This document shows, in pieces, positions 1 to 64,000 of a stretch of 64,000 bases of DNA. Below the pieces are notes generated by a model. It was given only the letters and a program-made list of their open reading frames with translations. It had not been told where the DNA came from and searched no databases. The stretch's first letter is position 1. Every line of letters starts with the position of its first letter. This DNA is from an uncultured delta proteobacterium. Lineage in GTDB: Bacteria; Bdellovibrionota; FAC87; UBA2466. The position numbers and the translations under genes were made by a program. The stretch covers positions 194,607 through 258,606 of the forward strand of contig CAVZSV010000004.1 in the NCBI GenBank assembly GCA_963778115.1. The letters run 5' to 3'.

Positions 1-40
1 CAGCACCAGCAATCTGATTTCTTGATTTCTGAACCCAAAG

Positions 41-100
41 GCTAGAGCTACTGCTAGCGCTAGTGATCAAGGTGTCCGCTTCGCGGACAACATTTCAGTT
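41..100 (+). repeat. Degenerate hexamer tandem repeat (GCTAGN x4) + GATCAAGG + small hairpin; left end of a four-helix-bundle-gene element
   Basis: GCTAGA GCTACT GCTAGC GCTAGT GATCAA GG..; homologous to 6627-6685. Confidence 0.7.
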
Positions 101-171
101 ATCCGCGCTCCCTACTCACTCTTTACGAACTCCACGCAAAACTCTAGGACTGGCCCAAGAAGGAGACACCT

Positions 172-315
172 ATGGCGTTCATGTTTGAAAAACTGGAGGT
201 TTATCAAAAATCACTGGACTGGGTTCAACTCGTCGAAGGCTTGATAAGAGACGCCACAAAAGGTGTCACTCTCCTTTCGGGCTCAAAAGGTACGGGTCAT
301 ATTTCGAAAAGATGA
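172..315 (+). pseudogene. Four helix bundle protein (23S rRNA IVP / TIGR02436-like), N-terminal fragment truncated by hairpin element
   Basis: AAGGAG RBS, then MAFMFEKLEVYQKSLDWVQLVEGLIRD.. (FEKLEVYQKS family start); the frame runs into the repeat at 254 and stops at 315. Confidence 0.75.
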
Positions 316-377
316 CCCGTACCTAAAGGGCCCGCAAGGCTAATCATGGATCTGAAAGTGTCACTCTCCTTCCGGGC
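254..377 (+). repeat. 124-bp direct repeat copy 1 (hairpin element type A + start of type B)
   Basis: Identical to 1158-1281; inner 13-bp stem AGGTACGGGTCAT/ATGACCCGTACCT. Confidence 0.95.
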
Positions 378-449
378 CCAAAAAGTACGGGTCATCGGTC
401 GTTAGACATGACCCGTTCCGAAAGGGCCCTAAAGGAGAGTCACACCTTT
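355..449. repeat. ~95-bp nested palindrome, type B copy 1 (REP/REPIN-like)
   Basis: GTGTCACTCTCCTT..GGGCCC..ACGGGTCAT loop ATGACCCGT..GGGCCC..AAGGAGAGTCACAC; 2 mismatches vs 987-1078. Confidence 0.9.
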
Positions 450-509
450 TCCCCTTTTCCATTGACATCACGCATCCCCCTTCCTTATATCGCTTCCAAA
501 GGGGGGTCT

Positions 510-980
510 ATGAGACTTCAGACGGCTCTTTTGATCTTGATACTTTCTCTGTCTGAGATCGCTCAAGCGTCTAAGCATAACGTGTTTGTTTGCAAGACGG
601 GAAACCGATCCATTGCCAATGGTTATTATCTCTTTGCCTATGATGAAAAAGGAGCCATTACCAAGGGCAACCGGGCTGGATATTGCGAGATTACTATCAG
701 TGCGGATGGTAAGCCCTTTGGGGAATACTGGTGCTGGGTCGCGGACACTGAAACCGCGAAGACCGAGGAAGGTCAGCTCGCGATCCTATTTAAAAAATCA
801 CTAGGTGACGGGGCCTATCTTTATACCCAGCTGAACCTGCCTGCTACTCTCCTAGAGGACAAACGAGGCGAAGGACGATACCGAACGCTGAGCCGCCATC
901 CCAAGGACCTCGAGAAATCTCTTTCTCAGAAAGAAGATGTGATTAGCTGCGAAGAAGAGTCGGTCGAGTTTACGGAATAG
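510..980 (+). CDS. Hypothetical secreted protein (156 aa) flanked by hairpin elements
   Basis: GGGGGG RBS then MRLQTALLILILSLSEIAQA signal peptide; TTGACA at 462; the ORF-track start at 408 lies inside the repeat. Confidence 0.8.
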   Translation: MRLQTALLILILSLSEIAQASKHNVFVCKTGNRSIANGYYLFAYDEKGAITKGNRAGYCEITISADGKPFGEYWCWVADTETAKTEEGQLAILFKKSLGDGAYLYTQLNLPATLLEDKRGEGRYRTLSRHPKDLEKSLSQKEDVISCEEESVEFTE

Positions 981-983
981 GAG

Positions 984-1078
984 AAGGTGTCACTCTCCTT
1001 CCGGGCCCAAAAAGTACGGGTCATCGGTCGTTAGACGTGACCCGTTCCGAAAGGGCCCTAAAGGAGAGTGACACCTTT
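984..1078. repeat. ~95-bp nested palindrome, type B copy 2
   Basis: Perfect 17-bp outer arms AAGGTGTCACTCTCCTT/AAGGAGAGTGACACCTT, starting 3 nt after the stop at 980. Confidence 0.9.
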
Positions 1079-1090
1079 AAATTTAAAAAT

Positions 1091-1219
1091 ATGAGTTTAG
1101 GAGACGCTCTCAAAAAGGCCGGGCTTAAAAGCAGTGAGATGAAACGCAAGGAAGCTCCCACAAAAGGTGTCACTCTCCTTTCGGGCTCAAAAGGTACGGG
1201 TCATATTTCGAAAAGATGA
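1091..1219 (+). pseudogene. Short 5' gene fragment (MSLGDALKKAGLKSSEMKRKEAP) truncated by hairpin element
   Basis: Protein-like N-terminus running into the same CCACAAAAGGTGTC junction as the 172 fragment. Confidence 0.4.
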
Positions 1220-1281
1220 CCCGTACCTAAAGGGCCCGCAAGGCTAATCATGGATCTGAAAGTGTCACTCTCCTTCCGGGC
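1158..1281 (+). repeat. 124-bp direct repeat copy 2 (type A + partial type B left arm)
   Basis: Identical to 254-377. Confidence 0.95.
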
Positions 1282-1537
1282 TTCCCCTAGCGTGGGGAAG
1301 AAAAAAGAAGGCTGAACAACAAAGCAAAAATACTTAAGATCAGCATAAAAACTGCGCCAAAATGCTCGAAGACTTTTTTAGTCTTCCAATCGCGGGCCAA
1401 TTCCCGAAAACACACCTGCATCGTAAGTCTGTGCTCCTGAAGTGATCAGTTGGGGAGTCGATGCGTCGCCTGCGGCGAGTTGGATATCAACGATCGTGGA
1501 AGCACTCTTCGAGTTCAAAACGTGCATCTGCGAAATA

Positions 1538-1882
1538 CTACATGGCCCCCATCGCTCTCACTTCCATGATTTCCACCGAGGCCCGAGGAATTCCCAAATG
1601 AGGGTGCTTTTCGAAAGCCTTTGCGGCCGCTTCATGCGATTCAGCCTCCACAAACGAATACAACATGATTTCGTTTCTCGTGTCCGATGTACCCTCAGAG
1701 GAAACACGCTTGGTCCTGCCTCCGGCCGCCGTTTCCTTTATCATCGTTGCATGATCGCTCATCCATTTTTGCCACTCTGCGCGCATTTTTTCTTCGGCCG
1801 ATTTTCTTTTGTCGGGATCGGTCTTCTTCCAATCGTCAATCACGGTTGTCGGCGCGAGATATAAAACAAGAAATTTTTTCAT
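1538..1882 (-). CDS. YCII/DGPF-related small protein
   Basis: MKKFLVLY..W.KW..H...G.TKRV...YS.VEAES.E.A...F..HPH pattern; AAGGAG RBS. Confidence 0.7.
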   Translation of the reverse strand: MKKFLVLYLAPTTVIDDWKKTDPDKRKSAEEKMRAEWQKWMSDHATMIKETAAGGRTKRVSSEGTSDTRNEIMLYSFVEAESHEAAAKAFEKHPHLGIPRASVEIMEVRAMGAM

Positions 1883-1945
1883 AAAAGTCTCCTTGGAATA
1901 GAAATTCTACATGCTAGTCATAAATCTGCAACCTAGTCGTCCTTT

Positions 1946-2845
1946 TCAAACGATATAGCCTTTCATTTTCGCTTCGATCCATGCCATCAATAACTGAACT
2001 CTACGCGCTAGATTTCTGCGATGGGGGAAAATCAATGAAACGGGCATGGGCTCGGCTCGATATCGGGGAAGGATCTCAATTAGCTCCTTCTTAAGAAAAT
2101 GAGACTTCACCGCCACTAAGGGGGTTTGGATGATTCCGTGCCCAGCCAAACATGCCGAAAGGTAGGCCTCCGAATTATTTACGGTCACTCTCCCGTTCAT
2201 CCTCACGTTTCTAGGCCTCTCCCCATCGAAATACTCGAAACCTTCTGGTTTTGCCCCTAAGTTAGCGGCGTAGTGGACCAACTCGTGTTTTTCCAAATCT
2301 TTGGTCTGCTGGGGAATACCTTTCTTCTTGAGATATTTACGGCTCGCGCAATTCACGAGGGTAAGCTTTCCCAAACTCCTTACCATTAACCCTGAATCTG
2401 TGAGCTCCCCAACCCTAATCACACAATCAAAGCCCTCTCGGATTAAATCCACTCTTCTGTCAGTGCTACTGAGTTCGATCTCCACTTTGGGGTGCTTATC
2501 CAAAAACTCAGACAGCCGGGGAACTATTAAACTCTTAGCGATACCGTTAGGCATATCGATACGAACACGCCCGGCAACTTGCTTTGCCTCCCCCTGAAAC
2601 AAGGATTCAGCTTCTTCAATATCAAAGAGAATGTCCTTGCAGCGATCGTAGAAAATCATTCCGTCTTGAGTCATTTCCACTCGGCGTGTCGTTCGATGCA
2701 GCAGCCTAACCCCCATTAGGGATTCTAGTTGTTGCAAATAAGTAGAGATGCTGGCCTTGGGCATTCCGAGACTCTCCGCAGCTTTGGTGAAGCTCGAAAG
2801 TTCCGCTACTCGAGTAAAGATTCTAAAGGCTTCTAGTTTATCCAT
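1946..2845 (-). CDS. LysR family transcriptional regulator (CrgA-like)
   Basis: N-terminal HTH SSFTKAAESLG..LLHRTTRRV; DLIREGFDCVIRVG. Confidence 0.95.
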   Translation of the reverse strand: MDKLEAFRIFTRVAELSSFTKAAESLGMPKASISTYLQQLESLMGVRLLHRTTRRVEMTQDGMIFYDRCKDILFDIEEAESLFQGEAKQVAGRVRIDMPNGIAKSLIVPRLSEFLDKHPKVEIELSSTDRRVDLIREGFDCVIRVGELTDSGLMVRSLGKLTLVNCASRKYLKKKGIPQQTKDLEKHELVHYAANLGAKPEGFEYFDGERPRNVRMNGRVTVNNSEAYLSACLAGHGIIQTPLVAVKSHFLKKELIEILPRYRAEPMPVSLIFPHRRNLARRVQLLMAWIEAKMKGYIV

Positions 2846-2855
2846 TTGAGGCTAC

Positions 2856-2878
2856 ATTATTCGTATTTCGCGAACAGT
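2856..2878. promoter_or_regulatory. Putative LysR operator (T-N11-A dyad)
   Basis: ATTATTCG-N7-CGAACAGT between divergent lysR and SDR. Confidence 0.5.
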
Positions 2879-2970
2879 ATAGTCAATATACGGTTATTTA
2901 TACCATTACGCCGAACTGTTAATTTTAAGCCGCGAAAGCAATCAAGCTTTCTCGTTGAAAGAGGAACCAA

Positions 2971-3723
2971 ATGAAAATTGCATTAATAACCGGCGCAAGT
3001 CGGGGACTTGGACAAAACACAGCGTTAAATTTGGCCAAACAAGGGATTGATGTGATCCTTACCTACAAAACCAATCAAAAAGAGGCGGAGCAAGTGGTTG
3101 GTCAAATTCAAAAACTCGAACGAAGGGCGGTTGCTCTGCCCTTAGACGTCGGTGACACGAAGTCCTTCAATGAATTTGTTATCCACGTTATGAGGGTTCT
3201 CAAATCGTCTTGGGACAGAGATTCATTCGACTATTTAATCAACAATGCGGGGATGGGAAAGTACGCTTCGATTTCGCAAACAACGGAAGAACAATTCGAT
3301 GAGCTGATGAACGTCCATTTTAAGGGAACCTTTTTCCTGACCCAAAAACTGCTGCCATTAATTGCCCAGAACGGCCGCATCATTAATCTTTCGAGCGGGC
3401 TTACTCGCTTTGCAACTCCCGGGTACGCCGCTTACGCATCGATGAAAGGTGCGATCGAGGTCTTTACTAGATACCTGGCGAAGGAATTGGGAAGCCGTGG
3501 CATCGCCGTCAATACGGTAGCCCCTGGGGCCATCGAAACCGATTTTGGGGGAGGCTTAGTCCGCGACAACCAAGAAGTAAATGCTCACATTGCTTCTCAG
3601 ACTGCCCTAGGCAGAGTCGGAGTGCCCGATGATATTGGTGGGGCAATTGCCAGTTTGCTGCTGGAAGAGAATCGATGGGTAAATGCTCAAAGAATTGAGA
3701 TCTCTGGCGGAATGTTCTTGTAG
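2971..3723 (+). CDS. Short-chain dehydrogenase/reductase
   Basis: TGASRGLG, NNAG, YAAYASMK motifs. Confidence 0.95.
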   Translation: MKIALITGASRGLGQNTALNLAKQGIDVILTYKTNQKEAEQVVGQIQKLERRAVALPLDVGDTKSFNEFVIHVMRVLKSSWDRDSFDYLINNAGMGKYASISQTTEEQFDELMNVHFKGTFFLTQKLLPLIAQNGRIINLSSGLTRFATPGYAAYASMKGAIEVFTRYLAKELGSRGIAVNTVAPGAIETDFGGGLVRDNQEVNAHIASQTALGRVGVPDDIGGAIASLLLEENRWVNAQRIEISGGMFL

Positions 3724-3727
3724 ACAG

Positions 3728-3776
3728 AAATTGGGAGCAGTCAACTTTCGGTGCCAAAGGTTGACTGCCCCGATTT
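3728..3776. terminator. Long inverted repeat between convergent genes (terminator or REP-like)
   Basis: AAATTGGGAGCAGTCAACTTT / AAAGGTTGACTGCCCCGATTT. Confidence 0.6.
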
Positions 3777-3786
3777 GAAATGTCTC

Positions 3787-4362
3787 TTACTCGCAAACGA
3801 ATTTAATGCTCGTATTGTCTACGAGATTCGAATGTCCCGTGTCGTCATCGGGCTCTCCCACCGAAGCGGTCCAGATACGCGCCTTCACTGAGTTTTTCTT
3901 GTGGGCTTTAAGAGCAGCCTCATCCACATAGAGGTAGAAATGGCTACCATAAGAGTCGTCCACGACCGAGACGGCGTCGTTCACGAACACCTCTTGTGGG
4001 GCAGCCTTACCCTTCTTCGCTTTCTTCCCCTTCTTGACTCGACTTGTAGCAACTTTCTTTTTTAGTTCGATGGAAGATTCCTGTTTAAATTTGTCCTCAC
4101 CGAGAGCTACGGGAAGCGTGATGGCTTTACCCTTGCTATCAGCGAGCTTGAGGGTTGCCTTATTTCCCTTAACGTCAATGGTAATGGTCTCCACTGAGAT
4201 AAGATCTTCAAAATCGGGATCTCGATCTTCTGCTTCCACCTCGGTCTTAACGTCATCCTTGCTGCAAGAGATCTCAACCGCGCTAGCGCGTTCACAAGTC
4301 GCGCTGATTCCGACTCCCAACACAAGCAGTCCGCTCAAAATCAACTCTCCACGTACGTTCAT
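3787..4362 (-). CDS. Hypothetical secreted protein
   Basis: GAGGAT RBS, hydrophobic signal region, Lys-rich insert. Confidence 0.7.
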   Translation of the reverse strand: MNVRGELILSGLLVLGVGISATCERASAVEISCSKDDVKTEVEAEDRDPDFEDLISVETITIDVKGNKATLKLADSKGKAITLPVALGEDKFKQESSIELKKKVATSRVKKGKKAKKGKAAPQEVFVNDAVSVVDDSYGSHFYLYVDEAALKAHKKNSVKARIWTASVGEPDDDTGHSNLVDNTSIKFVCE

Positions 4363-4607
4363 GGCTATCCTCATCATACTTTGCCGGCACCCCAATGGTT
4401 CGGCTTACGGCCGAGAGGTAACGCAATGCAAATCCTGGGTCAATTGGGTTTTCATTAGATTCATCCAAGCGAAAATAGCGTCCGTAAATAGTCGATTTCA
4501 TAGCAATTCAAAGCTGGATTCCGTCCTTGTGCGAGAGGGAGTTGGAGTAGAAACGGGAATGGGATCAATCAATCAACTCTTGTTGCCCAGAGCTTCGTCG
4601 CTACGTC

Positions 4608-4928
4608 TCACTCGCCCTCCCAAGTCACCGTTACGTGGGTTATCTCTGCGAACCATTTCGAATCACATATTGCATAACCAAAACGCCGATTATCGCGTTC
4701 ATCAATGGCTTCGAAATAAAAGACACTGCCGCTGACTGGAAGCGAAAAATAGGGTCCTGTCCTAATAAAACGTAGCCGCGCCCGCACTAGAGTTAAACCA
4801 TTCTTTTCACACCATTCACGGAGCAGAACTTCCCTTCCCTTACAGAGTAGGTACGCGGTAAGACAAGCAAAAATGCCTCCGAAAACAACTAGAAACAAAA
4901 ATAGCGGTTTGTAGTTTGGAGATTCCAT
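4608..4928 (-). CDS. Small membrane-anchored hypothetical protein
   Basis: N-terminal TM helix; GAGGAT RBS. Confidence 0.65.
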   Translation of the reverse strand: MESPNYKPLFLFLVVFGGIFACLTAYLLCKGREVLLREWCEKNGLTLVRARLRFIRTGPYFSLPVSGSVFYFEAIDERDNRRFGYAICDSKWFAEITHVTVTWEGE

Positions 4929-5161
4929 TGAGCATCCTCGTATTTAACTGAACTAATACCACTGTGGATTAGTTTTACGCATTCACTTAATCCGTTTAGA
5001 GCACTTTTCTAGGCTGGAGTATTCACGGTAAAAACGGGACCCTGAGCTGACGAGTAAGGTTCAGTCACTAAGTCTTCGTTCTCTTGCGGATCGAGCCATT
5101 CGCAGAGATAATGTTGTTTTAAGTCTCCCCGTAAACGACTTACTCACTATCCGGAGAAAAT

Positions 5162-5515
5162 ATGAAAAAGCTAGCTAATTTTGGTATCGCTTGCTTCGCG
5201 TTTGCCGTAACCAACGCGTACGCCGCGCATTACGATGTTCCACAGCTTATACAGATTCAAAAATCGACCAAAGAACCCATACAACTTATCTTCGACGAAA
5301 AGAGCGATGGGTGCTTTGCGGGTTCTGATTTAAAAATGCTGTTGCTGGCAGGAGCTGAAGTTACGCTCGAGTCCTGCAATTACGCTCTGAGCGAGCTCCT
5401 AGAACTGTCAAAGTATGGTCATCTAACCGTGGTAGCTAATACATCGAACGGCGCCTGGGACGTGAATAGTTTGACACAAATGGCTGCCGCCGGAATTAAA
5501 GTCATTATTCATTAA
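5162..5515 (+). CDS. Hypothetical secreted protein
   Basis: GGAG RBS; signal peptide ending AYA. Confidence 0.7.
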   Translation: MKKLANFGIACFAFAVTNAYAAHYDVPQLIQIQKSTKEPIQLIFDEKSDGCFAGSDLKMLLLAGAEVTLESCNYALSELLELSKYGHLTVVANTSNGAWDVNSLTQMAAAGIKVIIH

Positions 5516-5548
5516 GTAATGGGGTCGGCTGACTGGCGACAAAGCCTC

Positions 5549-6359
5549 ATGAAAAAGCAAATCCTGATTCATATCGACTCCGATTCGTTTCCTTTCTCGG
5601 TGGAAGGGGCGGTCGGCTACGGGGCGCAAGAGGTTTTGATTGCTAAAGACGACAACCTGATTTCAGCACTGAGCTGGCGAGATCTCGGATATACGGTGGT
5701 GCCTTTTATCGATGAGGTGAACTTCGGAAAGCTAAAGCAAGGCATTACGGAGCTTTTGAAGAACATCGTGGAGCTAAGGCTTAAAGTTCCCTGTGAGGAA
5801 TTTAGTCTAGCTACCTACCACCGGTATGTGGATTCCAACGACAAACACCTCAAAGTGGTGGGAGACTTTCGTAGTTCGCTTCCTTTGACTCAATTTCCTA
5901 TCGATCCTGATTTGGTCTTTGATTCGAGCCTCCCAACTATTAGAAATTCCCGTGGGCCCCGGGAAACTCGAACCTCATTTCGGCATCCGAGTAGTGAGAC
6001 CGCACAGTCACGATCACAATCCTCCCCATAAAGATGTCTGGCTCGATCGTCTGCGCAACGCCGTAAACCTATACGCGCCGCTAGCCGGCAGTGATGCAAA
6101 GTCTTCTCTGCCTCTGATTCCCGGCAGCCACTACTGGAAAGAATCCGAAATCGAGCGAACGCTGGAAGGAGCAAAAGGAGCATTCCTCTACACCGTTCCC
6201 GCGGTGACCGACGCTAAATTCCCTTTGAAGTTTTTGCGTCCGAATCCTAAGCAGAACGAGGCTTTGTTTTTCTCGCCTTACTTGATTCACGGGGGAGGTG
6301 TTAACCTCAATGAAGACACTACTCGAGTGTCTTTAGAGATGCGGTTCTGGCGGAAGTAA
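5549..6359 (+). pseudogene. Phytanoyl-CoA dioxygenase-like 2OG-Fe(II) oxygenase, frameshifted near 5922
   Basis: ORFs 5519-6031 and 5919-6359 join if one T is removed in TTTGATTCGAGCC; HxD (PHKD), distal H (LIHGGG), R-x-S (RVSLEMRF). Confidence 0.75.
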
Positions 6360-6375
6360 CTCTGTGGGTCGTTTC

Positions 6376-6600
6376 TTATGACCTCTTAGGATGAGAACAT
6401 TTATAGGCGGTCCCGCTTATCTGAGACTGAGTATTGCTCCACACTCCCCCACCCAATTGATTATTGTGGATAAGAATATTGGTGGCACCCATCTTGGCGG
6501 CATTGTTTCGCATGTCGTTCATGGCATACGTCTGAAGATCGTGATCGCTGATCGTCCTCCAAACGCTCCTCCACCTTTTCCGTAGACTCTTGGCCCCCAT
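6376..6600 (-). pseudogene. DUF4156-like lipoprotein remnant (5' truncated, frameshifted)
   Basis: AMNDMRNNAAKMGATNI..GTAYKC; the upstream VYGKGGGAFGG segment lies in another frame. Confidence 0.6.
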
Positions 6601-6626
6601 GACGATATTTGCCCTCTCAAAAAAAT

Positions 6627-6735
6627 GCTAGGGCTAGTGCAAGAGCTAGTGATCAAGGCTTGCACTTCGGCACGACATCTCACTGAAGGCGGATTTTAGA
6701 TGTCATCCCTCACTAGCACTAGCTTTAGCCGTAGC
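6627..6735. mobile_element. 109-bp MITE-like element with inverted terminal GCTAGN hexamer arrays
   Basis: Left GCTAGG GCTAGT GCAAGA GCTAGT GA; right (revcomp) GCTACG GCTAAA GCTAGT GCTAGT GA; internal GACATCT/AGATGTC; left end homologous to 41-100. Confidence 0.6.
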
Positions 6736-6976
6736 TCTTTTTGACTCCCTTTTCCTATAGCCCCTCATTGACGGATAAAGACTTCATGAGAGCCCCCAAA
6801 ATATTTGAAGTGAGACAGCCAACGCCGTTAAATGATGGCGCCGAATGTACCTCCCTTCTGCTTTAGACACTTAGTGGCAAACTTAGGTCGTTTACGATGG
6901 CTTATTTTCCGTTGGTTTACATACCGTCCCTGTCGATGCTAGGGTATCCGCCAAATTCCTTATAAGGAGAAAAGAC

Positions 6977-7249
6977 ATGAGCACCATTAACGCCAGCCAT
7001 ATTCTTGTGGAAACAGAACATGAAGCCCAGGACCTGGTGAAAAAACTTGCCGAAGGGAAAAGCTTTGAAACGCTCGCGAAAGAGTTTTCCAAGTGTCCTT
7101 CAAAAGCCGACGGCGGATCTTTAGGCACTTTCGGAAAGGGCCAGATGGTCCAACCCTTTGAAACCGCGGCGTTCAATCTCAAAGTGGGAGAAGTTTCAGG
7201 ACCGGTGAGAACCCAGTTCGGCTACCATTTGATTAAACGAACCGCTTAG
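6977..7249 (+). CDS. ppiC: Parvulin-type peptidyl-prolyl isomerase
   Basis: ASHILV, SKCPS..GGSLG.F..GQMV, TQFGYHLI. Confidence 0.92.
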   Translation: MSTINASHILVETEHEAQDLVKKLAEGKSFETLAKEFSKCPSKADGGSLGTFGKGQMVQPFETAAFNLKVGEVSGPVRTQFGYHLIKRTA

Positions 7250-7253
7250 CCGC

Positions 7254-7829
7254 ATGAGTACGGGACGTCTGGAGGCTTTTAGCGATGGAGTCATCGCCAT
7301 CATCATTACTATTATGGTGCTGGAGCTGAGAGTCCCCCATGCGCCGGATATGGCAGCTTTACGGCCGCTTTTTCCGGTGCTTCTGAGTTACGTCTTAAGT
7401 TTCATTTACATCGGGATCTACTGGAACAACCACCACCATCTCATGCATGCTGCTGAAACGGTAAGTGGAGCCATCCTTTGGACGAATCTTCTGCTACTGT
7501 TTTGGTTGTCACTCGTTCCCTTTGTCACCGCCTGGATGGGGGTGAATTTCTTTGCCCCCTGTCCGGTGTTCCTTTATGGCGTTGTTTTGATTTGCTCGGC
7601 ACTTGCTTACTATGTTTTGACGCGCGCGCTCGTTGCTCACCACGGAAGAAATTCAGCTTTGGCTCGTGCTCTAGGAGATGACTTCAAAGGTAAGATTTCA
7701 ATCGTCATCTACGCCGTCGCCCTGCCCCTTTGTTTCTGGAATCCATGGGTAAGCTTAGTAATGTACGCTTTGGTAGCGGCGATCTGGTTTATTCCGGATC
7801 GACGCTTAGAGACACGAACAAAAAAATAG
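7254..7829 (+). CDS. TMEM175 family potassium channel
   Basis: RLEAFSDGVIAIIITIMVLEL; YWNNHH. Confidence 0.95.
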   Translation: MSTGRLEAFSDGVIAIIITIMVLELRVPHAPDMAALRPLFPVLLSYVLSFIYIGIYWNNHHHLMHAAETVSGAILWTNLLLLFWLSLVPFVTAWMGVNFFAPCPVFLYGVVLICSALAYYVLTRALVAHHGRNSALARALGDDFKGKISIVIYAVALPLCFWNPWVSLVMYALVAAIWFIPDRRLETRTKK

Positions 7830-7862
7830 CACACTACCTTCGACTCACATTCAAAAAAGCTA

Positions 7863-7871
7863 TGGTATAAT
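7863..7871 (+). promoter_or_regulatory. Extended -10 promoter element
   Basis: TGgTATAAT upstream of the 7919 gene. Confidence 0.55.
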
Positions 7872-7918
7872 TTCTTCACCGCCTCAACTCTCATCACCAA
7901 ATATTAAGGAGAAAAAAC

Positions 7919-9298
7919 ATGCGCTGGAGCCTTCTGGTCTGCGTACTATTGGCGTCTTCCCTTCTTGTGGAAGGGTGTAGTTCTTCATCAAGCAGTGCGA
8001 GTTTTAATGTCCCGGCCATCACCCCCATTGTGGATGCCGCTCTGCCCGCAGGACTAAAGGCAAGCCACTTGGCCGGAAAATCGAAATTTACCAAGAATAC
8101 TCAAGTTCATAGTATCGCCAACGTGCTGCGTGACCATTCGTTTACGCCGGATAACCAGCCCGCGTCCGAAACTGCCACCGCCATCACTTTTATCCAAAAT
8201 CTTTTCACCAATTACTACACTGGAAACGACGGCTCGCTCGTTCAAGGTTATGTAAACTCACTGGTAGAGCAAGTAGACAGCCGAATGAGTGGAATCAAGA
8301 CTCAAATCTCTACGTTAGGAAACAAGCCGGCTTGTCTATCGGCCACTCAGCAAACCACCGCGCCCGAAGTAGAACTTGGTGTTATCGACCCCATGTTTAA
8401 TTTCAGCGCTCCCTACCTTCAATGTAACAACTCCTTTAGTAGCGGAGGCCAATCGGGGCCAGGAGCGGGAGCCGCATTTGGGCAAGACTCAACGGGAACC
8501 AATTTTTCACTGTGGCTATATCTCAATTGGTCCGCCTCCAATTCACCTAGCCCCACGGCAACGACCTTCGATCAACTTGGAGGTTTTCTGGGAGTGGCTA
8601 ATGTCCTCAACGTAGGATCTACATCGAGTGCTTCACCCGAAACGGTAGATGGAATGCTCGTTTCCTATGCTCCCTACGGAACTTGTCAAAGCTGCCAAAA
8701 CACCATCACGATGACTCGTTTTACCGCAAGCCCCACGACGAATACCTTCGCCCTTTTTGTTTCCTCTAGCTACATGAACCAACAGGGCTTTGACGCCGCC
8801 GGAACTGGAAACGGGGCTCCTTCCAATCTGGGAACGGGCTTTCGTCTAGTCTCCGATGGAACGCACGTTTATTCCGATGGCATCCTCTACGATCCCGCTC
8901 AGGGCTCAAACGGCACTTTCTACTATTACGATGTCTGCCTAAACGCCGCCAATCTGAGCTTGGACGGAACACCTACCGACTGCACTACTCTTGCGAACGA
9001 CTACACTACCACCACGTTCGCGACACTCTATCCCGGGGTTACCAATCCCAACCCGCTCGCTACATCACCCACTTTGAATTTCAACGAAATCACCGGCTGT
9101 AGCGCCACGTTGCCCACTCATGGCAGCAATACGTTAGCGGCTAGCGCCGGTGCCTCCAATAACTCATGTCCCGGCTCGATAGCTCCCGCGGGAAGTCCGA
9201 TGTCGGAAACTTTGGCAACTGACATTACTTCACCGCAGAGTGCGATACTCTCCGCACTGTCTGCCGTCGGATTGCCCAGCGGACTGCCGCAACTTTAG
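7919..9298 (+). CDS. Hypothetical lipoprotein (Ser/Thr-rich)
   Basis: AAGGAG RBS; lipobox-like LVEGC. Confidence 0.8.
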   Translation: MRWSLLVCVLLASSLLVEGCSSSSSSASFNVPAITPIVDAALPAGLKASHLAGKSKFTKNTQVHSIANVLRDHSFTPDNQPASETATAITFIQNLFTNYYTGNDGSLVQGYVNSLVEQVDSRMSGIKTQISTLGNKPACLSATQQTTAPEVELGVIDPMFNFSAPYLQCNNSFSSGGQSGPGAGAAFGQDSTGTNFSLWLYLNWSASNSPSPTATTFDQLGGFLGVANVLNVGSTSSASPETVDGMLVSYAPYGTCQSCQNTITMTRFTASPTTNTFALFVSSSYMNQQGFDAAGTGNGAPSNLGTGFRLVSDGTHVYSDGILYDPAQGSNGTFYYYDVCLNAANLSLDGTPTDCTTLANDYTTTTFATLYPGVTNPNPLATSPTLNFNEITGCSATLPTHGSNTLAASAGASNNSCPGSIAPAGSPMSETLATDITSPQSAILSALSAVGLPSGLPQL

Positions 9299-9312
9299 GT
9301 CTTTCTAAAACG

Positions 9313-9357
9313 AAAAAAGGCCAAGGAGAAATTCTCCTTGGCCTTTTTGTTTTTTTA
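9313..9357. terminator. Bidirectional rho-independent terminator
   Basis: AAAAAGGCCAAGGAGA-aat-TCTCCTTGGCCTTTTT + T tract. Confidence 0.85.
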
Positions 9358-9362
9358 TCTAT

Positions 9363-9976
9363 TTAGTTCAGCAGATTGCTAATCATCTGACTCACTTTCG
9401 AATACGCAATCGTCGTATCGAGTGACGTGGGACGAGTCGAAGCGCTCGTTCCGGTCAATCTTGAGTCATTAAGCCCATGTATAGCTTACCGTCGGCACCA
9501 ATGCCCATGAGATCGTAGGTGACCGTGTTGTCACTTGGCATCGTCTGTCCGCCGCAATCTTTGCCCATGACATCTTGAGGTTGTTCAAGAGCCCAGTCGC
9601 TGTATCCACAGAACTGCTCGGAATTCAGATAGCCAATGTACTGGGCATCGTGGAAGGTGAGCGTTAAGGTGGTCAAAGTAAGATCGGCATCTTCGGCGCC
9701 GGTAGGTGCACTGGAATCGGTGTTAAGGGCTAGCGCGGCGCCAGTGTGAACCGTTGCAATTCCCTGAGACTGGCAGGTCGCATCCGTGTAGATCGTGGAA
9801 TCTACCGTCATCGTGGTGTCGTTGATGACCATCTTATCAAGGCCATACTGGGTCTGCCCTTGAGCCGTTTGCGAATAACAACTCGAATTCCACATTCCAT
9901 CAAATGGAGACGCCGCCAGTGCCATCGCGGACAAAAGACTTAACCCACTCAGTAAACAAACTGATGAGAACTTCAT
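9363..9976 (-). CDS. Hypothetical secreted protein, probable frameshift at ~9458
   Basis: ORF track stops at QD* (9455); adding one T continues as LTGTSASTRPTSLDTTIAYSK..LLN* ending just before the terminator. Confidence 0.7.
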
Positions 9977-10129
9977 AGTTACCCCCTGATTTTTTTGGTA
10001 CTTCGTTTAGAAACAGCGACGATGCTAGCACGCGGTATGAGTTCGCCAACCGCTGCGCGCCATTCCAAACGGCATTTCACCATCGCCCCGTTAGTGTGCT
10101 TTGTATTCAAACCCACAGAGAAGTCCCGC

Positions 10130-11212
10130 TTAAGGGATGTTTGGCAATTCCGTCCCGCCCCATTCTATTACGGTGAATCCTTTGCGTCTAAAGTGGGGAA
10201 GCTTCTGAGGCTTAGCATCAATCGACTTTGGATTCTGCAGTGCCCTATAGGTCATAAAGACCCGAAGAAGAGAGTCTGGACGAGGAGAGATCTCAAGGGG
10301 TGCCGAAGAAGTATAGGTTTTGCCAGCAAAACGAACGAAGTTATAAGCATTCTTCTGCATCCGGGGAAACCAATAAACGATAAACTCATTGTACTCACGA
10401 GGAGTAAGACCTAGCGCCGAGAGTTTTTCACGCAAGAATCTCTTAGTATCTTTAGCCGGCACCACAAAGCCCGTCCCGTCTTCTTCGGAAATGTCTCGGT
10501 TGGGAACTCCTTCCCAAAAAAGATAGGAATACTCTTGATGGTCACGACTATTAATCAAAGATCCGTCTGGCTTTGCTTTCACCCTCCACCCTTTAATGCC
10601 CGGATCATAATCAGGATATGTCGCCGTAAGCATTCCTTGATACTTTAGAGAAACGACAACGTCTTGGGTGTGTCGGGGATAGAGATAGATCACAGGTTTA
10701 GCCACACATACGTTATCACCCGAACATGGGGTGGGCGCATAGGTCGTTGCGGAAACTGAACCTTCCATATGAAGGCCATTGGCGTACCCAATACGGAAAG
10801 AGAGCGTAAACGGTAAACTCCCCAAAGGCAGACTAGTATAAGTAATCGTCGCACTTGAAATCATCTGAGGATACTGGACGACTTCAACCCAATTTCCCAA
10901 GCTGTCCGTTACACTAGCCCCGTTTCCCCCAGAATTTGCAACTAGTGAATAGGAAGCATTTAGCGAAGGCGAGAAGTTGCACGTTATATAGATTTGAACA
11001 TCGTTACTTGCGGAGTCCGTCCCCGTGATAGCCAGTTGATAGCCAGGATTGCCGATCTGAAAGGATTCCGTACTCGGGGAAAAAGTGTAAGTGGATGAAG
11101 GGGCAATCGTTAAGAAATTGTTTGGACTAGGATTTGCCCCCTGTTTCCCACAAGCCGCTATTAAACATACCCAAGCCACGCCCAATGAAAGTCTTATAAA
11201 TGCCGTTCGCAT
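10130..11212 (-). CDS. Lipoprotein with C-terminal 'KPVIYLYP' conserved domain
   Basis: IAAC lipobox; KPVIYLYP..YSYLFWEG..EFIVYW.P..PDSLLRVFM..GFTVIEWGG. Confidence 0.85.
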   Translation of the reverse strand: MRTAFIRLSLGVAWVCLIAACGKQGANPSPNNFLTIAPSSTYTFSPSTESFQIGNPGYQLAITGTDSASNDVQIYITCNFSPSLNASYSLVANSGGNGASVTDSLGNWVEVVQYPQMISSATITYTSLPLGSLPFTLSFRIGYANGLHMEGSVSATTYAPTPCSGDNVCVAKPVIYLYPRHTQDVVVSLKYQGMLTATYPDYDPGIKGWRVKAKPDGSLINSRDHQEYSYLFWEGVPNRDISEEDGTGFVVPAKDTKRFLREKLSALGLTPREYNEFIVYWFPRMQKNAYNFVRFAGKTYTSSAPLEISPRPDSLLRVFMTYRALQNPKSIDAKPQKLPHFRRKGFTVIEWGGTELPNIP

Positions 11213-11351
11213 ACGAATCCTCCCAACAAGTTCCTCTATGTTCTATTATGAGAAATTGATTCCCCCAGATGAACTAAGGAAACATGCCAGATCTGCTCTT
11301 TTCCCAACCCTGAAGTAGCCCTGAGAAAGGAACTTTGTTAAGGTGCCGCAA

Positions 11352-12035
11352 ATGCAACCCCATGACTCAGTCTTTCTTTCCGTAAACGAAGGCTACAACC
11401 GGTGGGCGGAGTTTTACGATGCGGATGATATTCCCTTGCATCTGCTTGAAGAGCCGTTGGTAGACGCGGCTTTGGGCGACATTACTAAACTTCGCATCCT
11501 CGATGTGGGGTGTGGAACGGGACGCGAAACTTTGAGGCTCGCGAAAACAGGCGCTGTCATGATCGGAATTGATCAATCGGAAGGAATGCTAAGCCAGGCC
11601 AAAAAAAAAGTCGCAACCGAATCCGTAACCTTCATCCAAGCAGACGCTGATAAGAGATTTCCTTTTGAAAGCTATTCTTTCGACAGAGTCGTTAGTTTTC
11701 TGGCGCTAGAACATTTTACCGATCTAAAATTCACATTTTCGGAATGCCGAAGGGTCTGTCTTAGAGATGGATTTATTTTCTTAACTGCGATGCACCCCGC
11801 GATGACGCTTAAAGGAGTTCAAGCTAGATACACCGATAAATTTGGACAGAAGTGTTACCCCAAAAGTTTTCCGTACCAAATTTCCGACTATCTAAACGCA
11901 GCAACGGATGCGGGGCTGAGGCTCTTTAAAATAAGTGAGCACGCTACCGACGCAAGCCATGCCAAAGTCTCCGAAAGGGCACAGAAGTATGAAGGGTGGC
12001 CTCTTTTACTTACTTTAAAATTCTCTCCCCTATGA
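11352..12035 (+). CDS. Class I SAM-dependent methyltransferase
   Basis: ILDVGCGTG motif; GY.RWA.FYD. Confidence 0.9.
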   Translation: MQPHDSVFLSVNEGYNRWAEFYDADDIPLHLLEEPLVDAALGDITKLRILDVGCGTGRETLRLAKTGAVMIGIDQSEGMLSQAKKKVATESVTFIQADADKRFPFESYSFDRVVSFLALEHFTDLKFTFSECRRVCLRDGFIFLTAMHPAMTLKGVQARYTDKFGQKCYPKSFPYQISDYLNAATDAGLRLFKISEHATDASHAKVSERAQKYEGWPLLLTLKFSPL

Positions 12036-12910
12036 AATTAAGACCACAAGACCCATCGCAAAAAGGACGCCTCCTAGTTCTGGCGGCGGCAATCTTGTGG
12101 AGTTCGAGTGGCTTTTTCACCAAAGTGATCGATCTGCCTCCGATTGCAATTGCGGGGTACCGAACACTTTTTGCGGCACTTTTTCTACTTCCCTTCTTGG
12201 GAAAGACGCGACGAACCTTTCGCCCGGCAATGCTGGGAATGGTCGTCTGTTTTGCCTTAATGAACGTTTGTTTCATTTGCTCGATGGTCTTTACTTCCGC
12301 CGCTAACGCTATTTTCCTCGAATATACCGCCCCCTTTTGGATGGTCGTCGTGGGAAGGGTTTGGCTAAAAGAGCGCATCGAGCGAGCCAACGTCATAGCC
12401 TTGGCCGGTGGCATGCTTGGAATCTTTGTCCTGGTATCGGGAAGCTGGAGCCTCGATCCGCTTGGTATTACCTTGGGAGTTTTTTCGGGAATTCTTTTTG
12501 CGGGAGTCTCTTTATTTTTGCGCTTCTTGCGCGATGAAGACGCTCTTTGGCTTACTTTCATCAATATGGCTGTCAGTGCCCTGTTAGTACTAGTCCCGCT
12601 TGCTATCTTTCGGCCTGAGTGGCTTATGGCCTCGATCCCCCATCTAAAGATGGCAGCCCTTTTTGGAATTATTCAAACTGCCATTCCTTATTTGATCTAT
12701 TGCCAGGGAATGGCTCGTATCACGGCACAAGAGGCGGGACTTATCGCCCTTTTGGAACCGGTGATCAATCCTCTGTGGGCGTGGTTCGCCGTGAGAGAAG
12801 TTCCCCATCGATCCACTCTTATCGGGGGAGCCCTCATCTTGTTCTCTATTGGTGCTCGCTCTTTTCACCGAATGAGAAAATCATACCGCGCCGCACCAAG
12901 ACCTGAATGA
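12032..12910 (+). CDS. EamA/DMT family transporter
   Basis: ~10 TM helices; LEPVINPLWAW; ATGA overlap with the upstream gene. Confidence 0.9.
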   Translation: MKLRPQDPSQKGRLLVLAAAILWSSSGFFTKVIDLPPIAIAGYRTLFAALFLLPFLGKTRRTFRPAMLGMVVCFALMNVCFICSMVFTSAANAIFLEYTAPFWMVVVGRVWLKERIERANVIALAGGMLGIFVLVSGSWSLDPLGITLGVFSGILFAGVSLFLRFLRDEDALWLTFINMAVSALLVLVPLAIFRPEWLMASIPHLKMAALFGIIQTAIPYLIYCQGMARITAQEAGLIALLEPVINPLWAWFAVREVPHRSTLIGGALILFSIGARSFHRMRKSYRAAPRPE

Positions 12911-12932
12911 CTCTACGTGCTAAAAGAGCCGA

Positions 12933-13964
12933 ATGAAAATTAGTACATGGGTTTATGGGGTAATATCCGTAGTTGTCTGTTTTTTCTTTTCGACCTCCGT
13001 AAGAGCGGTCGATCTCAATGAAATAGAAAAAGAACTCACTACCACAGGGGCGCAAGGCTGGATTCACGGCACTATTAATGACCAGCATACCTTTGTGTTT
13101 ACGTACCGAAATCCGGATAACTTCTTCGACTACGTCATTATGTCGTTAGTTCCTAGTAAGCCCGAAGTCGCAAAGACCCTTTTGACTTTGCATCGGCAAG
13201 ATAAGGTTCTTGTTAAGGGAAGCTTTATGGACAATCCCAGTCCTCAAAAGCACATTAAGGCCGATTCCGTGGAGCTGGTGACGGCCTATGTACCACCGGT
13301 GCCTATGCCAACCTATTCGCACCAAGCCAAAATTCCCCAAGATCTTTTAAAACTTACTTCAGCTACTTTTCTCGTGCACACGGTGGCCGGTGACGGTCAG
13401 ATACTTGTCGTAGAATTTCAGGACGCCGTGATCCCCGTCTATGTGAAAAACGGGGATCTCACGAAGAACCTATCTCGAAACGACCTCGTGCAACTCGAGT
13501 TTAAGATCCAAAATACCCCTAGCCAACCCACTCACTTGAATCTCGACGAAACCAGTGCCACCCCAGTTAAGGTTTTAGATTCCATCATGGCTAAGAACGG
13601 ACAGGAAGCGACTATTGAAGGCGAGCTTGTTCTTTTTCCCAAGAGCCCCGAGATCTCTTTTAACGTCTTTGCGGTAAAAGAAAATTTGCCAGCAGGATTG
13701 AATCGCCAATACACGCTGGTCAATATGGATGATCCCGACGTTTTCCAGAAAATCAGAGATACCCTTCAAGCCGCTTGGGACAAATACCCTTCGGATTCGG
13801 TCAACGGCCGCAATAAACTAGTCAGCACCCGACTTCGCGTAAAAGCGACGGGAACCATTAATGAGGTCGATCCTAACCAGGCCAATCCACAAATCCTGCT
13901 TAAATCAGTAGACTCGATGCAGATTATTGAGAGAGCCGATCCCAACGCGGTAACCGTGCATTAG
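12933..13964 (+). CDS. Hypothetical secreted protein (possible repeated OB-like units)
   Basis: Signal peptide; 343-aa ORF. Confidence 0.75.
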   Translation: MKISTWVYGVISVVVCFFFSTSVRAVDLNEIEKELTTTGAQGWIHGTINDQHTFVFTYRNPDNFFDYVIMSLVPSKPEVAKTLLTLHRQDKVLVKGSFMDNPSPQKHIKADSVELVTAYVPPVPMPTYSHQAKIPQDLLKLTSATFLVHTVAGDGQILVVEFQDAVIPVYVKNGDLTKNLSRNDLVQLEFKIQNTPSQPTHLNLDETSATPVKVLDSIMAKNGQEATIEGELVLFPKSPEISFNVFAVKENLPAGLNRQYTLVNMDDPDVFQKIRDTLQAAWDKYPSDSVNGRNKLVSTRLRVKATGTINEVDPNQANPQILLKSVDSMQIIERADPNAVTVH

Positions 13965-13991
13965 TAGGGACTACCCTCTATAATAGAGGGC

Positions 13992-14537
13992 ATGCCATTG
14001 ATTCGAACGGTAGGAATTTATTTAGCGATCTTCCACGCCTGCTTTGCCTTGGGTGCCGAACCCAACGCCGTTCCTCAATCAGAGAAACGAAAGGTCCTAA
14101 TCGTAGACCCTTCCACTTCGAATCGGATGCTGACCGAAGCCCAATTAGACGGTTATGGCTGGGAAATTGTCGAAGCAGGAAGCGAAGAAGAGGGCATGCA
14201 AAAGCTCGAGCAAAGTCCTAACGACTTTGCACTCGTCATTGCAGCTGTCGATTCGGGAAGGTCACGTCTAATAAAAAGGCTTCCTAAATATCAATCTCAA
14301 TCTCAGGTGGGGATGGGATTTGTCTCGGCGGTCAAACGATTCGGTAACATTCCCGTGCTCATTCATTCCTCGGAGGTACCTCATGAAGCGCAAGAAGAAA
14401 GCTATCGTCGAGAAGCCGCAAATGCCGGAGCTAGCGACATTCTTGCGATGCCAGCCAGCGGAGACGTCATGCGTCAGAAGGTAAACGAACTCACTTGCTC
14501 AATTCCGCTGGCCATTGCTTCCAGTATTAAGCAATAG
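13992..14537 (+). CDS. Signal-peptide-bearing receiver (CheY-like) domain protein, degenerate active site
   Basis: KVLIVD..NRML...L..YG.EIVEA.S.EEG; IPVLIHSS; AGASDILAMP. Confidence 0.75.
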   Translation: MPLIRTVGIYLAIFHACFALGAEPNAVPQSEKRKVLIVDPSTSNRMLTEAQLDGYGWEIVEAGSEEEGMQKLEQSPNDFALVIAAVDSGRSRLIKRLPKYQSQSQVGMGFVSAVKRFGNIPVLIHSSEVPHEAQEESYRREAANAGASDILAMPASGDVMRQKVNELTCSIPLAIASSIKQ

Positions 14538-14696
14538 AAGACGACTTAGTTCTACGAAAACGAACCCTTATTACGCGCGTTAAATGACCCGCCGCCTCTC
14601 CCCCGATGAGAACAACCGTTAATAGGTTTTGAAACTTCAATCCGCTTTTTAATGCAACAACAGTAGACTCTAGCTCAGGGAAAGGGAGGGTTGCTC

Positions 14697-15605
14697 ATGA
14701 AGCATCTTTTATCGACGATTTTCGTCATCAGCTTAGTTAGCGCGAAGTTTGCAGTGGCCGGAACACCCATCCAAGTGTTGAAAATGGCACATGGATCGTT
14801 GGACGAGGCTACGATCATTGAGAACATCAAAACTAACTTCAACGTCGACCAGTACCGACTGGTTCGCGCTCAAGTGATTTCGAAAAACGGACAGCCGGAT
14901 CACCTCCTGGTCTATCTTCATTCGAAAAAATATCACAAATTGGAAGTGGCCTCGGTTCCGTTAGGATCCAATTTCGGTTTCGTATCGGTGGAAAGAAATC
15001 ACGAAGTTTCCGCTTCAGATTTGCTAGCTACCAGCACTCCGAAGGCTGGCGACGTAGCCTGCCCCGACACGACAACCCAATTCATTGCTATCGCGCCCAA
15101 CGACGATACTTTTGAACAGGGAATCGCCAAGGCAGTGGCCGCCGCCGCCAACAAAGCCGGACTTAAGACGGTAGAGTTGTACGGGAAGGATGCCACGGGC
15201 GCTGCTTGGATGAATTACATGAGCTGCCCCAATCTAAAAGGAAACTTTTATGACGGCGACTCCAACCCTTCTGAAATTGCCGTGGCGAACGGAGTGTTAT
15301 CTTCAAGCCAACTTCAGAGCGGATTGACGGGAGCGTTTAGATTTGACGTCACCAATATCTGGGTGGCATGCGAAGCTTATAACAACCCGATGCTGGATGT
15401 AGTCCAACAAGACATGCAGGCAAAGAAGTATGCCGCCGGCATCAACGATCTTGAAGTCGGACCTAGTGACAACGCCGCTCAATGCGCCATGATCGCCGAC
15501 ATCAACGGTCAATACATGACCGATGCCTGGGCGAGCTGCATTAAGCAGAACGACCAGACCCAAGATCAATGGGGTTGGGGCGGAACGGGCTCTGATCTGT
15601 TTTAG
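14697..15605 (+). CDS. Hypothetical secreted protein (possible clan CD-like fold)
   Basis: GGGAGG RBS, signal peptide; NFYDGDS..NIWVACEA. Confidence 0.8.
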   Translation: MKHLLSTIFVISLVSAKFAVAGTPIQVLKMAHGSLDEATIIENIKTNFNVDQYRLVRAQVISKNGQPDHLLVYLHSKKYHKLEVASVPLGSNFGFVSVERNHEVSASDLLATSTPKAGDVACPDTTTQFIAIAPNDDTFEQGIAKAVAAAANKAGLKTVELYGKDATGAAWMNYMSCPNLKGNFYDGDSNPSEIAVANGVLSSSQLQSGLTGAFRFDVTNIWVACEAYNNPMLDVVQQDMQAKKYAAGINDLEVGPSDNAAQCAMIADINGQYMTDAWASCIKQNDQTQDQWGWGGTGSDLF

Positions 15606-15622
15606 CTCTTTCGAGCAAGCTA

Positions 15623-15657
15623 GGGGCGACGGCTTAGGCCGTCGCCCTTTTTTATTT
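15623..15657 (+). terminator. Rho-independent terminator
   Basis: GGGCGACGGC-ttag-GCCGTCGCCC-TTTTTT. Confidence 0.85.
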
Positions 15658-15688
15658 GATCATTAAAAGCAACGCGGCTTTAAACCGG

Positions 15689-16603
15689 CTACCTATGTTC
15701 CGGCCTGCGCCGGTACCTTCTCGGAGCCGGCCGTGCCGGCTGCGGCCGGCGCATAGTCGCCGGATTCGATCTTCGTTGAAGGGCGTTTTGAGGGGCATAT
15801 CCCCCGCCGCGGTAGGCATTCAATCTCTGGGAGCTCAGATGAGGAACATTCCCCGGCAAGTGACTATTGGGATTCTGTTGAACCGTAGACCACGTCGTAG
15901 GTGCACTTCTTAATCCGGGGTTACTCACTTCGTAAGCTTGGACGTTTTGCGCCATCGGACTCACACGATGCACATAATTAACATAGGCAGGAGAGGCCGG
16001 AACGTAGACTCCCGGGGGAGACAAGATAACCACCTGCTTCTCATACGCGACATAACTACGCACTACAAAATAGTTAGTATCGTCGTGAATATAGACCGGC
16101 CCGGAATAGTAATAGGGCGCAGGACTTGACGTGTTTGAGCTAGAGGCTTGAGCCGGGGCTTGATCGGCATTTCCCTCATTCGAAGTGTAATAGGCATCTT
16201 GAAACCTTTTTAATTCCTCCGTCATCGCGACGTTGCCCAACTTTTGAATGTCTTCCGGCTTTACCGCTTGCTTGGCTTGCTCGCACTCTTCGTAGGTAAT
16301 GCCTACTTTGGCGTAAGCCGTGTGGCCTCGATCGGTCTTTTCATCGTAATGATCTTCGATCCTAGCTCCCTTGGGAGCAAAAGAGCATTCATTCGCGAGA
16401 TCTCCGATGGCGATAGCTTCCGCTTTGAATTGCGCCTTTTCGGGACTAATGTCTTCGCCCGTTCCTACATAAACGATATAGCCAGAATCTACCGTTCGCG
16501 CCGGATTTCGAATCCAGGCCTTATCGTCGGCTGGTTTAGTGGAGCTACAGGTGACAAGGATGAGTAGAGGAAAAGAAAAAAAGAGTAAGGTAAGTAATCG
16601 CAT
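15689..16603 (-). CDS. Lipoprotein (LPP20-like N-terminal domain, Pro/Arg-rich tail)
   Basis: LVTC lipobox; W...P....YIVYVGTG. Confidence 0.75.
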   Translation of the reverse strand: MRLLTLLFFSFPLLILVTCSSTKPADDKAWIRNPARTVDSGYIVYVGTGEDISPEKAQFKAEAIAIGDLANECSFAPKGARIEDHYDEKTDRGHTAYAKVGITYEECEQAKQAVKPEDIQKLGNVAMTEELKRFQDAYYTSNEGNADQAPAQASSSNTSSPAPYYYSGPVYIHDDTNYFVVRSYVAYEKQVVILSPPGVYVPASPAYVNYVHRVSPMAQNVQAYEVSNPGLRSAPTTWSTVQQNPNSHLPGNVPHLSSQRLNAYRGGGYAPQNALQRRSNPATMRRPQPARPAPRRYRRRPEHR

Positions 16604-16640
16604 TGCTATAGCCTAACGTAAAATTCACAGGGAGTCGACG

Positions 16641-17804
16641 CTATCCCCACTTCGTCTTCAATTGGGGACCGCAACACGAAGCAACTAACGATCGAAAGTT
16701 TGCTTGGTACTCATCCCAGCTAAAGCGTTTCGTTATCTTCATCGCTTCTACTCTCATCGTTTGAAGTCTGTCTCGATCATCGGCCAGCAGTTCCAGTTTC
16801 TCGCGAATAGCCAACGAATCGTTGGGAGGAATGATAAATCCGTTAATACCGTCCGTGACCCATTCCGCTGCTCCACATCGCGACGTCACGATAGGAACGA
16901 CACCTACCGCCATCGCTTGAAACAGGGTCATTCCAAATCCGTCTTCTAAAGTCGGAAAAACAAACACGTCAGTATTCTTAAGCATCCCGGCAAGAGCTGA
17001 CTGGGGCATGGAGTCGAAATGCCGGGGCCGATATTTTTGCATTATCGCTCCAAACTCGGACGCCACTTTTCCAATAAGAGTGCATTCAAATCCTTTGTCG
17101 GAAAGTGATGCCATCGCTTCCAAAAGATATTGTACGCCCTTGCGAAGAGATAACTGGCCGAAGTAGACGACCCTGAGTCGTCCGTTTGGTGGGGGCGAGC
17201 CCGGTTGAAAAACAGAAGGATCCACTCCTAAGGGCAGAACCACCACCTTTGATTCCGAAATTCCCCGCTCTAAAAAAGTTCGCTTAACAAACTGGGAAGG
17301 CACCAAAATATGAGAGCAAAGGTCATACTCTTCGAGCTCTCTTTCCTCGCAAGCGCTACGATTAGGATAACGTTCGCCCCACTTGGCAAACTCGGCCCTC
17401 AAAATTTCGCTCTGAGTCAGAATATGCGCCGAATCACGGACAATAATCGAAACGGGCGAAATCTTTCTACGTAGATTTTCAAGAGAGAAAGAGGACCAAC
17501 CCACAAAGAGATCGCTAGGAACCTTGGTACGCTCCCGAGCCACCATTCGGTCAAAGAGGGCCATTTTCGCCAGATCACCCTGATTTTCGAATCCCATCGC
17601 TCTAAAGCCACGAAACAAAATTTCCGGAAGTAAGACACTATGAACGAATCGAGCGGGAATTCGAGGAAACTTAGAAGCCGGATAACTCGAGAAAAGCCGC
17701 CCCAGTGAGATCTCCCCTTCAGATGAGGACGATTCAACCAGCGCTAAGGCCATCCACTCGGCCTCGAATTTACCGCCAACTGAAATATCAATCTGTGGCA
17801 CCAT
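16641..17804 (-). CDS. Glycosyltransferase family 4
   Basis: G.L..RKG..YLLEA; FVFPTLEDGFGMTLFQAMA.G. Confidence 0.9.
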   Translation of the reverse strand: MVPQIDISVGGKFEAEWMALALVESSSSEGEISLGRLFSSYPASKFPRIPARFVHSVLLPEILFRGFRAMGFENQGDLAKMALFDRMVARERTKVPSDLFVGWSSFSLENLRRKISPVSIIVRDSAHILTQSEILRAEFAKWGERYPNRSACEERELEEYDLCSHILVPSQFVKRTFLERGISESKVVVLPLGVDPSVFQPGSPPPNGRLRVVYFGQLSLRKGVQYLLEAMASLSDKGFECTLIGKVASEFGAIMQKYRPRHFDSMPQSALAGMLKNTDVFVFPTLEDGFGMTLFQAMAVGVVPIVTSRCGAAEWVTDGINGFIIPPNDSLAIREKLELLADDRDRLQTMRVEAMKITKRFSWDEYQANFRSLVASCCGPQLKTKWG

Positions 17805-17845
17805 AGACCTCTAAGGTTAATAGACTTTTCTTTTTTTTCTGAACG

Positions 17846-18406
17846 CTATTTCCTGCCGAGCAGCCCTTCTTTGAGCCCTTCGTTAGGAGGGTTTTTTCCG
17901 ATCCAGGTGGAAAGGATCACTTTCCCGAACCCCGGGGAGGAGGCTTCCCCCTTCGCTTTGCCGTCAACAGCCACCGACACGCAATCATCAGTTAGTGTAT
18001 AACTAATGCGTTCTCCCTTTTTCATATCCGGCATAAAGCCTTTAAGCTGATCTAACGAAGTTTGATAAGTCTCACACTTTTGCTCGCAGTTATTTTTAAA
18101 AGACTTGTCCCATGCCTCGCGAATATCGGAAGCGTCAACGTTCCTCAAAAATTGCATCTGTAACTGCTTGGGTGAGGAAGCGCTTATCGCGGATTTTTCA
18201 TCCTGAGTCTTGTTCTTCAAATACAATCCCGCAGCATAGACCTTTACTCTAAACATAGTGGCAGTGCGAAGCCCCGTTCCATTTAAGTTCAAAGTCTCTG
18301 TTCCTACCTTAACGGTGTCAGGAAAAGTTACCGATTCCAAGATAGCGGCTTCAGACCTCGACATCCCCAAACCGGACAAAAGGCAAACCAACAGTAAGTA
18401 TTTCAC
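17846..18406 (-). CDS. Chalcone isomerase-like periplasmic protein
   Basis: L.LNG.GLR....VKVYAAGLYL; W.G..P....LK.GLLG. Confidence 0.9.
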   Translation of the reverse strand: MKYLLLVCLLSGLGMSRSEAAILESVTFPDTVKVGTETLNLNGTGLRTATMFRVKVYAAGLYLKNKTQDEKSAISASSPKQLQMQFLRNVDASDIREAWDKSFKNNCEQKCETYQTSLDQLKGFMPDMKKGERISYTLTDDCVSVAVDGKAKGEASSPGFGKVILSTWIGKNPPNEGLKEGLLGRK

Positions 18407-18472
18407 AGCAAACTCCCTTCAATGCTCAGTCTGTACACGAACCTAGGGCGCCTGTACAGAAGGGCAAACCCT

Positions 18473-18952
18473 TTACCTGAGGATGCTCTGCAGATGAGAA
18501 AGGCAGCCCTTCCATCCCCATTCGTGGTCCTCTTTGGCTTCTTTCGAAGGAAAACCTGAGTGAATCAGGCATAACTGCGTATTTTCTGATTTTGCTTCGA
18601 ACGTCACTTCGACTTTCGTCTCACCCAGCAAAGGCTCCTTTGGCCACGTCCAAGAAAAACTCAATGCGCAAAAAGGTTCGACCTTAAGATAACTACCCTC
18701 GACAATAAAACGCGTTCTTGAATCGTTGGTCATCTCGATGCGGTATCGGCCGCCGACCCGCAAATCGATCTTAGCCCGATCGATAGTCCAGCCCTCACGC
18801 GGATGGAACCATAATTTAATCACTTCAGCTTGGGTCCAAGCCTCATAGAGTTCACTCACGTGATACGCAAAGGTCTGGCGCAGGATCAAAGTGGTTTTAT
18901 CATTCGCAGCGACCGTGTCGCCGTTTTGAAGTTGGACTGCTTCGACGTCCAT
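18473..18952 (-). CDS. SRPBCC/AHSA1 domain protein
   Basis: AWT......W; DLRVGGRYRIEM; H..GW...L..L. Confidence 0.9.
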   Translation of the reverse strand: MDVEAVQLQNGDTVAANDKTTLILRQTFAYHVSELYEAWTQAEVIKLWFHPREGWTIDRAKIDLRVGGRYRIEMTNDSRTRFIVEGSYLKVEPFCALSFSWTWPKEPLLGETKVEVTFEAKSENTQLCLIHSGFPSKEAKEDHEWGWKGCLSHLQSILR

Positions 18953-18978
18953 GAGACCTCAAGTCGAAATAAACCTTT

Positions 18979-19557
18979 CTAAAACTTAATCTCAATACCG
19001 CTCAAAAAGAGGAAGGATTCGTTTTGAACGGTTCCTAATCCTGAGTTACCAACGACATCAAATAATCCGGCGGCTAGTCTGGCAGTAAAATAAAAACGTA
19101 ACCCCTTGGTGATATCCCATTCAGCACCTCCACCCAGATGGAAGACAATGTCAAAAGGGCTCGTTCCCGAATAACGATTCACCGCAAACGAAGGTGCCGG
19201 GCCTGTAAAAATAATGGGACTGAAATGGCTCGAACCGAATTTAATGACGATCAGGACGGGAAATTCCACGACATCGTAGGGATATACCGTATTCGCCCCA
19301 TTCAATGACCAGACAAATCCACCGGGACGGTAATTCACTTCGAATCTAAAAAACAGAGCGTCACTTAACCCATCGTCGAAAAAGAGTCCCGCCATCGCCA
19401 CAGGCCTCGGGTTTTGGGAGGTTCCCCCGGGAGGCAAGGTCGAAGTATTCGCTAAGGAGAGTCCCCCTTGAATTCCTAGCCAGTTACTCGAATAAGCAAA
19501 CGAACGTTGCGCCAATAAAAGAAGGGATACCATGAAAATGACGCGCAGCCGTTGCAT
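18979..19557 (-). CDS. Outer membrane beta-barrel protein
   Basis: Signal peptide, alternating beta strands, C-terminal F. Confidence 0.75.
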   Translation of the reverse strand: MQRLRVIFMVSLLLLAQRSFAYSSNWLGIQGGLSLANTSTLPPGGTSQNPRPVAMAGLFFDDGLSDALFFRFEVNYRPGGFVWSLNGANTVYPYDVVEFPVLIVIKFGSSHFSPIIFTGPAPSFAVNRYSGTSPFDIVFHLGGGAEWDITKGLRFYFTARLAAGLFDVVGNSGLGTVQNESFLFLSGIEIKF

Positions 19558-19679
19558 GGGGTTTCCTCTATTTGTGATTAATTATAAAATTACCAATAAC
19601 TAGATTCTACTACGGTAACATTAAAGCCGTGAACTTCACATTGACTCGAAGAAAGCCCCTTTGAAACAGGAGAAACGCG

Positions 19680-20030
19680 ATGCGTAAATTCACAAGCCCT
19701 AACTCTCAGATGCGAATCGTCTGGATAATGCTCTGGTCGATGCCGTTAGCGGCCGCCACTCCTATCTGTGTTCGAAATTATGGTGACGTTGCTTGTCAGC
19801 AACTGCCCCAAGGATACGGTTACGTGCTGCCCCTAGATCCCAATAGCAGCAATAAGATCTGCGCACGACTCTATGACGCCTTTTACTGCACGGAGGCGTC
19901 TAAAGACTACGAAGAGGTCGCAACCGTTTCCGGGGAGGCCGCTTGCGTGCTCAACGACAATCAGCCCCCCGTAGCCAATCTTTGCGAATCAACCCCCGAC
20001 GACTTTGCTTACATTAGGGCTCAACCCTAG
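19680..20030 (+). CDS. Small Cys-rich secreted hypothetical protein
   Basis: AGGAG RBS; three C-x(8-11)-C units. Confidence 0.65.
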   Translation: MRKFTSPNSQMRIVWIMLWSMPLAAATPICVRNYGDVACQQLPQGYGYVLPLDPNSSNKICARLYDAFYCTEASKDYEEVATVSGEAACVLNDNQPPVANLCESTPDDFAYIRAQP

Positions 20031-20035
20031 CGGCT

Positions 20036-20611
20036 TTAAAAACTGAAGGTCACACCCACATTGGGTAAGAACACGAAAGTCGAGCCGATGATTCCTAGCT
20101 TCGGCTCGACGTAAAAAGAGGTCTGCCTGTCTAACTCAAATTCGATTCCGGGACGCGCTAGCCCCATAAAATCGATTTCCGATGCCGAACCATAAAAGGC
20201 AAGACTCCCGATGGTGACACTAATTCCCACTGAAGCCCCAAAATAGGGCGTGACGTTGCTGCCTGAGATTCGCACTCGGTAGTACAGTGTCGGCAGGATG
20301 GGAATCGAACTGATACTAACCCCACCGCTACTCCAGTGATAAAAGCCAGACTCAAGCCCCACATAGAGCGCAAGATTCGCTTTGAGGCGAAACACGAGGC
20401 TCGTAGAAGCTCCAACGCCCGCGACCCCCTCAAGAAGCCCAAAGGAGGGACCCACCGAAAAGCGTGCGTTGTGATCGTCTCCCGAATATCCGGGTTCCTC
20501 TGGTGCTTTGATCACGGGCAAAGGCTTATAGTCTTGCGCAAAAGCTCCCATACCTAGACAGAGAATTAAAATAGCAGCCGGTCTTTTCGTCATCATCATC
20601 TTCATCAACAT
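20036..20611 (-). CDS. Outer membrane beta-barrel protein
   Basis: AAGGAG RBS before 20611; TPYFGASVG; C-terminal VTFSF. Confidence 0.75.
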   Translation of the reverse strand: MLMKMMMTKRPAAILILCLGMGAFAQDYKPLPVIKAPEEPGYSGDDHNARFSVGPSFGLLEGVAGVGASTSLVFRLKANLALYVGLESGFYHWSSGGVSISSIPILPTLYYRVRISGSNVTPYFGASVGISVTIGSLAFYGSASEIDFMGLARPGIEFELDRQTSFYVEPKLGIIGSTFVFLPNVGVTFSF

Positions 20612-20728
20612 CACAACGTACTCCTTGGTTTGGATGCCTCTCTTTAACTCGGTTCTGCTTTCTTTGCCAGCCGATTGACGATATCCCCCTGCGTGGTCAT
20701 ACTCTTCAGCCAAACGAGGGGAAAACTT

Positions 20729-21658
20729 ATGAAAAAGAAATTATTTGTCCTTTGGACCGTTCCGCTGCTACTCGCAGGTTGTGGGGGCAGCAATCTGCCA
20801 GACCTTAATGATGCGCAAAAAGCGCAGTTCAAGAACACTATCGGATCCCTAGTAGCCGTTCCTACGGCAGTCTCGAATCTAAAGAGCCCTGCAACCGCGG
20901 TGAGCGCGCCAACTCCTGCCCCTGGATTTAGCCAACGTAAGACGGATTCTTATCCCAATGTTGGCTCAGGCGACTTGCAATCAAGGCTTTCTCCCTATGT
21001 GGAAAATAAGACGTGTGACGTCGAGGTTACCGTTCCGGATTTTAGTAGTTTTTCCTCGGGAATGCCTAGCGTCTCTCAGCTCAGAGCTTTTCAACTAACC
21101 ATGAATGTGAGCGGTTCGGGTTGCCCCATCACCATGGACTTAGAGCTACATACGAATGCCAGTTCGGCGCAGCAGTTTTCAGGTTCGTTTACGTGGAGCT
21201 ACGCCGCCGCCTCTTACTTTGTGACGGCAACAGATATCGATGCCGTAAATTGGAAAGGAAATTTTTCTGGAGGCATCAGTGGTTCTTCGGGGAACATTCA
21301 ATTTAATTCCAGTGGAACCGCGCACTCGGGAACCGATGGAGAGATTGGGATCTATGCCAATTTAAACGCTTCCGGATCTCAGGGAAGCGGTCAAGCGACT
21401 GGAAAGTTCGGAATCAAGTACGCAAACTTCACCGCTGAAATCGGGGTAAAAGCCGATTCCAATGGGAGCGTCACTTACCAGCTCAATGGAAAAGATATTA
21501 GCCAGCAGGAGCTAGCCCAATATTTCCAGGGCCTAGGGCCTTCGGGTGTCAGTGGCAGTGGATCTAGCCCGGTAACTCCGCCCCCCATTCCGGGACTTGG
21601 CGGACCCAATGTTTTAAATCCCCAAGAAACGCTAAAACATCTGCGATCGCTATCGTAA
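20729..21658 (+). CDS. Hypothetical lipoprotein
   Basis: GAGGGG RBS; LAGC lipobox. Confidence 0.8.
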   Translation: MKKKLFVLWTVPLLLAGCGGSNLPDLNDAQKAQFKNTIGSLVAVPTAVSNLKSPATAVSAPTPAPGFSQRKTDSYPNVGSGDLQSRLSPYVENKTCDVEVTVPDFSSFSSGMPSVSQLRAFQLTMNVSGSGCPITMDLELHTNASSAQQFSGSFTWSYAAASYFVTATDIDAVNWKGNFSGGISGSSGNIQFNSSGTAHSGTDGEIGIYANLNASGSQGSGQATGKFGIKYANFTAEIGVKADSNGSVTYQLNGKDISQQELAQYFQGLGPSGVSGSGSSPVTPPPIPGLGGPNVLNPQETLKHLRSLS

Positions 21659-21681
21659 TAAGACCTCCGTTTTCTATAAGC

Positions 21682-21717
21682 TCCCCGCTGTCTGCTAGGC
21701 AGCGGGGAATTTTTTTT
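21682..21717 (+). terminator. Rho-independent terminator
   Basis: TCCCCGCTGTCT-gct-AGGCAGCGGGGA + T tract. Confidence 0.8.
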
Positions 21718-21870
21718 GAGCCTGCCAGAAATCTTCCGCTTTCGGACTATTGCCAACGGTTCCGGATCATGATTAATCCGATCTTGACGTCCCGCACCAG
21801 ATTTCAGGTTATCTGGTTATCGGGTTAGACAAAACGTCATGGGTTAAAAACTTAAGGGTTGGGGGAAATC

Positions 21871-22572
21871 ATGAAATTCATGCCTTTTACGGCACTGATG
21901 GCTATTGTTGCCATCTTTGTCACTAGTCCATTCATTCAAAGCTCAATGGCTTCCACGGTGGCTCCGGAGGGACAGCCGATATCGACACTCACCTCAGGCT
22001 CCATTTCGGTGCCCGTCTATCCCACGGTGAATCTCACCTTGGATGGAACGACCGAAGCAGTGCCGCTTTACCTAACGGGAGACGGGATTCGAGTAAAGAC
22101 CGTGCTCTTTAACTTCGACGTCTATACTTTGGTCAGCTATATCTCGACCAATCCCACGACGATCGATCCGACACAGTCTTCCGACAAGATTCTAGATGCG
22201 GTAAGGGCCGCTCCGACCAAGCTTTTACAGCTGGAGATGCTGACCGATTTGCAGGCCTCCGATATTCGCAATGCCTTTAGAGATGCCCTTAGAGACAATA
22301 ACGTGAGCGTCACGACCGATCCCATCGCGGGACTGCTCAAACAAATTAACTTCCCGTTTCCCACAGGAATGAAAATCAACATCGTCTCTTACACAAAACC
22401 GGACGGAACTCAGATAGTACAAGTAGAGATTCCCAATCAGCCGACTCTCTCGGCGCAAGGGCCGACTCTCTCTAATGACTTCTGGAAAGTTTGGTTTGCA
22501 ACTCCGGACGATTCGAATTTAGCGACTCTGCAAACTCAATTGCTTAATCAAATCGTAAAAACGGAGGAATAG
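21871..22572 (+). CDS. Chalcone isomerase-like secreted protein (divergent)
   Basis: L.LTG.GIRVK.VLF..DVY; IR.AF.DAL..N; FWKVWF..P.D. Confidence 0.75.
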   Translation: MKFMPFTALMAIVAIFVTSPFIQSSMASTVAPEGQPISTLTSGSISVPVYPTVNLTLDGTTEAVPLYLTGDGIRVKTVLFNFDVYTLVSYISTNPTTIDPTQSSDKILDAVRAAPTKLLQLEMLTDLQASDIRNAFRDALRDNNVSVTTDPIAGLLKQINFPFPTGMKINIVSYTKPDGTQIVQVEIPNQPTLSAQGPTLSNDFWKVWFATPDDSNLATLQTQLLNQIVKTEE

Positions 22573-23352
22573 ATGAAAAGGGGATTACCACTTTTCGGAT
22601 TGGGTCTAGCGTGTGCCTTGTTGTCTAGTTGCGGAATCGAAGACGCGACCAAACAAACTCTGGCGCAGGTTCAGCAAAGCAACCTAACTCAATCGGCCAT
22701 CTTGCTCGCGGCTCACCGTCAAACGTTGAACACCGCTTACACGAACATGTTGAGTCCGGATAACACGCTATTCTTAAATCCACCGACACAGATGATGCCA
22801 TTCGCGCAGACGTTCGCCGATGAAGCGACGGCTGATGAATTGGTGCAAGTGGAGTACGTGCTGCTAAACACCGTGCAACTTCCGGCGCAAGGAACGGAAA
22901 CGGCTGCTCAAACGCAAGATCGCATGGTCAGTTTTGCGGCATTCACGACACTCGCGGGACTTACGCAAAAGCCAAAATTCGATGCACTATTATCCCAGCA
23001 GGTCGAACAGGGGGGGCGCTATTACGATACCGTGAGTAGCATGGCGGCGGCCCGTTACTCTTTCATCTTGAATGTCCTTTTTACCCCCCTGGTAGAGAGA
23101 AGCACCACACTCACCGTGGGGAGCTTGCAAGAGGCCGTTACCCGCTTCAACGCGATGAGAGCGTTGGTGTACCTACCGTACGCTTCTCAGATGACGCTGG
23201 TGAATCCCAATACGAAGGGGAAAATTGCCATTGATCCGGTAAGTGCCTTTCGCAATCTTGGCCTTAACGCTATCGATGATTTCCAATCAGGTCTGGACGC
23301 CAAGACTTTCGCGGCAAACCAGGCTTTGTTGAATCAGTTTATTGTGCCTTAG
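22573..23352 (+). CDS. Hypothetical lipoprotein
   Basis: GGAGG RBS; LSSC lipobox; abuts the upstream gene. Confidence 0.8.
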   Translation: MKRGLPLFGLGLACALLSSCGIEDATKQTLAQVQQSNLTQSAILLAAHRQTLNTAYTNMLSPDNTLFLNPPTQMMPFAQTFADEATADELVQVEYVLLNTVQLPAQGTETAAQTQDRMVSFAAFTTLAGLTQKPKFDALLSQQVEQGGRYYDTVSSMAAARYSFILNVLFTPLVERSTTLTVGSLQEAVTRFNAMRALVYLPYASQMTLVNPNTKGKIAIDPVSAFRNLGLNAIDDFQSGLDAKTFAANQALLNQFIVP

Positions 23353-23756
23353 GGAGATAGAGTCATTTGCAGGGATTGAGTGGCGACACCGCATTGGTTG
23401 CCCGTCACAGTAACATTAGGCGTAATTGCGGTTTGGAGGCTGGGGGCCGTCACGGTGACCGAATAGGTTCCCGGGCGCTCTCCGGCCGCCGAAATTTCTA
23501 AAACTCCGTTTACGTCTTGTCCGTCGCTACCTGAGTGAACCTCTTGATAACTTCCGTCCGTTACCGTCACTTGAACCTGGGATAAATTGGTACCGCTTGG
23601 GACAGTCAATTGAATCGCTAATCCGAAAGTGTAAACATCAGCGCAAAGATTATTCGAACCACTTTCGGTGGAGGTAGAACCATCAGATGGTTTTCCACAT
23701 CCCGAAAGTATCGAGACCGAAAGAACTAAAAAAATGGTGAGTAATCCCAAGCGCAT
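23349..23756 (-). CDS. Small lipoprotein (carboxypeptidase-regulatory/Ig-like fold)
   Basis: LSGC lipobox; AGERPGTYSVTVTAP. Confidence 0.75.
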   Translation of the reverse strand: MRLGLLTIFLVLSVSILSGCGKPSDGSTSTESGSNNLCADVYTFGLAIQLTVPSGTNLSQVQVTVTDGSYQEVHSGSDGQDVNGVLEISAAGERPGTYSVTVTAPSLQTAITPNVTVTGNQCGVATQSLQMTLSP

Positions 23757-23944
23757 CTAACCACCTTAATGTGCAATCACTGATCCAAGAATACACGCAG
23801 AGTGTGGAGGCAAAAATTGTCGAAACTTTGGACAGCCAATTTCAAGGAAAAGCTAAGTAGCTAATGTCTTTGAGGGGGAAGCGCCTAGTGGCTAGGCAGC
23901 TTCGGATAGTAATTTAACTATTTGATTTTACTGAGCTTTATTTC

Positions 23945-24072
23945 TAAATCCAAGCAAAAAGCGAAAGGCCAAAAGAAAAAAACGCAAAATCCAAAAGTAA
24001 AGTTTGAGTTCCCCAAGTTTACTTTTGCGGTTTGCGCTTTTTCTTTTGGCCTTAGCTTTATGTTTGGATTTA
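23945..24072. repeat. 128-bp imperfect palindrome built of ~7-bp A-tract units
   Basis: Left TAAATCCAAGCAAAAAGCGAAAGGCCAAAAGAAAAAAACGCAAAATCCAAAAGTAAA pairs with right TTTACTTTTGCGGTTTGCGCTTTTTCTTTTGGCCTTAGCTTTATGTTTGGATTTA. Confidence 0.85.
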
Positions 24073-24155
24073 ATCGGCCTTCGATATCCGCGGTTCTCCC
24101 CCTTTCCTTTTGACAACCCCACCCACACTCGCCAAAGTCCCGTTCCGGAGAACCC

Positions 24156-24842
24156 ATGCCACGTCGACATTCTTTTTGGTTGGACGCACTTCCCATTGTC
24201 TTGACCTACCTTTCCGTCTCCATCGCTTTTGGAATTTCATCACGCGAAGCAGGTCTTACTCTCTTTTCGACAGTCCTTATGTCGTGCATTGTCTACGCCG
24301 GCAGTGCTCAGATGGTAGCGGTGGGACTGCTTGCCGCGGGCGAACCTCTCATGGCGATTGTGGTGACGACGTTTATTCTCAATCTTCGCCACTTGCTTAT
24401 GTCGACGGTATTAAGTCCTAAGGTCCGACACTGGCCCGTTCCCCTGCAGGTTGCCCTTGGAAGTGAACTTACCGATGAAACGTTTTCTCTGCTTAGTACC
24501 CGTTTTTCGACATCTGCTAAGATCCCAAGAAAATACGCTTTTGGAGTCAACCACAGTTCGCATTTGAGTTGGATTTTGGGTTCCCTGATTGGCCACACGA
24601 TGAGCGGATTTATCGTGGACGTGAAAGCTTTCGGTTTGGATTATGCATTAGTTGCCATGCTAATTTCACTCTTGGCCCTTCAGGCGAGAACCCCAAGAAA
24701 ACTAATCGTGGCCGCAACAAGTGGATCGGTAGCCGTCATGGGGACCTTGCTGGGAGTTGCCCACGTTTCCGTTATTTTGGCGACCTTGGCGGCAGCCACC
24801 TTGGGGCTGATGTGGGAGAGACAGTGTCCAGCCATCAAGTAA
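24156..24842 (+). CDS. azlC: AzlC family branched-chain amino acid exporter
   Basis: MS..VYAGSAQ, NLRHLLMS, LTDETF. Confidence 0.92.
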   Translation: MPRRHSFWLDALPIVLTYLSVSIAFGISSREAGLTLFSTVLMSCIVYAGSAQMVAVGLLAAGEPLMAIVVTTFILNLRHLLMSTVLSPKVRHWPVPLQVALGSELTDETFSLLSTRFSTSAKIPRKYAFGVNHSSHLSWILGSLIGHTMSGFIVDVKAFGLDYALVAMLISLLALQARTPRKLIVAATSGSVAVMGTLLGVAHVSVILATLAAATLGLMWERQCPAIK

Positions 24843-25159
24843 TTGTGATGATCGTTCTTATGGGAGCGGTAACTTGGTTTCCCCGTATTTTGCCCTTTTG
24901 GTTATTGAGCAAGAAAACTATTCCCTCTTGGGTAACGCTCTGGTTGTCCTACGTGCCGGCTTCCGTCTTGGCTGCGATGCTGGCCCCTGAACTTTTGGTG
25001 AGATCGCATCGCATCGACGTCGCTCTTTCCAATACCTACCTGTGGTTAGCCCTTCCCACGTTCGCCGTCGGTGCTCTGACCAAGAATATTTTTCTTACCG
25101 TCGTGGTCGGGATGGGAGGTCTAGCCGCCATCCGCTTTTTTTTCGGAGCAGGTTACTAA
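24824..25159 (+). CDS. azlD: AzlD family protein
   Basis: M.AVTW.PR.LP; L.YVP.SVLAAML; GTG start with GGGAG RBS. Confidence 0.88.
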   Translation: MSSHQVIVMIVLMGAVTWFPRILPFWLLSKKTIPSWVTLWLSYVPASVLAAMLAPELLVRSHRIDVALSNTYLWLALPTFAVGALTKNIFLTVVVGMGGLAAIRFFFGAGY

Positions 25160-26536
25160 TCTTAGGAGTTCGGTTTGTTGTACAGAAGTGCAATCGCTAG
25201 GGATAGGATCGTTTCTCCAAAAAAAACCATAGGGACTAATTTTTGAACCTTCCCTCTCTCCGAAACAGACTCCTAGAAAGGGATAAAGCTCCGAAGGAGA
25301 TCGAAAGACCTTTCCCTGGTGCCAGGGAAAAGAAGTTGTGCGAGCCCGAAGTTGGTCGCATTGGGCTAAAGCCCGCCATTCAGGGTTAATGGCTTTGCGA
25401 GACAACAACCAGGGCCTAAGATCCATATAGCTTAGATCCATAAGCCGCACACATAATCCCAGCAAAAGAAGAAACTTTAGAAAAGTAATATTCGACTTTT
25501 CATAGGCCAGGAGAAAGAGAATCGCTAAAGTGGGGGTTAGCGAAATAAAATAGTACTCGTGGCTAAGGGCTTGAGCCCCCGCAGCTCCGGCCACGGGAAT
25601 CATTTGCAGCAACACCACTAGCCATAAAGAAGCCATCATTTGATTTGAGCGAGAGCTTCGTGACACTGCAGCTAACGAAATAAGAACCAAAAGTATCCCG
25701 CCTGGAAAATAACTTTTTAGGAGCAAGAATTTTGAGACCTCTTTCACCTGCGAAAAATACTGCCACAGGCCTGCAAAGAAAGGCCGCCGCTCCAAGAAAT
25801 AGAGATTGGGCATCTGCTGAAAGTGGTGAATGTAGTTAAGCCCTTTTGTGTAATAGCACAGCGCTACGGCAAACGCGGGAATGGACCACAGAGCAGCTCG
25901 AGTAACCGCCTTGTTGGGTTCAGGAGCCAGAAGAATCAGAGGCACCACAGAGATTGAAGTCGGTTTCATCAGACAACCCAAAGTGGCCAGACAGAAGGGA
26001 AGCAATTTTCGCGGGCCGTCCCAGCTAAGTCCGACAGCCATTAAGACTAACAACATCGAGGCGTAATCGGGCATGAATTTTCCTACCCAGTCTCCCCCCA
26101 AGGAGAGAATAGGAACGAAACACATCACTTTTTCCAAAGAGACCGTGCCCCACTGCCTTGCCTTCCAAATACGAATGTTTATCAGGGTGAGAAGCAGACA
26201 AACCCCAAGCCATAGGAGTCTTGCCACTACCCTTCCTCGAGAGACACCCCAAGCGAATGCAGGGGCGGTAACCACATTCAGCAGAGGAAATTCCATCCCC
26301 ATCACTCCGCTCGTATCGCCGCTTTCAAGAACGGCAGGAAGCCAATGGTTGGCGGGAGGCTCGACGGTCCATCGGTTCCAGTAGCGTAGAGCGACTCCCA
26401 TCGTAATGGTTTGACGCCAGATTTCGGGAAGTGCGAAAGGCAAAGTGGTGTGTACGGCCATGACCAAAAAGCGCAGAGCTAAGAGCCAAAAGAGGAGTCT
26501 CTGCGGTAGGGTCTGGGGTAGCTTGGGCAAACGCAT
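25121..26536 (-). CDS. ArnT/GT39-like membrane glycosyltransferase
   Basis: WRQT.T; MEFP; FMPD; multiple TM helices. Confidence 0.7.
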   Translation of the reverse strand: MRLPKLPQTLPQRLLFWLLALRFLVMAVHTTLPFALPEIWRQTITMGVALRYWNRWTVEPPANHWLPAVLESGDTSGVMGMEFPLLNVVTAPAFAWGVSRGRVVARLLWLGVCLLLTLINIRIWKARQWGTVSLEKVMCFVPILSLGGDWVGKFMPDYASMLLVLMAVGLSWDGPRKLLPFCLATLGCLMKPTSISVVPLILLAPEPNKAVTRAALWSIPAFAVALCYYTKGLNYIHHFQQMPNLYFLERRPFFAGLWQYFSQVKEVSKFLLLKSYFPGGILLVLISLAAVSRSSRSNQMMASLWLVVLLQMIPVAGAAGAQALSHEYYFISLTPTLAILFLLAYEKSNITFLKFLLLLGLCVRLMDLSYMDLRPWLLSRKAINPEWRALAQCDQLRARTTSFPWHQGKVFRSPSELYPFLGVCFGEREGSKISPYGFFWRNDPIPSDCTSVQQTELLRLVTCSEKKADGG

Positions 26537-26720
26537 ACTTTGATCTAATGAAGCAAACCCCTTTTGAAAAGCCCGAAGATGCCTACGCTAAACTTAAATT
26601 GAGCTTAATAATCGAAGACTTACAACTCATCCTTCAACTACTTTCTGGATTTTTTAATGCTATTCGGGTAGTGGTATGGCTTCTTATTTTTTGGCAAATC
26701 GAGACGGGGATTAGGCGGTC

Positions 26721-28136
26721 GTGGTAGCCAGTCTTTTTAAACGCGCGTTTTTCATTTTCTTAGGGGCTTTAGCGCTACCGGCTTATGCGGACAAACCCAC
26801 GATCCGCGCCACGGTTTCACTACAGAGTCCCGATTTTGTACTGACCCAGCTTTTCGATCTGACCCCCGAAGACGCCACCCGCATGCTGAACCATTTAGAT
26901 GAGACGGTCACTCTGGAAACCCTTCGGGCCATCGAAGATAGATTCAACGCTCAATATTCCACAGGCGCTCTTTGCTTTTGGCGCGGGGAGATCCTGCGCT
27001 GGCTTTGCAAACGCAATCCGCCTCTGGCCTTTCTACGAAGCATTCTCGAAAACGAACCCGACAATCAAGTCGCACTCATCGCAGCGGCCGCCACCAATGG
27101 GGAGGAGTGGCCCGACGATGAGACCCAGTCCTATCTCCTGCATGCTTTTTCCGACGGTACAGGCCTTGCTTCGACCGAAAAGATTCCCGTGCGAACCGCC
27201 CTGGCTCCCACCATGGGCAGATTGCTGACGCTCTCTTCTCGGGACCAGAAACGGCAACTGACTGAAGCACTTCTCCGCCAATTGCATTCCGGCCTTAGAG
27301 GTCTGTCCCAAAGTTCCATGGATGCGCTAATCACGGGCGGGGTCTTTTCCCGGGATCTGAGAAAGAAGCTTCTGCTAGAATTGACCCCGCAAAATTCGGA
27401 CAGCTTTGCCAAAGCGGCCATTCTCTCCGGCTTGGCTTCTACGGTGACTCGAAGTAGCGATGATCTCGAGCAGAGGGTTGATCATCTTATTGCGCAAGAG
27501 CCTGACCCCTTAGTGATCCTAAAGGCCTGTCGCCTGTCTGTCATCTTAGGACATGAACAGAGTGTGGCGATTTCGACGATCGCAGCCCTCTCTCGCCACC
27601 GCGACACCCCTCACGTGGATGGCGATTTCAAACAAGAAATTGTGATGACGCTTTTGGAATATGGAACGAAACACCCGGTGGCATGGATAGCGCTGCAGCA
27701 CATGGTCCATCAAGGTTTTCTAGATATCGATACCGAAGGTAAGGTGGCCCTTCACCTGCTAGTCGAGCATGGCAATACCGCCCCTTTCCTCGTGGCGCCT
27801 GCGATTGAATACCTGGACCGAAAAAAAATGATCCTTGGCGCCGCAGATACTCTCGACGATGCTATCTACGCCGTAGCGGCAAGACATTCCCAAGTCCTTG
27901 TGGATTCGCTTTTGGCTCTTTACCCCCGACTCAGTCCCGAAGGAAGGATTTACCTTCAGCGCAGAATCTCTGCTATCTCTCCTCAGCAAGGGATACCTTT
28001 TCTTCTGGCCTCGAACGACCCCTGTGCGGCTCCCATCCTTGATTACGATCTTCCACCCTTACCAGCCGAAATACAGAGCTGTATTGAATCTGCGATCGCA
28101 AGGTGGACGAGCGAGCATTCTCATTCCGCTCGTTGA
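26721..28136 (+). CDS. Hypothetical secreted helical-repeat (HEAT-like) protein
   Basis: Signal peptide ending AYA; Leu/Ala-rich amphipathic helices. Confidence 0.65.
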   Translation: MVASLFKRAFFIFLGALALPAYADKPTIRATVSLQSPDFVLTQLFDLTPEDATRMLNHLDETVTLETLRAIEDRFNAQYSTGALCFWRGEILRWLCKRNPPLAFLRSILENEPDNQVALIAAAATNGEEWPDDETQSYLLHAFSDGTGLASTEKIPVRTALAPTMGRLLTLSSRDQKRQLTEALLRQLHSGLRGLSQSSMDALITGGVFSRDLRKKLLLELTPQNSDSFAKAAILSGLASTVTRSSDDLEQRVDHLIAQEPDPLVILKACRLSVILGHEQSVAISTIAALSRHRDTPHVDGDFKQEIVMTLLEYGTKHPVAWIALQHMVHQGFLDIDTEGKVALHLLVEHGNTAPFLVAPAIEYLDRKKMILGAADTLDDAIYAVAARHSQVLVDSLLALYPRLSPEGRIYLQRRISAISPQQGIPFLLASNDPCAAPILDYDLPPLPAEIQSCIESAIARWTSEHSHSAR

Positions 28137-29947
28137 AGAGTAATTAGCTGATTTGCGGAAGCTTCTACGCGGCCTAGTCGATAGTCTGAACCCAACTCCT
28201 GACTAATGACCTTGGGAGCTTTTGCTCTCATCAGTTGCAACTGATGAGGAGTCACCCTTCCCCCGATGATTAGATTCACCACTGCGGAACCGTCTGCCGA
28301 AAGGGAGAAGTTTACGGCAACGGTCATCTCTTTAAACTGTTCGTAAGGGATCTCATTGGGCTTAAAACCCTCTAAATGTCGACGGAACTCTTTTTCAAAA
28401 TTATGAGCTCCTTCCACTAGGGCGGCTCGAACCTCGGAGGGGATGGGTTGAGCCACACCATTTCCATTCGGCCGATAGGTCGAGTCTATAAATGCCACAC
28501 GATAATCTGAAGGAATTCCTTCCATCGCAATACCACTTACATAGTCTTTTTTCTCCCACTCCTCGAGAGGTTTGTTGGGGGCAAATACATAATCATCTCC
28601 AGAGATGCTGGTTCCATTTGCCGCAAACTGATGATCCCCTTCTACCCTGAGACGATTCGCTTGAGCCCTGGGCAAGAGATCCATTTTATGTTCAAAGCGC
28701 TGTGAGGCCACCTGCTGCCCCTTTCGCGCGGCAACGATAGCTCGGCTTAGGCGGGTACTCGCCGTTATTTTGGGATCGTTCGCTACTTTCTGAATTTGCT
28801 CGCTCAATTCCACAAGATTTCTTGCCCCACCTCCACGTTGATCCACAGAGATAAGTCCGTATCTAGCGCGTCCGATTCCCATATCGGTAGTCTCCTTCTC
28901 TAAATAGATCGAAGGCGCTAAGGCGTCCAGAGCATGGTAATAATCCTGCATCCGGTGAAGCAGATGATTATCCACACTGACTCCAAAACGGTTTTGGATT
29001 TCGTCATGCAAAATCGCTTCATATTCAATGAGATTTCGGGCCGGAACCGCCCGCAAAAGATCCATCAAAGACTCCGACAATACGTACCTACCTGCTGAAC
29101 TTAAGTGCAACATTTTTTCGGTTCCCGGCATGCCAATCAAAGTTTGCTGCAATTCGGTTCGAGCCTCTTCACTATCTTTTATCTTGGCCCGCAACAAATC
29201 ACGAACGCCCGAATCCCTAAAATCCTGAATGTGAGGTCCCGACTCAGATCCTAACAGATGCCTTCCCGCGCGAGCGGCGAGAGCCGCTTCATCGGCTTCG
29301 CTGCCGCGGCCAGAACCAAATCCCGCCAGATGCCACATCTCAGGCCGTCCATTTAACTTCGACTGTTTAGCGAATCTAAGGACCAATTCGGGATACTGGC
29401 CCATTGCTTGTTCAAAGGCGAAAGAGGCCTCCTGATAGACTTTAGATAGCTCGTCACGAATCTGTTGTGAATTTTCGTTGAACATCAATCGAAGCGATTT
29501 GAAATCGGCATAAGTTCCCATCAAATGGCTAGTCAATAACTGGTTTCGATTGAACAGATTCATGAAAATCTGTTTATAAAGACTGGTCGTCGAAGCGGCG
29601 AGCTCTCCATCGGAAAAAATTTTATCTTTGAGCTGCTTAAAAATTGCGTTCTCCACGTGAAACACTAAGCGATCTTTTACGGGGATACTGTTAGCAAGGT
29701 GATAGAAGTTACGATTATCGCCGGGCCTTGAGACGGTGCGATTTAGAAAGTTTCGCTTTAGGTGCTCCGCCCCCTGAAGCTGACTGTATAGTTCAAGAAA
29801 AGCTTCATCGCAGCCGGAAAGGTGCTCGATGACCTGAACATGACCAGAGGGTTTCTTAGACTCAACGGCAACAGACTGCCCCGCGTTAGCCAACGCAAGG
29901 AGCAGAAATACCCACGCGAATGTTATCTTAAGTTCTACCACACGCAC
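28121..29947 (-). CDS. Hypothetical secreted protein with two degenerate GGDEF/palm-like segments
   Basis: Signal peptide; LVFHVENAIFKQLKD; GLISVDQRGGGARN..SISGDDYVF. Confidence 0.7.
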   Translation of the reverse strand: MRVVELKITFAWVFLLLALANAGQSVAVESKKPSGHVQVIEHLSGCDEAFLELYSQLQGAEHLKRNFLNRTVSRPGDNRNFYHLANSIPVKDRLVFHVENAIFKQLKDKIFSDGELAASTTSLYKQIFMNLFNRNQLLTSHLMGTYADFKSLRLMFNENSQQIRDELSKVYQEASFAFEQAMGQYPELVLRFAKQSKLNGRPEMWHLAGFGSGRGSEADEAALAARAGRHLLGSESGPHIQDFRDSGVRDLLRAKIKDSEEARTELQQTLIGMPGTEKMLHLSSAGRYVLSESLMDLLRAVPARNLIEYEAILHDEIQNRFGVSVDNHLLHRMQDYYHALDALAPSIYLEKETTDMGIGRARYGLISVDQRGGGARNLVELSEQIQKVANDPKITASTRLSRAIVAARKGQQVASQRFEHKMDLLPRAQANRLRVEGDHQFAANGTSISGDDYVFAPNKPLEEWEKKDYVSGIAMEGIPSDYRVAFIDSTYRPNGNGVAQPIPSEVRAALVEGAHNFEKEFRRHLEGFKPNEIPYEQFKEMTVAVNFSLSADGSAVVNLIIGGRVTPHQLQLMRAKAPKVISQELGSDYRLGRVEASANQLITLQRAE

Positions 29948-30204
29948 CTGTCCGCAAGCGGTCCCCGTCAGCCATAGGGCAAAAGCTGGGCCACGTCACT
30001 TTAGGCGCGTGACGAATTTCGGCAGGGTGAGAGAACCCTAGGCGGAAGTAATTTGTCGGAATACAGCGACTATTTAACGTAAAGATAGCAAGCGGCGCAG
30101 AAGTTTTTAAGGGAAGTTAAGGAGATAAATTAGGCATGGCTAAGTTTTAATCGTAGGTGACCAGAACCGGCTATTGGTTTCTTCGACACGGCAAAAGCAC
30201 AGAC

Positions 30205-30894
30205 CTAACTGGCTTTAGCCAATTTTCCCACCCGCTTCGTCCTCGCCCATTCAATGAGGGGAGGCAAAATCGAAATGAAAATAATTCCGAAGATTACCAG
30301 ATGAAAGTTTTTCTTAACGGTAGGAATATTACCGAAGAGGACTCCCGCCGTCAGAAAACCCATCACCCAGAGTACTGCCCCGATAATGTTATAGAGAGCG
30401 AATTTGGGATACCGCATCTTGCCAATGCCGGCGACAAAGGGGGCGAAGGTTCGGACAATGGGAATGAAACGCGCGATGATGATCGTTTTGCCGCCGTACT
30501 TATCGTAGAACTCCTGGGTTCGGGTCAGATGCTTTCGATTAAAGAGCCACGATGTCTCACTTCTAAAAACTCTGGGGCCGATGCGCCTTCCAACGGAGTA
30601 ATTGACCGCATCTCCCAAGATCGCAGCCACCGTAAGAAGGATGGCAAGCAGCGTAAAGGAGAGGACCGATTGATCTCCGACGGAAAGTGCCCCTAGGGCG
30701 AATAGCAAAGAGTCCCCGGGAAGAAATGGCGTAATTACCAATCCGGTTTCGCAGAACAAAATGACAAACAGAATGACGTAAATTAACGGACCAAAGAATT
30801 CAATCCATTGGTTGAGGTAAGCATCGAGATGGACGATGACGTGAAATCCGTTAGCTGCCCACTGAACAATCGAGTGAATCAAAGAGGAACCCAA
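30205..30894 (-). CDS. dedA: DedA family membrane protein
   Basis: FCETGL...PFLPGDSLLF; ARFIPIVRTFAPFVAG. Confidence 0.93.
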   Translation of the reverse strand: MGSSLIHSIVQWAANGFHVIVHLDAYLNQWIEFFGPLIYVILFVILFCETGLVITPFLPGDSLLFALGALSVGDQSVLSFTLLAILLTVAAILGDAVNYSVGRRIGPRVFRSETSWLFNRKHLTRTQEFYDKYGGKTIIIARFIPIVRTFAPFVAGIGKMRYPKFALYNIIGAVLWVMGFLTAGVLFGNIPTVKKNFHLVIFGIIFISILPPLIEWARTKRVGKLAKAS

Positions 30895-31033
30895 TAAACC
30901 CAGCCTTTCGTTTTGGCCACCATCATAGGGGAACTTGTTTCAAGATACAACGGGTTTACCTCAGTTTCAGATTGACACCCCTACTGGTTAATATCACGCT
31001 ACCGCTTATTCTTATTTTAGGAGGTTTATAAAT

Positions 31034-31651
31034 ATGAAGCTATTCATAGGAATTAGGGGAATTGGGGGAATCGGGCTAATCGCATTATCCCTGATGGCAC
31101 CCGCGACGTTTGCCGACGATGCCGCGACCCCAAGCGGGGACAAAGCGGCAGCCACCGGTGATGCCGCGAAACCGGCTGACGGTGCGGCTTCCGACACCAC
31201 GAAAACCGATAACGGCAAATCAGCACAGACACCCAAGTCCGAAACCAAGAAGACTCCTAAAAAGAAAAAGACCCCCAAGAAAGCGGACGCCACAAGTACC
31301 AAACTTAAATTTAAAGACATCAAAGTGGGAAAAGGTGCCGAAGCCAAAGCGGGAATGCGGGTATCGGTTCACTACACGGGCTGGCTCACTAATGGCAAAA
31401 AGTTCGACTCCTCCGTGGATCGCGGTGAGCCTTTTACTTTCACCCTGGGAGCGCACGAAGTCATTCAAGGTTGGGATACCGGAATTGCCGGAACCAAGGA
31501 AGATGGTCTTAAGATTCCCCCGATGAAAGTGGGCGGGAAACGAAAGCTTACGATTCCTCCCCAATTGGCCTACGGCGAACGGGGTGCCGGTGGAGTCATT
31601 CCCCCCAATTCAACTTTGGTATTCGATGTCGAATTGCTCGGAGTAAATTAA
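31034..31651 (+). CDS. FKBP-type peptidyl-prolyl isomerase, periplasmic
   Basis: VHYTGWL..GKKFDSS.DR..PF.F.LG..VI.GWD; IPP.LAYG. Confidence 0.95.
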
Positions 31652-31662
31652 TCGACCAAAGA

Positions 31663-31713
31663 GTACCCACTTGCTTTCCGTACGTTTGCAGCGTACGGAA
31701 AGCAAGTGGGTAC
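31663..31713. terminator. Perfect 22-bp inverted repeat between convergent genes
   Basis: GTACCCACTTGCTTTCCGTACG-N7-CGTACGGAAAGCAAGTGGGTAC. Confidence 0.8.
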
Positions 31714-31719
31714 CTTTCG

Positions 31720-33546
31720 TTAGCTTTTCAATTTTTCCTCTATAACCTTCGCCCAGGTAATGGCTTCCCCACAAGCCGACTCCAGACAAGGAAGCGCCCA
31801 ATTATCCTGTTCCACAAAAAAGACTCGGTCCTTAAAGGGAGCCCTTACTTTGTCTAACGTTCCATTTAAATAGATTCCCTTTCGCGCTACCGGCAGCGCC
31901 CTGCCCCACCGTGCGATTCTAAAATCGACGACGTCCTTAGCCGATAGGCCCAAAAGAGGAAGAATGGATTGGTAAACCTGCCTTTCCGTTTCAATGCGTA
32001 TCCGCTCATAAGCGTCGGTTTGAAAAATCTCCTGACGTGCCCCTTCGTAAGGCAGTGGACGATATAACGTCAGCACGGAGTGTCCGTTATCAGACTTGGC
32101 AAAGTTTGCTAGGACCACATCCGTAATTTTTTGTTTCTTCGACCATGCACGAATATCCGCGGCGGGCTGTGCATCGATAAGAGACATTTCGTAAAAGGAC
32201 GGGGGGGCCGAATGGCTAATACATACATTGCCAACCAGAAAAGGCCGATAGGTGAGTTTCCCAATGGCAGCCCGTCTTGCAGGTTCAATGTCATCTAGAA
32301 TCTGGCCTACCACAACTTTAGGACAGGCCATCACAACCGCTTTGGCTTCGATGACATGGAAGTTTCCTCTGGCATCTTCGTAAAGTACCTTAACCCTATC
32401 CTTGGTCACTTTGACATCGATTACCGTCGATGAAGCACGTAATGAGTTGGGGGGAAGATCTCGATTAAGCCTTCGCACCAATCGCGAAGTCACCGCCGCA
32501 TTGCCTCCCACCAGAGTGTTCGACTCCGCCCACTCGGCGGCCAGAAAATTGAGACCTGCGGCTGCACTGGTCTCCCCCGCACTTGCGCCGAAAGAAGACC
32601 ATGAATAATATTCGATCGCAGCATGAAGATCGTTAGGCAGCTCACCGCAGACCGATTCCAAATGTTCCAAGAGTGAAAACTTATCGAGCTCGTTAATCTG
32701 TGCCCTTACCTTAGGATCGTTCGTCGGCATATCGGGATAGGGTGTCACCTCATCGTCATCTGCGTCGTCGGGGGCTTTCGCGTCCGCGGTTTTCTCTGGA
32801 GTCTCCCGGTTCTCGTTGTCATCGTCATCGTCGTCACTGTCGTCTTTTTCATCCCCGTCGTCATCACTGCCCTTCCAGACGGCCTCCAGATAGTCATTTA
32901 GCTTATCGTAAACCTCCCGGCTCCCCGGCTCGGAATCGCCTTTCCAAAAATCTTTTACCAGATGATGTCTGACCGCATAGGGATCGCTGACCTGCGGAGT
33001 TTTCAACGATTGCGAAATCCTAAGATCTTCCATCAAAAGATCGTGCAAAGGAGTTCCGATTTCCGGCTCCGCAAAAGACGATGCGCCCAGAGAGTAATCG
33101 ATTCCCTGCCACGACTGCCCTTTCGAATTTCCCCCAAACCTTGGCGCCTGCTCCAAAACCACCGGCTTATGATCGCGTAGCAAAAAAGCCGTGGTCAAAC
33201 CGGAAAGGCCGCCCCCTATCACCACAACTTCGCGAAGCTCCTTTTCGTAGGGAATCTTTGCGGCATGGGCGGCAAGGTAATTCTGTTTGTCCCAAACGCC
33301 TGGGTGACTTTTGTCGGGAGTGTCCCCAAAGAATTTTCGCGGAGCGATGTTTGCTAAAGACCTATCGATGGGATCGTATTGCAAAGCTTCGGGGGGCAGA
33401 GGATCGTCGTCAAAACGACTATCCACAGAAGCGCATCCGGTCAGATACCAGGCGGTAACACCCATTGCGGTTTTTAAGAGTTGTCTTCGTGTAAGGCGAA
33501 AATCCGAAGGCTTAAACACACGCCCATCATAGTGAGGGTCGGGCAA
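31720..33546 (-). CDS. FAD-dependent oxidoreductase (amine oxidase-like), Tat lipoprotein
   Basis: TRRQLLK Tat motif, LTGC; VIGGGLSGL; poly-Asp insert. Confidence 0.85.
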   Translation of the reverse strand: MPDPHYDGRVFKPSDFRLTRRQLLKTAMGVTAWYLTGCASVDSRFDDDPLPPEALQYDPIDRSLANIAPRKFFGDTPDKSHPGVWDKQNYLAAHAAKIPYEKELREVVVIGGGLSGLTTAFLLRDHKPVVLEQAPRFGGNSKGQSWQGIDYSLGASSFAEPEIGTPLHDLLMEDLRISQSLKTPQVSDPYAVRHHLVKDFWKGDSEPGSREVYDKLNDYLEAVWKGSDDDGDEKDDSDDDDDDNENRETPEKTADAKAPDDADDDEVTPYPDMPTNDPKVRAQINELDKFSLLEHLESVCGELPNDLHAAIEYYSWSSFGASAGETSAAAGLNFLAAEWAESNTLVGGNAAVTSRLVRRLNRDLPPNSLRASSTVIDVKVTKDRVKVLYEDARGNFHVIEAKAVVMACPKVVVGQILDDIEPARRAAIGKLTYRPFLVGNVCISHSAPPSFYEMSLIDAQPAADIRAWSKKQKITDVVLANFAKSDNGHSVLTLYRPLPYEGARQEIFQTDAYERIRIETERQVYQSILPLLGLSAKDVVDFRIARWGRALPVARKGIYLNGTLDKVRAPFKDRVFFVEQDNWALPCLESACGEAITWAKVIEEKLKS

Positions 33547-33584
33547 GATTACGAACGCTTCGCGTCAACACTTTCATTGTCCCG

Positions 33585-34307
33585 TTACGATTTAATCCCT
33601 AATCGCAGATAAAACAGAGGCCGCAAGATTCTCCACCAATCCGTCACCGGCCGCATCTTGGTATTTCCTATTTTCTTGGGAGGATAGATCTTGGTCACCG
33701 GAACCTCTTTGTGCGAGTACCCCAGCGTAATTGCTTTGTAATAGAGGTAAGGCTCTAGTTCGTAAGTATCTAGCCACGATTGATTCAAACGAATACGAGG
33801 GTCGGTTAAGAGGGAAACGCGGAAAGCCCTAAACCCGTTGGTTGATTCGGTACAACGACTTCCCGTTACCAGAGAAAAGAGAAAGGGGTGTAGTCGAGTA
33901 GCAAACCGTCGATAAAGCGGCATATCCCCACCGTACCCTCCGCCGGCCAAGAAGCGCGATCCTTGTACAAAAACGGCTTGATCGTCGGCAATGGGATCTA
34001 ACAAACGGCTAATTTCACGAGGTTCGTCTTTGTTGTTGCCGGCAATCACCACGATGACGTCGACTGATCCTCTTACTTTTTCAAATCCTGCGCGCAAGGC
34101 GGCCCCCACTCCGATGGTTCGCCCCAGGCGAAGTACCTGAGCTCCCCGAGCTTGCGCCTTTTTGGCTGAATCATCGGTGGATCCGTCATCGACGACAAGA
34201 ATGATATCGGCTGTTCCAACATCAACGATTCGGCGCACCACCTCCTCAATCTTTTGTTCTTCATTAAAACAGGGGGCAATCACGGCAAATTTTAGATTCC
34301 GATACAT
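33585..34307 (-). CDS. Glycosyltransferase family 2 (polyprenol-phosphate sugar synthase-like)
   Basis: P.FNEE, VVDDGSTD, VQGSRF, TNGFRA. Confidence 0.92.
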   Translation of the reverse strand: MYRNLKFAVIAPCFNEEQKIEEVVRRIVDVGTADIILVVDDGSTDDSAKKAQARGAQVLRLGRTIGVGAALRAGFEKVRGSVDVIVVIAGNNKDEPREISRLLDPIADDQAVFVQGSRFLAGGGYGGDMPLYRRFATRLHPFLFSLVTGSRCTESTNGFRAFRVSLLTDPRIRLNQSWLDTYELEPYLYYKAITLGYSHKEVPVTKIYPPKKIGNTKMRPVTDWWRILRPLFYLRLGIKS

Positions 34308-34309
34308 AA

Positions 34310-35857
34310 TTATCTTCCGAACAGCGGATACCAAAGTCCCGCGTATCTCCAGCTCCAGAACCGCTCCTTCACCGATAGGCTCGATCCCGCAGGCGGCTGA
34401 TCCTGCCACGCCCAACCCTTTAAGTAGACGCCGTTAGCGTGGATGAGAAAACTTAGCACAAAAAGCGAATAACTCACTCGAGAAACCCAGCGCCATGACC
34501 ATACTCTGCTAAGCATCGGAACTAAAAGCAGTGCCAACAGCGGTAAGATTTCAGTTAAGAGCCTGGAGCCAAAACAGTAGCCTCCATGCCAAACCGTCCA
34601 GAAGGAGAGCATGCCGATTTGGCTAAGGGCCGCCGCTGCAAAAAAACAGGGCCACCCTTTCACTGCCCGTCGCGCCCCTTCTTTTCGCAAAGCTTCTCGA
34701 GCCTTGGGAAAGCAGCCCAGGGCCAATAACAAAATCCAAGGCTGATACGGAATAAGGCCGTGAGAAGGACTAAAAAGAACTCCGGTAAGTAAGGGCCAAA
34801 AGTTAAGCGACCACAAAGAATCGGTCGCCCACTGAGCTTGGGGTCCAAAAAAACTTCCGTAGGTTACTCGATAGAAATAGCTCCAAGGGGAGGCAAAGAC
34901 CAGAAGTAACGTTCCGGTGATCAGCGCTCGTCGGTAATCTCTAATGAGCAACCAAAGTCCGAAAAGTCCTATCAAAGGTAAAGAGGTGAGTCGGCAAGCA
35001 AACATCAGGGACAGAGCTAACGCCTGTCCCAGAACCACTCCCCCTAGCGGGAAGCGCTCTCGAAAAAATTCCAAGAAAAGAGCCGCTAAGAAAAATACGG
35101 TAACGCCGTCTTGGGTCCACAGCCCTTGACCTACCGTCGAAAACACTGCCGATCCCAGAGCCACCAGTGCCGTCACCAAAAGTGCCACGTTAGCTTTGCC
35201 CAAGCAAAGGGCTAAGATAAAAAAGAGGCCCACAGTCACAGCCGCCATCCACGCTGCTGCCCACTTTTGTGTCCTTAGCGCTGATATCGCTCGCGCGTTT
35301 CCTCCCAGTACGCGTACGGCCAGCGTAAAGGGTAACGCAACCACGATCATCCCCATGGGATAGGAAGAATAAACTCCTCTGGGAGTACACCCCAGAAAGT
35401 AGGGGTACTGCGCATGAGAAGGACAGATCCCCTCGTGAGTCATAATCTGCCCTGGGAGCGGATTGAGAAACTCACTTAACTCGGCGTTCCCCTTTAGTGC
35501 CAGACTTCCCGCCGAAAGCATCACGGGAAGATTATCTTGCGCACTCTGGGTTCTTCCATTCAACAAAACCAGAAGTAGCGTCGGAAGCATCACCCAGTAA
35601 AACGCCGCGATCCAGGGAATCGTTCCCTTACCGTCGGAGAAAGCCTGACATTGTTTCCAATAGCGACGGTAACGGTCGGTAAGGCGTGCGCGATAGGAAG
35701 ACGAGCCTAGTAGCCTCAATAAAGGCAGCAGTAACCATACGGCGACAAATACGGCATGGCTTCCTCTTCCTTGAAAGGCCGCTCCCAGAAGAACCAACGT
35801 GATTAGTACTTGCAGAAGATCGCAGAGCCGCAAAACCCAATTATACCGAAGTGCCAT
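34310..35857 (-). CDS. Polytopic membrane protein, GT-C-like
   Basis: S.YP.G; GVLFSP.HGL..Y.P; W.GG.CFG.RLL.E; adjacent to GT2. Confidence 0.7.
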   Translation of the reverse strand: MALRYNWVLRLCDLLQVLITLVLLGAAFQGRGSHAVFVAVWLLLPLLRLLGSSSYRARLTDRYRRYWKQCQAFSDGKGTIPWIAAFYWVMLPTLLLVLLNGRTQSAQDNLPVMLSAGSLALKGNAELSEFLNPLPGQIMTHEGICPSHAQYPYFLGCTPRGVYSSYPMGMIVVALPFTLAVRVLGGNARAISALRTQKWAAAWMAAVTVGLFFILALCLGKANVALLVTALVALGSAVFSTVGQGLWTQDGVTVFFLAALFLEFFRERFPLGGVVLGQALALSLMFACRLTSLPLIGLFGLWLLIRDYRRALITGTLLLVFASPWSYFYRVTYGSFFGPQAQWATDSLWSLNFWPLLTGVLFSPSHGLIPYQPWILLLALGCFPKAREALRKEGARRAVKGWPCFFAAAALSQIGMLSFWTVWHGGYCFGSRLLTEILPLLALLLVPMLSRVWSWRWVSRVSYSLFVLSFLIHANGVYLKGWAWQDQPPAGSSLSVKERFWSWRYAGLWYPLFGR

Positions 35858-35958
35858 CCCTGCCACTATAGGAGGGGCAAAAAACACAGTAAAGGCATCA
35901 CTTTAAACCGTCTGCTTTTCGGTGGACGAGATCCCCGAAAACGGGCTAAACCTAGTCC

Positions 35959-37101
35959 ATGTCTGGTCACAATCCGTCATGTCTTCGACTTGGGGTCATA
36001 GGGCTTGGTCAGTGGGGCCCCAATTTAGTGCGAAATTTTGCCTCAAACCCTCGAGTTGAATTGAAAGCGCTAGCCGACTTCGACGCCAAGCGACTTGCGA
36101 CGATTTGCGAAAACTATCCAGGAACCCTGCGTTTCGATTCAGCCGTTGGGTTATTACAGTCATGTGAAATTGATGCGGTGGTGATCTCAACTCCCACGGC
36201 GAGCCATTTCGGCCTGGTTCAAGAGGCGCTCACCAACGGGAAGCATGTATTTGTTGAAAAGCCACTTACGACTACGACTCGAGAGGCCAAGACGTTAGTG
36301 GCTTTAGCGGATTCTTTGGATAAGAAATTAATGTGTGGCCATGTCTTTCTCTTCAATCCCGCGATTCGCTATGTTAAGCAATTGATCGAAGAGAAAGCTC
36401 TTGGTGAGATCTTCTACCTGTATTTCACGCGAACTAATATGGGCCCCATTCGAGGCGACGTAAATGCGCTTTGGGATCTGGCCCCTCACGATATTTCTAT
36501 CCTTCTTTACCTGTTGGGTAGTCTTCCTGAGAGCACTAGTGCTCGCGGAGCCTCTTTTATTAATCCTCCCATTGAAGATGTGGTGTTCGCCAACTTAAGA
36601 TTCCCCCGAGGGATCTTTGCCAATCTTCATGTAAGCTGGCTTGATCCGAAAAAGGTAAGGCAGTTAGTCGTAGTGGGAAGTCAAAAGATGCTGGTCTTCG
36701 ACGATATGAATCCTAGTGAGCCGGTAAAGGTTTTCGACAAAAATGTCGCAGGCTCCCTCTCCCAAGTCGCCATTGCGGACACTTTTCATCTGTTTCGTAA
36801 GAGTATTGTGGAAGGAACCTGCTCAATTCCCACCATCGAGCATGCCGAGCCCCTGCACGAAGAGTGCACGGCCTTTGTAAACTATGTCTTGGACAACACG
36901 CCAAACCCCAGCACCTCGGCACTTTCGGTCAATGTAGTGACGGTCCTAGAGCAGATCTCCCAGTCGATGCAACAAGAAGGTAGCGCCTTTCATGAAATCA
37001 CCGAAAGTGATCTTTCCTCAATCGCAGCTCCGCAAACACCTCTTCGTCGGAAGCCTTTAAGAGATTCAGATTCTGTCGAATCTCCGGACTCTGTGGTCTA
37101 A
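35959..37101 (+). CDS. Gfo/Idh/MocA family oxidoreductase
   Basis: GLGQWGPNLVRNF; HVFVEKP; DLAPHD. Confidence 0.92.
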   Translation: MSGHNPSCLRLGVIGLGQWGPNLVRNFASNPRVELKALADFDAKRLATICENYPGTLRFDSAVGLLQSCEIDAVVISTPTASHFGLVQEALTNGKHVFVEKPLTTTTREAKTLVALADSLDKKLMCGHVFLFNPAIRYVKQLIEEKALGEIFYLYFTRTNMGPIRGDVNALWDLAPHDISILLYLLGSLPESTSARGASFINPPIEDVVFANLRFPRGIFANLHVSWLDPKKVRQLVVVGSQKMLVFDDMNPSEPVKVFDKNVAGSLSQVAIADTFHLFRKSIVEGTCSIPTIEHAEPLHEECTAFVNYVLDNTPNPSTSALSVNVVTVLEQISQSMQQEGSAFHEITESDLSSIAAPQTPLRRKPLRDSDSVESPDSVV

Positions 37102-37762
37102 GAAACGGATTGGTAAGTAATTCCTCTTGCATCGTTGAAGGCACCGTAGGTTTTCCCAAATTCGTGTCGTGTAACACGCGAACGACGCGCTCTCGTAAGA
37201 GTTCATTTCCAGGCTCGACGGAAAGGCAGAATTTCGTTTGAACGGCGGTATATTCGTGTCCGCAAAAAACTCGCGTCTGGGGAGGAAGACTCGCCAGCCG
37301 AGTAAGCGATCTCCACATTTGTGCTGGAGTTCCCTCAAAAAGTCTTCCACAGCCTAGAGTAAAAAGCGTATCCCCACAAAAAACCGCGTCGTCTTGGGAA
37401 AAATAAAAGGCGATATGGCCAGTGGTGTGGCCGGGAATTTCAAGGACTTTACTGGTAAGCTCTCCTACTTTCCAAGTCTGTCCTTCGGAAACGGTAATAT
37501 CGATACCCGCAATGCGATGTTTGTCGTTAAAGGCTCCCACGACTTTTGCTCCGGTAGCGTTCTTAAGCTCCTCATTTCCTCCGGTATGATCCCAGTGGTG
37601 GTGAGTGTTTAGAATTTGGGTCAGCGTCCAACCCGTTTTTTGTAATGCTTCAAGGACAGGGTTTGCTTCTGACGGATCGACAACCGCCGTCGCCTTAGTC
37701 GCTTCATCGTGCAGCAGGTAGACGTAGTTGTCTTTTAAGGCGAGAAATTGGGAAATTTTCAT
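36998..37762 (-). CDS. gloB: Hydroxyacylglutathione hydrolase (glyoxalase II)
   Basis: DNY.YL; THHHWDH; PGHT.GH; GDTLF..GCGR; GHEYT. Confidence 0.95.
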   Translation of the reverse strand: MKISQFLALKDNYVYLLHDEATKATAVVDPSEANPVLEALQKTGWTLTQILNTHHHWDHTGGNEELKNATGAKVVGAFNDKHRIAGIDITVSEGQTWKVGELTSKVLEIPGHTTGHIAFYFSQDDAVFCGDTLFTLGCGRLFEGTPAQMWRSLTRLASLPPQTRVFCGHEYTAVQTKFCLSVEPGNELLRERVVRVLHDTNLGKPTVPSTMQEELLTNPFLRPQSPEIRQNLNLLKASDEEVFAELRLRKDHFR

Positions 37763-37781
37763 GGGTCAGGTGTAGCTTGCC

Positions 37782-37823
37782 TAAACTTAAGTTTAAACTT
37801 AAATTTAAGTTTAAATTTAAGTA
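37782..37823. repeat. Hexamer tandem repeat TAARYT x7
   Basis: TAAACT TAAGTT TAAACT TAAATT TAAGTT TAAATT TAAGTA in the gloB/mutY divergent gap. Confidence 0.85.
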
Positions 37824-37841
37824 AAGGCACTCTACCCCCTT

Positions 37842-38888
37842 ATGAAGCCCTCATGGCCCCAGAAACTTAGCCAATGGTACAAACTCCAAGCCCGTCCTCT
37901 GCCATGGCGAAAAAATCACGACCCCTATCAAATCTGGATATCGGAGGTGATGCTGCAGCAGACTCAAGTCACTACCGTGCTTCCCTATTACGCTAAGTTT
38001 ATGGCGAAATTTCCGACGGTCCAGTCGCTAGCCAACGCCAAAGAGAGCGAGGTGCTAACCTTGTGGTCGGGGTTGGGATACTACTCTCGGGCGAGAAATC
38101 TTCATCGTGGGGCTCAGTTTGTCGTGGAAAAATATAGAGGTAGCTTTCCTAATACCCGCGAAGCCATGCTAGAGATTGCTGGAGTGGGACCTTACACAGC
38201 GGGAGCAGTTCTTAGTATCGCCTATGATCTTCCCGAGCCTCTCGTCGATGGAAACGTCCAGCGAGTGTTCGCACGTTTTTTCGGAATTCGAGAGTCTTTG
38301 CAAGCTCAGGCCACTCAAAAGCAGTTTTGGCTGAAAGCGTCCGAAGCAGTCAAGCAGGCGCAGTCTCCCCGGATCTTTAACCAAGCTCTGATGGAGCTAG
38401 GAGCAACGGTCTGCATCAAAGGGACTCCGCGCTGTGGCCAGTGCCCCATTCAAAACTCTTGCATCGCCTCAAAAAATAATTGGCAACAGGAGCTGCCCCT
38501 TAAGAAAGTGCAAAAAGAAAAAGTCCATCTTTGGTGGGCTCCTCTCGTGTTGGAAGCCAAAGGAAAGATCTATTTAAAGAAAAATCCCAAAGGAGAATGG
38601 TGGGCCGATCTATGGGATTTTCCCCGAGTGGCGGCTGACAAGCCCGAATTTCTGGAAAACGAAATTGAACGCATGGGAAAAAAGCTTTCTTACCGGAGCA
38701 AGCGGCATTTACGAAGCGGCAAACACAACGTTACCCACCACCACATTCATGTGACGCCTTACCATTTTACTCTGGATAAAATGCAGTTGGTCGCGGACGA
38801 TGACGGCGAATGGTTTCTGGCCAAAGATGCCGAAGGGCTTGCTCTTTCCTCGCTCGCGAGAAAAGTATTAGCCCACTGGGCCGAGTGA
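37842..38888 (+). CDS. mutY: A/G-specific adenine glycosylase
   Basis: SEVMLQQT, W.GLGYYSRARNL, HhH-GPD, C-x6-C-x2-C-x5-C. Confidence 0.96.
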   Translation: MKPSWPQKLSQWYKLQARPLPWRKNHDPYQIWISEVMLQQTQVTTVLPYYAKFMAKFPTVQSLANAKESEVLTLWSGLGYYSRARNLHRGAQFVVEKYRGSFPNTREAMLEIAGVGPYTAGAVLSIAYDLPEPLVDGNVQRVFARFFGIRESLQAQATQKQFWLKASEAVKQAQSPRIFNQALMELGATVCIKGTPRCGQCPIQNSCIASKNNWQQELPLKKVQKEKVHLWWAPLVLEAKGKIYLKKNPKGEWWADLWDFPRVAADKPEFLENEIERMGKKLSYRSKRHLRSGKHNVTHHHIHVTPYHFTLDKMQLVADDDGEWFLAKDAEGLALSSLARKVLAHWAE

Positions 38889-38956
38889 ACCGGCGAGCGG
38901 ACACCCCAAAAACCTGCTAACATATGAGCCATACACTCTTAAAGAGGGATAGACTC

Positions 38957-39607
38957 ATGAATCGCCTTAATCGCATGACCATGAATCGCATGACCATGAA
39001 TTACATGACACTTCCTTTTTTATTGCTGTGCATCATCTCGAGCTTTGCCAAAGCCGCTTTGATTCCTGATTCCATCCCCAGAGCTCCGACCGACACTTTC
39101 GTCGAGGATGGCCTTTATGAAGGGGGCAGTGGAAAGCGCGCCAATCTGGAGAGCCTCCGACTCGCCGAACACAACGACGACGGTGGATACGAACGCTGGG
39201 TCATCGATTTTTCCGATCCCGCCACCGGGAAGGTGGGGACCATCGCTCCAAAATTTCAGATCCGTTATCTTAAACAAGAAAGAAACGTCTACTCCGAAGG
39301 CAAGACCTATGTGAAAAAGCCCGCTAAATTTTTATTCTTTTTTCGCAATATCGCCAAAAACTATCTAGATCAAGAGCTGGTATCAAAGTTGGCTATGAAA
39401 AGTCAGTTCGTAAAAAAGATAATCCTCTACCCCCCTATTGAACAGGGTGATATGGCGATGGAATTCATTCTTAATGACAATATCGCGTTTGAAACCCATC
39501 AGCCCATCCAAAAGGAAGGGCGCTTGGTATTGGATATTAAGGCGATAGGGACCGATACATCTTCCCCCGCCTCGTCCATCCCATCCGTCTCAACGGGGAC
39601 TCCCTAA
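38957..39607 (+). CDS. Hypothetical secreted protein (AMIN-like)
   Basis: GAGGG RBS; signal peptide; GYERWVIDF..RLVLDIK. Confidence 0.7.
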   Translation: MNRLNRMTMNRMTMNYMTLPFLLLCIISSFAKAALIPDSIPRAPTDTFVEDGLYEGGSGKRANLESLRLAEHNDDGGYERWVIDFSDPATGKVGTIAPKFQIRYLKQERNVYSEGKTYVKKPAKFLFFFRNIAKNYLDQELVSKLAMKSQFVKKIILYPPIEQGDMAMEFILNDNIAFETHQPIQKEGRLVLDIKAIGTDTSSPASSIPSVSTGTP

Positions 39608-39627
39608 ACGTCACACCTTTTTATCGC

Positions 39628-39656
39628 TGGTCAAATTTCGACAGGGGGATTAAATT
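39628..39656 (+). promoter_or_regulatory. Sigma70-type promoter, probably leaderless maeB
   Basis: TGGTCA-N17-TAAATT-N7-GTG. Confidence 0.5.
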
Positions 39657-39663
39657 CGCCCTT

Positions 39664-42009
39664 GTGAATAATTCAGAACTTCCTTCATCTAGTCCTAAAG
39701 AAAGCCGCGCGGCACTCGAATACCACAGCCAAGGAAGACCCGGAAAGATCGAGGTCATCTCCTCCAAGTCCTGTAAGACTCAAAGAGATCTCTCCCTGGC
39801 CTATACTCCAGGTGTTGCCGTTCCGTGCATGGAGATTTTTAAAAATCCAGGTGACGTCTATAAATATACGTCCAAAGGTAACCTTGTCGCCGTCATCTCC
39901 AATGGTACCGCCGTTTTGGGACTTGGCAATCTAGGTCCGGCCGGTGCAAAACCGGTCATGGAAGGCAAAGGAATCCTTTTCAAGCGATTCGCGGACATCG
40001 ACGTTTTCGATATCGAAGTCAATACCGAGGACCCCGAGCAATTTGTCCAGTGTGTGAAATTGCTGGAGCCCACCTTCGGAGGAATCAATCTCGAAGATAT
40101 TAAGGCCCCAGAATGTTTCTACATCGAGGAACAGCTCAAGAAAACCATGCAGATTCCGGTCTTCCACGACGATCAACATGGAACGGCTATTATTTCAGGT
40201 GCTGCTCTGCTTAATGCGTTGGACCTCGTAGAAAAACCGATTGATAAACTCAAAGTCGTTTTCAACGGAGGGGGAGCTGCCGCTGTCGCTTGCGCTAATC
40301 TCTATATACGGCTCGGTGTCAAAAGAGAAAATTTGACCATGTGCGATACCCGCGGCGTCATCTACGAGGGACGCAAGGAAGGCATGAACGAATACAAAGC
40401 GGCTTTCGCCACCAAAGAGAAAGCGCGTACTCTTTCCGAAGCGATGAAAGGATCCGATGTCTTTGTCGGAGTTTCCGTCAAAGGTGCCGTTACTAAAGAG
40501 ATGGTTGCCTCCATGGGGCCGCGCCCTATCGTTTTTGCGATGGCAAACCCCGATCCCGAGATTGGCTACTACGAAGCCAAAGAGGCTAGGCCCGATGTCA
40601 TCATGGCCACGGGACGCTCCGATTTTCCGAATCAGGTGAATAACGTTTTAGGATTTCCGTTTCTTTTTAGAGGGGCTCTCGACGTTCGTGCAAAAGCCAT
40701 TAACGAAGAGATGAAAATAGCTGCCGTACACGCTCTGGCGAAATTAGCCCGTCAGGAAGTTCCCGATAGTGTTTCTAGAGCCTATGGAGGCAAACGTTTC
40801 CGTTTCGGACCCGACTACATCATTCCTAAGCCGTTCGACTCGCGCGTTTTACTATGGGTGTGCCCCGCGGTCGCCCGAGCTGCCATGGAGAGTGGAGTTG
40901 CCCAACAGAATATCGATCTGGAGCAATATGTCGTTAGCCTCGAAAAACGTTTGGGAATCCGCCAAAGCTTTGTGCGGTCCATCAAAGATAAGATTCAAGT
41001 CCCCGATGCTAAAGTAGGCCTTCCCCGCATCGTCTTCCCGGAAGGTTCGAGTCCTAAGATTTTGCGCGCGTGCGATATTATTGTTCAAGAGCAGATTGCG
41101 ATTCCCATTCTGTTGGGCAACGAAAAACGCATTCAAGGTGTCATCGAGAAGTTGGGCTTAGAAAATCTAAAGAACGCAAAAATTATTATGCCTTCCGCTT
41201 CGGAGCAACGAGAGCTTTACTCGAACGAATTCTGGGAATTGAGACAGCGCAAGGGAGTCACCAAAGAAGCGGCTTTCTCTTTGATGAAGAATGAAAATTA
41301 CTTTGGTTCGATGATGGTCAAACGCGGAGATGCCGATGGCATATTGAGCGGGGTTACCCAAGGATACGCGGAAACTATTCGCCCCTTTTTGCAAACTTGC
41401 GGAGCTCGCAAGGGGATGAAGATGTCCGGCGTCTATATGATGCTATTTAAGGACAGAATCTTATTCCTGGGCGACACGACCGTAAATATCGAGCCTTCCG
41501 CGACCGATCTCGCTGACATCGCTATCTGCTGTGCCGAAGAGGCCCGCTTCTTTGACATTGAACCCCGAGTCGCCATGCTTTCCTTTAGCAACTTCGGAAG
41601 TAATGATCACCCGCTGGCCGCAAAAGTGAGAGAAGCTACACGGTTGGTGAAACTGCGCCGCCCCGATATTCTTATCGATGGCGAAATGCAGGCCGATACC
41701 GCGGTTTCTCCGGAACTCATGGAAGAGAGCTTTCCCTTCTGTGAGATCAAGGGTGGGGCCAATGTATTAATTTTCCCGGATCTGCAGTCGGCCAATATCT
41801 GCTACAAACTCATGCAGCGTATTGGGGGTGCTGAAGCCATTGGGCCCATTCTCATCGGAATGAATAAACCCATTAACGTTCTGCAACGATCAGCGGATGT
41901 GGACGAAATCGTTAATATGGCGATGATTACGGTACTTGAGATCCAAAGCATGGAACGGCATGGTTCGACACTTTCGCTGTCGGGAACCGCAAGCACGCTC
42001 TCGGATTAG
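39664..42009 (+). CDS. maeB: NADP-dependent malic enzyme with phosphotransacetylase-like domain
   Basis: [35 protein letters not shown]. Confidence 0.96.
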
Positions 42010-42018
42010 AATCTGGGG

Positions 42019-42630
42019 TTAATAGAGTACGACATTCTCTCGAAGTATCTGCGTCTTAGTCCCTTCGAGCCGAATCTCGTGAAAGCTTCCTATCGTTTGA
42101 AGTCCTATCTGTTCGAAGGCTCTTCCTCGCAAATGTGACATCAGGCAATAGTTTGTCGTACTGTGTCCCACGATGGCTATTTTGGAGAATGTGCTATTCA
42201 CGACGGAATCCCAGGCCGCCAATACTCTTTTTTGGATCTCTTCTACCGACTCACCACCAGGAAATCTTAAGGTGCGGAATTCGGCATGGTAACGTCTTGC
42301 CTCTTCGGGAAATTGGATGCGCACTTCGTCCCAGCTCATTCCTTCCCACTTTCCAAATTGAGCTTCGCGAAAGCCGGTATTAATTTCGTGGGGAATTCCC
42401 CCTTTAGCAACGAGTTGACCCACGCGATCGGCACGCCTGAGGCCGGTGGTGATGACTTTGTCTACTTTTTCCAGCACGAGAAATTCAGCATTCACTTGCG
42501 ACATCCGATCTCCCTCGGGGGAGAGATCGCAATCGATGACACCTCGAAACCGTTTCTTATATTTATGATCCACCTCACCGTGGCGAAAGAGATACACGGT
42601 TCTAGGTTCGCAATGAGACGAATGAAGCAT
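42019..42630 (-). CDS. Histidine phosphatase family protein
   Basis: RHG motif; FG.WEG; FPGGES; downstream of lexA. Confidence 0.9.
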   Translation of the reverse strand: MLHSSHCEPRTVYLFRHGEVDHKYKKRFRGVIDCDLSPEGDRMSQVNAEFLVLEKVDKVITTGLRRADRVGQLVAKGGIPHEINTGFREAQFGKWEGMSWDEVRIQFPEEARRYHAEFRTLRFPGGESVEEIQKRVLAAWDSVVNSTFSKIAIVGHSTTNYCLMSHLRGRAFEQIGLQTIGSFHEIRLEGTKTQILRENVVLY

Positions 42631-42636
42631 AATTCT

Positions 42637-43287
42637 TTAGAATCTCCGCTGCAGACCAATCACCTTTCCTTGAATTTGGAAGTCTTCGGTCTGAACGGGA
42701 ATGGGTTTCATTCGCTTATTCTCCGGAACCAAAAAGATTTGGCCTTCATTTTCTTGGTACCGCTTCACGGTCGTTTCGCGATTAAGAAGCGCCACGACAA
42801 TATCTCCGTTTCGAGCCCGATCTTGCTTTTGAACTATGAGCAAATCGCCTTCCAAAATTCCTACCTCCTGCATGCTATCACCGACTACGCGTAGAGCAAA
42901 ACATTCCCCTTTGAGTTGAGAATGCGGCAGAGTTAATGACCCTAATTCAATCTGAGCGGAATCTCGGGTCGGGCCGGCTGCTATCTCTCCATAAATGGGA
43001 ATTTGCCGCACCCCTTCGGGTCGAAAACCCGAGGGAAGTAATCCTCGGGCACGCTTTGCTTTACCGCCTTTGCCCCCCCCTTTTTCAAGAAAGCCTTTGC
43101 TCACCAGAGCCTTTAGATGATCTTGAACGGTCCCTACCGCTTTGTAACCAAAGTGCTCTTGAATCTCTCGATAGGACGGCGGAACCCCTGTCAGTTCGCA
43201 GGTCTTGCGGATGAAATCCAAAATTTCCCTCTGCGTGTCGGTGAGGGGGGGAGGATTTAAAGAATTATCAGTTGATTTATTAACCAT
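42637..43287 (-). CDS. lexA: SOS repressor LexA
   Basis: LT..Q.EILDFI, PPS.REI..FG, AAG cleavage site, GDSM (Ser), TVK (Lys). Confidence 0.95.
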   Translation of the reverse strand: MVNKSTDNSLNPPPLTDTQREILDFIRKTCELTGVPPSYREIQEHFGYKAVGTVQDHLKALVSKGFLEKGGGKGGKAKRARGLLPSGFRPEGVRQIPIYGEIAAGPTRDSAQIELGSLTLPHSQLKGECFALRVVGDSMQEVGILEGDLLIVQKQDRARNGDIVVALLNRETTVKRYQENEGQIFLVPENKRMKPIPVQTEDFQIQGKVIGLQRRF

Positions 43288-43301
43288 ACAATTGTATGGT
43301 A
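43272..43301. promoter_or_regulatory. Overlapping divergent promoters with 18-bp perfect palindrome (candidate LexA operator)
   Basis: ACCATACAATTGTATGGT at 43283-43300; + strand TTGATT-N17-TATGGT; - strand TACCAT 8 nt before the lexA ATG. Confidence 0.7.
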
Positions 43302-43318
43302 CATCTAAAGGAGCGGAT

Positions 43319-44092
43319 TTGTCGAGGAATTTTTTAAACTTAGCCCCCATTTCGACTTCAATCATCCCTACACCGGGCCCGGTTTCTCCCCCCGGACAGC
43401 CGGGCCCGGATCTTCCCTTGGAAGTTACCCAAACCAAGGCAGCCGAATTAGAACAGGCCGAGCGAAAAGTTCATCTGCAAGAACGCAGGGAGAAATCGAC
43501 CGGAGGCGACCGTAGGGTCGTCGAGGACGGTTTCGACCGAGGACGCAGTCAGATGGACTTTGCAGCCGGCCTGAATTTAAGGTTAGAGCATGGTGGACTA
43601 GCGCAAATAACTTCTTTCACGGGGGGATCTAAAACGTGGTTTGCCCTTTCCTGTTTGGGCATGTTTTTAGCGAAAGCCCACGAAGATCCCCCCCTCTCCC
43701 TTTGGATCTCGGATGAGGGGTTGCTTTATCCAGAGGCTATTCATTTTTACTGGAAAATTCCTTTATCGAGACTGCTCCTAGTAAAAGTTCGTTTGACAGA
43801 AGAAGTATGGAAAGTCGCTTTGGAGTCCATTCAGACGGGACTCTTTACTTGGGTCTTTTTGAGAACCCCAGGCTTTTGTCATCCAACCTATTTAAGAAAA
43901 CTTCAATTAAGTGCGGAAAAAACAAAGACTCGAGTGTTGATCTTAGGCTCTCAGAAACTACCTCATTGGACATTACGAGCTTCTGTCGATGTGGATCATA
44001 GCTATGCGCATCCTTTACTTTCAAAGTCAGACCCCTCTCCAAGCTTTCAGCGAAGCCTGTCTTTCATTAACGCCACGAATTTTCGTCCATAA
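43319..44092 (+). CDS. imuA: ImuA/RecA-like mutasome accessory protein
   Basis: AAGGAG + TTG start; degenerate Walker A GGSKT, LYP.A, LSRLLLV, RKLQL.AE; gene context. Confidence 0.75.
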   Translation: MSRNFLNLAPISTSIIPTPGPVSPPGQPGPDLPLEVTQTKAAELEQAERKVHLQERREKSTGGDRRVVEDGFDRGRSQMDFAAGLNLRLEHGGLAQITSFTGGSKTWFALSCLGMFLAKAHEDPPLSLWISDEGLLYPEAIHFYWKIPLSRLLLVKVRLTEEVWKVALESIQTGLFTWVFLRTPGFCHPTYLRKLQLSAEKTKTRVLILGSQKLPHWTLRASVDVDHSYAHPLLSKSDPSPSFQRSLSFINATNFRP

Positions 44093-45245
44093 AGATCACG
44101 AAATTTTTTTGGACATTGGTGTGACAAAGAAGCTTTTCAATGGAGAGAAAAATATCTTAGCTCGAGCGGAAAAGCTCATGCTCTCGTTTAAGATAGCGCC
44201 CAAAATGGTAGTAACCGACCGTTTTGAATGGGCCCGAGTCTTTTTAGAGAAAGATCACAATCACATCCCAGAAGGGAAATCGCATTCAAGGCTAATGGGA
44301 TTACCTATTGACCGGCTTTTAGAATGTGGAGATCCGGCAATGCTTGAAAAGGAGATGCCGGAGAGGATAAAGCTTATCGCCTTCATGAAGCGAGTGGGGC
44401 TAAGAGTCGTTTCCGACTTTGCGCAACTTAACGCTACCGCTATTAATCGCCGTTTTGGAAAATTAGGGGTCCACCTTCAGCAATGGGTAATGGGAACCAG
44501 AGAGCTCTGCCTTCCTCCCTTTACTCCTGAACAGACCCTTAAAGAGACCTTAGACACAGAAGAGATAGGCTCTCTGGAACAACTTTTACTTGAACTAAAA
44601 CCGTTATTCCAAAGAATGGAGGCCAGATTGTTAGGACGCGCTAAACTCGCTCGGGAGATCACCTTTGTCTTTCATCTCGACTCCGGGGAGAAATCCACTA
44701 AATATCTAAAATTATCAGAGCCAATGAGGGAGACCTTTTCCTTTCTAAAACTCATAAAAGATTTTTTAGGAAAAACGACCTGGGAGTCTCCACTCAAAGA
44801 GGTAGAAATCGAAATCACCGACATGATCCCCTTTCTGCCGGGGCAACTTTCTTTATTTGATACTACGGAAAATCGTTTTTCCGAACTATCCCCCTATGTC
44901 GAACGGTTGAAAAATAGGTATGGAGACGACGCTGTCGGATTTGCGGATTTAAAAGAAAGTTATTTGCCAGAGAGATCTTGGAAAATGGTATTCCCCCCCC
45001 CTGCAAATTCGAAAGCCCCTCGCCCTAAATCTTTATTAAGGCCTCCTTTACTTTTCTCTCCCCCCAAGCCCTACTTTCCTTCTCGCAATAGTCGATTGAT
45101 TCCTTCGGAGAATCTAGACTGTGAGTGGTGGGAAGAAGGCGGCCACCGGCGTTACTTTGTGACTCAAAACCCTCAAGGAGAAAGGCTATGGATCTTTTGG
45201 GACTGCGATCGTCAAGAATGGTTCTTGCACGGAACCTTCGACTGA
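44004..45245 (+). CDS. imuB: ImuB, inactive Y-family polymerase-like
   Basis: TPR..EIFLD; RRFG; QLSLF clamp motif; EWW..RRYF..LWIF..WFLHG.FD C-terminus. Confidence 0.85.
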   Translation: MRILYFQSQTPLQAFSEACLSLTPRIFVHKDHEIFLDIGVTKKLFNGEKNILARAEKLMLSFKIAPKMVVTDRFEWARVFLEKDHNHIPEGKSHSRLMGLPIDRLLECGDPAMLEKEMPERIKLIAFMKRVGLRVVSDFAQLNATAINRRFGKLGVHLQQWVMGTRELCLPPFTPEQTLKETLDTEEIGSLEQLLLELKPLFQRMEARLLGRAKLAREITFVFHLDSGEKSTKYLKLSEPMRETFSFLKLIKDFLGKTTWESPLKEVEIEITDMIPFLPGQLSLFDTTENRFSELSPYVERLKNRYGDDAVGFADLKESYLPERSWKMVFPPPANSKAPRPKSLLRPPLLFSPPKPYFPSRNSRLIPSENLDCEWWEEGGHRRYFVTQNPQGERLWIFWDCDRQEWFLHGTFD

Positions 45246-45266
45246 AAGGTAGGACTTCAAAGAGGC

Positions 45267-45323
45267 TGTCATTGCGGGGACCAAAAGAAGTATGCGAGCG
45301 AAGCGATTCGACGAAGCAATCTC
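45267..45323 (+). repeat. GTCATTGCG..CGAAGCAATC-type REP-like element
   Basis: TGTCATTGCG...GCGAGCGAAGCGATTCGACGAAGCAATCTC; relatives at ~55532 and ~62112. Confidence 0.55.
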
Positions 45324-45373
45324 CAGGCATAAGTACCCCGTGATAACAGCAACCCCTTAAAACATTAAATATT

Positions 45374-48300
45374 ATGTTTGCTGAACTTTTCGCAAAAACT
45401 AATTACTCTTTCCTAGAAGGGGCCTCTCATCCGGAAGAGATGGTCGCGATGGCGCGACACCTTAACTACTGCGCTATCGGTATCACCGACAGAAATGGAT
45501 TTTATGGAATCCCCCGTGCTCATATGGCGGCCCTTCAAGCCGGTATCCCCCTTATTATTGGCGCTGAAGTCACTTTAGAAAAAGGTGGTACGGCTTTTTT
45601 GCTCGTTAAAAATAAAAACGGCTATGGAAATCTCTGTGAGCTACTGACTTACCTTCACTGTGAACGAGAAGAAAAAGTCACATGGGAAGATATTTTAAAA
45701 TATTCATCCGATCTTTTCTTATGTCTTCCGCCAAAACTTTTGGATAACCCTTTGGAGAGTCTTCCTTGGGAGCAACTAAAAGCCGCTTTTCCTCAAAGCA
45801 TCTATCTCATCGCCCATCGTTATTTAGATGGAAAAGACCTCTCCACTTTAAAGGCCGTTCTTCACTACAGTGAAGATTTGGGGATTCCCTGTGTGGTGAG
45901 TAATCAGCCTCTCTTTCATCACCCTCAGCGCAAACCCCTACAAGATGTTTTAACCTGCATTCGACATACGTGTACGCTAAAAGACGGGGGATATCGTCTT
46001 CTGGCGAATGCCGAACGCACCTTAAAACCGGAACAAGAGATAAGAAAGTTATTCTCTGACTTTCCAGAATGGGTAGACAACACGACCCGTTTAGCGAAGT
46101 CTTGTCAGTTTAGCCTGAGCGAAATCCATTATCACTATCCCAATGAGTGGATTCCCCAAGGAGAGACTGGCGATTCTTTCTTGGCTAAATTAACGTGGGA
46201 GGGGGCTTCAAAGAGATACGCCAATGACATTCCCGAAAATGCTAAAGCACAAATTCAAAAGGAGCTCGAACTCATCAAACTCCTCAATTATAGCGACTAT
46301 TTTTTGACTATTTGGGACATCGTGCAATTTGCCCAAAGGCAGCAAATCCTCTACCAAGGGCGGGGATCGGCTGCCAACTCTATCGTCTGCTATGTCTTGG
46401 GAATTACCGCCATCGATCCGGTCCGAATGGATTTATTATTCGAACGATTCATTTCCGTCGAAAGAAAGGAACCTCCCGACATCGACATCGACTTTGAACA
46501 TGAAAGGCGTGAAGAGGTGATTCAATACATCTACGATCGTTACGGCAGACACCGAGCTGCTATCACCGCTGAAGTGATCTGCTACCGAAAAAAATCAAGC
46601 CTTCGGGAAGTCGCAAAAGTTTTTAATATCTCTACCTCTATCGTCGGGCAGCTTCTGGTATTAACTCATCGAAAGAGTCTGGAAGAGGTTACCATTGCCG
46701 AATTGGAAAAGGCCATTCCGGAAGTCCCAGCCAAAACTTTAAAACAATACTATGCCACGGCATCTGAACTTCTCTGTTTTCCGAGACACCTAGGAACTCA
46801 CGTGGGGGGATTTGTCCTTTGCAGTGACCAACTCTCTCGTAATATTCCCATCGAAAAAGCAGCCATGCCGGGCAGAACCATTGTTCAGTGGGACAAAAAT
46901 GATCTCGATAGCTTAGGCTTTATTAAAGTAGATATTTTAGGGCTGGGAATTTTAACCGCCATCCGAAAATCATTCGACATCATCAAGAAAACTCATGGAG
47001 TCTCTCTAGGCCTTATTTCGGTCCCTCCCGAAGATCCCAAAGTCTATGCGGCATTCGAAAAGGGCGATACCGTGGGGGTTTTTCAAATAGAATCCCGCGC
47101 CCAAATGAATATGCTACCTCGCCTTCGTCCAAAAAATTTTTACGACCTTGTCGTTGAAATCTCGTTAGTTCGCCCGGGCCCTATTCAAGGAGACATGGTC
47201 CATCCTTATTTAAGGAGGCGCGAGGGAAAAGAGCCCGTGGAATATGCGCATCCTGATCTGGAAGCCATTTTAAAGAAAACTTTTGGAGTCCCGTTATTTC
47301 AAGAACAGATCATGAAAATGGCCATGGTAGTAGCAGATTTCACCGCAGGAGAAGCCGACAAGTTACGACGAGCCATGGGAACGTGGCGACGCCATGGAAA
47401 GAATCGGCTGACTCACATGGGAGAAAAGTTTTGCCGGGGACTTATTAAAAAAGGGATCCGAAAGGATTTTGCCGAACGTATCTTTACCCAAATTGAAGGC
47501 TTCGCCGAATATGGATTTCCGGAGTCCCATGCTGCCTCTTTTGCCATTCTGGCCTATGTCTCAGGCTATCTCCATTTTTACTATCCGGACGCTTATTTGA
47601 CAGCCCTTCTCAATGCCCAACCGATGGGATTTTATCAGCCCCATACGCTTATCCACGATGGACAGAGACATGGAGTTGAAATTTTACCTATCGATATCAA
47701 CCATTCCAATTGGGATAACCTTTGCTCAAAGCCCGGACAAGTTCGCCTGGGGTTTCGAGAGATTAAAGGATTTCCTGAAAGAACCGCTCTGGCCATTGAA
47801 AAAGCTCGCGCTATAGGTCCTTTTGAATCCATTTTGGATTTTGCCATTCGGGTCAGACAAATGCTTCAGCCTATCGCTTTAACCAAAAGAGAGCTCTTTT
47901 TTCTGGCGGGATCTCATGCCTTTGAACTTAAAGGAAGCTCCTTAATCCAGCGACGAGATGCTTTTTGGGAAATACAAGCTCTCCCCCTACAAGATAGCCA
48001 AATCCTCTCCACCAAAGAAAACCAGGTCATCCTCCCTAAAGAAACCTCCTGGGAAAAGGTCTCTTTAGATTATGACTATCAAGGGGTCTCTTTATACGCT
48101 CACCCCATGGCGCTTTTTAGAGACTCCCTTACCACTCAAGGGGTACTCGCTTCCTCAGGCCTTAGATCACCAGCTTCCCGTTTTCTAAAGTCTCGTCGCA
48201 AAATAGCGGTGGCTGGCATGGTAATCTGCCGCCAAATGCCTCCCACGGCTTCTGGGGTTCTTTTTATTACGCTTGAAGATGAATTTGGATTTATCAACTT

Positions 48301-48481
48301 AGTGATTTGGCATTCGGTCTACGAAAAATTTCGGGAGCTTCTCATTACCCATTCTTTTTTAAAGTGTGAAGGCTATGTCGAAAAAGCGGAAGGAACCGAA
48401 GTGACTCATCTCATCGTAGAGTCCGTCACCACACTCTTACCATCCTCTTGTTTACCCTCGGTGTCTCGAGATTTTCACTAG
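45374..48481 (+). CDS. dnaE2: Error-prone DNA polymerase DnaE2 (ImuC)
   Basis: NYSFLEGAS.PEE, GRGSAANS, PPDIDIDF, YGFPESHA, C-terminal SRDFH. Confidence 0.97.
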   Translation: MFAELFAKTNYSFLEGASHPEEMVAMARHLNYCAIGITDRNGFYGIPRAHMAALQAGIPLIIGAEVTLEKGGTAFLLVKNKNGYGNLCELLTYLHCEREEKVTWEDILKYSSDLFLCLPPKLLDNPLESLPWEQLKAAFPQSIYLIAHRYLDGKDLSTLKAVLHYSEDLGIPCVVSNQPLFHHPQRKPLQDVLTCIRHTCTLKDGGYRLLANAERTLKPEQEIRKLFSDFPEWVDNTTRLAKSCQFSLSEIHYHYPNEWIPQGETGDSFLAKLTWEGASKRYANDIPENAKAQIQKELELIKLLNYSDYFLTIWDIVQFAQRQQILYQGRGSAANSIVCYVLGITAIDPVRMDLLFERFISVERKEPPDIDIDFEHERREEVIQYIYDRYGRHRAAITAEVICYRKKSSLREVAKVFNISTSIVGQLLVLTHRKSLEEVTIAELEKAIPEVPAKTLKQYYATASELLCFPRHLGTHVGGFVLCSDQLSRNIPIEKAAMPGRTIVQWDKNDLDSLGFIKVDILGLGILTAIRKSFDIIKKTHGVSLGLISVPPEDPKVYAAFEKGDTVGVFQIESRAQMNMLPRLRPKNFYDLVVEISLVRPGPIQGDMVHPYLRRREGKEPVEYAHPDLEAILKKTFGVPLFQEQIMKMAMVVADFTAGEADKLRRAMGTWRRHGKNRLTHMGEKFCRGLIKKGIRKDFAERIFTQIEGFAEYGFPESHAASFAILAYVSGYLHFYYPDAYLTALLNAQPMGFYQPHTLIHDGQRHGVEILPIDINHSNWDNLCSKPGQVRLGFREIKGFPERTALAIEKARAIGPFESILDFAIRVRQMLQPIALTKRELFFLAGSHAFELKGSSLIQRRDAFWEIQALPLQDSQILSTKENQVILPKETSWEKVSLDYDYQGVSLYAHPMALFRDSLTTQGVLASSGLRSPASRFLKSRRKIAVAGMVICRQMPPTASGVLFITLEDEFGFINLVIWHSVYEKFRELLITHSFLKCEGYVEKAEGTEVTHLIVESVTTLLPSSCLPSVSRDFH

Positions 48482-49581
48482 AGCTTTTCTTTAAGCTTCA
48501 CAATGCGCGCGTACGAACGATCGATTCGACTCTCCTGAATGAAGTTTTCCTTCACTAGCTGATGAATGATCTTAACGGCTTTCTTACCCACTTCGGGATC
48601 GTAGGAGAGATTATTGGCGAAAAGTAGAATATCCACATCGGCTCCGATGGCTAAGCGAATCGTGGTCTCTAAATCAATCGGACGCCCGTTCCATTCAAGT
48701 TTGGCAATTCCATTCATCTGCAAATCATCCGCAATAACCACTCCATCAAAACCAAGCCGTTTTCTTAGCAGTTGGGGAATGATTTCCGGAGAGAGGGTTG
48801 CGGGAAGCGTACCATCTAGCTTGTGAAAGACGTGGGCCGTCATGACAGCATCCACTTTACCTTCCCTGATTAATTCTTGGTAAGGAACCAGTTCATCTTC
48901 TGTCCAAGTCTTTGTCACATCCACAAAATCAAGATGCGAGTCTGAAGTGGCACTTCCGTGTCCGGGAAAGTGTTTTAGCACCGTAAGTAAGTGATGCTCG
49001 TGATGGGCATCAATAAAATTGGCCGCTCGCTCCGCCACTATTTGAGAGTCATCGGAAAAGCTCCGATCGATCTTACCTATAGCGGGACTTTGGGGATTCA
49101 CGTTAACATCCACCACGGGAGCCAGATTCATATTGATTCCGTTATCCACCAAAGTCTGTGCCGTCTGCCCAGCTTCCGCTAACAGGTCAGCTTCCGACAT
49201 CTTCCCCATCTCTGCCGCCGATTTGGTGGGAGCAAAGCCGTACTTTTCTTTCAATCGATTTACCTTCCCGCCTTCTTGATCGATGGCTATCAGAAGAGGA
49301 GTGGTGGCTAAGGCCTTTGCTTGCGCAGTTAACTTCTTTAGCTGCTCGGGGCTTTTGATATTGCGATCCCAAGACTTTAAAGCGACGTCACGATCGTAAA
49401 GGACGATACCACCTATATTTCGAAGCCGGATATCTTCTTCAATACTACTTCCCGGCTCGATGCTCTCTCCACGAAAGCCCAACATCAGCATTTGACCGAT
49501 CTTTTCGTCTAGCGTCTCACCGAAGGCATGGGAGAAGGATAAAAACAGGGAGAGGACCACCAATAAGTGCCGCATGAGCAT
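48478..49581 (-). CDS. nagZ: Glycoside hydrolase family 3, beta-N-acetylhexosaminidase
   Basis: DQEGG.V.R; KHFPGHG..DSH; signal peptide. Confidence 0.9.
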   Translation of the reverse strand: MLMRHLLVVLSLFLSFSHAFGETLDEKIGQMLMLGFRGESIEPGSSIEEDIRLRNIGGIVLYDRDVALKSWDRNIKSPEQLKKLTAQAKALATTPLLIAIDQEGGKVNRLKEKYGFAPTKSAAEMGKMSEADLLAEAGQTAQTLVDNGINMNLAPVVDVNVNPQSPAIGKIDRSFSDDSQIVAERAANFIDAHHEHHLLTVLKHFPGHGSATSDSHLDFVDVTKTWTEDELVPYQELIREGKVDAVMTAHVFHKLDGTLPATLSPEIIPQLLRKRLGFDGVVIADDLQMNGIAKLEWNGRPIDLETTIRLAIGADVDILLFANNLSYDPEVGKKAVKIIHQLVKENFIQESRIDRSYARIVKLKEKL

Positions 49582-49717
49582 AAACCTCGCATTGACGTCG
49601 TTACTAAATAGGCTGGGCTTGTACCATAGTTACCGATTCGCCGCAATTAGGCGAAAATTGTCACTTCCCCCCAAAAGGTATCCGTTACTTCCAGTAACGG
49701 ATACCTTTTGGGAGTCA

Positions 49718-50974
49718 TCACGATCTGGCGCGACTTGGCGCTACCGTCGCAAGGGTCATGACCGACACTAATGAAATCGCGGCCATGAGTCCGCCCGTTA
49801 CTTTCCAAGCGAAGGGGATGCTAGTGAACTGAGCTAAGGTTCCCACCACCATATTGCCGATGGGAAACATGCCCTGAAATAAAGTTCCCCAAAGGCCTAG
49901 GATTCTGCCGCGCAGTTCGGGACGAACACTCGATTGCATTAATGTGAGAGAGCAGACCGAAACCAATCCCACACAAGCGCCCGTGATGAAAATAAGCGGA
50001 TGCATCCAGAAAAGACTTTTAGCGGAGGCAAACAGAAACAGCGCCATGCCGGAAGCGCAAGCGGCAAAGAGAATCGTCCTAACATTCATGCGACTCGTAA
50101 AATCGGGAATTCGCGAGGCCATGATGGCAATGATGACCGAGCCCAATCCCGAGGAGACCCAGAGCCAGCCCAGTACGTGAGGATCCAGATGCAAATACGC
50201 CTTCACATAAAGGGCTAGGAGCGTAATGTGCGGCATTATTAGGACACTCACCAAACACAAAGCCATCAAAGTAATTCGGATCGCCTTTTGGGCCCAAACA
50301 TAGCTAAGCGCTTCTTTGACAGCCGTGAAAAAACTTTCATTCTTGGCTCTCGAATAGTCCTGCGTCACCAAGATTGGAACAACGAAGATAAGAGGAATTA
50401 CCGCCAGAAAAGAAACTGCATTAAGGATGAAACATCCTCCCGCACCAATAAAACCTAGCAAAAGCCCCGCAAGCCCAGGGCCAATGGTTCGAGAAAGATG
50501 CAGTTGAGCGGCATTCAAAGAGACAGCCTTCCCGAGCCTTTCCCTACCCACAATATCAAAGAGAAAGCCGTGATAAGCGGGAGTGCTGATAGCGCTTCCG
50601 ACACCCGTCAGAAACGCTAAGACCGCCACATGCCAAATCTTAACGACATGAAGAAGAGTAAGCGTTCCCAAGACAGCGGCGACGAACATCATCATTAATT
50701 GTGAAACCACGAGAAGTTTTCGCCGTGGCATTCGATCCGCTAGCGTTCCTCCCACTAACGAAAGTAATAACATCGGAACGCCGGCGCAAAAGCCCACGAA
50801 TCCGCTCCAAAAAGGTTCGTGGCTCAGCTCCGCTACCAACCACGATTGGGCCACCATCTGCATCCACGTTCCGACATTGGAAAGTCCAGAGCCCGTTAAG
50901 AACAGTAGAAAATGACGGGGAAGTTCTGCCCTTCCGGCGTCATCTTCACTCATTTGTTTTAGCAGGGCGCGCAT
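49718..50974 (-). CDS. MFS transporter (MFS_3-like)
   Basis: SN.GTWMQ.VA..W; GG.LADR..RRK. Confidence 0.92.
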   Translation of the reverse strand: MRALLKQMSEDDAGRAELPRHFLLFLTGSGLSNVGTWMQMVAQSWLVAELSHEPFWSGFVGFCAGVPMLLLSLVGGTLADRMPRRKLLVVSQLMMMFVAAVLGTLTLLHVVKIWHVAVLAFLTGVGSAISTPAYHGFLFDIVGRERLGKAVSLNAAQLHLSRTIGPGLAGLLLGFIGAGGCFILNAVSFLAVIPLIFVVPILVTQDYSRAKNESFFTAVKEALSYVWAQKAIRITLMALCLVSVLIMPHITLLALYVKAYLHLDPHVLGWLWVSSGLGSVIIAIMASRIPDFTSRMNVRTILFAACASGMALFLFASAKSLFWMHPLIFITGACVGLVSVCSLTLMQSSVRPELRGRILGLWGTLFQGMFPIGNMVVGTLAQFTSIPFAWKVTGGLMAAISLVSVMTLATVAPSRARS

Positions 50975-50992
50975 GAGCTTAAGGTAGCATGC

Positions 50993-52051
50993 TTACCAAA
51001 GGCCGGGAACCAACTTGCCGCAATCGGGACAATGATTTGTCTTCATGCGATTCGACAAAACCGTAAATCCTCGTCGAACGACAAGCTCGCCCTTGCAATG
51101 CCCACAGTAAGTGTTTTCCCATTTTCCTACATGGCCTGGCAAATTTCCCAAGTAGACGTAGCGAAGGCCTTGCTTCTTAGCTATTTCAGCGGAACGAAGC
51201 AGCGTGTCGACAGAAGTGTTGTCGGGGCTAGTCATTTTATAATCTTTGTGAAAGGCAGTCGCATGCCAGGGGATGTCGGGGGACACCGAGGCGATAAATT
51301 CGGTCATTCTTTTGATCTCCTCGGGGGAGTCGTTAAATCCCGGGATCAGCAAAGTGACCAACTCGAGGAAAAAGCCCATTTGGTAAACCCGCCGAATCGA
51401 CTCGAGAACAGTTGCTAAGACTCCTCCGAGTTTCCGGTAGTGTTTGTCGTCAAAACTTTTAAGATCGATCTTATAACAGTCGACGTACGGCCTGATGTAA
51501 TCCAAGACTTGCGAAGTTGCGTTTCCGTTCGAGACATAAGAGGTCATTAGCTTTTGGGCCTTGGCATGTTTAAAAATCGCTACCGCCCACTCGGAGGTAA
51601 TGAGAGGTTCATTATACGTACTCGTCACCATCCGAGCTCCGTGAGAAACGGCAAGGCCTGCCACTTCGTCGGGGGTCACCTCTTCGGGTCGTGCCATCGC
51701 TTCCGGGTCTCTTAAAACTTGTGAGGTAAACCAGTTCTGACAGTACGAACAGTGGTAATCGCAGCCCAACATTCCGAAACTAAGGGCATTGGCTCCCGGT
51801 GTCACGTGGAAGAAAGGTTTCTTTTCAATGGGATCGACTTGAAGGCCGGCGACATATCCCCAGGGAACTCTAAGTTCTCCCTGGCGATTTGAGCGGACCT
51901 TACAGATGCCGTCAAAACCCTCTGGGATAAAGCAGCGATGGCCGCAAGCAAAGCAGCGGATTCCGTCACGTTCCGGCGCCCACAGCTCCCCACGGGCGGT
52001 GCGATCTTCCAGAGTCCTCTTTAGAGGCTGCATGCGGGCTTTGGCGTCCAT
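50993..52051 (-). CDS. amrS: AmmeMemoRadiSam system radical SAM enzyme
   Basis: C..C.H.C.I..G..G.C.VR; DPIEKKP; CDYHCSYCQN; TYNEP. Confidence 0.92.
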   Translation of the reverse strand: MDAKARMQPLKRTLEDRTARGELWAPERDGIRCFACGHRCFIPEGFDGICKVRSNRQGELRVPWGYVAGLQVDPIEKKPFFHVTPGANALSFGMLGCDYHCSYCQNWFTSQVLRDPEAMARPEEVTPDEVAGLAVSHGARMVTSTYNEPLITSEWAVAIFKHAKAQKLMTSYVSNGNATSQVLDYIRPYVDCYKIDLKSFDDKHYRKLGGVLATVLESIRRVYQMGFFLELVTLLIPGFNDSPEEIKRMTEFIASVSPDIPWHATAFHKDYKMTSPDNTSVDTLLRSAEIAKKQGLRYVYLGNLPGHVGKWENTYCGHCKGELVVRRGFTVLSNRMKTNHCPDCGKLVPGLW

Positions 52052-52185
52052 TTGCTTATTCTGGGCGCATAATACGTCACGTCAACCTCAGCTTGACCGA
52101 GCAACACGATAGTCACATCGCGTCACATAGTATTGCTGAGGGCATCGCGGGGGAATGCCGATAAGTTAGTTGGGAGTGTGTACCC

Positions 52186-53097
52186 GTGTCATTTAAGGAC
52201 CCCAAAAACAAATCCGGTTCATTTTCTAAGAGTGACGCTTCAAAAGCGACTAAGAAAAGACCGGCGGATGACGAGCGCGATCACGCTGAGCGCACGGAGG
52301 CCCGAGAGCCCATCGTATTTACGATCGATCCGAACGATGTCTCGCGGGAATTCCGTATCGAGACGTCCGAGAATCAGTTGTCGAAGCAATTGGATCTGCT
52401 CAAAGATCAGATCAAAGATATTTCGCATCTCGACGGGGGCGATGCCCTAACGAGCGATCAAACAGAGCTATTGCGCAAGTATATCTCTCTTAAGGAAGCG
52501 GAAGTTCGGGACCTAAAAGACCAAAGAGGACAGTACCAAAATTACCTAAAGCGGCTGACTCACGATTTAGAAACGTATACGCGCCGAAATCGCGAAGTGA
52601 TGACGGAATTAGAAAGCTTGAAGCGGTCGGATGATTCGCTAAAGAGCGAATTAAGACACATTAAATCTCAGTACGAAGACCAGATTCAGCTGCTCAAAAA
52701 TGATTACGAAGAACGCCTTCGCGCTTCCGGAAATTATCAGTCCGAATACGATGACTTGGTGAAAAAACGCGAAGAATGGAAAGAGCGCGTCAGAGAAGAT
52801 TTAAAACGGATCAAACTTAAAGAGCGCGAGCTGGAAAACAAGTACGAACTTCTCAAACGCGATATGCAGGCGCTTTTAGACTCCAAAGACAGACACGTAC
52901 TTGAACTTAAGAAGAAGACCGATGCCCTTGAACTCGAACAGGAGTCCCTTGAAGACAGGCTAAGGAACAGCAATTCTGTTCTGGGCGCAGTCGATGCAAA
53001 GAAACGGCGCCTCATCGAAACGTTACGACTCGCAATCACGCTTTTAGAATCAATAGACCACAACGCAGAAGACGATTCCGAACGAAAAGCTGGATAA
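52186..53097 (+). CDS. Coiled-coil hypothetical protein
   Basis: Long charged heptad-rich sequence; GGGAG RBS. Confidence 0.8.
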   Translation: MSFKDPKNKSGSFSKSDASKATKKRPADDERDHAERTEAREPIVFTIDPNDVSREFRIETSENQLSKQLDLLKDQIKDISHLDGGDALTSDQTELLRKYISLKEAEVRDLKDQRGQYQNYLKRLTHDLETYTRRNREVMTELESLKRSDDSLKSELRHIKSQYEDQIQLLKNDYEERLRASGNYQSEYDDLVKKREEWKERVREDLKRIKLKERELENKYELLKRDMQALLDSKDRHVLELKKKTDALELEQESLEDRLRNSNSVLGAVDAKKRRLIETLRLAITLLESIDHNAEDDSERKAG

Positions 53098-53100
53098 CGA

Positions 53101-54450
53101 ATGGATCAGCATTCCTCAATTCCTCAGGTCTTTTTGATGATAGCCGATCCGGTGCTCGAAGGAATTTACCGAACCCGGCTCACCTCTCCGCAATATTGCA
53201 CCGTCTGGTGTGAAACGGGCGAAGGCTGGGAGCACTCGCTTTCGACATTTGCTTACGATCTTATTGTGGTGGACCTCTCTCTTTTTCCGGACGATCCCAA
53301 AGAAGGCTTGCGACAGGTAAGGCAATTTTCCCCCGTGTCAGACATTATCGTGCTCTCTTCCAGTGAAGACGTCCGTGTCGCTATCGCCGCCTTTAAAGTG
53401 GGAATTCAAGAGTATTTCTTAAAGCCCACCTCTCCCGAACAGCTCGAATGGGCGGTTGAGAAAACCTTACGCCAGAGACAATTCAATAGCTCCAATCTCC
53501 CCTTTGCCGCCGATCTCGATGTCTTTCGCGCCACCCACCATATCAGTATGGCGGAGAACGAGACCAAAATGCGGGAACTGGCGATGCGAAGCCTTATCTC
53601 CATGAGCCACGCCAAAGGCGGTGTTTGGATCTGGCCTGAAAAAAATGGCCAATGCAAAACCGAAGTCCATCGAGCCACACCAACCGAAGCGGAAAAGGCA
53701 TGGCAAAGCTACCTGTCGACTTTAGGCGGTACCGCACAACCTAGTTTTGAGAGTCAGCTCACCTGCCATCCTGAACAATGGTTTGAAGAAGGAAATGCCT
53801 GGATCCCGCTAAAGAGCGAGCTCATGGGGGGAATCTTTCTTTTTGGAGTCAGCGCCGAAATCGACAGCTCAGCCCAGGCACGTGCCGAATTTCTGGTACG
53901 CAACTTAGAACTCTCTTTAGAAAACGGACGGCGCTATCTGGAAGCCAAACAGCTTAGCTATGTCGACGATTTCACGGGACTGTATAATTCACGCTACTTA
54001 GATATCGCCCTGAGCTCCGCCATCGAAGGAGCGAGTAGCACCAATATTGGATTTTCAGTCCTCTTCATTGACGTCGACCATTTTAAGTCGGTAAACGATA
54101 AGTTCGGTCATATGACGGGAAGTGGTCTACTCATCGGCCTCGCCGAATTCATGAAGCGGTTGGTCCGCCAAGGTGACCAACTTTTTCGGTATGGCGGCGA
54201 CGAATTCATCATCATTTTGAACAAAACCTTGCCCGGCGGAGCGGTTCAAGTCGCCGAACGTATCCGATCTCAGATCGAGCGGCACAAATTTCATATTTTA
54301 GGGCATGACATCAACATTACGGTAAGCATCGGAGTGTCTCGTTTTCCTGAACACAGTAAGACGAAGAGGAACATTATCGAACTTGCCGATCAGGCTATGT
54401 ACTCGGGTAAAAGCCGAGGGCGCAACGCCGTTTACGAAGCGATCCCATGA
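53101..54450 (+). CDS. Response regulator diguanylate cyclase (REC-GAF-like-GGDEF)
   Basis: LIVVDL..KP receiver; DVDHFK.VND; RQGD I-site; RYGGDEF. Confidence 0.93.
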   Translation: MDQHSSIPQVFLMIADPVLEGIYRTRLTSPQYCTVWCETGEGWEHSLSTFAYDLIVVDLSLFPDDPKEGLRQVRQFSPVSDIIVLSSSEDVRVAIAAFKVGIQEYFLKPTSPEQLEWAVEKTLRQRQFNSSNLPFAADLDVFRATHHISMAENETKMRELAMRSLISMSHAKGGVWIWPEKNGQCKTEVHRATPTEAEKAWQSYLSTLGGTAQPSFESQLTCHPEQWFEEGNAWIPLKSELMGGIFLFGVSAEIDSSAQARAEFLVRNLELSLENGRRYLEAKQLSYVDDFTGLYNSRYLDIALSSAIEGASSTNIGFSVLFIDVDHFKSVNDKFGHMTGSGLLIGLAEFMKRLVRQGDQLFRYGGDEFIIILNKTLPGGAVQVAERIRSQIERHKFHILGHDINITVSIGVSRFPEHSKTKRNIIELADQAMYSGKSRGRNAVYEAIP

Positions 54451-55526
54451 AGAAGTTAAAGCTCGTCGTATCCGATTTCCATTTGGGCAGAGGCAAGTAC
54501 CTCTCCAATGGACACCTCAACCAACTAGAAGATTTTTACCACGACGCTAAATTCAAAGAGTTCTTGGACTATTACTCCGAAGGGGAGCACCGCCAAGACG
54601 ATATCGAACTCATCTTCAACGGCGACATGCTTAATCTCATTCAAACTGACTATCATGGTCATTATACCGTGGTGATCACCGAGACGGTATCGACTACCAA
54701 ACTTAGGGCTATCATCGACGGCCATCCGATTTTTTTTAAAGCGCTTCGCCATTTCCTCTCCCACCCCACCCACTCCATGACTTTTGTGATCGGAAATCAC
54801 GATCAGGAGATGCTCTGGAAAGGGGCCCGGACCATGTTCGAAGCGGCCATTGGTCGTGAAATCCAATGGAAGAACATCCATTACCAAATTGACGGCATCC
54901 ATATTGAGCACGGCCATCAGTACGAAGCGGTGAACCGGATGGACCCCACTCAACTCTTTCTGACCGAAGGGCTTCCTGAACCTATTCTTAATCTGCCTTG
55001 GGGAACGCTCTTTACGATTCAATTTATTGTTCGCCTTAAGCAACAGCGCCCCGCCGTAGATAAAGTTCGCCCCTTTCGGATGGTCGTATACTGGAGTCTT
55101 GTGCACGATACCTGGATGGCACTCACGAGCCTTACTCGACTTATCGTCTACTTTTTTTCCACCCGGCTAAGCAAGAATCGTTATCGGCAATCTAGTCTTA
55201 AGATGACCCTTAAGATTCTTCGTGAAGCTTCCGTCTTTCCTGACCTTACGGACGCCGCACGCAGAATTTTGCGCAGTCCCGATGTCCATACTGTGATCTT
55301 TGGCCATACCCACGTGTACAAACATGTTCCGGTCGGAGATGCCAAGCAGTACATCAACTTAGGGACTTGGACTGACGTTATTTCCTTAGATATTGAAAGT
55401 TATGCCAGAAGAGCCAGACTTACCTATGTCAGAGTCGACTACGATCCCGAAACCGGAAGAGCGATCCCCCTACTCCGACACTGGATTGGACGGATTGCTT
55501 TGGAAGACGATGCGATGGGAATGTAA
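54447..55526 (+). CDS. Metallophosphoesterase (calcineurin-like)
   Basis: SDFH.G, NGD, GNHD, EHGH, GHTH; ATGA overlap with the DGC gene. Confidence 0.9.
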   Translation: MKKLKLVVSDFHLGRGKYLSNGHLNQLEDFYHDAKFKEFLDYYSEGEHRQDDIELIFNGDMLNLIQTDYHGHYTVVITETVSTTKLRAIIDGHPIFFKALRHFLSHPTHSMTFVIGNHDQEMLWKGARTMFEAAIGREIQWKNIHYQIDGIHIEHGHQYEAVNRMDPTQLFLTEGLPEPILNLPWGTLFTIQFIVRLKQQRPAVDKVRPFRMVVYWSLVHDTWMALTSLTRLIVYFFSTRLSKNRYRQSSLKMTLKILREASVFPDLTDAARRILRSPDVHTVIFGHTHVYKHVPVGDAKQYINLGTWTDVISLDIESYARRARLTYVRVDYDPETGRAIPLLRHWIGRIALEDDAMGM

Positions 55527-55531
55527 CTTAC

Positions 55532-55570
55532 TGCCATTGCGAGAAGCCGAAGGCCATGCGGCAAGCCTGA
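55532..55570 (+). repeat. Degenerate GTCATTGCG-type REP-like element
   Basis: TGCCATTGCGAGAAGCCGAAGGCCATGCGGCAAGCC. Confidence 0.4.
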
Positions 55571-55591
55571 GGTCTTAGCGGTAAAGTACCT

Positions 55592-55834
55592 TTATTCCGG
55601 CAAACTCGAATGGCTCCCATCACACCTAGGCTTCGTTTTCGAGTTTTTACACCCGCACCACGCCACCTTTTCAGCCGATTTAAATTCGCAAATGACCGGG
55701 GTGAAATCCGTATTTTTGTGAGAACCATCGCAGTAGGGCTGATTTTCAGAAAACCCACACGAACACCAGGCCTTCTTTCCCGGTTTCTCGTCTAAAACGT
55801 AGGGACCACGCTTGGCGATATGAGGAGTTGCCAT
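55592..55834 (-). CDS. CDGSH iron-sulfur domain protein
   Basis: Two WC.C..S...P.CDGSH motifs. Confidence 0.95.
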
Positions 55835-55919
55835 GACTTCCTTCCTTATACTAATGAACTGTTTAGTATATTTGAAGCATGGGTACTGTCACGCCCAATT
55901 AGGCTGAAAACGCTACTGA

Positions 55920-56648
55920 ATGGAACGAATGTTGGATATACCTAAGAAGCTACTTAATCTAATCTGTCTGGGGCTTTGCGTGATCTGGAGTGCGGGATGT
56001 GCCTTTATCTCCGTCCCCCTTTATTGGATCAAACGATCCTATGGCCAACGGGTGCACCGATTCTTCGGTCAGGGCTGGCTAACCATTATGGGAATCGAAC
56101 TCAAAGTTATCGACGCACAGAATTTTCCCGAAAAAGGGGTCTTGGCCCCTAATCACCAAAGCATGTTTGATATCCCGGTACTCTCTTCACTCCCCATTAC
56201 GTTCCGATGGATCTCCAAAAAGGAGGTCAAAAGGATCCCTTTTATCGGCTGGTCGATGCAAGCCATGGGCTGTTATTTTGTGGCCCGTGATCGATCCGGC
56301 AAAGATCTTAATGTCATGAAAGTCGTGGAAGAGGATCTCCAACGGGGCAATTGCGTGGTTATCTTTCCCGAAGGGACCCGAACCCGCACGGGTGAGCTAC
56401 TTCCGTTTAAGAAAGGCGCTTTTAAAATCGCGCAAAATTCAGGCGTTCCGCTAGTCCCTATCGCCATCACGGGAACCAGGTCGATTGCCCCTCCTGGAAA
56501 ATTCCCTTCGCGCAAACATCGAGTCCTGCTCAGAGTAGGAAAGCCCTTGTTTGTAGAAAAAGGCGAGTCCCTGGAAAAAGCGGCCTCGACCTATCGAGAG
56601 GCCCTTGTCGGTCTTTTGGAAAAAAACCGGGCGGAGTTGCCTTCATAA
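55920..56648 (+). CDS. plsC: 1-acyl-sn-glycerol-3-phosphate acyltransferase
   Basis: NHQS.FD; FPEGTR; PFKKGAF. Confidence 0.9.
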   Translation: MERMLDIPKKLLNLICLGLCVIWSAGCAFISVPLYWIKRSYGQRVHRFFGQGWLTIMGIELKVIDAQNFPEKGVLAPNHQSMFDIPVLSSLPITFRWISKKEVKRIPFIGWSMQAMGCYFVARDRSGKDLNVMKVVEEDLQRGNCVVIFPEGTRTRTGELLPFKKGAFKIAQNSGVPLVPIAITGTRSIAPPGKFPSRKHRVLLRVGKPLFVEKGESLEKAASTYREALVGLLEKNRAELPS

Positions 56649-56697
56649 GCTGTGGTAGTTACGCACGAAAGATGTTAAAACAACTAGTTAAGGCTAT

Positions 56698-59223
56698 ATG
56701 GTAAAAGATTTTGCAAAGAAAATATTCGGCAGCCGAAATCAGCGCGAAGTAAAGCGCCTTCGTCCCCTCGTCCAACGGGTCAATGCCCTGGAATCGAAGA
56801 TGACCGTGCTCAGCCAGGACCAACTGGTAGCCAAAACAGGAGAATTTAAGGAGCGTGTGGCCAAGGGAGAGAGCCTCGAGTCCCTTATGCCCGAAGCCTT
56901 TGCGGTGGTCAGAGAGACGTCAAAACGGCTCATGAACATGCGCCATTTTGACGTCCAGCTAATCGGCGGATGTGTCCTTCACGAAGGCAAGGTCGCTGAG
57001 ATGCGAACCGGCGAAGGAAAAACGCTGGTTGCCACCCTTCCCGTCTATCTCAATGCGCTTACGGGTAAGGGGGTTCATGTCGTTACGGTTAACGACTACC
57101 TTGCCAAACGCGACAGCGACTGGATGGGACAGATCTATAGAGCGCTCGGTCTCACGACAGGATGTATCGTCCATGGCCTGACCGATCCCGAGCGAAAGCA
57201 AAATTACGCCGCTGACGTCACCTATGGAACCAATAACGAATTCGGCTTTGACTACTTGCGCGATAACATGAAGTTTCGATTGGAAGACTTTGTCCAGCGC
57301 GATCTTCACTACGCCATCATCGACGAAGTCGATTCTATCTTAATTGACGAGGCTCGAACGCCTCTCATCATTAGCGGGCCGACAGACGATTCGACCGACA
57401 AATATTACTCAATCAATGCCGTAATACCGATTCTCCAAAAAGAGGTGGACTACACCATCGAAGAGAAGTCCAGAACTGCGGCCCTCAATGATTCGGGAAT
57501 CGTTAAGTTGGAAAAGGCTCTACACGTAAACAATATTTACGCTCCGGAGCACATGGAGCTCGTTCATCACGTACACCAAGCCCTTAAAGCCCACGCCCTT
57601 TTTGAACGCGATGTCGATTATGTCGTGAAAGAGGGAGAGGTCATTATCGTCGACGAATTCACCGGCCGTTTAATGCCCGGGCGTCGTTATAGCGACGGAT
57701 TGCACCAAGCTTTGGAGGCCAAAGAGGGTGTCACGATCGAAAACGAGAATCAGACGCTTGCCACGGTGACGTTTCAAAACTTTTTTCGAATGTACAAGAA
57801 GCTGGCCGGTATGACCGGAACGGCCGATACCGAAGCCGCCGAGTTCCAAAGCATTTATAACTTGGAAGTGCTGGTTATCCCCACCAACCGCAACATGATC
57901 CGTATCGATAATGCGGACGTGGTCTATAAGACCGAGAAGGGGAAGTACAGCGCCATTTGCGACGAGATAGAAGAGTTGTTCAAGAGAAAACAGCCGGCCC
58001 TCGTGGGCACGATTTCTATCGAAAAATCAGAGTATCTAAGTGAACTGTTGAAAAAACGTGGCGTTCCCCATAACGTTTTAAACGCCAAACACCATGAACG
58101 TGAAGCTGAGATAGTGGCACAGGCGGGGCACCCCGGAATGATTACCATTGCCACTAACATGGCGGGTCGAGGTACCGATATCGTTTTAGGACCCGGTGTC
58201 GCTGACATGGGCGGCCTTCATATTCTTGGCACCGAGCGCCACGAATCCCGCCGTATCGACAATCAGCTTCGCGGTCGAGCCGGACGCCAAGGAGATCCGG
58301 GATCGAGCCGCTTTTATCTCTCCTTAGAAGACAAGCTATTACGTATTTTCCAAGGCGACAAGATTAAGGGCTACATGGATCGCTTCAACATGCCCGAAGA
58401 TGAGCCCATTGAACACAAACTCATTTCGCGCGCTATTGAAAACGCGCAGAAAAAAGTGGAAGGCCATAACTACGATATCCGCAAACATTTGCTCGAATAT
58501 GATGACGTTCTCAATAAGCAAAGAGAAGTCGTTTACGAATTACGTCGGCTTATTTTAGGCGGCGAAAACAACCGACCGCTGGTCATGGATATCGTCCGGG
58601 AAAACGTTACCAATCTTGCCGAAGCCTTTTGCTCAAACAAATTGACCTCGGAGTGGGATACCAAAGGGCTACTAGAATCGCTCATCTTCTTATTTGATAC
58701 GAACTTAGGGCTAGAGGCCGACTTTATCACTCATAAAGTAGGGTCTAAAGAGGATCTCGTTGAGGAGATCTTCCGGCGGGCGGAAAAACTATACGCCGAT
58801 CGCGAAAAGTCGATGACCGAGCCGGTGATGCGCCAACTTGAGCACGTTATCTATTTGGGTGCCATAGACCAGTTATGGAAAGATCATCTGCTTAATATGG
58901 ACCATCTCAAAGAAGGGGTGGGGCTCAGAGGGTACGGCCAAAAAGATCCTTTGGTCGAATACAAGAAAGAGGGTTTTACCCTCTTTAAGATGATGGACGA
59001 GCAGGTAAAGACCGATGTCATCACCCGTCTGTACCGTATTCAGGTGACACGAGAAGAACAGGTCGAACAGCTGCAGCCCAAAGAACAGCCGATGAACTTC
59101 TTTCATGGCGACGAATCGCAAAGCGTTAGGGACCCGATTCGCCGCGACGATGAGAAGGTAGGCAGAAACGATCCCTGTCCTTGCGGTAGCGGCAAGAAGT
59201 ACAAAAAGTGTCACGGTAAGTAG
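56698..59223 (+). CDS. secA: Preprotein translocase subunit SecA
   Basis: EMRTGEGKT; [19 protein letters not shown]; [22 protein letters not shown]. Confidence 0.98.
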
Positions 59224-59256
59224 TAAGACCTTAGAAAACCTTGGGGGGCCAACCGA

Positions 59257-59874
59257 ATGATCTCGACATGTCCCAATTGCAAAAACCAGATGGAGCATGA
59301 AGACTATCTGTTCGAAGTTGAGTGCAAGTGCGGAATGCGATTTAACCCCTTTTACGATGTAAAGACGGGCGATACGGGAAGCACCACGAACGCTGAAGAT
59401 CCGGGAACCGGAGGGGATCGAAGTATGGAAAACCCTCTCTCCGACTTTTCTGAAAGCCGAACCGCCTTCCAAGAGATCGTTCAGTTTGGTGAGACGATGA
59501 ACGAGCCTCCGAAGCCCAAAGCAAAAACGCCACCTACGGTACCCGCCCCTAAGGCCACCTCGAAAGCTCCGCCAATAAGTAGTCTTAGCTCGGATACTGA
59601 AGTTTCGTCGATGGGGAGTACTTCTAGCGCAGATAGGCTCATTACGAATGGCCCAACGGTACCCGGCTATGAGAACCAAACTTACTTTCTTCCGGTATCC
59701 GCTTGGACCTCGACCGATACCGACAATCCTTTGGGGCCCGGTTTTGAAACCCTTTGGAACGCTGTTGTGGCGTGTGGCGCCAACGCCCTCACTTGCGTCC
59801 ATTGGAAGTTTAGCCCCGATGGAACGCGTATCCTAATTAGCGGTATTCCAGTCCTTTGCGTAAAAGTGGGATAA
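59257..59874 (+). CDS. Hypothetical protein with N-terminal zinc ribbon
   Basis: CPNC..C.CG..F.P; Pro-rich linker. Confidence 0.7.
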   Translation: MISTCPNCKNQMEHEDYLFEVECKCGMRFNPFYDVKTGDTGSTTNAEDPGTGGDRSMENPLSDFSESRTAFQEIVQFGETMNEPPKPKAKTPPTVPAPKATSKAPPISSLSSDTEVSSMGSTSSADRLITNGPTVPGYENQTYFLPVSAWTSTDTDNPLGPGFETLWNAVVACGANALTCVHWKFSPDGTRILISGIPVLCVKVG

Positions 59875-60380
59875 ATTCTGATCTTCCCGGCCTTAGGCCT
59901 ATTGGGGCCCGCGCGCTGAAAAGTGCTATCGATACTATTCGACCGTGGATCGAAGGAGCCGAAGTTGTAGACCTCTTTTCGGGAAAGGGACGCCTTGGGC
60001 TTGCGGCCCTGGAAGAAGGGGCAAAGTCGGTAATTTTCGTAGAGAACAACGCCGCCACTTTGAAGGAGCTAAGTTCCTCTTTCAAAGGCGACTTATCTCG
60101 AGTCCGCTTTGTCAAAAGCGACGCCCTTCGCTTCTTGTTAACCACGGCTTCCAAAGACCAGCGTTTCGATATTGTTTTTGCCGATCCCCCCTTCCCGCTG
60201 TGGAATGAAAAGTTCACCCTGGAACTTCAAAATGCCGTCCTTTCCGTGCTAAGGCCAAATTCAATTTTTCTTGTGAAACACCCGACCCGAGTGGTACCTT
60301 CCCCTCCTATTCCAGGCCTATCCGCTTGGAAGGAAACTCTTTTTGGAGAAAGTCGGCTGCTTTATTTCCGATCGGGATAA
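59856..60380 (+). CDS. rsmD: RsmD family 16S rRNA methyltransferase
   Basis: LRP; DLFSG.G.LG..AL..GA; FDIVFADPP; upstream of coaD. Confidence 0.85.
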   Translation: MRKSGINSDLPGLRPIGARALKSAIDTIRPWIEGAEVVDLFSGKGRLGLAALEEGAKSVIFVENNAATLKELSSSFKGDLSRVRFVKSDALRFLLTTASKDQRFDIVFADPPFPLWNEKFTLELQNAVLSVLRPNSIFLVKHPTRVVPSPPIPGLSAWKETLFGESRLLYFRSG

Positions 60381-60402
60381 ATGGTGCGGCCGGAGTCAGA
60401 CG

Positions 60403-60888
60403 ATGCCATCACACGAGCGCCGCGCGGTCTATCCCGGAACTTTCGATCCCATCACCCATGGCCATGTGGATCTGATTACCCGATCGCTAGTGTTCTTTGA
60501 TCAAATTGTGGTTTTAGTGGCCCACTCGAAAAAAGCTCCCCTGTTCGACGCCCAAACTCGAAAGGCTTTGGTCGAGGAGTGTTTTAGTAAAGAGGGAAAG
60601 GTAAAAGTCGAAATTTACGATGGCCTGCTCGCTGACTATGCCAAGACGGCCGGAATTCATGTGGTGCTCCGCGGATTGCGTGGTATCTCCGACTTCGATT
60701 ATGAATTCCAAATGGCGACAATGAACCGCCGCATGTATCCCGACTTACAAACTTTCTTTCTCATGGCGTCAGAACGATTTTTCTTTGTCAATTCAACCCT
60801 GGTAAAGGAAGTGATCTCTCACGGTGGTAACGTGAGCGAACTCGTTCCCCCCCATGTAGAAAAGAAACTAAGAGAACGCCTATGCTAA
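60403..60888 (+). CDS. coaD: Pantetheine-phosphate adenylyltransferase
   Basis: YPGTFDPITHGH; RGLR..SDFDYE.QMA. Confidence 0.96.
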   Translation: MPSHERRAVYPGTFDPITHGHVDLITRSLVFFDQIVVLVAHSKKAPLFDAQTRKALVEECFSKEGKVKVEIYDGLLADYAKTAGIHVVLRGLRGISDFDYEFQMATMNRRMYPDLQTFFLMASERFFFVNSTLVKEVISHGGNVSELVPPHVEKKLRERLC

Positions 60889-62066
60889 AGCTCGCTTCCC
60901 GCGTTAGTTCCTTAAAATCATCCTCCATTATGGAGATTTCAGCTCGTGCCGCCGAGTTAAAAGCGCAAGGCCTGGACGTCATTAGCCTTGCCGCGGGAGA
61001 ACCCGACTTTAATACGCCTGAGCCCATTCAGCGCGCGGCCACCAAAGCCATGCAAGATGGGATCACTAAATACACACCCGTCCCGGGATTTCTAGCCCTG
61101 CGAGAAGCGATTGCGGATCTGGTCACGCGTGAAAACAAGTTTAACGTTTCAGCCGACGAGGTTTTAGTGACTTGCGGCGCCAAACACGCTCTTTATCTAG
61201 CGCTCCAATGCTTAGTGGAGCCCGGGGACGCCGTTTTGGTCCCGACTCCTGCTTGGGTTAGCTACACCCCCATGGTGGAATTGGCGGGAGCCCAAATCAT
61301 TCCGTTACCGCTTTTTGAAGAGGACGGGTTTCGCGCCAATGTCGACCGGTGGAAGGGAATGGCCATTCCCCCCAATGCCCGAGGTATTATTTTAAATAGT
61401 CCCAATAACCCCACCGGCGTTGTCTATCCCAAAGAAGATTTAATCCGTTTAGTAGGATGGGCGCTACAACGAAATCTGTGGATCCTCTCCGATGAGATCT
61501 ACGAAAAGATCCTCTACGACGGGGCCGAGCACGTGAGCATCGCTTCTTTGGGACCCGAAGTGAAAAGCCATACGATAACGGTCAGCGGCTTTTCGAAAAG
61601 TCATTGCATGACAGGATGGCGGTTGGGTTGGGCTATCGCGGAAAAAGAGCTGCTCACTAAGATGACGGCGATGCAAAGTCAGAGTATCAGCCATGTTTCC
61701 AGCATCGTACAGATGGCAGCCATTACCGCTGCCAAGCTACCGCCTCATTATGTCTCCGACATGGTGGCCGCTTTCGAAAGACGTCGGCAGTTTTGCATGG
61801 AAAGACTAAGTCGACTCACTGACTACTGCACTTACGTAAGGCCCAATGGAGCCTTCTATTTCTTTCTCAACTTCTCACGCTATCTGAGTGCTAAGAAGAT
61901 GAGTGACGTTGAACTCTGCCGAGACTTGCTAAGTAAAGCGCAGGTGGGCGTCGTGCCGGGATCTTCCTTTGGAAGGGAGAAGTCGGTTCGATTGAGTTAC
62001 GCCACGAATGAGGAAATCTTGGGTAAAGCATTTGATAGGATTGAAAAGTATCTAAAAAGTTCGTAG
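60882..62066 (+). CDS. PLP-dependent aminotransferase class I/II (aspartate aminotransferase-like)
   Basis: GEPDF.TP; NSPNNPTG; SDEIY; SK.H.MTGWRLG. Confidence 0.93.
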   Translation: MLKLASRVSSLKSSSIMEISARAAELKAQGLDVISLAAGEPDFNTPEPIQRAATKAMQDGITKYTPVPGFLALREAIADLVTRENKFNVSADEVLVTCGAKHALYLALQCLVEPGDAVLVPTPAWVSYTPMVELAGAQIIPLPLFEEDGFRANVDRWKGMAIPPNARGIILNSPNNPTGVVYPKEDLIRLVGWALQRNLWILSDEIYEKILYDGAEHVSIASLGPEVKSHTITVSGFSKSHCMTGWRLGWAIAEKELLTKMTAMQSQSISHVSSIVQMAAITAAKLPPHYVSDMVAAFERRRQFCMERLSRLTDYCTYVRPNGAFYFFLNFSRYLSAKKMSDVELCRDLLSKAQVGVVPGSSFGREKSVRLSYATNEEILGKAFDRIEKYLKSS

Positions 62067-62111
62067 GCCGCTCGACACGGCTGTACTGTTTTGGGGGATA
62101 CCGTTGGTTCC

Positions 62112-62161
62112 TGTCATTGCGATCGTAGCCGAAGCAACCCGTAATTCAAAGGACAGTGACA
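62112..62161 (+). repeat. GTCATTGCG-type REP-like element
   Basis: TGTCATTGCGATCGTAGCCGAAGCAACCC...CAGTGACA between convergent genes. Confidence 0.5.
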
Positions 62162-62173
62162 ACCCATCGCGAA

Positions 62174-63448
62174 CTAATTCACTTCCGTAACCAATCGTTT
62201 CACCGTCTCCCATCTCAAAGTGATCGTACTAAATAACTGAATGGCTGCCGCATAATCATTGCCCGAGGCATATTTTAAAGCGGCGTCGATTTGAGGGACC
62301 ATGCCATCTAGCTCTAAGGATGCCGCTTCAAAGTTATTCACTTTCTTAAGCAGCTTCGTGAAATCCCCTTGCAAGGAAGCAAGCGCTTGCCGATCCTTTT
62401 CATCGGATTGACTGAGAGCAGAACTATTTTTCACCGTCAAAGCCGCATCTACTGCCGCACTCTTGTCCACCGTATCGGCGTACAAAGATCCTAATTCTGT
62501 GTTAACGGTGGCTAACTGTTCTTCCAATCCCTTCTTGTCGGGTTCGGCGGCAAGCTTTAACTGCGCTTGAAGCTTGGTTCGTTCAGAGGCCTTTGCGTTA
62601 AGCGCTTGAGTGGCCGCTTCGAGTTTCTCTTGAGCGTTACGTACAGGGGCGTTTAAAGCCTCCAAGCCGTCCTTTCGAGACTCTAAGGCCTTTTGTAGAT
62701 TCAAAACTGCCGCTCGCTGATCGCTTAAGCTGTGAAGCAAACCATTATCCTTACTCCCGTTTAATTCCACTGCTAGTGTAGCTCTTAGTTTTGCTACGTT
62801 ACCCTTCGATTTCGAAAGAACGTCAGTCAATGCTCCTTTTTGCTTCTTCACCAAGTTACTGGTTTCCAAAAGATCTCCGACACGATCGTTTAAGCCCTGT
62901 TCCAAAAGAGTGATCAATTTTTTCAAGACCCGATTTTGGCTAGATAACTGTTTGTTAGTAACTTCTTTTTCCGGGGTCACCTTTAAAGCGGAAAAGCTGC
63001 CGTTGGTAGCCTGAAGCTCGCAGTTTGCCGCATAGAAATCCCCGGAACACAGATCCCTCAGTTCCCATCCGTCCTTAGTTTTTTCAAGTTCACCGACCAA
63101 AAGACTCTGTTCAAAAAGATATAAGGTCGTATTCGAAGTCGAAACATCTTGGGAAGGCTCATAGGCGGTAAGACGCTTTTGAAAGCGTGGAGCAAGTCCT
63201 TGTGAAGGACACTGCCCTTCTCCTAGCTCCAGATACTTGGTGCTGTTGCCTTGAGTAAGTTGCGCACAGGTCTTGTCGCTACTTAAACTTGAATTCTCAA
63301 GGCTTACATTACTCAACCAAGCCCTAGATTCGGGAGCTGCACCCGGGTTCGCCGACGAATTTCCTGAATTATTTCCGCAAGCTGTAATAAAAAGTGCGAT
63401 CGTTGAAAAAAGGAACGAAAAGCTAAGCGACCTTAAGGCATGTCTCAT
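62174..63448 (-). CDS. Lipoprotein with long C-terminal coiled coil
   Basis: GGAGGGG RBS; ITAC lipobox; heptad-rich C-terminus. Confidence 0.8.
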   Translation of the reverse strand: MRHALRSLSFSFLFSTIALFITACGNNSGNSSANPGAAPESRAWLSNVSLENSSLSSDKTCAQLTQGNSTKYLELGEGQCPSQGLAPRFQKRLTAYEPSQDVSTSNTTLYLFEQSLLVGELEKTKDGWELRDLCSGDFYAANCELQATNGSFSALKVTPEKEVTNKQLSSQNRVLKKLITLLEQGLNDRVGDLLETSNLVKKQKGALTDVLSKSKGNVAKLRATLAVELNGSKDNGLLHSLSDQRAAVLNLQKALESRKDGLEALNAPVRNAQEKLEAATQALNAKASERTKLQAQLKLAAEPDKKGLEEQLATVNTELGSLYADTVDKSAAVDAALTVKNSSALSQSDEKDRQALASLQGDFTKLLKKVNNFEAASLELDGMVPQIDAALKYASGNDYAAAIQLFSTITLRWETVKRLVTEVN

Positions 63449-63508
63449 TACCCCTCCCATGATTCGCCACTTTAGCCCCACCCGTCGCTCAGCGTCAAGA
63501 CCCGTTCT

Positions 63509-64000
63509 TTAGAACGAGTTCCCTAGATCGACGTAGAAGAATTGCCCTTCAGGATTGACCGCCATATCGAGGCGGACGACAAAACGATTGCTCCAAATGA
63601 GTCGGGCTCCGAAGCCGGCCGAAGCGTGAAAGTCACCGAAACTAAGCGGAAGGACTGAAGGCCAGACTCGGCCAAAGTCGACAAAAGGAACCAAGCCAAA
63701 GGTGAAGTCCTGCTTGGCAAAGAGAAACTGCAAAGGGTCCCAGCGCATTTCCGCACCTACGACAAACCGGATTTTGTCGATGAAACGGTTGCCGTCGTAT
63801 CCCCGTAGGAACCGTGAACCTCCAAAATCGAGAGTGGGATGAGAGCCTCCTGTAGCGTCTAATTCATAAAAGGGGATATTCCCCGAGAGATCTTCGAAGA
63901 AGACTCGAGTGGCTGAGAATCAGATCCCGGTGAAGCGGAAAGTACTGCCGATACGTATAAGTGAACCGCCAGAAGTTATAATCACTCCCCATAAAGGGAG
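63509..64000 (-). CDS. Omp85/BamA-TamA family outer membrane protein, 3' part (runs off window; frameshift at ~63914)
   Basis: IPFYE..GG...LRGY..NRF; FVDFGRVW; G.G.R; C-terminal F. Confidence 0.85.

Follow-up and report, generated by a model that had tools for sequence, protein, structure and literature searches.

Hairpin repeats around a secreted-protein gene in a Bdellovibrio-like bacterium: a probable decayed and locally duplicated REPIN cluster

REP-type systems are usually seen as noncoding passengers of bacterial genomes. The rayt genes are flanked by inverted REPs (Nunvar et al. 2010, PMC2817692), and in Pseudomonas fluorescens SBW25 REPINs form ordered clusters with duplicated flanks (Bertels and Rainey 2011, PMC3116915). 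TIRtrons are described as RAYT-like tyrosine transposase genes (TIRYTs) within long TIRs, some of them with moderately abundant families of TIR dimers (Di Nocera et al. 2013, PMC3733652). REPs are also known as targets of an IS of the IS4 family, ISRm22 of Sinorhizobium meliloti (Tobes and Pareja 2006, PMC1525189).

We analyzed a 64,000-nt window from the genome of an uncultured member of the Bdellovibrionota. Positions 258-1281 of this window contain a ~95-nt hairpin of three tiers in five copies, some of them partial. The initial annotation had suggested that these hairpins are recombination sites of an undescribed gene-capture or shuffling system. Our analysis suggests that the array is probably a REPIN cluster that has decayed and undergone local duplication, with an ordinary secreted-protein gene in its midst, and not a new gene-capture system.

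The hairpin array and the enclosed gene

All the features of the array lie on the + strand. We found two complete REPIN-type hairpins, each made of two inverted ~45-nt halves: B1 (354-449; nhmmer E value, 6e-28) and its sister B2 (983-1078; E value, 1e-28), which is directly followed by TTTAAATTT. B1 and B2 are 97% identical over 96 nt, which amounts to 3 mismatches rather than the 2 first reported. They are in direct orientation, as had been stated, with 97% identity on the same strand and 72% on the opposite strand. A1 (258-339; E value, 3e-21; profile positions 5-86 of 102) and A2 (1162-1243) contain the left outer arm and the middle and inner stems without the right outer arm, and B3 (1258-1281) is a 24-nt stump of a left arm. 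A repeat search confirmed that 254-377 and 1158-1281 are a direct repeat of 124 nt with 100% identity. The first copy consists of A1, an IS scar, and the first 24 nt of B1; the second, also detected by nhmmer, consists of A2, the scar, and B3. The 79-nt spacer between B2 and the second copy (1079-1157) occurs once in the genome.

As single-stranded DNA, B1, B2, and A1 had calculated fold energies of -28.2, -36.0, and -25.8 kcal/mol, respectively. Fold z scores of the hairpin copies ranged from -6.8 to -10.0, and none of 200 shuffles was equally stable. The nested outer, middle, and inner stems that had been described were recovered in the fold, but A1 and A2, with the right outer arm absent, are not the full copies they had been taken for. 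The loop sequences differ among the copies. The stems, however, are almost invariant and thus show little covariation; judged from sequence, the support for the hairpin structure is the palindromy itself. An Rfam search found nothing near a gathering score (best, 26 bits versus 92).

B1 and B2 enclose a 156-aa ORF (ORF156; 510-980) with a signal-peptide-like N-terminal segment. Its start lies ~60 nt after B1 and is preceded by a G-rich RBS at ~500-505 and by TTGACA, a -35-like hexamer, at 462-467, where a promoter consensus scan made no call. Its stop codon lies 3 nt before B2; both this distance and the hexamer had been correctly noted. Pfam and NCBIfam searches with ORF156 gave no match, and a word-indexed protein search returned the self-match alone. 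Among 1.84 billion representative proteins, we found nine other proteins at an E value of ≤1e-10. ORF156 is absent from all 40 relatives, is encoded in 1 of 400 further genomes from its phylum, and is single copy in its own genome. The GC content of its region equals that of the genome. By these sequence criteria, ORF156 is a member of a real but rare protein family with no assigned function.

Just before the array, positions 172-253 hold a probable 5′ fragment (~27 codons, with a good AAGGAG RBS) of a PF05635-like gene, encoding a four-helix-bundle "23S rRNA IVS protein," that appears to have been truncated by the array. On visual comparison, MAFMFEKLEVYQKSLDW... resembles the N termini of the intact PF05635 genes of this genome, and tblastn gave a weak match (E value, 0.18). 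A Pfam search with the 47-aa ORF at this position gave no match, and the remainder of the gene was not found downstream.

The repeat family and its candidate transposase

Each half of the unit reads GGTGTCACTCTCC, 5 variable nucleotides, GGGCCC, AAAAGG, and TACGGGTCAT, and each contains its own small imperfect palindrome, CCTTCCGGGCCCAAAAGG. A search of the 5.1-Mb genome with nhmmer gave 96 matches in 50 intervals. Once pieces split by an IS had been joined and 4 isolated weak matches (E values, 0.17 to 0.74) had been dropped, ~33 elements remained, and copies of the family are spread over 5 contigs. Of 25 elements tested, 24 are extragenic and 12 lie ≤20 nt downstream of a stop codon. In a 20-kb cluster, copies are 0.2 to 7 kb apart, with from zero to several genes in between. 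We found that 23 of 29 loci have a neighbor within 20 kb (5.6 expected) and that 9 of 29 have one within 2 kb (0.64 expected); none of 5,000 permutations reached either count. Clustering on this scale greatly exceeds what random placement would give. The initial annotation was thus supported in part: copies are clustered nonrandomly and sometimes bracket single ORFs. Most, however, are dispersed in intergenic DNA, typically shortly after stop codons. This dispersal, with several genes between neighbors, is the pattern that the initial annotation had itself named as speaking against its reading and for an ordinary REP.

A gene for a RAYT/TIRYT-like HUH-Y1 transposase, at C7:316953-317651 (contig C7), lies exactly between a full left half and a full right half of the repeat in inverted orientation. 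These halves (C7:316946-316992, +, and C7:317677-317728, -) are 97% complementary over 38 nt. The expectation that an HUH enzyme would be encoded elsewhere in the genome, next to copies of the repeat, was thus borne out. The protein matched the NCBIfam family REP_Tyr_transpos (NF047646; E value, 7.9e-15; profile positions 8-146 of 146) with 55 bits, below the cutoff of 80, and Pfam Y1_Tnp with 19.8 bits (cutoff, 23). The motifs N-H-x-H (H61-x-H63) and K-Y-x-x-R-N-P (Y120) are invariant in 11 aligned homologs. A sequence search of the PDB with the transposase gave no meaningful match. An AF2 model of the protein had a pLDDT of 83, and its top PDB match in a fold search was 4er8_A, a RAYT bound to a REP hairpin (E value, 1e-8; TM score, 0.74 on the target), followed by the TnpA proteins of ISDra2, IS608, and IS200. 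The Escherichia coli REPtron (TnpA-REP with REP/BIME; PDB 4ER8), as described by Corneloup et al. (2021, PMC8266576), therefore provides the best fold match and resembles our system in its HUH and Tyr motifs and in a single-stranded hairpin substrate, which is predicted here. In contrast, the two proteins are 15% identical, the contig C7 protein has ~90 extra C-terminal residues, and the REP here is a 45-nt half that gives three stems when paired with its partner.

There are six RAYT-like matches in the genome, and the contig C7 gene alone is flanked by this repeat. The two other RAYT paralogs that we checked have their own flanking repeat families, with 16 and 55 motif matches. Inverted repeats of 20 to 76 nt flank the transposase gene at 12 of 12 loci, our own and those of 11 homologs in relatives; the layout is common and the repeat sequence is lineage specific. 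The closest homolog (48% identity), in relative G025, is flanked by a related half. Within a reading that we judge likely as a whole, the contig C7 enzyme is the cognate transposase of the hairpin family.

Homologous repeats were found in four relatives (G006, G025, G012, and G001), mostly as single doublets. Half-sites in the relatives are mostly +/- doublets, 50 to 170 nt apart, at separate loci. Repeat families in relatives carry GGTAG where ours carries GGTAC. Metagenome contigs contained two sister copies with identical loops at different loci, evidence that the ~95-nt unit has really dispersed. A pattern scan of genome contigs gave 112 stretches; among the matches listed, nearly all were singles in unrelated taxa, which we read as chance. 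One Bdellovibrionales MAG has a partial look-alike.

We compared this family with the described systems. As in the accounts of SBW25 REPINs and RAYTs (PMC3116915 and PMC2817692), long hairpins built from inverted doublets lie in extragenic DNA, with their ends conserved and their spacer variable, a single cognate transposase is flanked by the repeat, and ordered clusters with duplicated flanks occur. The differences are that we found ~33 copies rather than hundreds, a GTAC rather than a GTAG tag, a protein below the NCBIfam RAYT cutoff, much stronger clustering, and two sister pairs that enclose ORFs. The left flanks of the copies are mostly AAAG or AAGG, with GTAG in few. In this respect, the TIRtron description fits better than that of classical GTAG-REPs. 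As described for TIRtrons (PMC3733652), ~45-nt inverted repeats enclose an HUH-Y1 gene, tens of copies of the repeat are found elsewhere as dimers and in clusters, and several of these genes coexist, with different repeats, in a single genome. The outer motif, GGTGTCAC, differs at one base from the published TIR motif GGGGWSAS. Classical REPs typically have >100 copies per genome, compared to ~33 here; TIR families are called "moderately abundant" in PMC3733652. The host here differs in being Bdellovibrio-like, a lineage not named in those portions of the text of Di Nocera et al. (2013) on which we draw.

Taken together, these data suggest that the hairpins are probably one family of miniature nonautonomous palindromic repeats of the REPIN or TIR-dimer kind. 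The system fits the published REPIN-RAYT/TIRtron-TIRYT class, and the label "undescribed" given to it was not sustained.

Sister hairpins and single enclosed ORFs

We aligned 19 copies and compared the resulting 171 pairs. The two most similar pairs proved to be precisely the two in direct orientation with a single ORF closely enclosed between them: B1/B2 and, on contig C5, the copy at C5:196951..198532 with that at 199526-199619, which differ by 1 mismatch in ~93 nt. Every other pair was ≤84% identical. Both enclosed ORFs are of the secreted type and are lineage restricted; as noted earlier, ORF156 was found in none of 40 relatives, and the contig C5 ORF was found in 1 of 40. A purely incidental origin does not predict that sister pairs coincide with ORF brackets.

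One explanation of this coincidence is that each hairpin pair supplies the functional ends of a composite unit with one gene, such that the RAYT-like enzyme would move or copy the ORF; in another version, a gene would insert at a hairpin and the whole hairpin would be duplicated. Both versions would amount to hairpin-directed gene shuffling. We consider this explanation unlikely. Under it, the enzyme would act on two halves, a left one from the first hairpin and a right one from the second, in the manner predicted for its own gene. Consistently with such units, the ORFs end 3 to 9 nt from the hairpins at 3 of 4 ends, the exception being the start of ORF156; the transposase gene, too, lies in a half-gene-half arrangement; and the copies are clustered. 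In relative G012, a cupin gene lies between inverted halves with 45-nt arms (98%), and in G001 a 150-aa secreted ORF lies between inverted halves with 43-nt arms (84%).

Other observations run against it. No enclosed ORF was seen at two loci, ORF156 being single copy, and the GC content of its region does not set it apart from the genome. None of the six loci with cupin homologs in other genomes has flanking inverted repeats, and neither does the sole ORF156 homolog found in the phylum (in G252). The third bracket, around a DoxX gene on contig C1, is formed by copies that are not sisters, and no doublet-gene-doublet arrangement was found in G006 (~14 doublets) or G025 (~5 doublets). A position beside a stop codon is the norm for the family, and the IS scars point to unrelated rearrangement. 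We also looked for a pair of empty and filled sites, as had been suggested, and found none: DNA from 1282-3800 of the window had no match in 4 relatives, and the 29-nt left-flank pattern had none in metagenome contigs. A neighboring 114-aa ORF has one homolog among 25 relatives, in G003, where the gene context is different. In 11 other genomes, we found no synteny for the genes adjoining the REP-flanked cupin of G012 and hence no empty site to compare. A literature search found no paper on RAYT-driven movement of enclosed genes. That direct sister hairpins mark single-gene units copied or delivered by the RAYT/TIRYT-like enzyme, so that the repeat system would also serve as a minor shuttle for genes of secreted proteins and other accessory genes, is unlikely. 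In the REPIN cluster reading, B1 and B2 would have arisen recently by local duplication, or be a gene-conversion pair, and would flank a resident accessory gene.

Rearrangement of the array and its proposed history

The 100% identity of the 124-nt repeat could point to an assembly artifact, which would include A2 and B3. We think this very unlikely, since the unique 79-nt spacer and the unique flanks fit a real structure and the contig, which is 2.98 Mb long in an 8-contig assembly, suggests the use of long reads, which would span this 1 kb.

The hairpins also resemble integron attC sites, which are recognized as folded single strands, in that they are imperfect palindromes of attC-like length located right after a stop codon. 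In addition, GTTAGAC in the B1 loop (401-407), pointed out in the initial annotation, does fit the core site GTTRRRY. However, it lies in the loop rather than at the palindrome ends and is limited to B1 and B2 among 10 aligned copies, so we regard it as a chance feature of one sister pair. A search of the genome with the IntI model TIGR02249 found no gene at the 265-bit cutoff; matches were Xer-like, and the best (76 bits) is beside a flagellar operon. A Xer-like recombinase gene ~1 kb from the contig C5 pair was dropped as a candidate, since it follows the fliA operon and is of a housekeeping type. The copies lie on 5 contigs with no attI and no ordered array, and the hairpin halves flank a gene for an HUH transposase, not a tyrosine recombinase. 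An integron-type system, in which a tyrosine recombinase would act on the hairpins as attC-like sites, is extremely improbable and, for practical purposes, refuted by these observations.

An IS4-like IS with Tnp_DNA_bind, DDE_Tnp_1, and Tn5 dimerization domains is inserted in the repeat family. All 11 of its copies are inside this hairpin, at GGGCC/NNNNN/GGAGAG, and 9 of the 11 have a 5-nt flanking repeat. The IS thus resembles ISRm22, as described in PMC1525189, in belonging to the IS4 family, in using one repeat position, and in having a short direct repeat; the IS and the host are not the same, and the IS here also accounts for scars in the array. In A1 and A2, the right outer arm is replaced by GGCTAATCATGGATC (338-352 and 1242-1256), of which 14 of 15 nt match the left end of the IS, at the normal IS insertion point of the right arm. 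B3 ends at the point where the IS inserts in left arms, and the overall reading that we favor as likely attributes this truncation to the IS. That the hairpins are themselves MITEs of this IS, as their constant co-occurrence and the 15 nt of IS end in A1 and A2 might suggest, is refuted by IS ends (GGCTAATCATTGATC... and ...GATCCTTAGCC) unlike those of the hairpin and by hairpin halves that flank the Y1 transposase gene instead. It is also refuted by the way in which the IS interrupts the hairpin, always at the same internal site and, in 9 of 11 copies, with duplication of 5 nt, which is the mark of a target and not of a parent.

We propose the following history for the REPIN cluster. By analogy with TnpA-REP and IS200/IS605 TnpA, the contig C7 enzyme would bind the folded single strand, cut it with a tyrosine, and rejoin it, and the unit would spread into intergenic DNA. 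The hairpin-targeting IS may then have inserted and later been lost, which would have left the 15-nt scar in A and truncated B3. After the loss of the IS, the 124-nt piece would have been duplicated 904 nt away. The position of B2 right after the stop codon is the usual one for the family, and there B2 probably also acts as a terminator or an mRNA-stabilizing hairpin. Several points run against this best reading, namely, HMM scores under the curated cutoffs, GTAC rather than GTAG, and a copy number of ~33. The strong clustering and the coincidence of sister pairs with ORFs run against it as well. The same reading, which as a whole is probably correct, makes the cassette-like appearance of the locus a by-product and not the work of a dedicated capture system.

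The youngest copies are those that enclose single accessory ORFs, and if the cause were gene movement driven by the enzyme, REP-type systems would gain a role in gene flux. On the reading that we favor, our analysis defines, for a Bdellovibrio-like lineage, a clearly bounded repeat system of the RAYT/TIRYT type: the repeat, its cognate gene, flanks that covary among relatives, and an IS that parasitizes the repeat by targeting it. It suggests that repeats and a homing IS can together leave a locus so patched that it looks like a gene cassette.

The hairpin array and its dispersed family

The array of hairpin elements described in the initial annotation is real as a whole. A repeat search found the claimed exact direct repeat, with 254-377 and 1158-1281 identical over 124 nt. 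Copies B1 (354-449) and B2 (983-1078), which flank a 156-aa secreted-type ORF (ORF156, 510-980), are near-identical, as had been claimed (97% over 96 nt), with three mismatches rather than two. They are in direct orientation, with 97% identity on the same strand versus 72% on the opposite strand. When folded as single-stranded DNA, B1, B2, and A1 (258-339) gave nested outer, middle, and inner stems, as described, with energies of -28.2, -36.0, and -25.8 kcal/mol and z-scores of -6.8, -10.0, and -7.4, respectively (0 of 200 shuffles equally stable). No Rfam family came near its threshold.

We searched the 5.1-Mb genome with an nhmmer profile built from nine complete copies and obtained 96 hits in 50 intervals. 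After pieces split by an IS were joined and four isolated weak hits (E 0.17-0.74) were left out of the count, the family comprised 33 elements over five contigs. Among ten aligned copies, differences were limited to the loop and to 5 nt separating the outer stem from the middle one. Because the stems are almost invariant, covariation is small, and it is the palindromy that argues for structure. Twenty-four of 25 elements tested were extragenic, and 12 of the 25 followed a stop codon by no more than 20 nt (ORFs of at least 100 aa, as read from the table). B2 does begin 3 nt past the stop codon of ORF156, as reported, but since such placement is common in the family, this location is a family habit and not a cassette boundary. 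With the window's cluster counted as one locus, 23 of 29 loci had a neighbor within 20 kb (5.6 expected) and nine had one within 2 kb (0.64 expected); none of 5,000 permutations reached either value. Among 40 relatives, four had the repeat (1-4 matches each; mostly fragmented MAGs). It was also present on three metagenome contigs, two of which bear sister copies, identical in the loop, at different loci. A Bdellovibrionales MAG had a partial look-alike only.

At the edges of several copies, the end of the outer arm and the adjoining flank are tandemly duplicated over about 10-20 nt, as in GTAGAGGTGTC GTAGAGGTGTCAC (C6:660992-661109, C5:199600-199640, C6:650560-650620, and C5:98800-98860, C numbers being contigs of this genome; L206:2470-2620 and L207:1955-2105). 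Such duplications may have been left by unit insertion or by slippage at the base of the hairpin. Another small repeat family consists of short repeats of the GCTAGNGCTAGTG type with GATCAAGGTGTGCGCTTCGCGCAC, a GC hairpin, after them; its motif gave seven hits in the genome (window 37-97 and about 6623-6682; C4:1881071-1881184, 2360669-2360705, and 2472472-2472522). The window starts 1.7 kb downstream of a tRNA-Glu gene (C4:192862-192936), after which come palindromes, a gene for a four-helix-bundle protein, and one for a secreted protein; the 8 kb examined showed no integrase. The array may be part of a variable region on the downstream side of a tRNA gene. Four-helix-bundle genes ("23S rRNA IVS protein," PF05635) occur near REP-type repeats in this genome (C1:106725-107036, C4:1668063-1668374, C4:1836352-1836666, and window 172-253; also C4:2907993-2908301 and C4:193102-193356). 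Four of the six genes or fragments are within 1.5 kb of the hairpin family, which covers 1.5% of the genome, and a fifth is preceded by a palindrome from another RAYT's repeat family.

A RAYT-like gene between hairpin halves

The initial lead toward HUH enzymes proved right. An HUH-type transposase gene (C7:316953-317651, 232 aa) is placed precisely between one full left half and one full right half of the hairpin, and the arms around it are 97% complementary over 38 nt. Its product matched the whole NCBIfam REP_Tyr_transpos profile (E 7.9e-15; 55 bits, below the 80-bit cutoff) and, weakly, Pfam Y1_Tnp (19.8 bits versus a cutoff of 23). N-H-x-H and K-Y-x-x-R-N-P are invariant across eleven homologues. 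The best PDB fold match of its AlphaFold model (pLDDT 83) was 4er8_A (E 1e-8; TM 0.74 on target), a REP-associated tyrosine transposase bound to a REP hairpin, followed by ISDra2, IS608, and IS200 transposases.

Homologues (E ≤ 1e-10) were present in 27 of the 41 genomes searched, this one included. Inverted repeats of 20-76 nt flanked the gene at all 12 loci examined (this one and 11 in relatives); their sequence is lineage-specific, and they share a layout of outer block, small palindrome, and GGTAG, the last being GGTAC in the present family. The closest homologue (48% identity, in relative G025) is flanked by a half related to that of the present family; about five doublets of this related half also occur in G025. 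Five further RAYT-like matches were found in the own genome (C6:718110-718766, C6:554393-554995, C4:624496-624831, C6:485474-485809, and C4:1531591-1531914). Because the first two, those examined for it, have inverted repeats of their own (GAAAGGTGCCCGTCGACTTTCAGGACC, 16 motif hits, and AAAGGTACGGCCTACCTT, 55 motif hits, respectively), the genome runs at least three such repeat systems.

Published accounts describe rayt genes bordered by inverted REPs (PMC2817692), REP doublets that fold into hairpins, termed REPINs (PMC3116915), and TIRtrons, in which RAYT-like TIRYT genes lie between long inverted repeats with a GGGGWSAS motif, some with moderately abundant dimer families (PMC3733652). Of these, TIRtrons are the closest; the outer block here reads GGTGTCAC, one base off GGGGWSAS. 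We concluded that the hairpins and the C7 gene match the published REPIN-RAYT/TIRtron pattern, a known kind of system. The proposal of an undescribed gene-capture system is unsupported; the array belongs to the REPIN/TIRtron class, with its cognate RAYT-like gene on C7. An integron was rejected: in this genome the integrase model matched only Xer-like genes (best, 76 bits versus a cutoff of 265), and the core-like GTTAGAC lies in the loop and, among ten aligned copies, only in B1 and B2.

An IS4-family element inserted in hairpins

The genome carries 11 copies of an IS4-family IS (1485-1496 bp) encoding a 472-aa Tn5-like transposase with Tnp_DNA_bind, DDE_Tnp_1, and Tn5-dimerisation domains. 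All 11 lie outside the window (C1:22086-23570; C4:578083-579567, 660394-661889, 1109064-1110548, 1837494-1838989, and 2650608-2652092; C5:98857-100352 and 196973-198457; C6:50600-52092, 650620-652104, and 652167-653662), and every one interrupts a hairpin, either at GGGCC/NNNNN/GGAGAG or at the left-arm mirror of that site. A truncated twelfth is at C4:1427201-1427456. A 5-nt flanking repeat is present at nine of the 11; the other two look like products of recombination between two IS copies flanking a hairpin core, an arrangement still extant at C6:650620-653662. We rejected the hairpin as a MITE of the neighboring IS: the two have different ends, so the hairpin is a target of the IS and not its derivative. 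Another IS4-family element, ISRm22, is described as targeting REPs (PMC1525189).

In the array, A1 and A2 (1162-1243) are without the right outer arm and terminate in GGCTAATCATGGATC (338-352 and 1242-1256), and B3 (1258-1281) is a 24-nt stump. The breakpoint of A1 and A2 is where the IS inserts in right arms, and what follows matches the left end of the IS at 14 of 15 nt; B3 breaks off at the mirror point in the left arm. The apparent first 27 codons of a four-helix-bundle gene (172-253; good RBS; statistically weak identification) run directly into A1, and the remainder was not found downstream. The locus thus appears to have undergone IS insertions, loss of the IS with adjoining DNA, and finally an exact 124-nt duplication, 904 nt apart. 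The X-Y-X layout of the 124-nt repeat fits Campbell-type homologous integration or excision of a 904-nt circle, as well as gene conversion or duplication followed by deletion. In SBW25, ordered REPIN clusters whose flanking sequence is also repeated have been described (PMC3116915).

Genes enclosed by hairpin copies

Four non-transposase ORFs in the own genome are each enclosed by two elements: ORF156, a DoxX-like gene (C1), a 326-aa secreted-type ORF (C5), and a 226-aa ORF (C4:1422554-1423234) between one partial and one full copy. Conceivably, such ORFs are moved by the RAYT-like enzyme as hairpin-bracketed units, which we consider improbable. The strong clustering of copies does not fit a purely incidental picture, nor does the finding that the two most similar of the 171 pairs formed by 19 aligned copies are both direct, ORF-hugging pairs. 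One is B1/B2 and the other is the C5 pair, which has a single mismatch over about 93 nt with the IS and its 5-nt repeat set aside; all others are ≤84% identical. Hairpins lie 3-9 nt from the ORF at three of the four ends, and at the fourth, ORF156 starts about 60 nt past B1. Both ORFs are lineage-restricted, with ORF156 in none of 40 relatives and one of 400 further genomes from the phylum and the C5 ORF in one of 40 relatives (27% identity). In two relatives, non-transposase ORFs lie between inverted copies of the repeat that flanks the relative's own RAYT gene, the same half-ORF-half layout as that of the transposase gene: a 106-aa cupin ORF in G012 (G012:C13:52247-52912; L171 448-1113; 45-nt arms at 98%) and a 150-aa secreted ORF in G001 (G001:C145:3383-4119; L172 484-1220).

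Against such movement, no enclosed ORF was found twice, and a search of relatives' genomes and metagenome contigs found no empty/filled site pairs. Flanking repeats were present at none of six cupin homologue loci and not at the single ORF156 homologue locus found in the phylum. The C1 bracket consists of non-sister copies, several genes lie between copies in a 20-kb cluster (C4:1827702-1847862), and no doublet-gene-doublet occurs in G025 (about 5 doublets) or in another relative, G006 (about 14). In GC content, the ORF156 region matches the genome.

ORF156 is a real gene, since nine other proteins match it at E ≤ 1e-10 among 1.84 billion representatives. Its product also matches repeated stretches (up to 9) within giant representative-library proteins (980-2900 aa), so that ORF156 may encode a stand-alone version of a repeat domain found in large surface proteins.

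No capture is needed to explain the sister pairs; either gene conversion between neighboring copies or local copying across a short gene accounts for them. One regularity stands out: the two most similar hairpin pairs are direct pairs that tightly bracket single ORFs.
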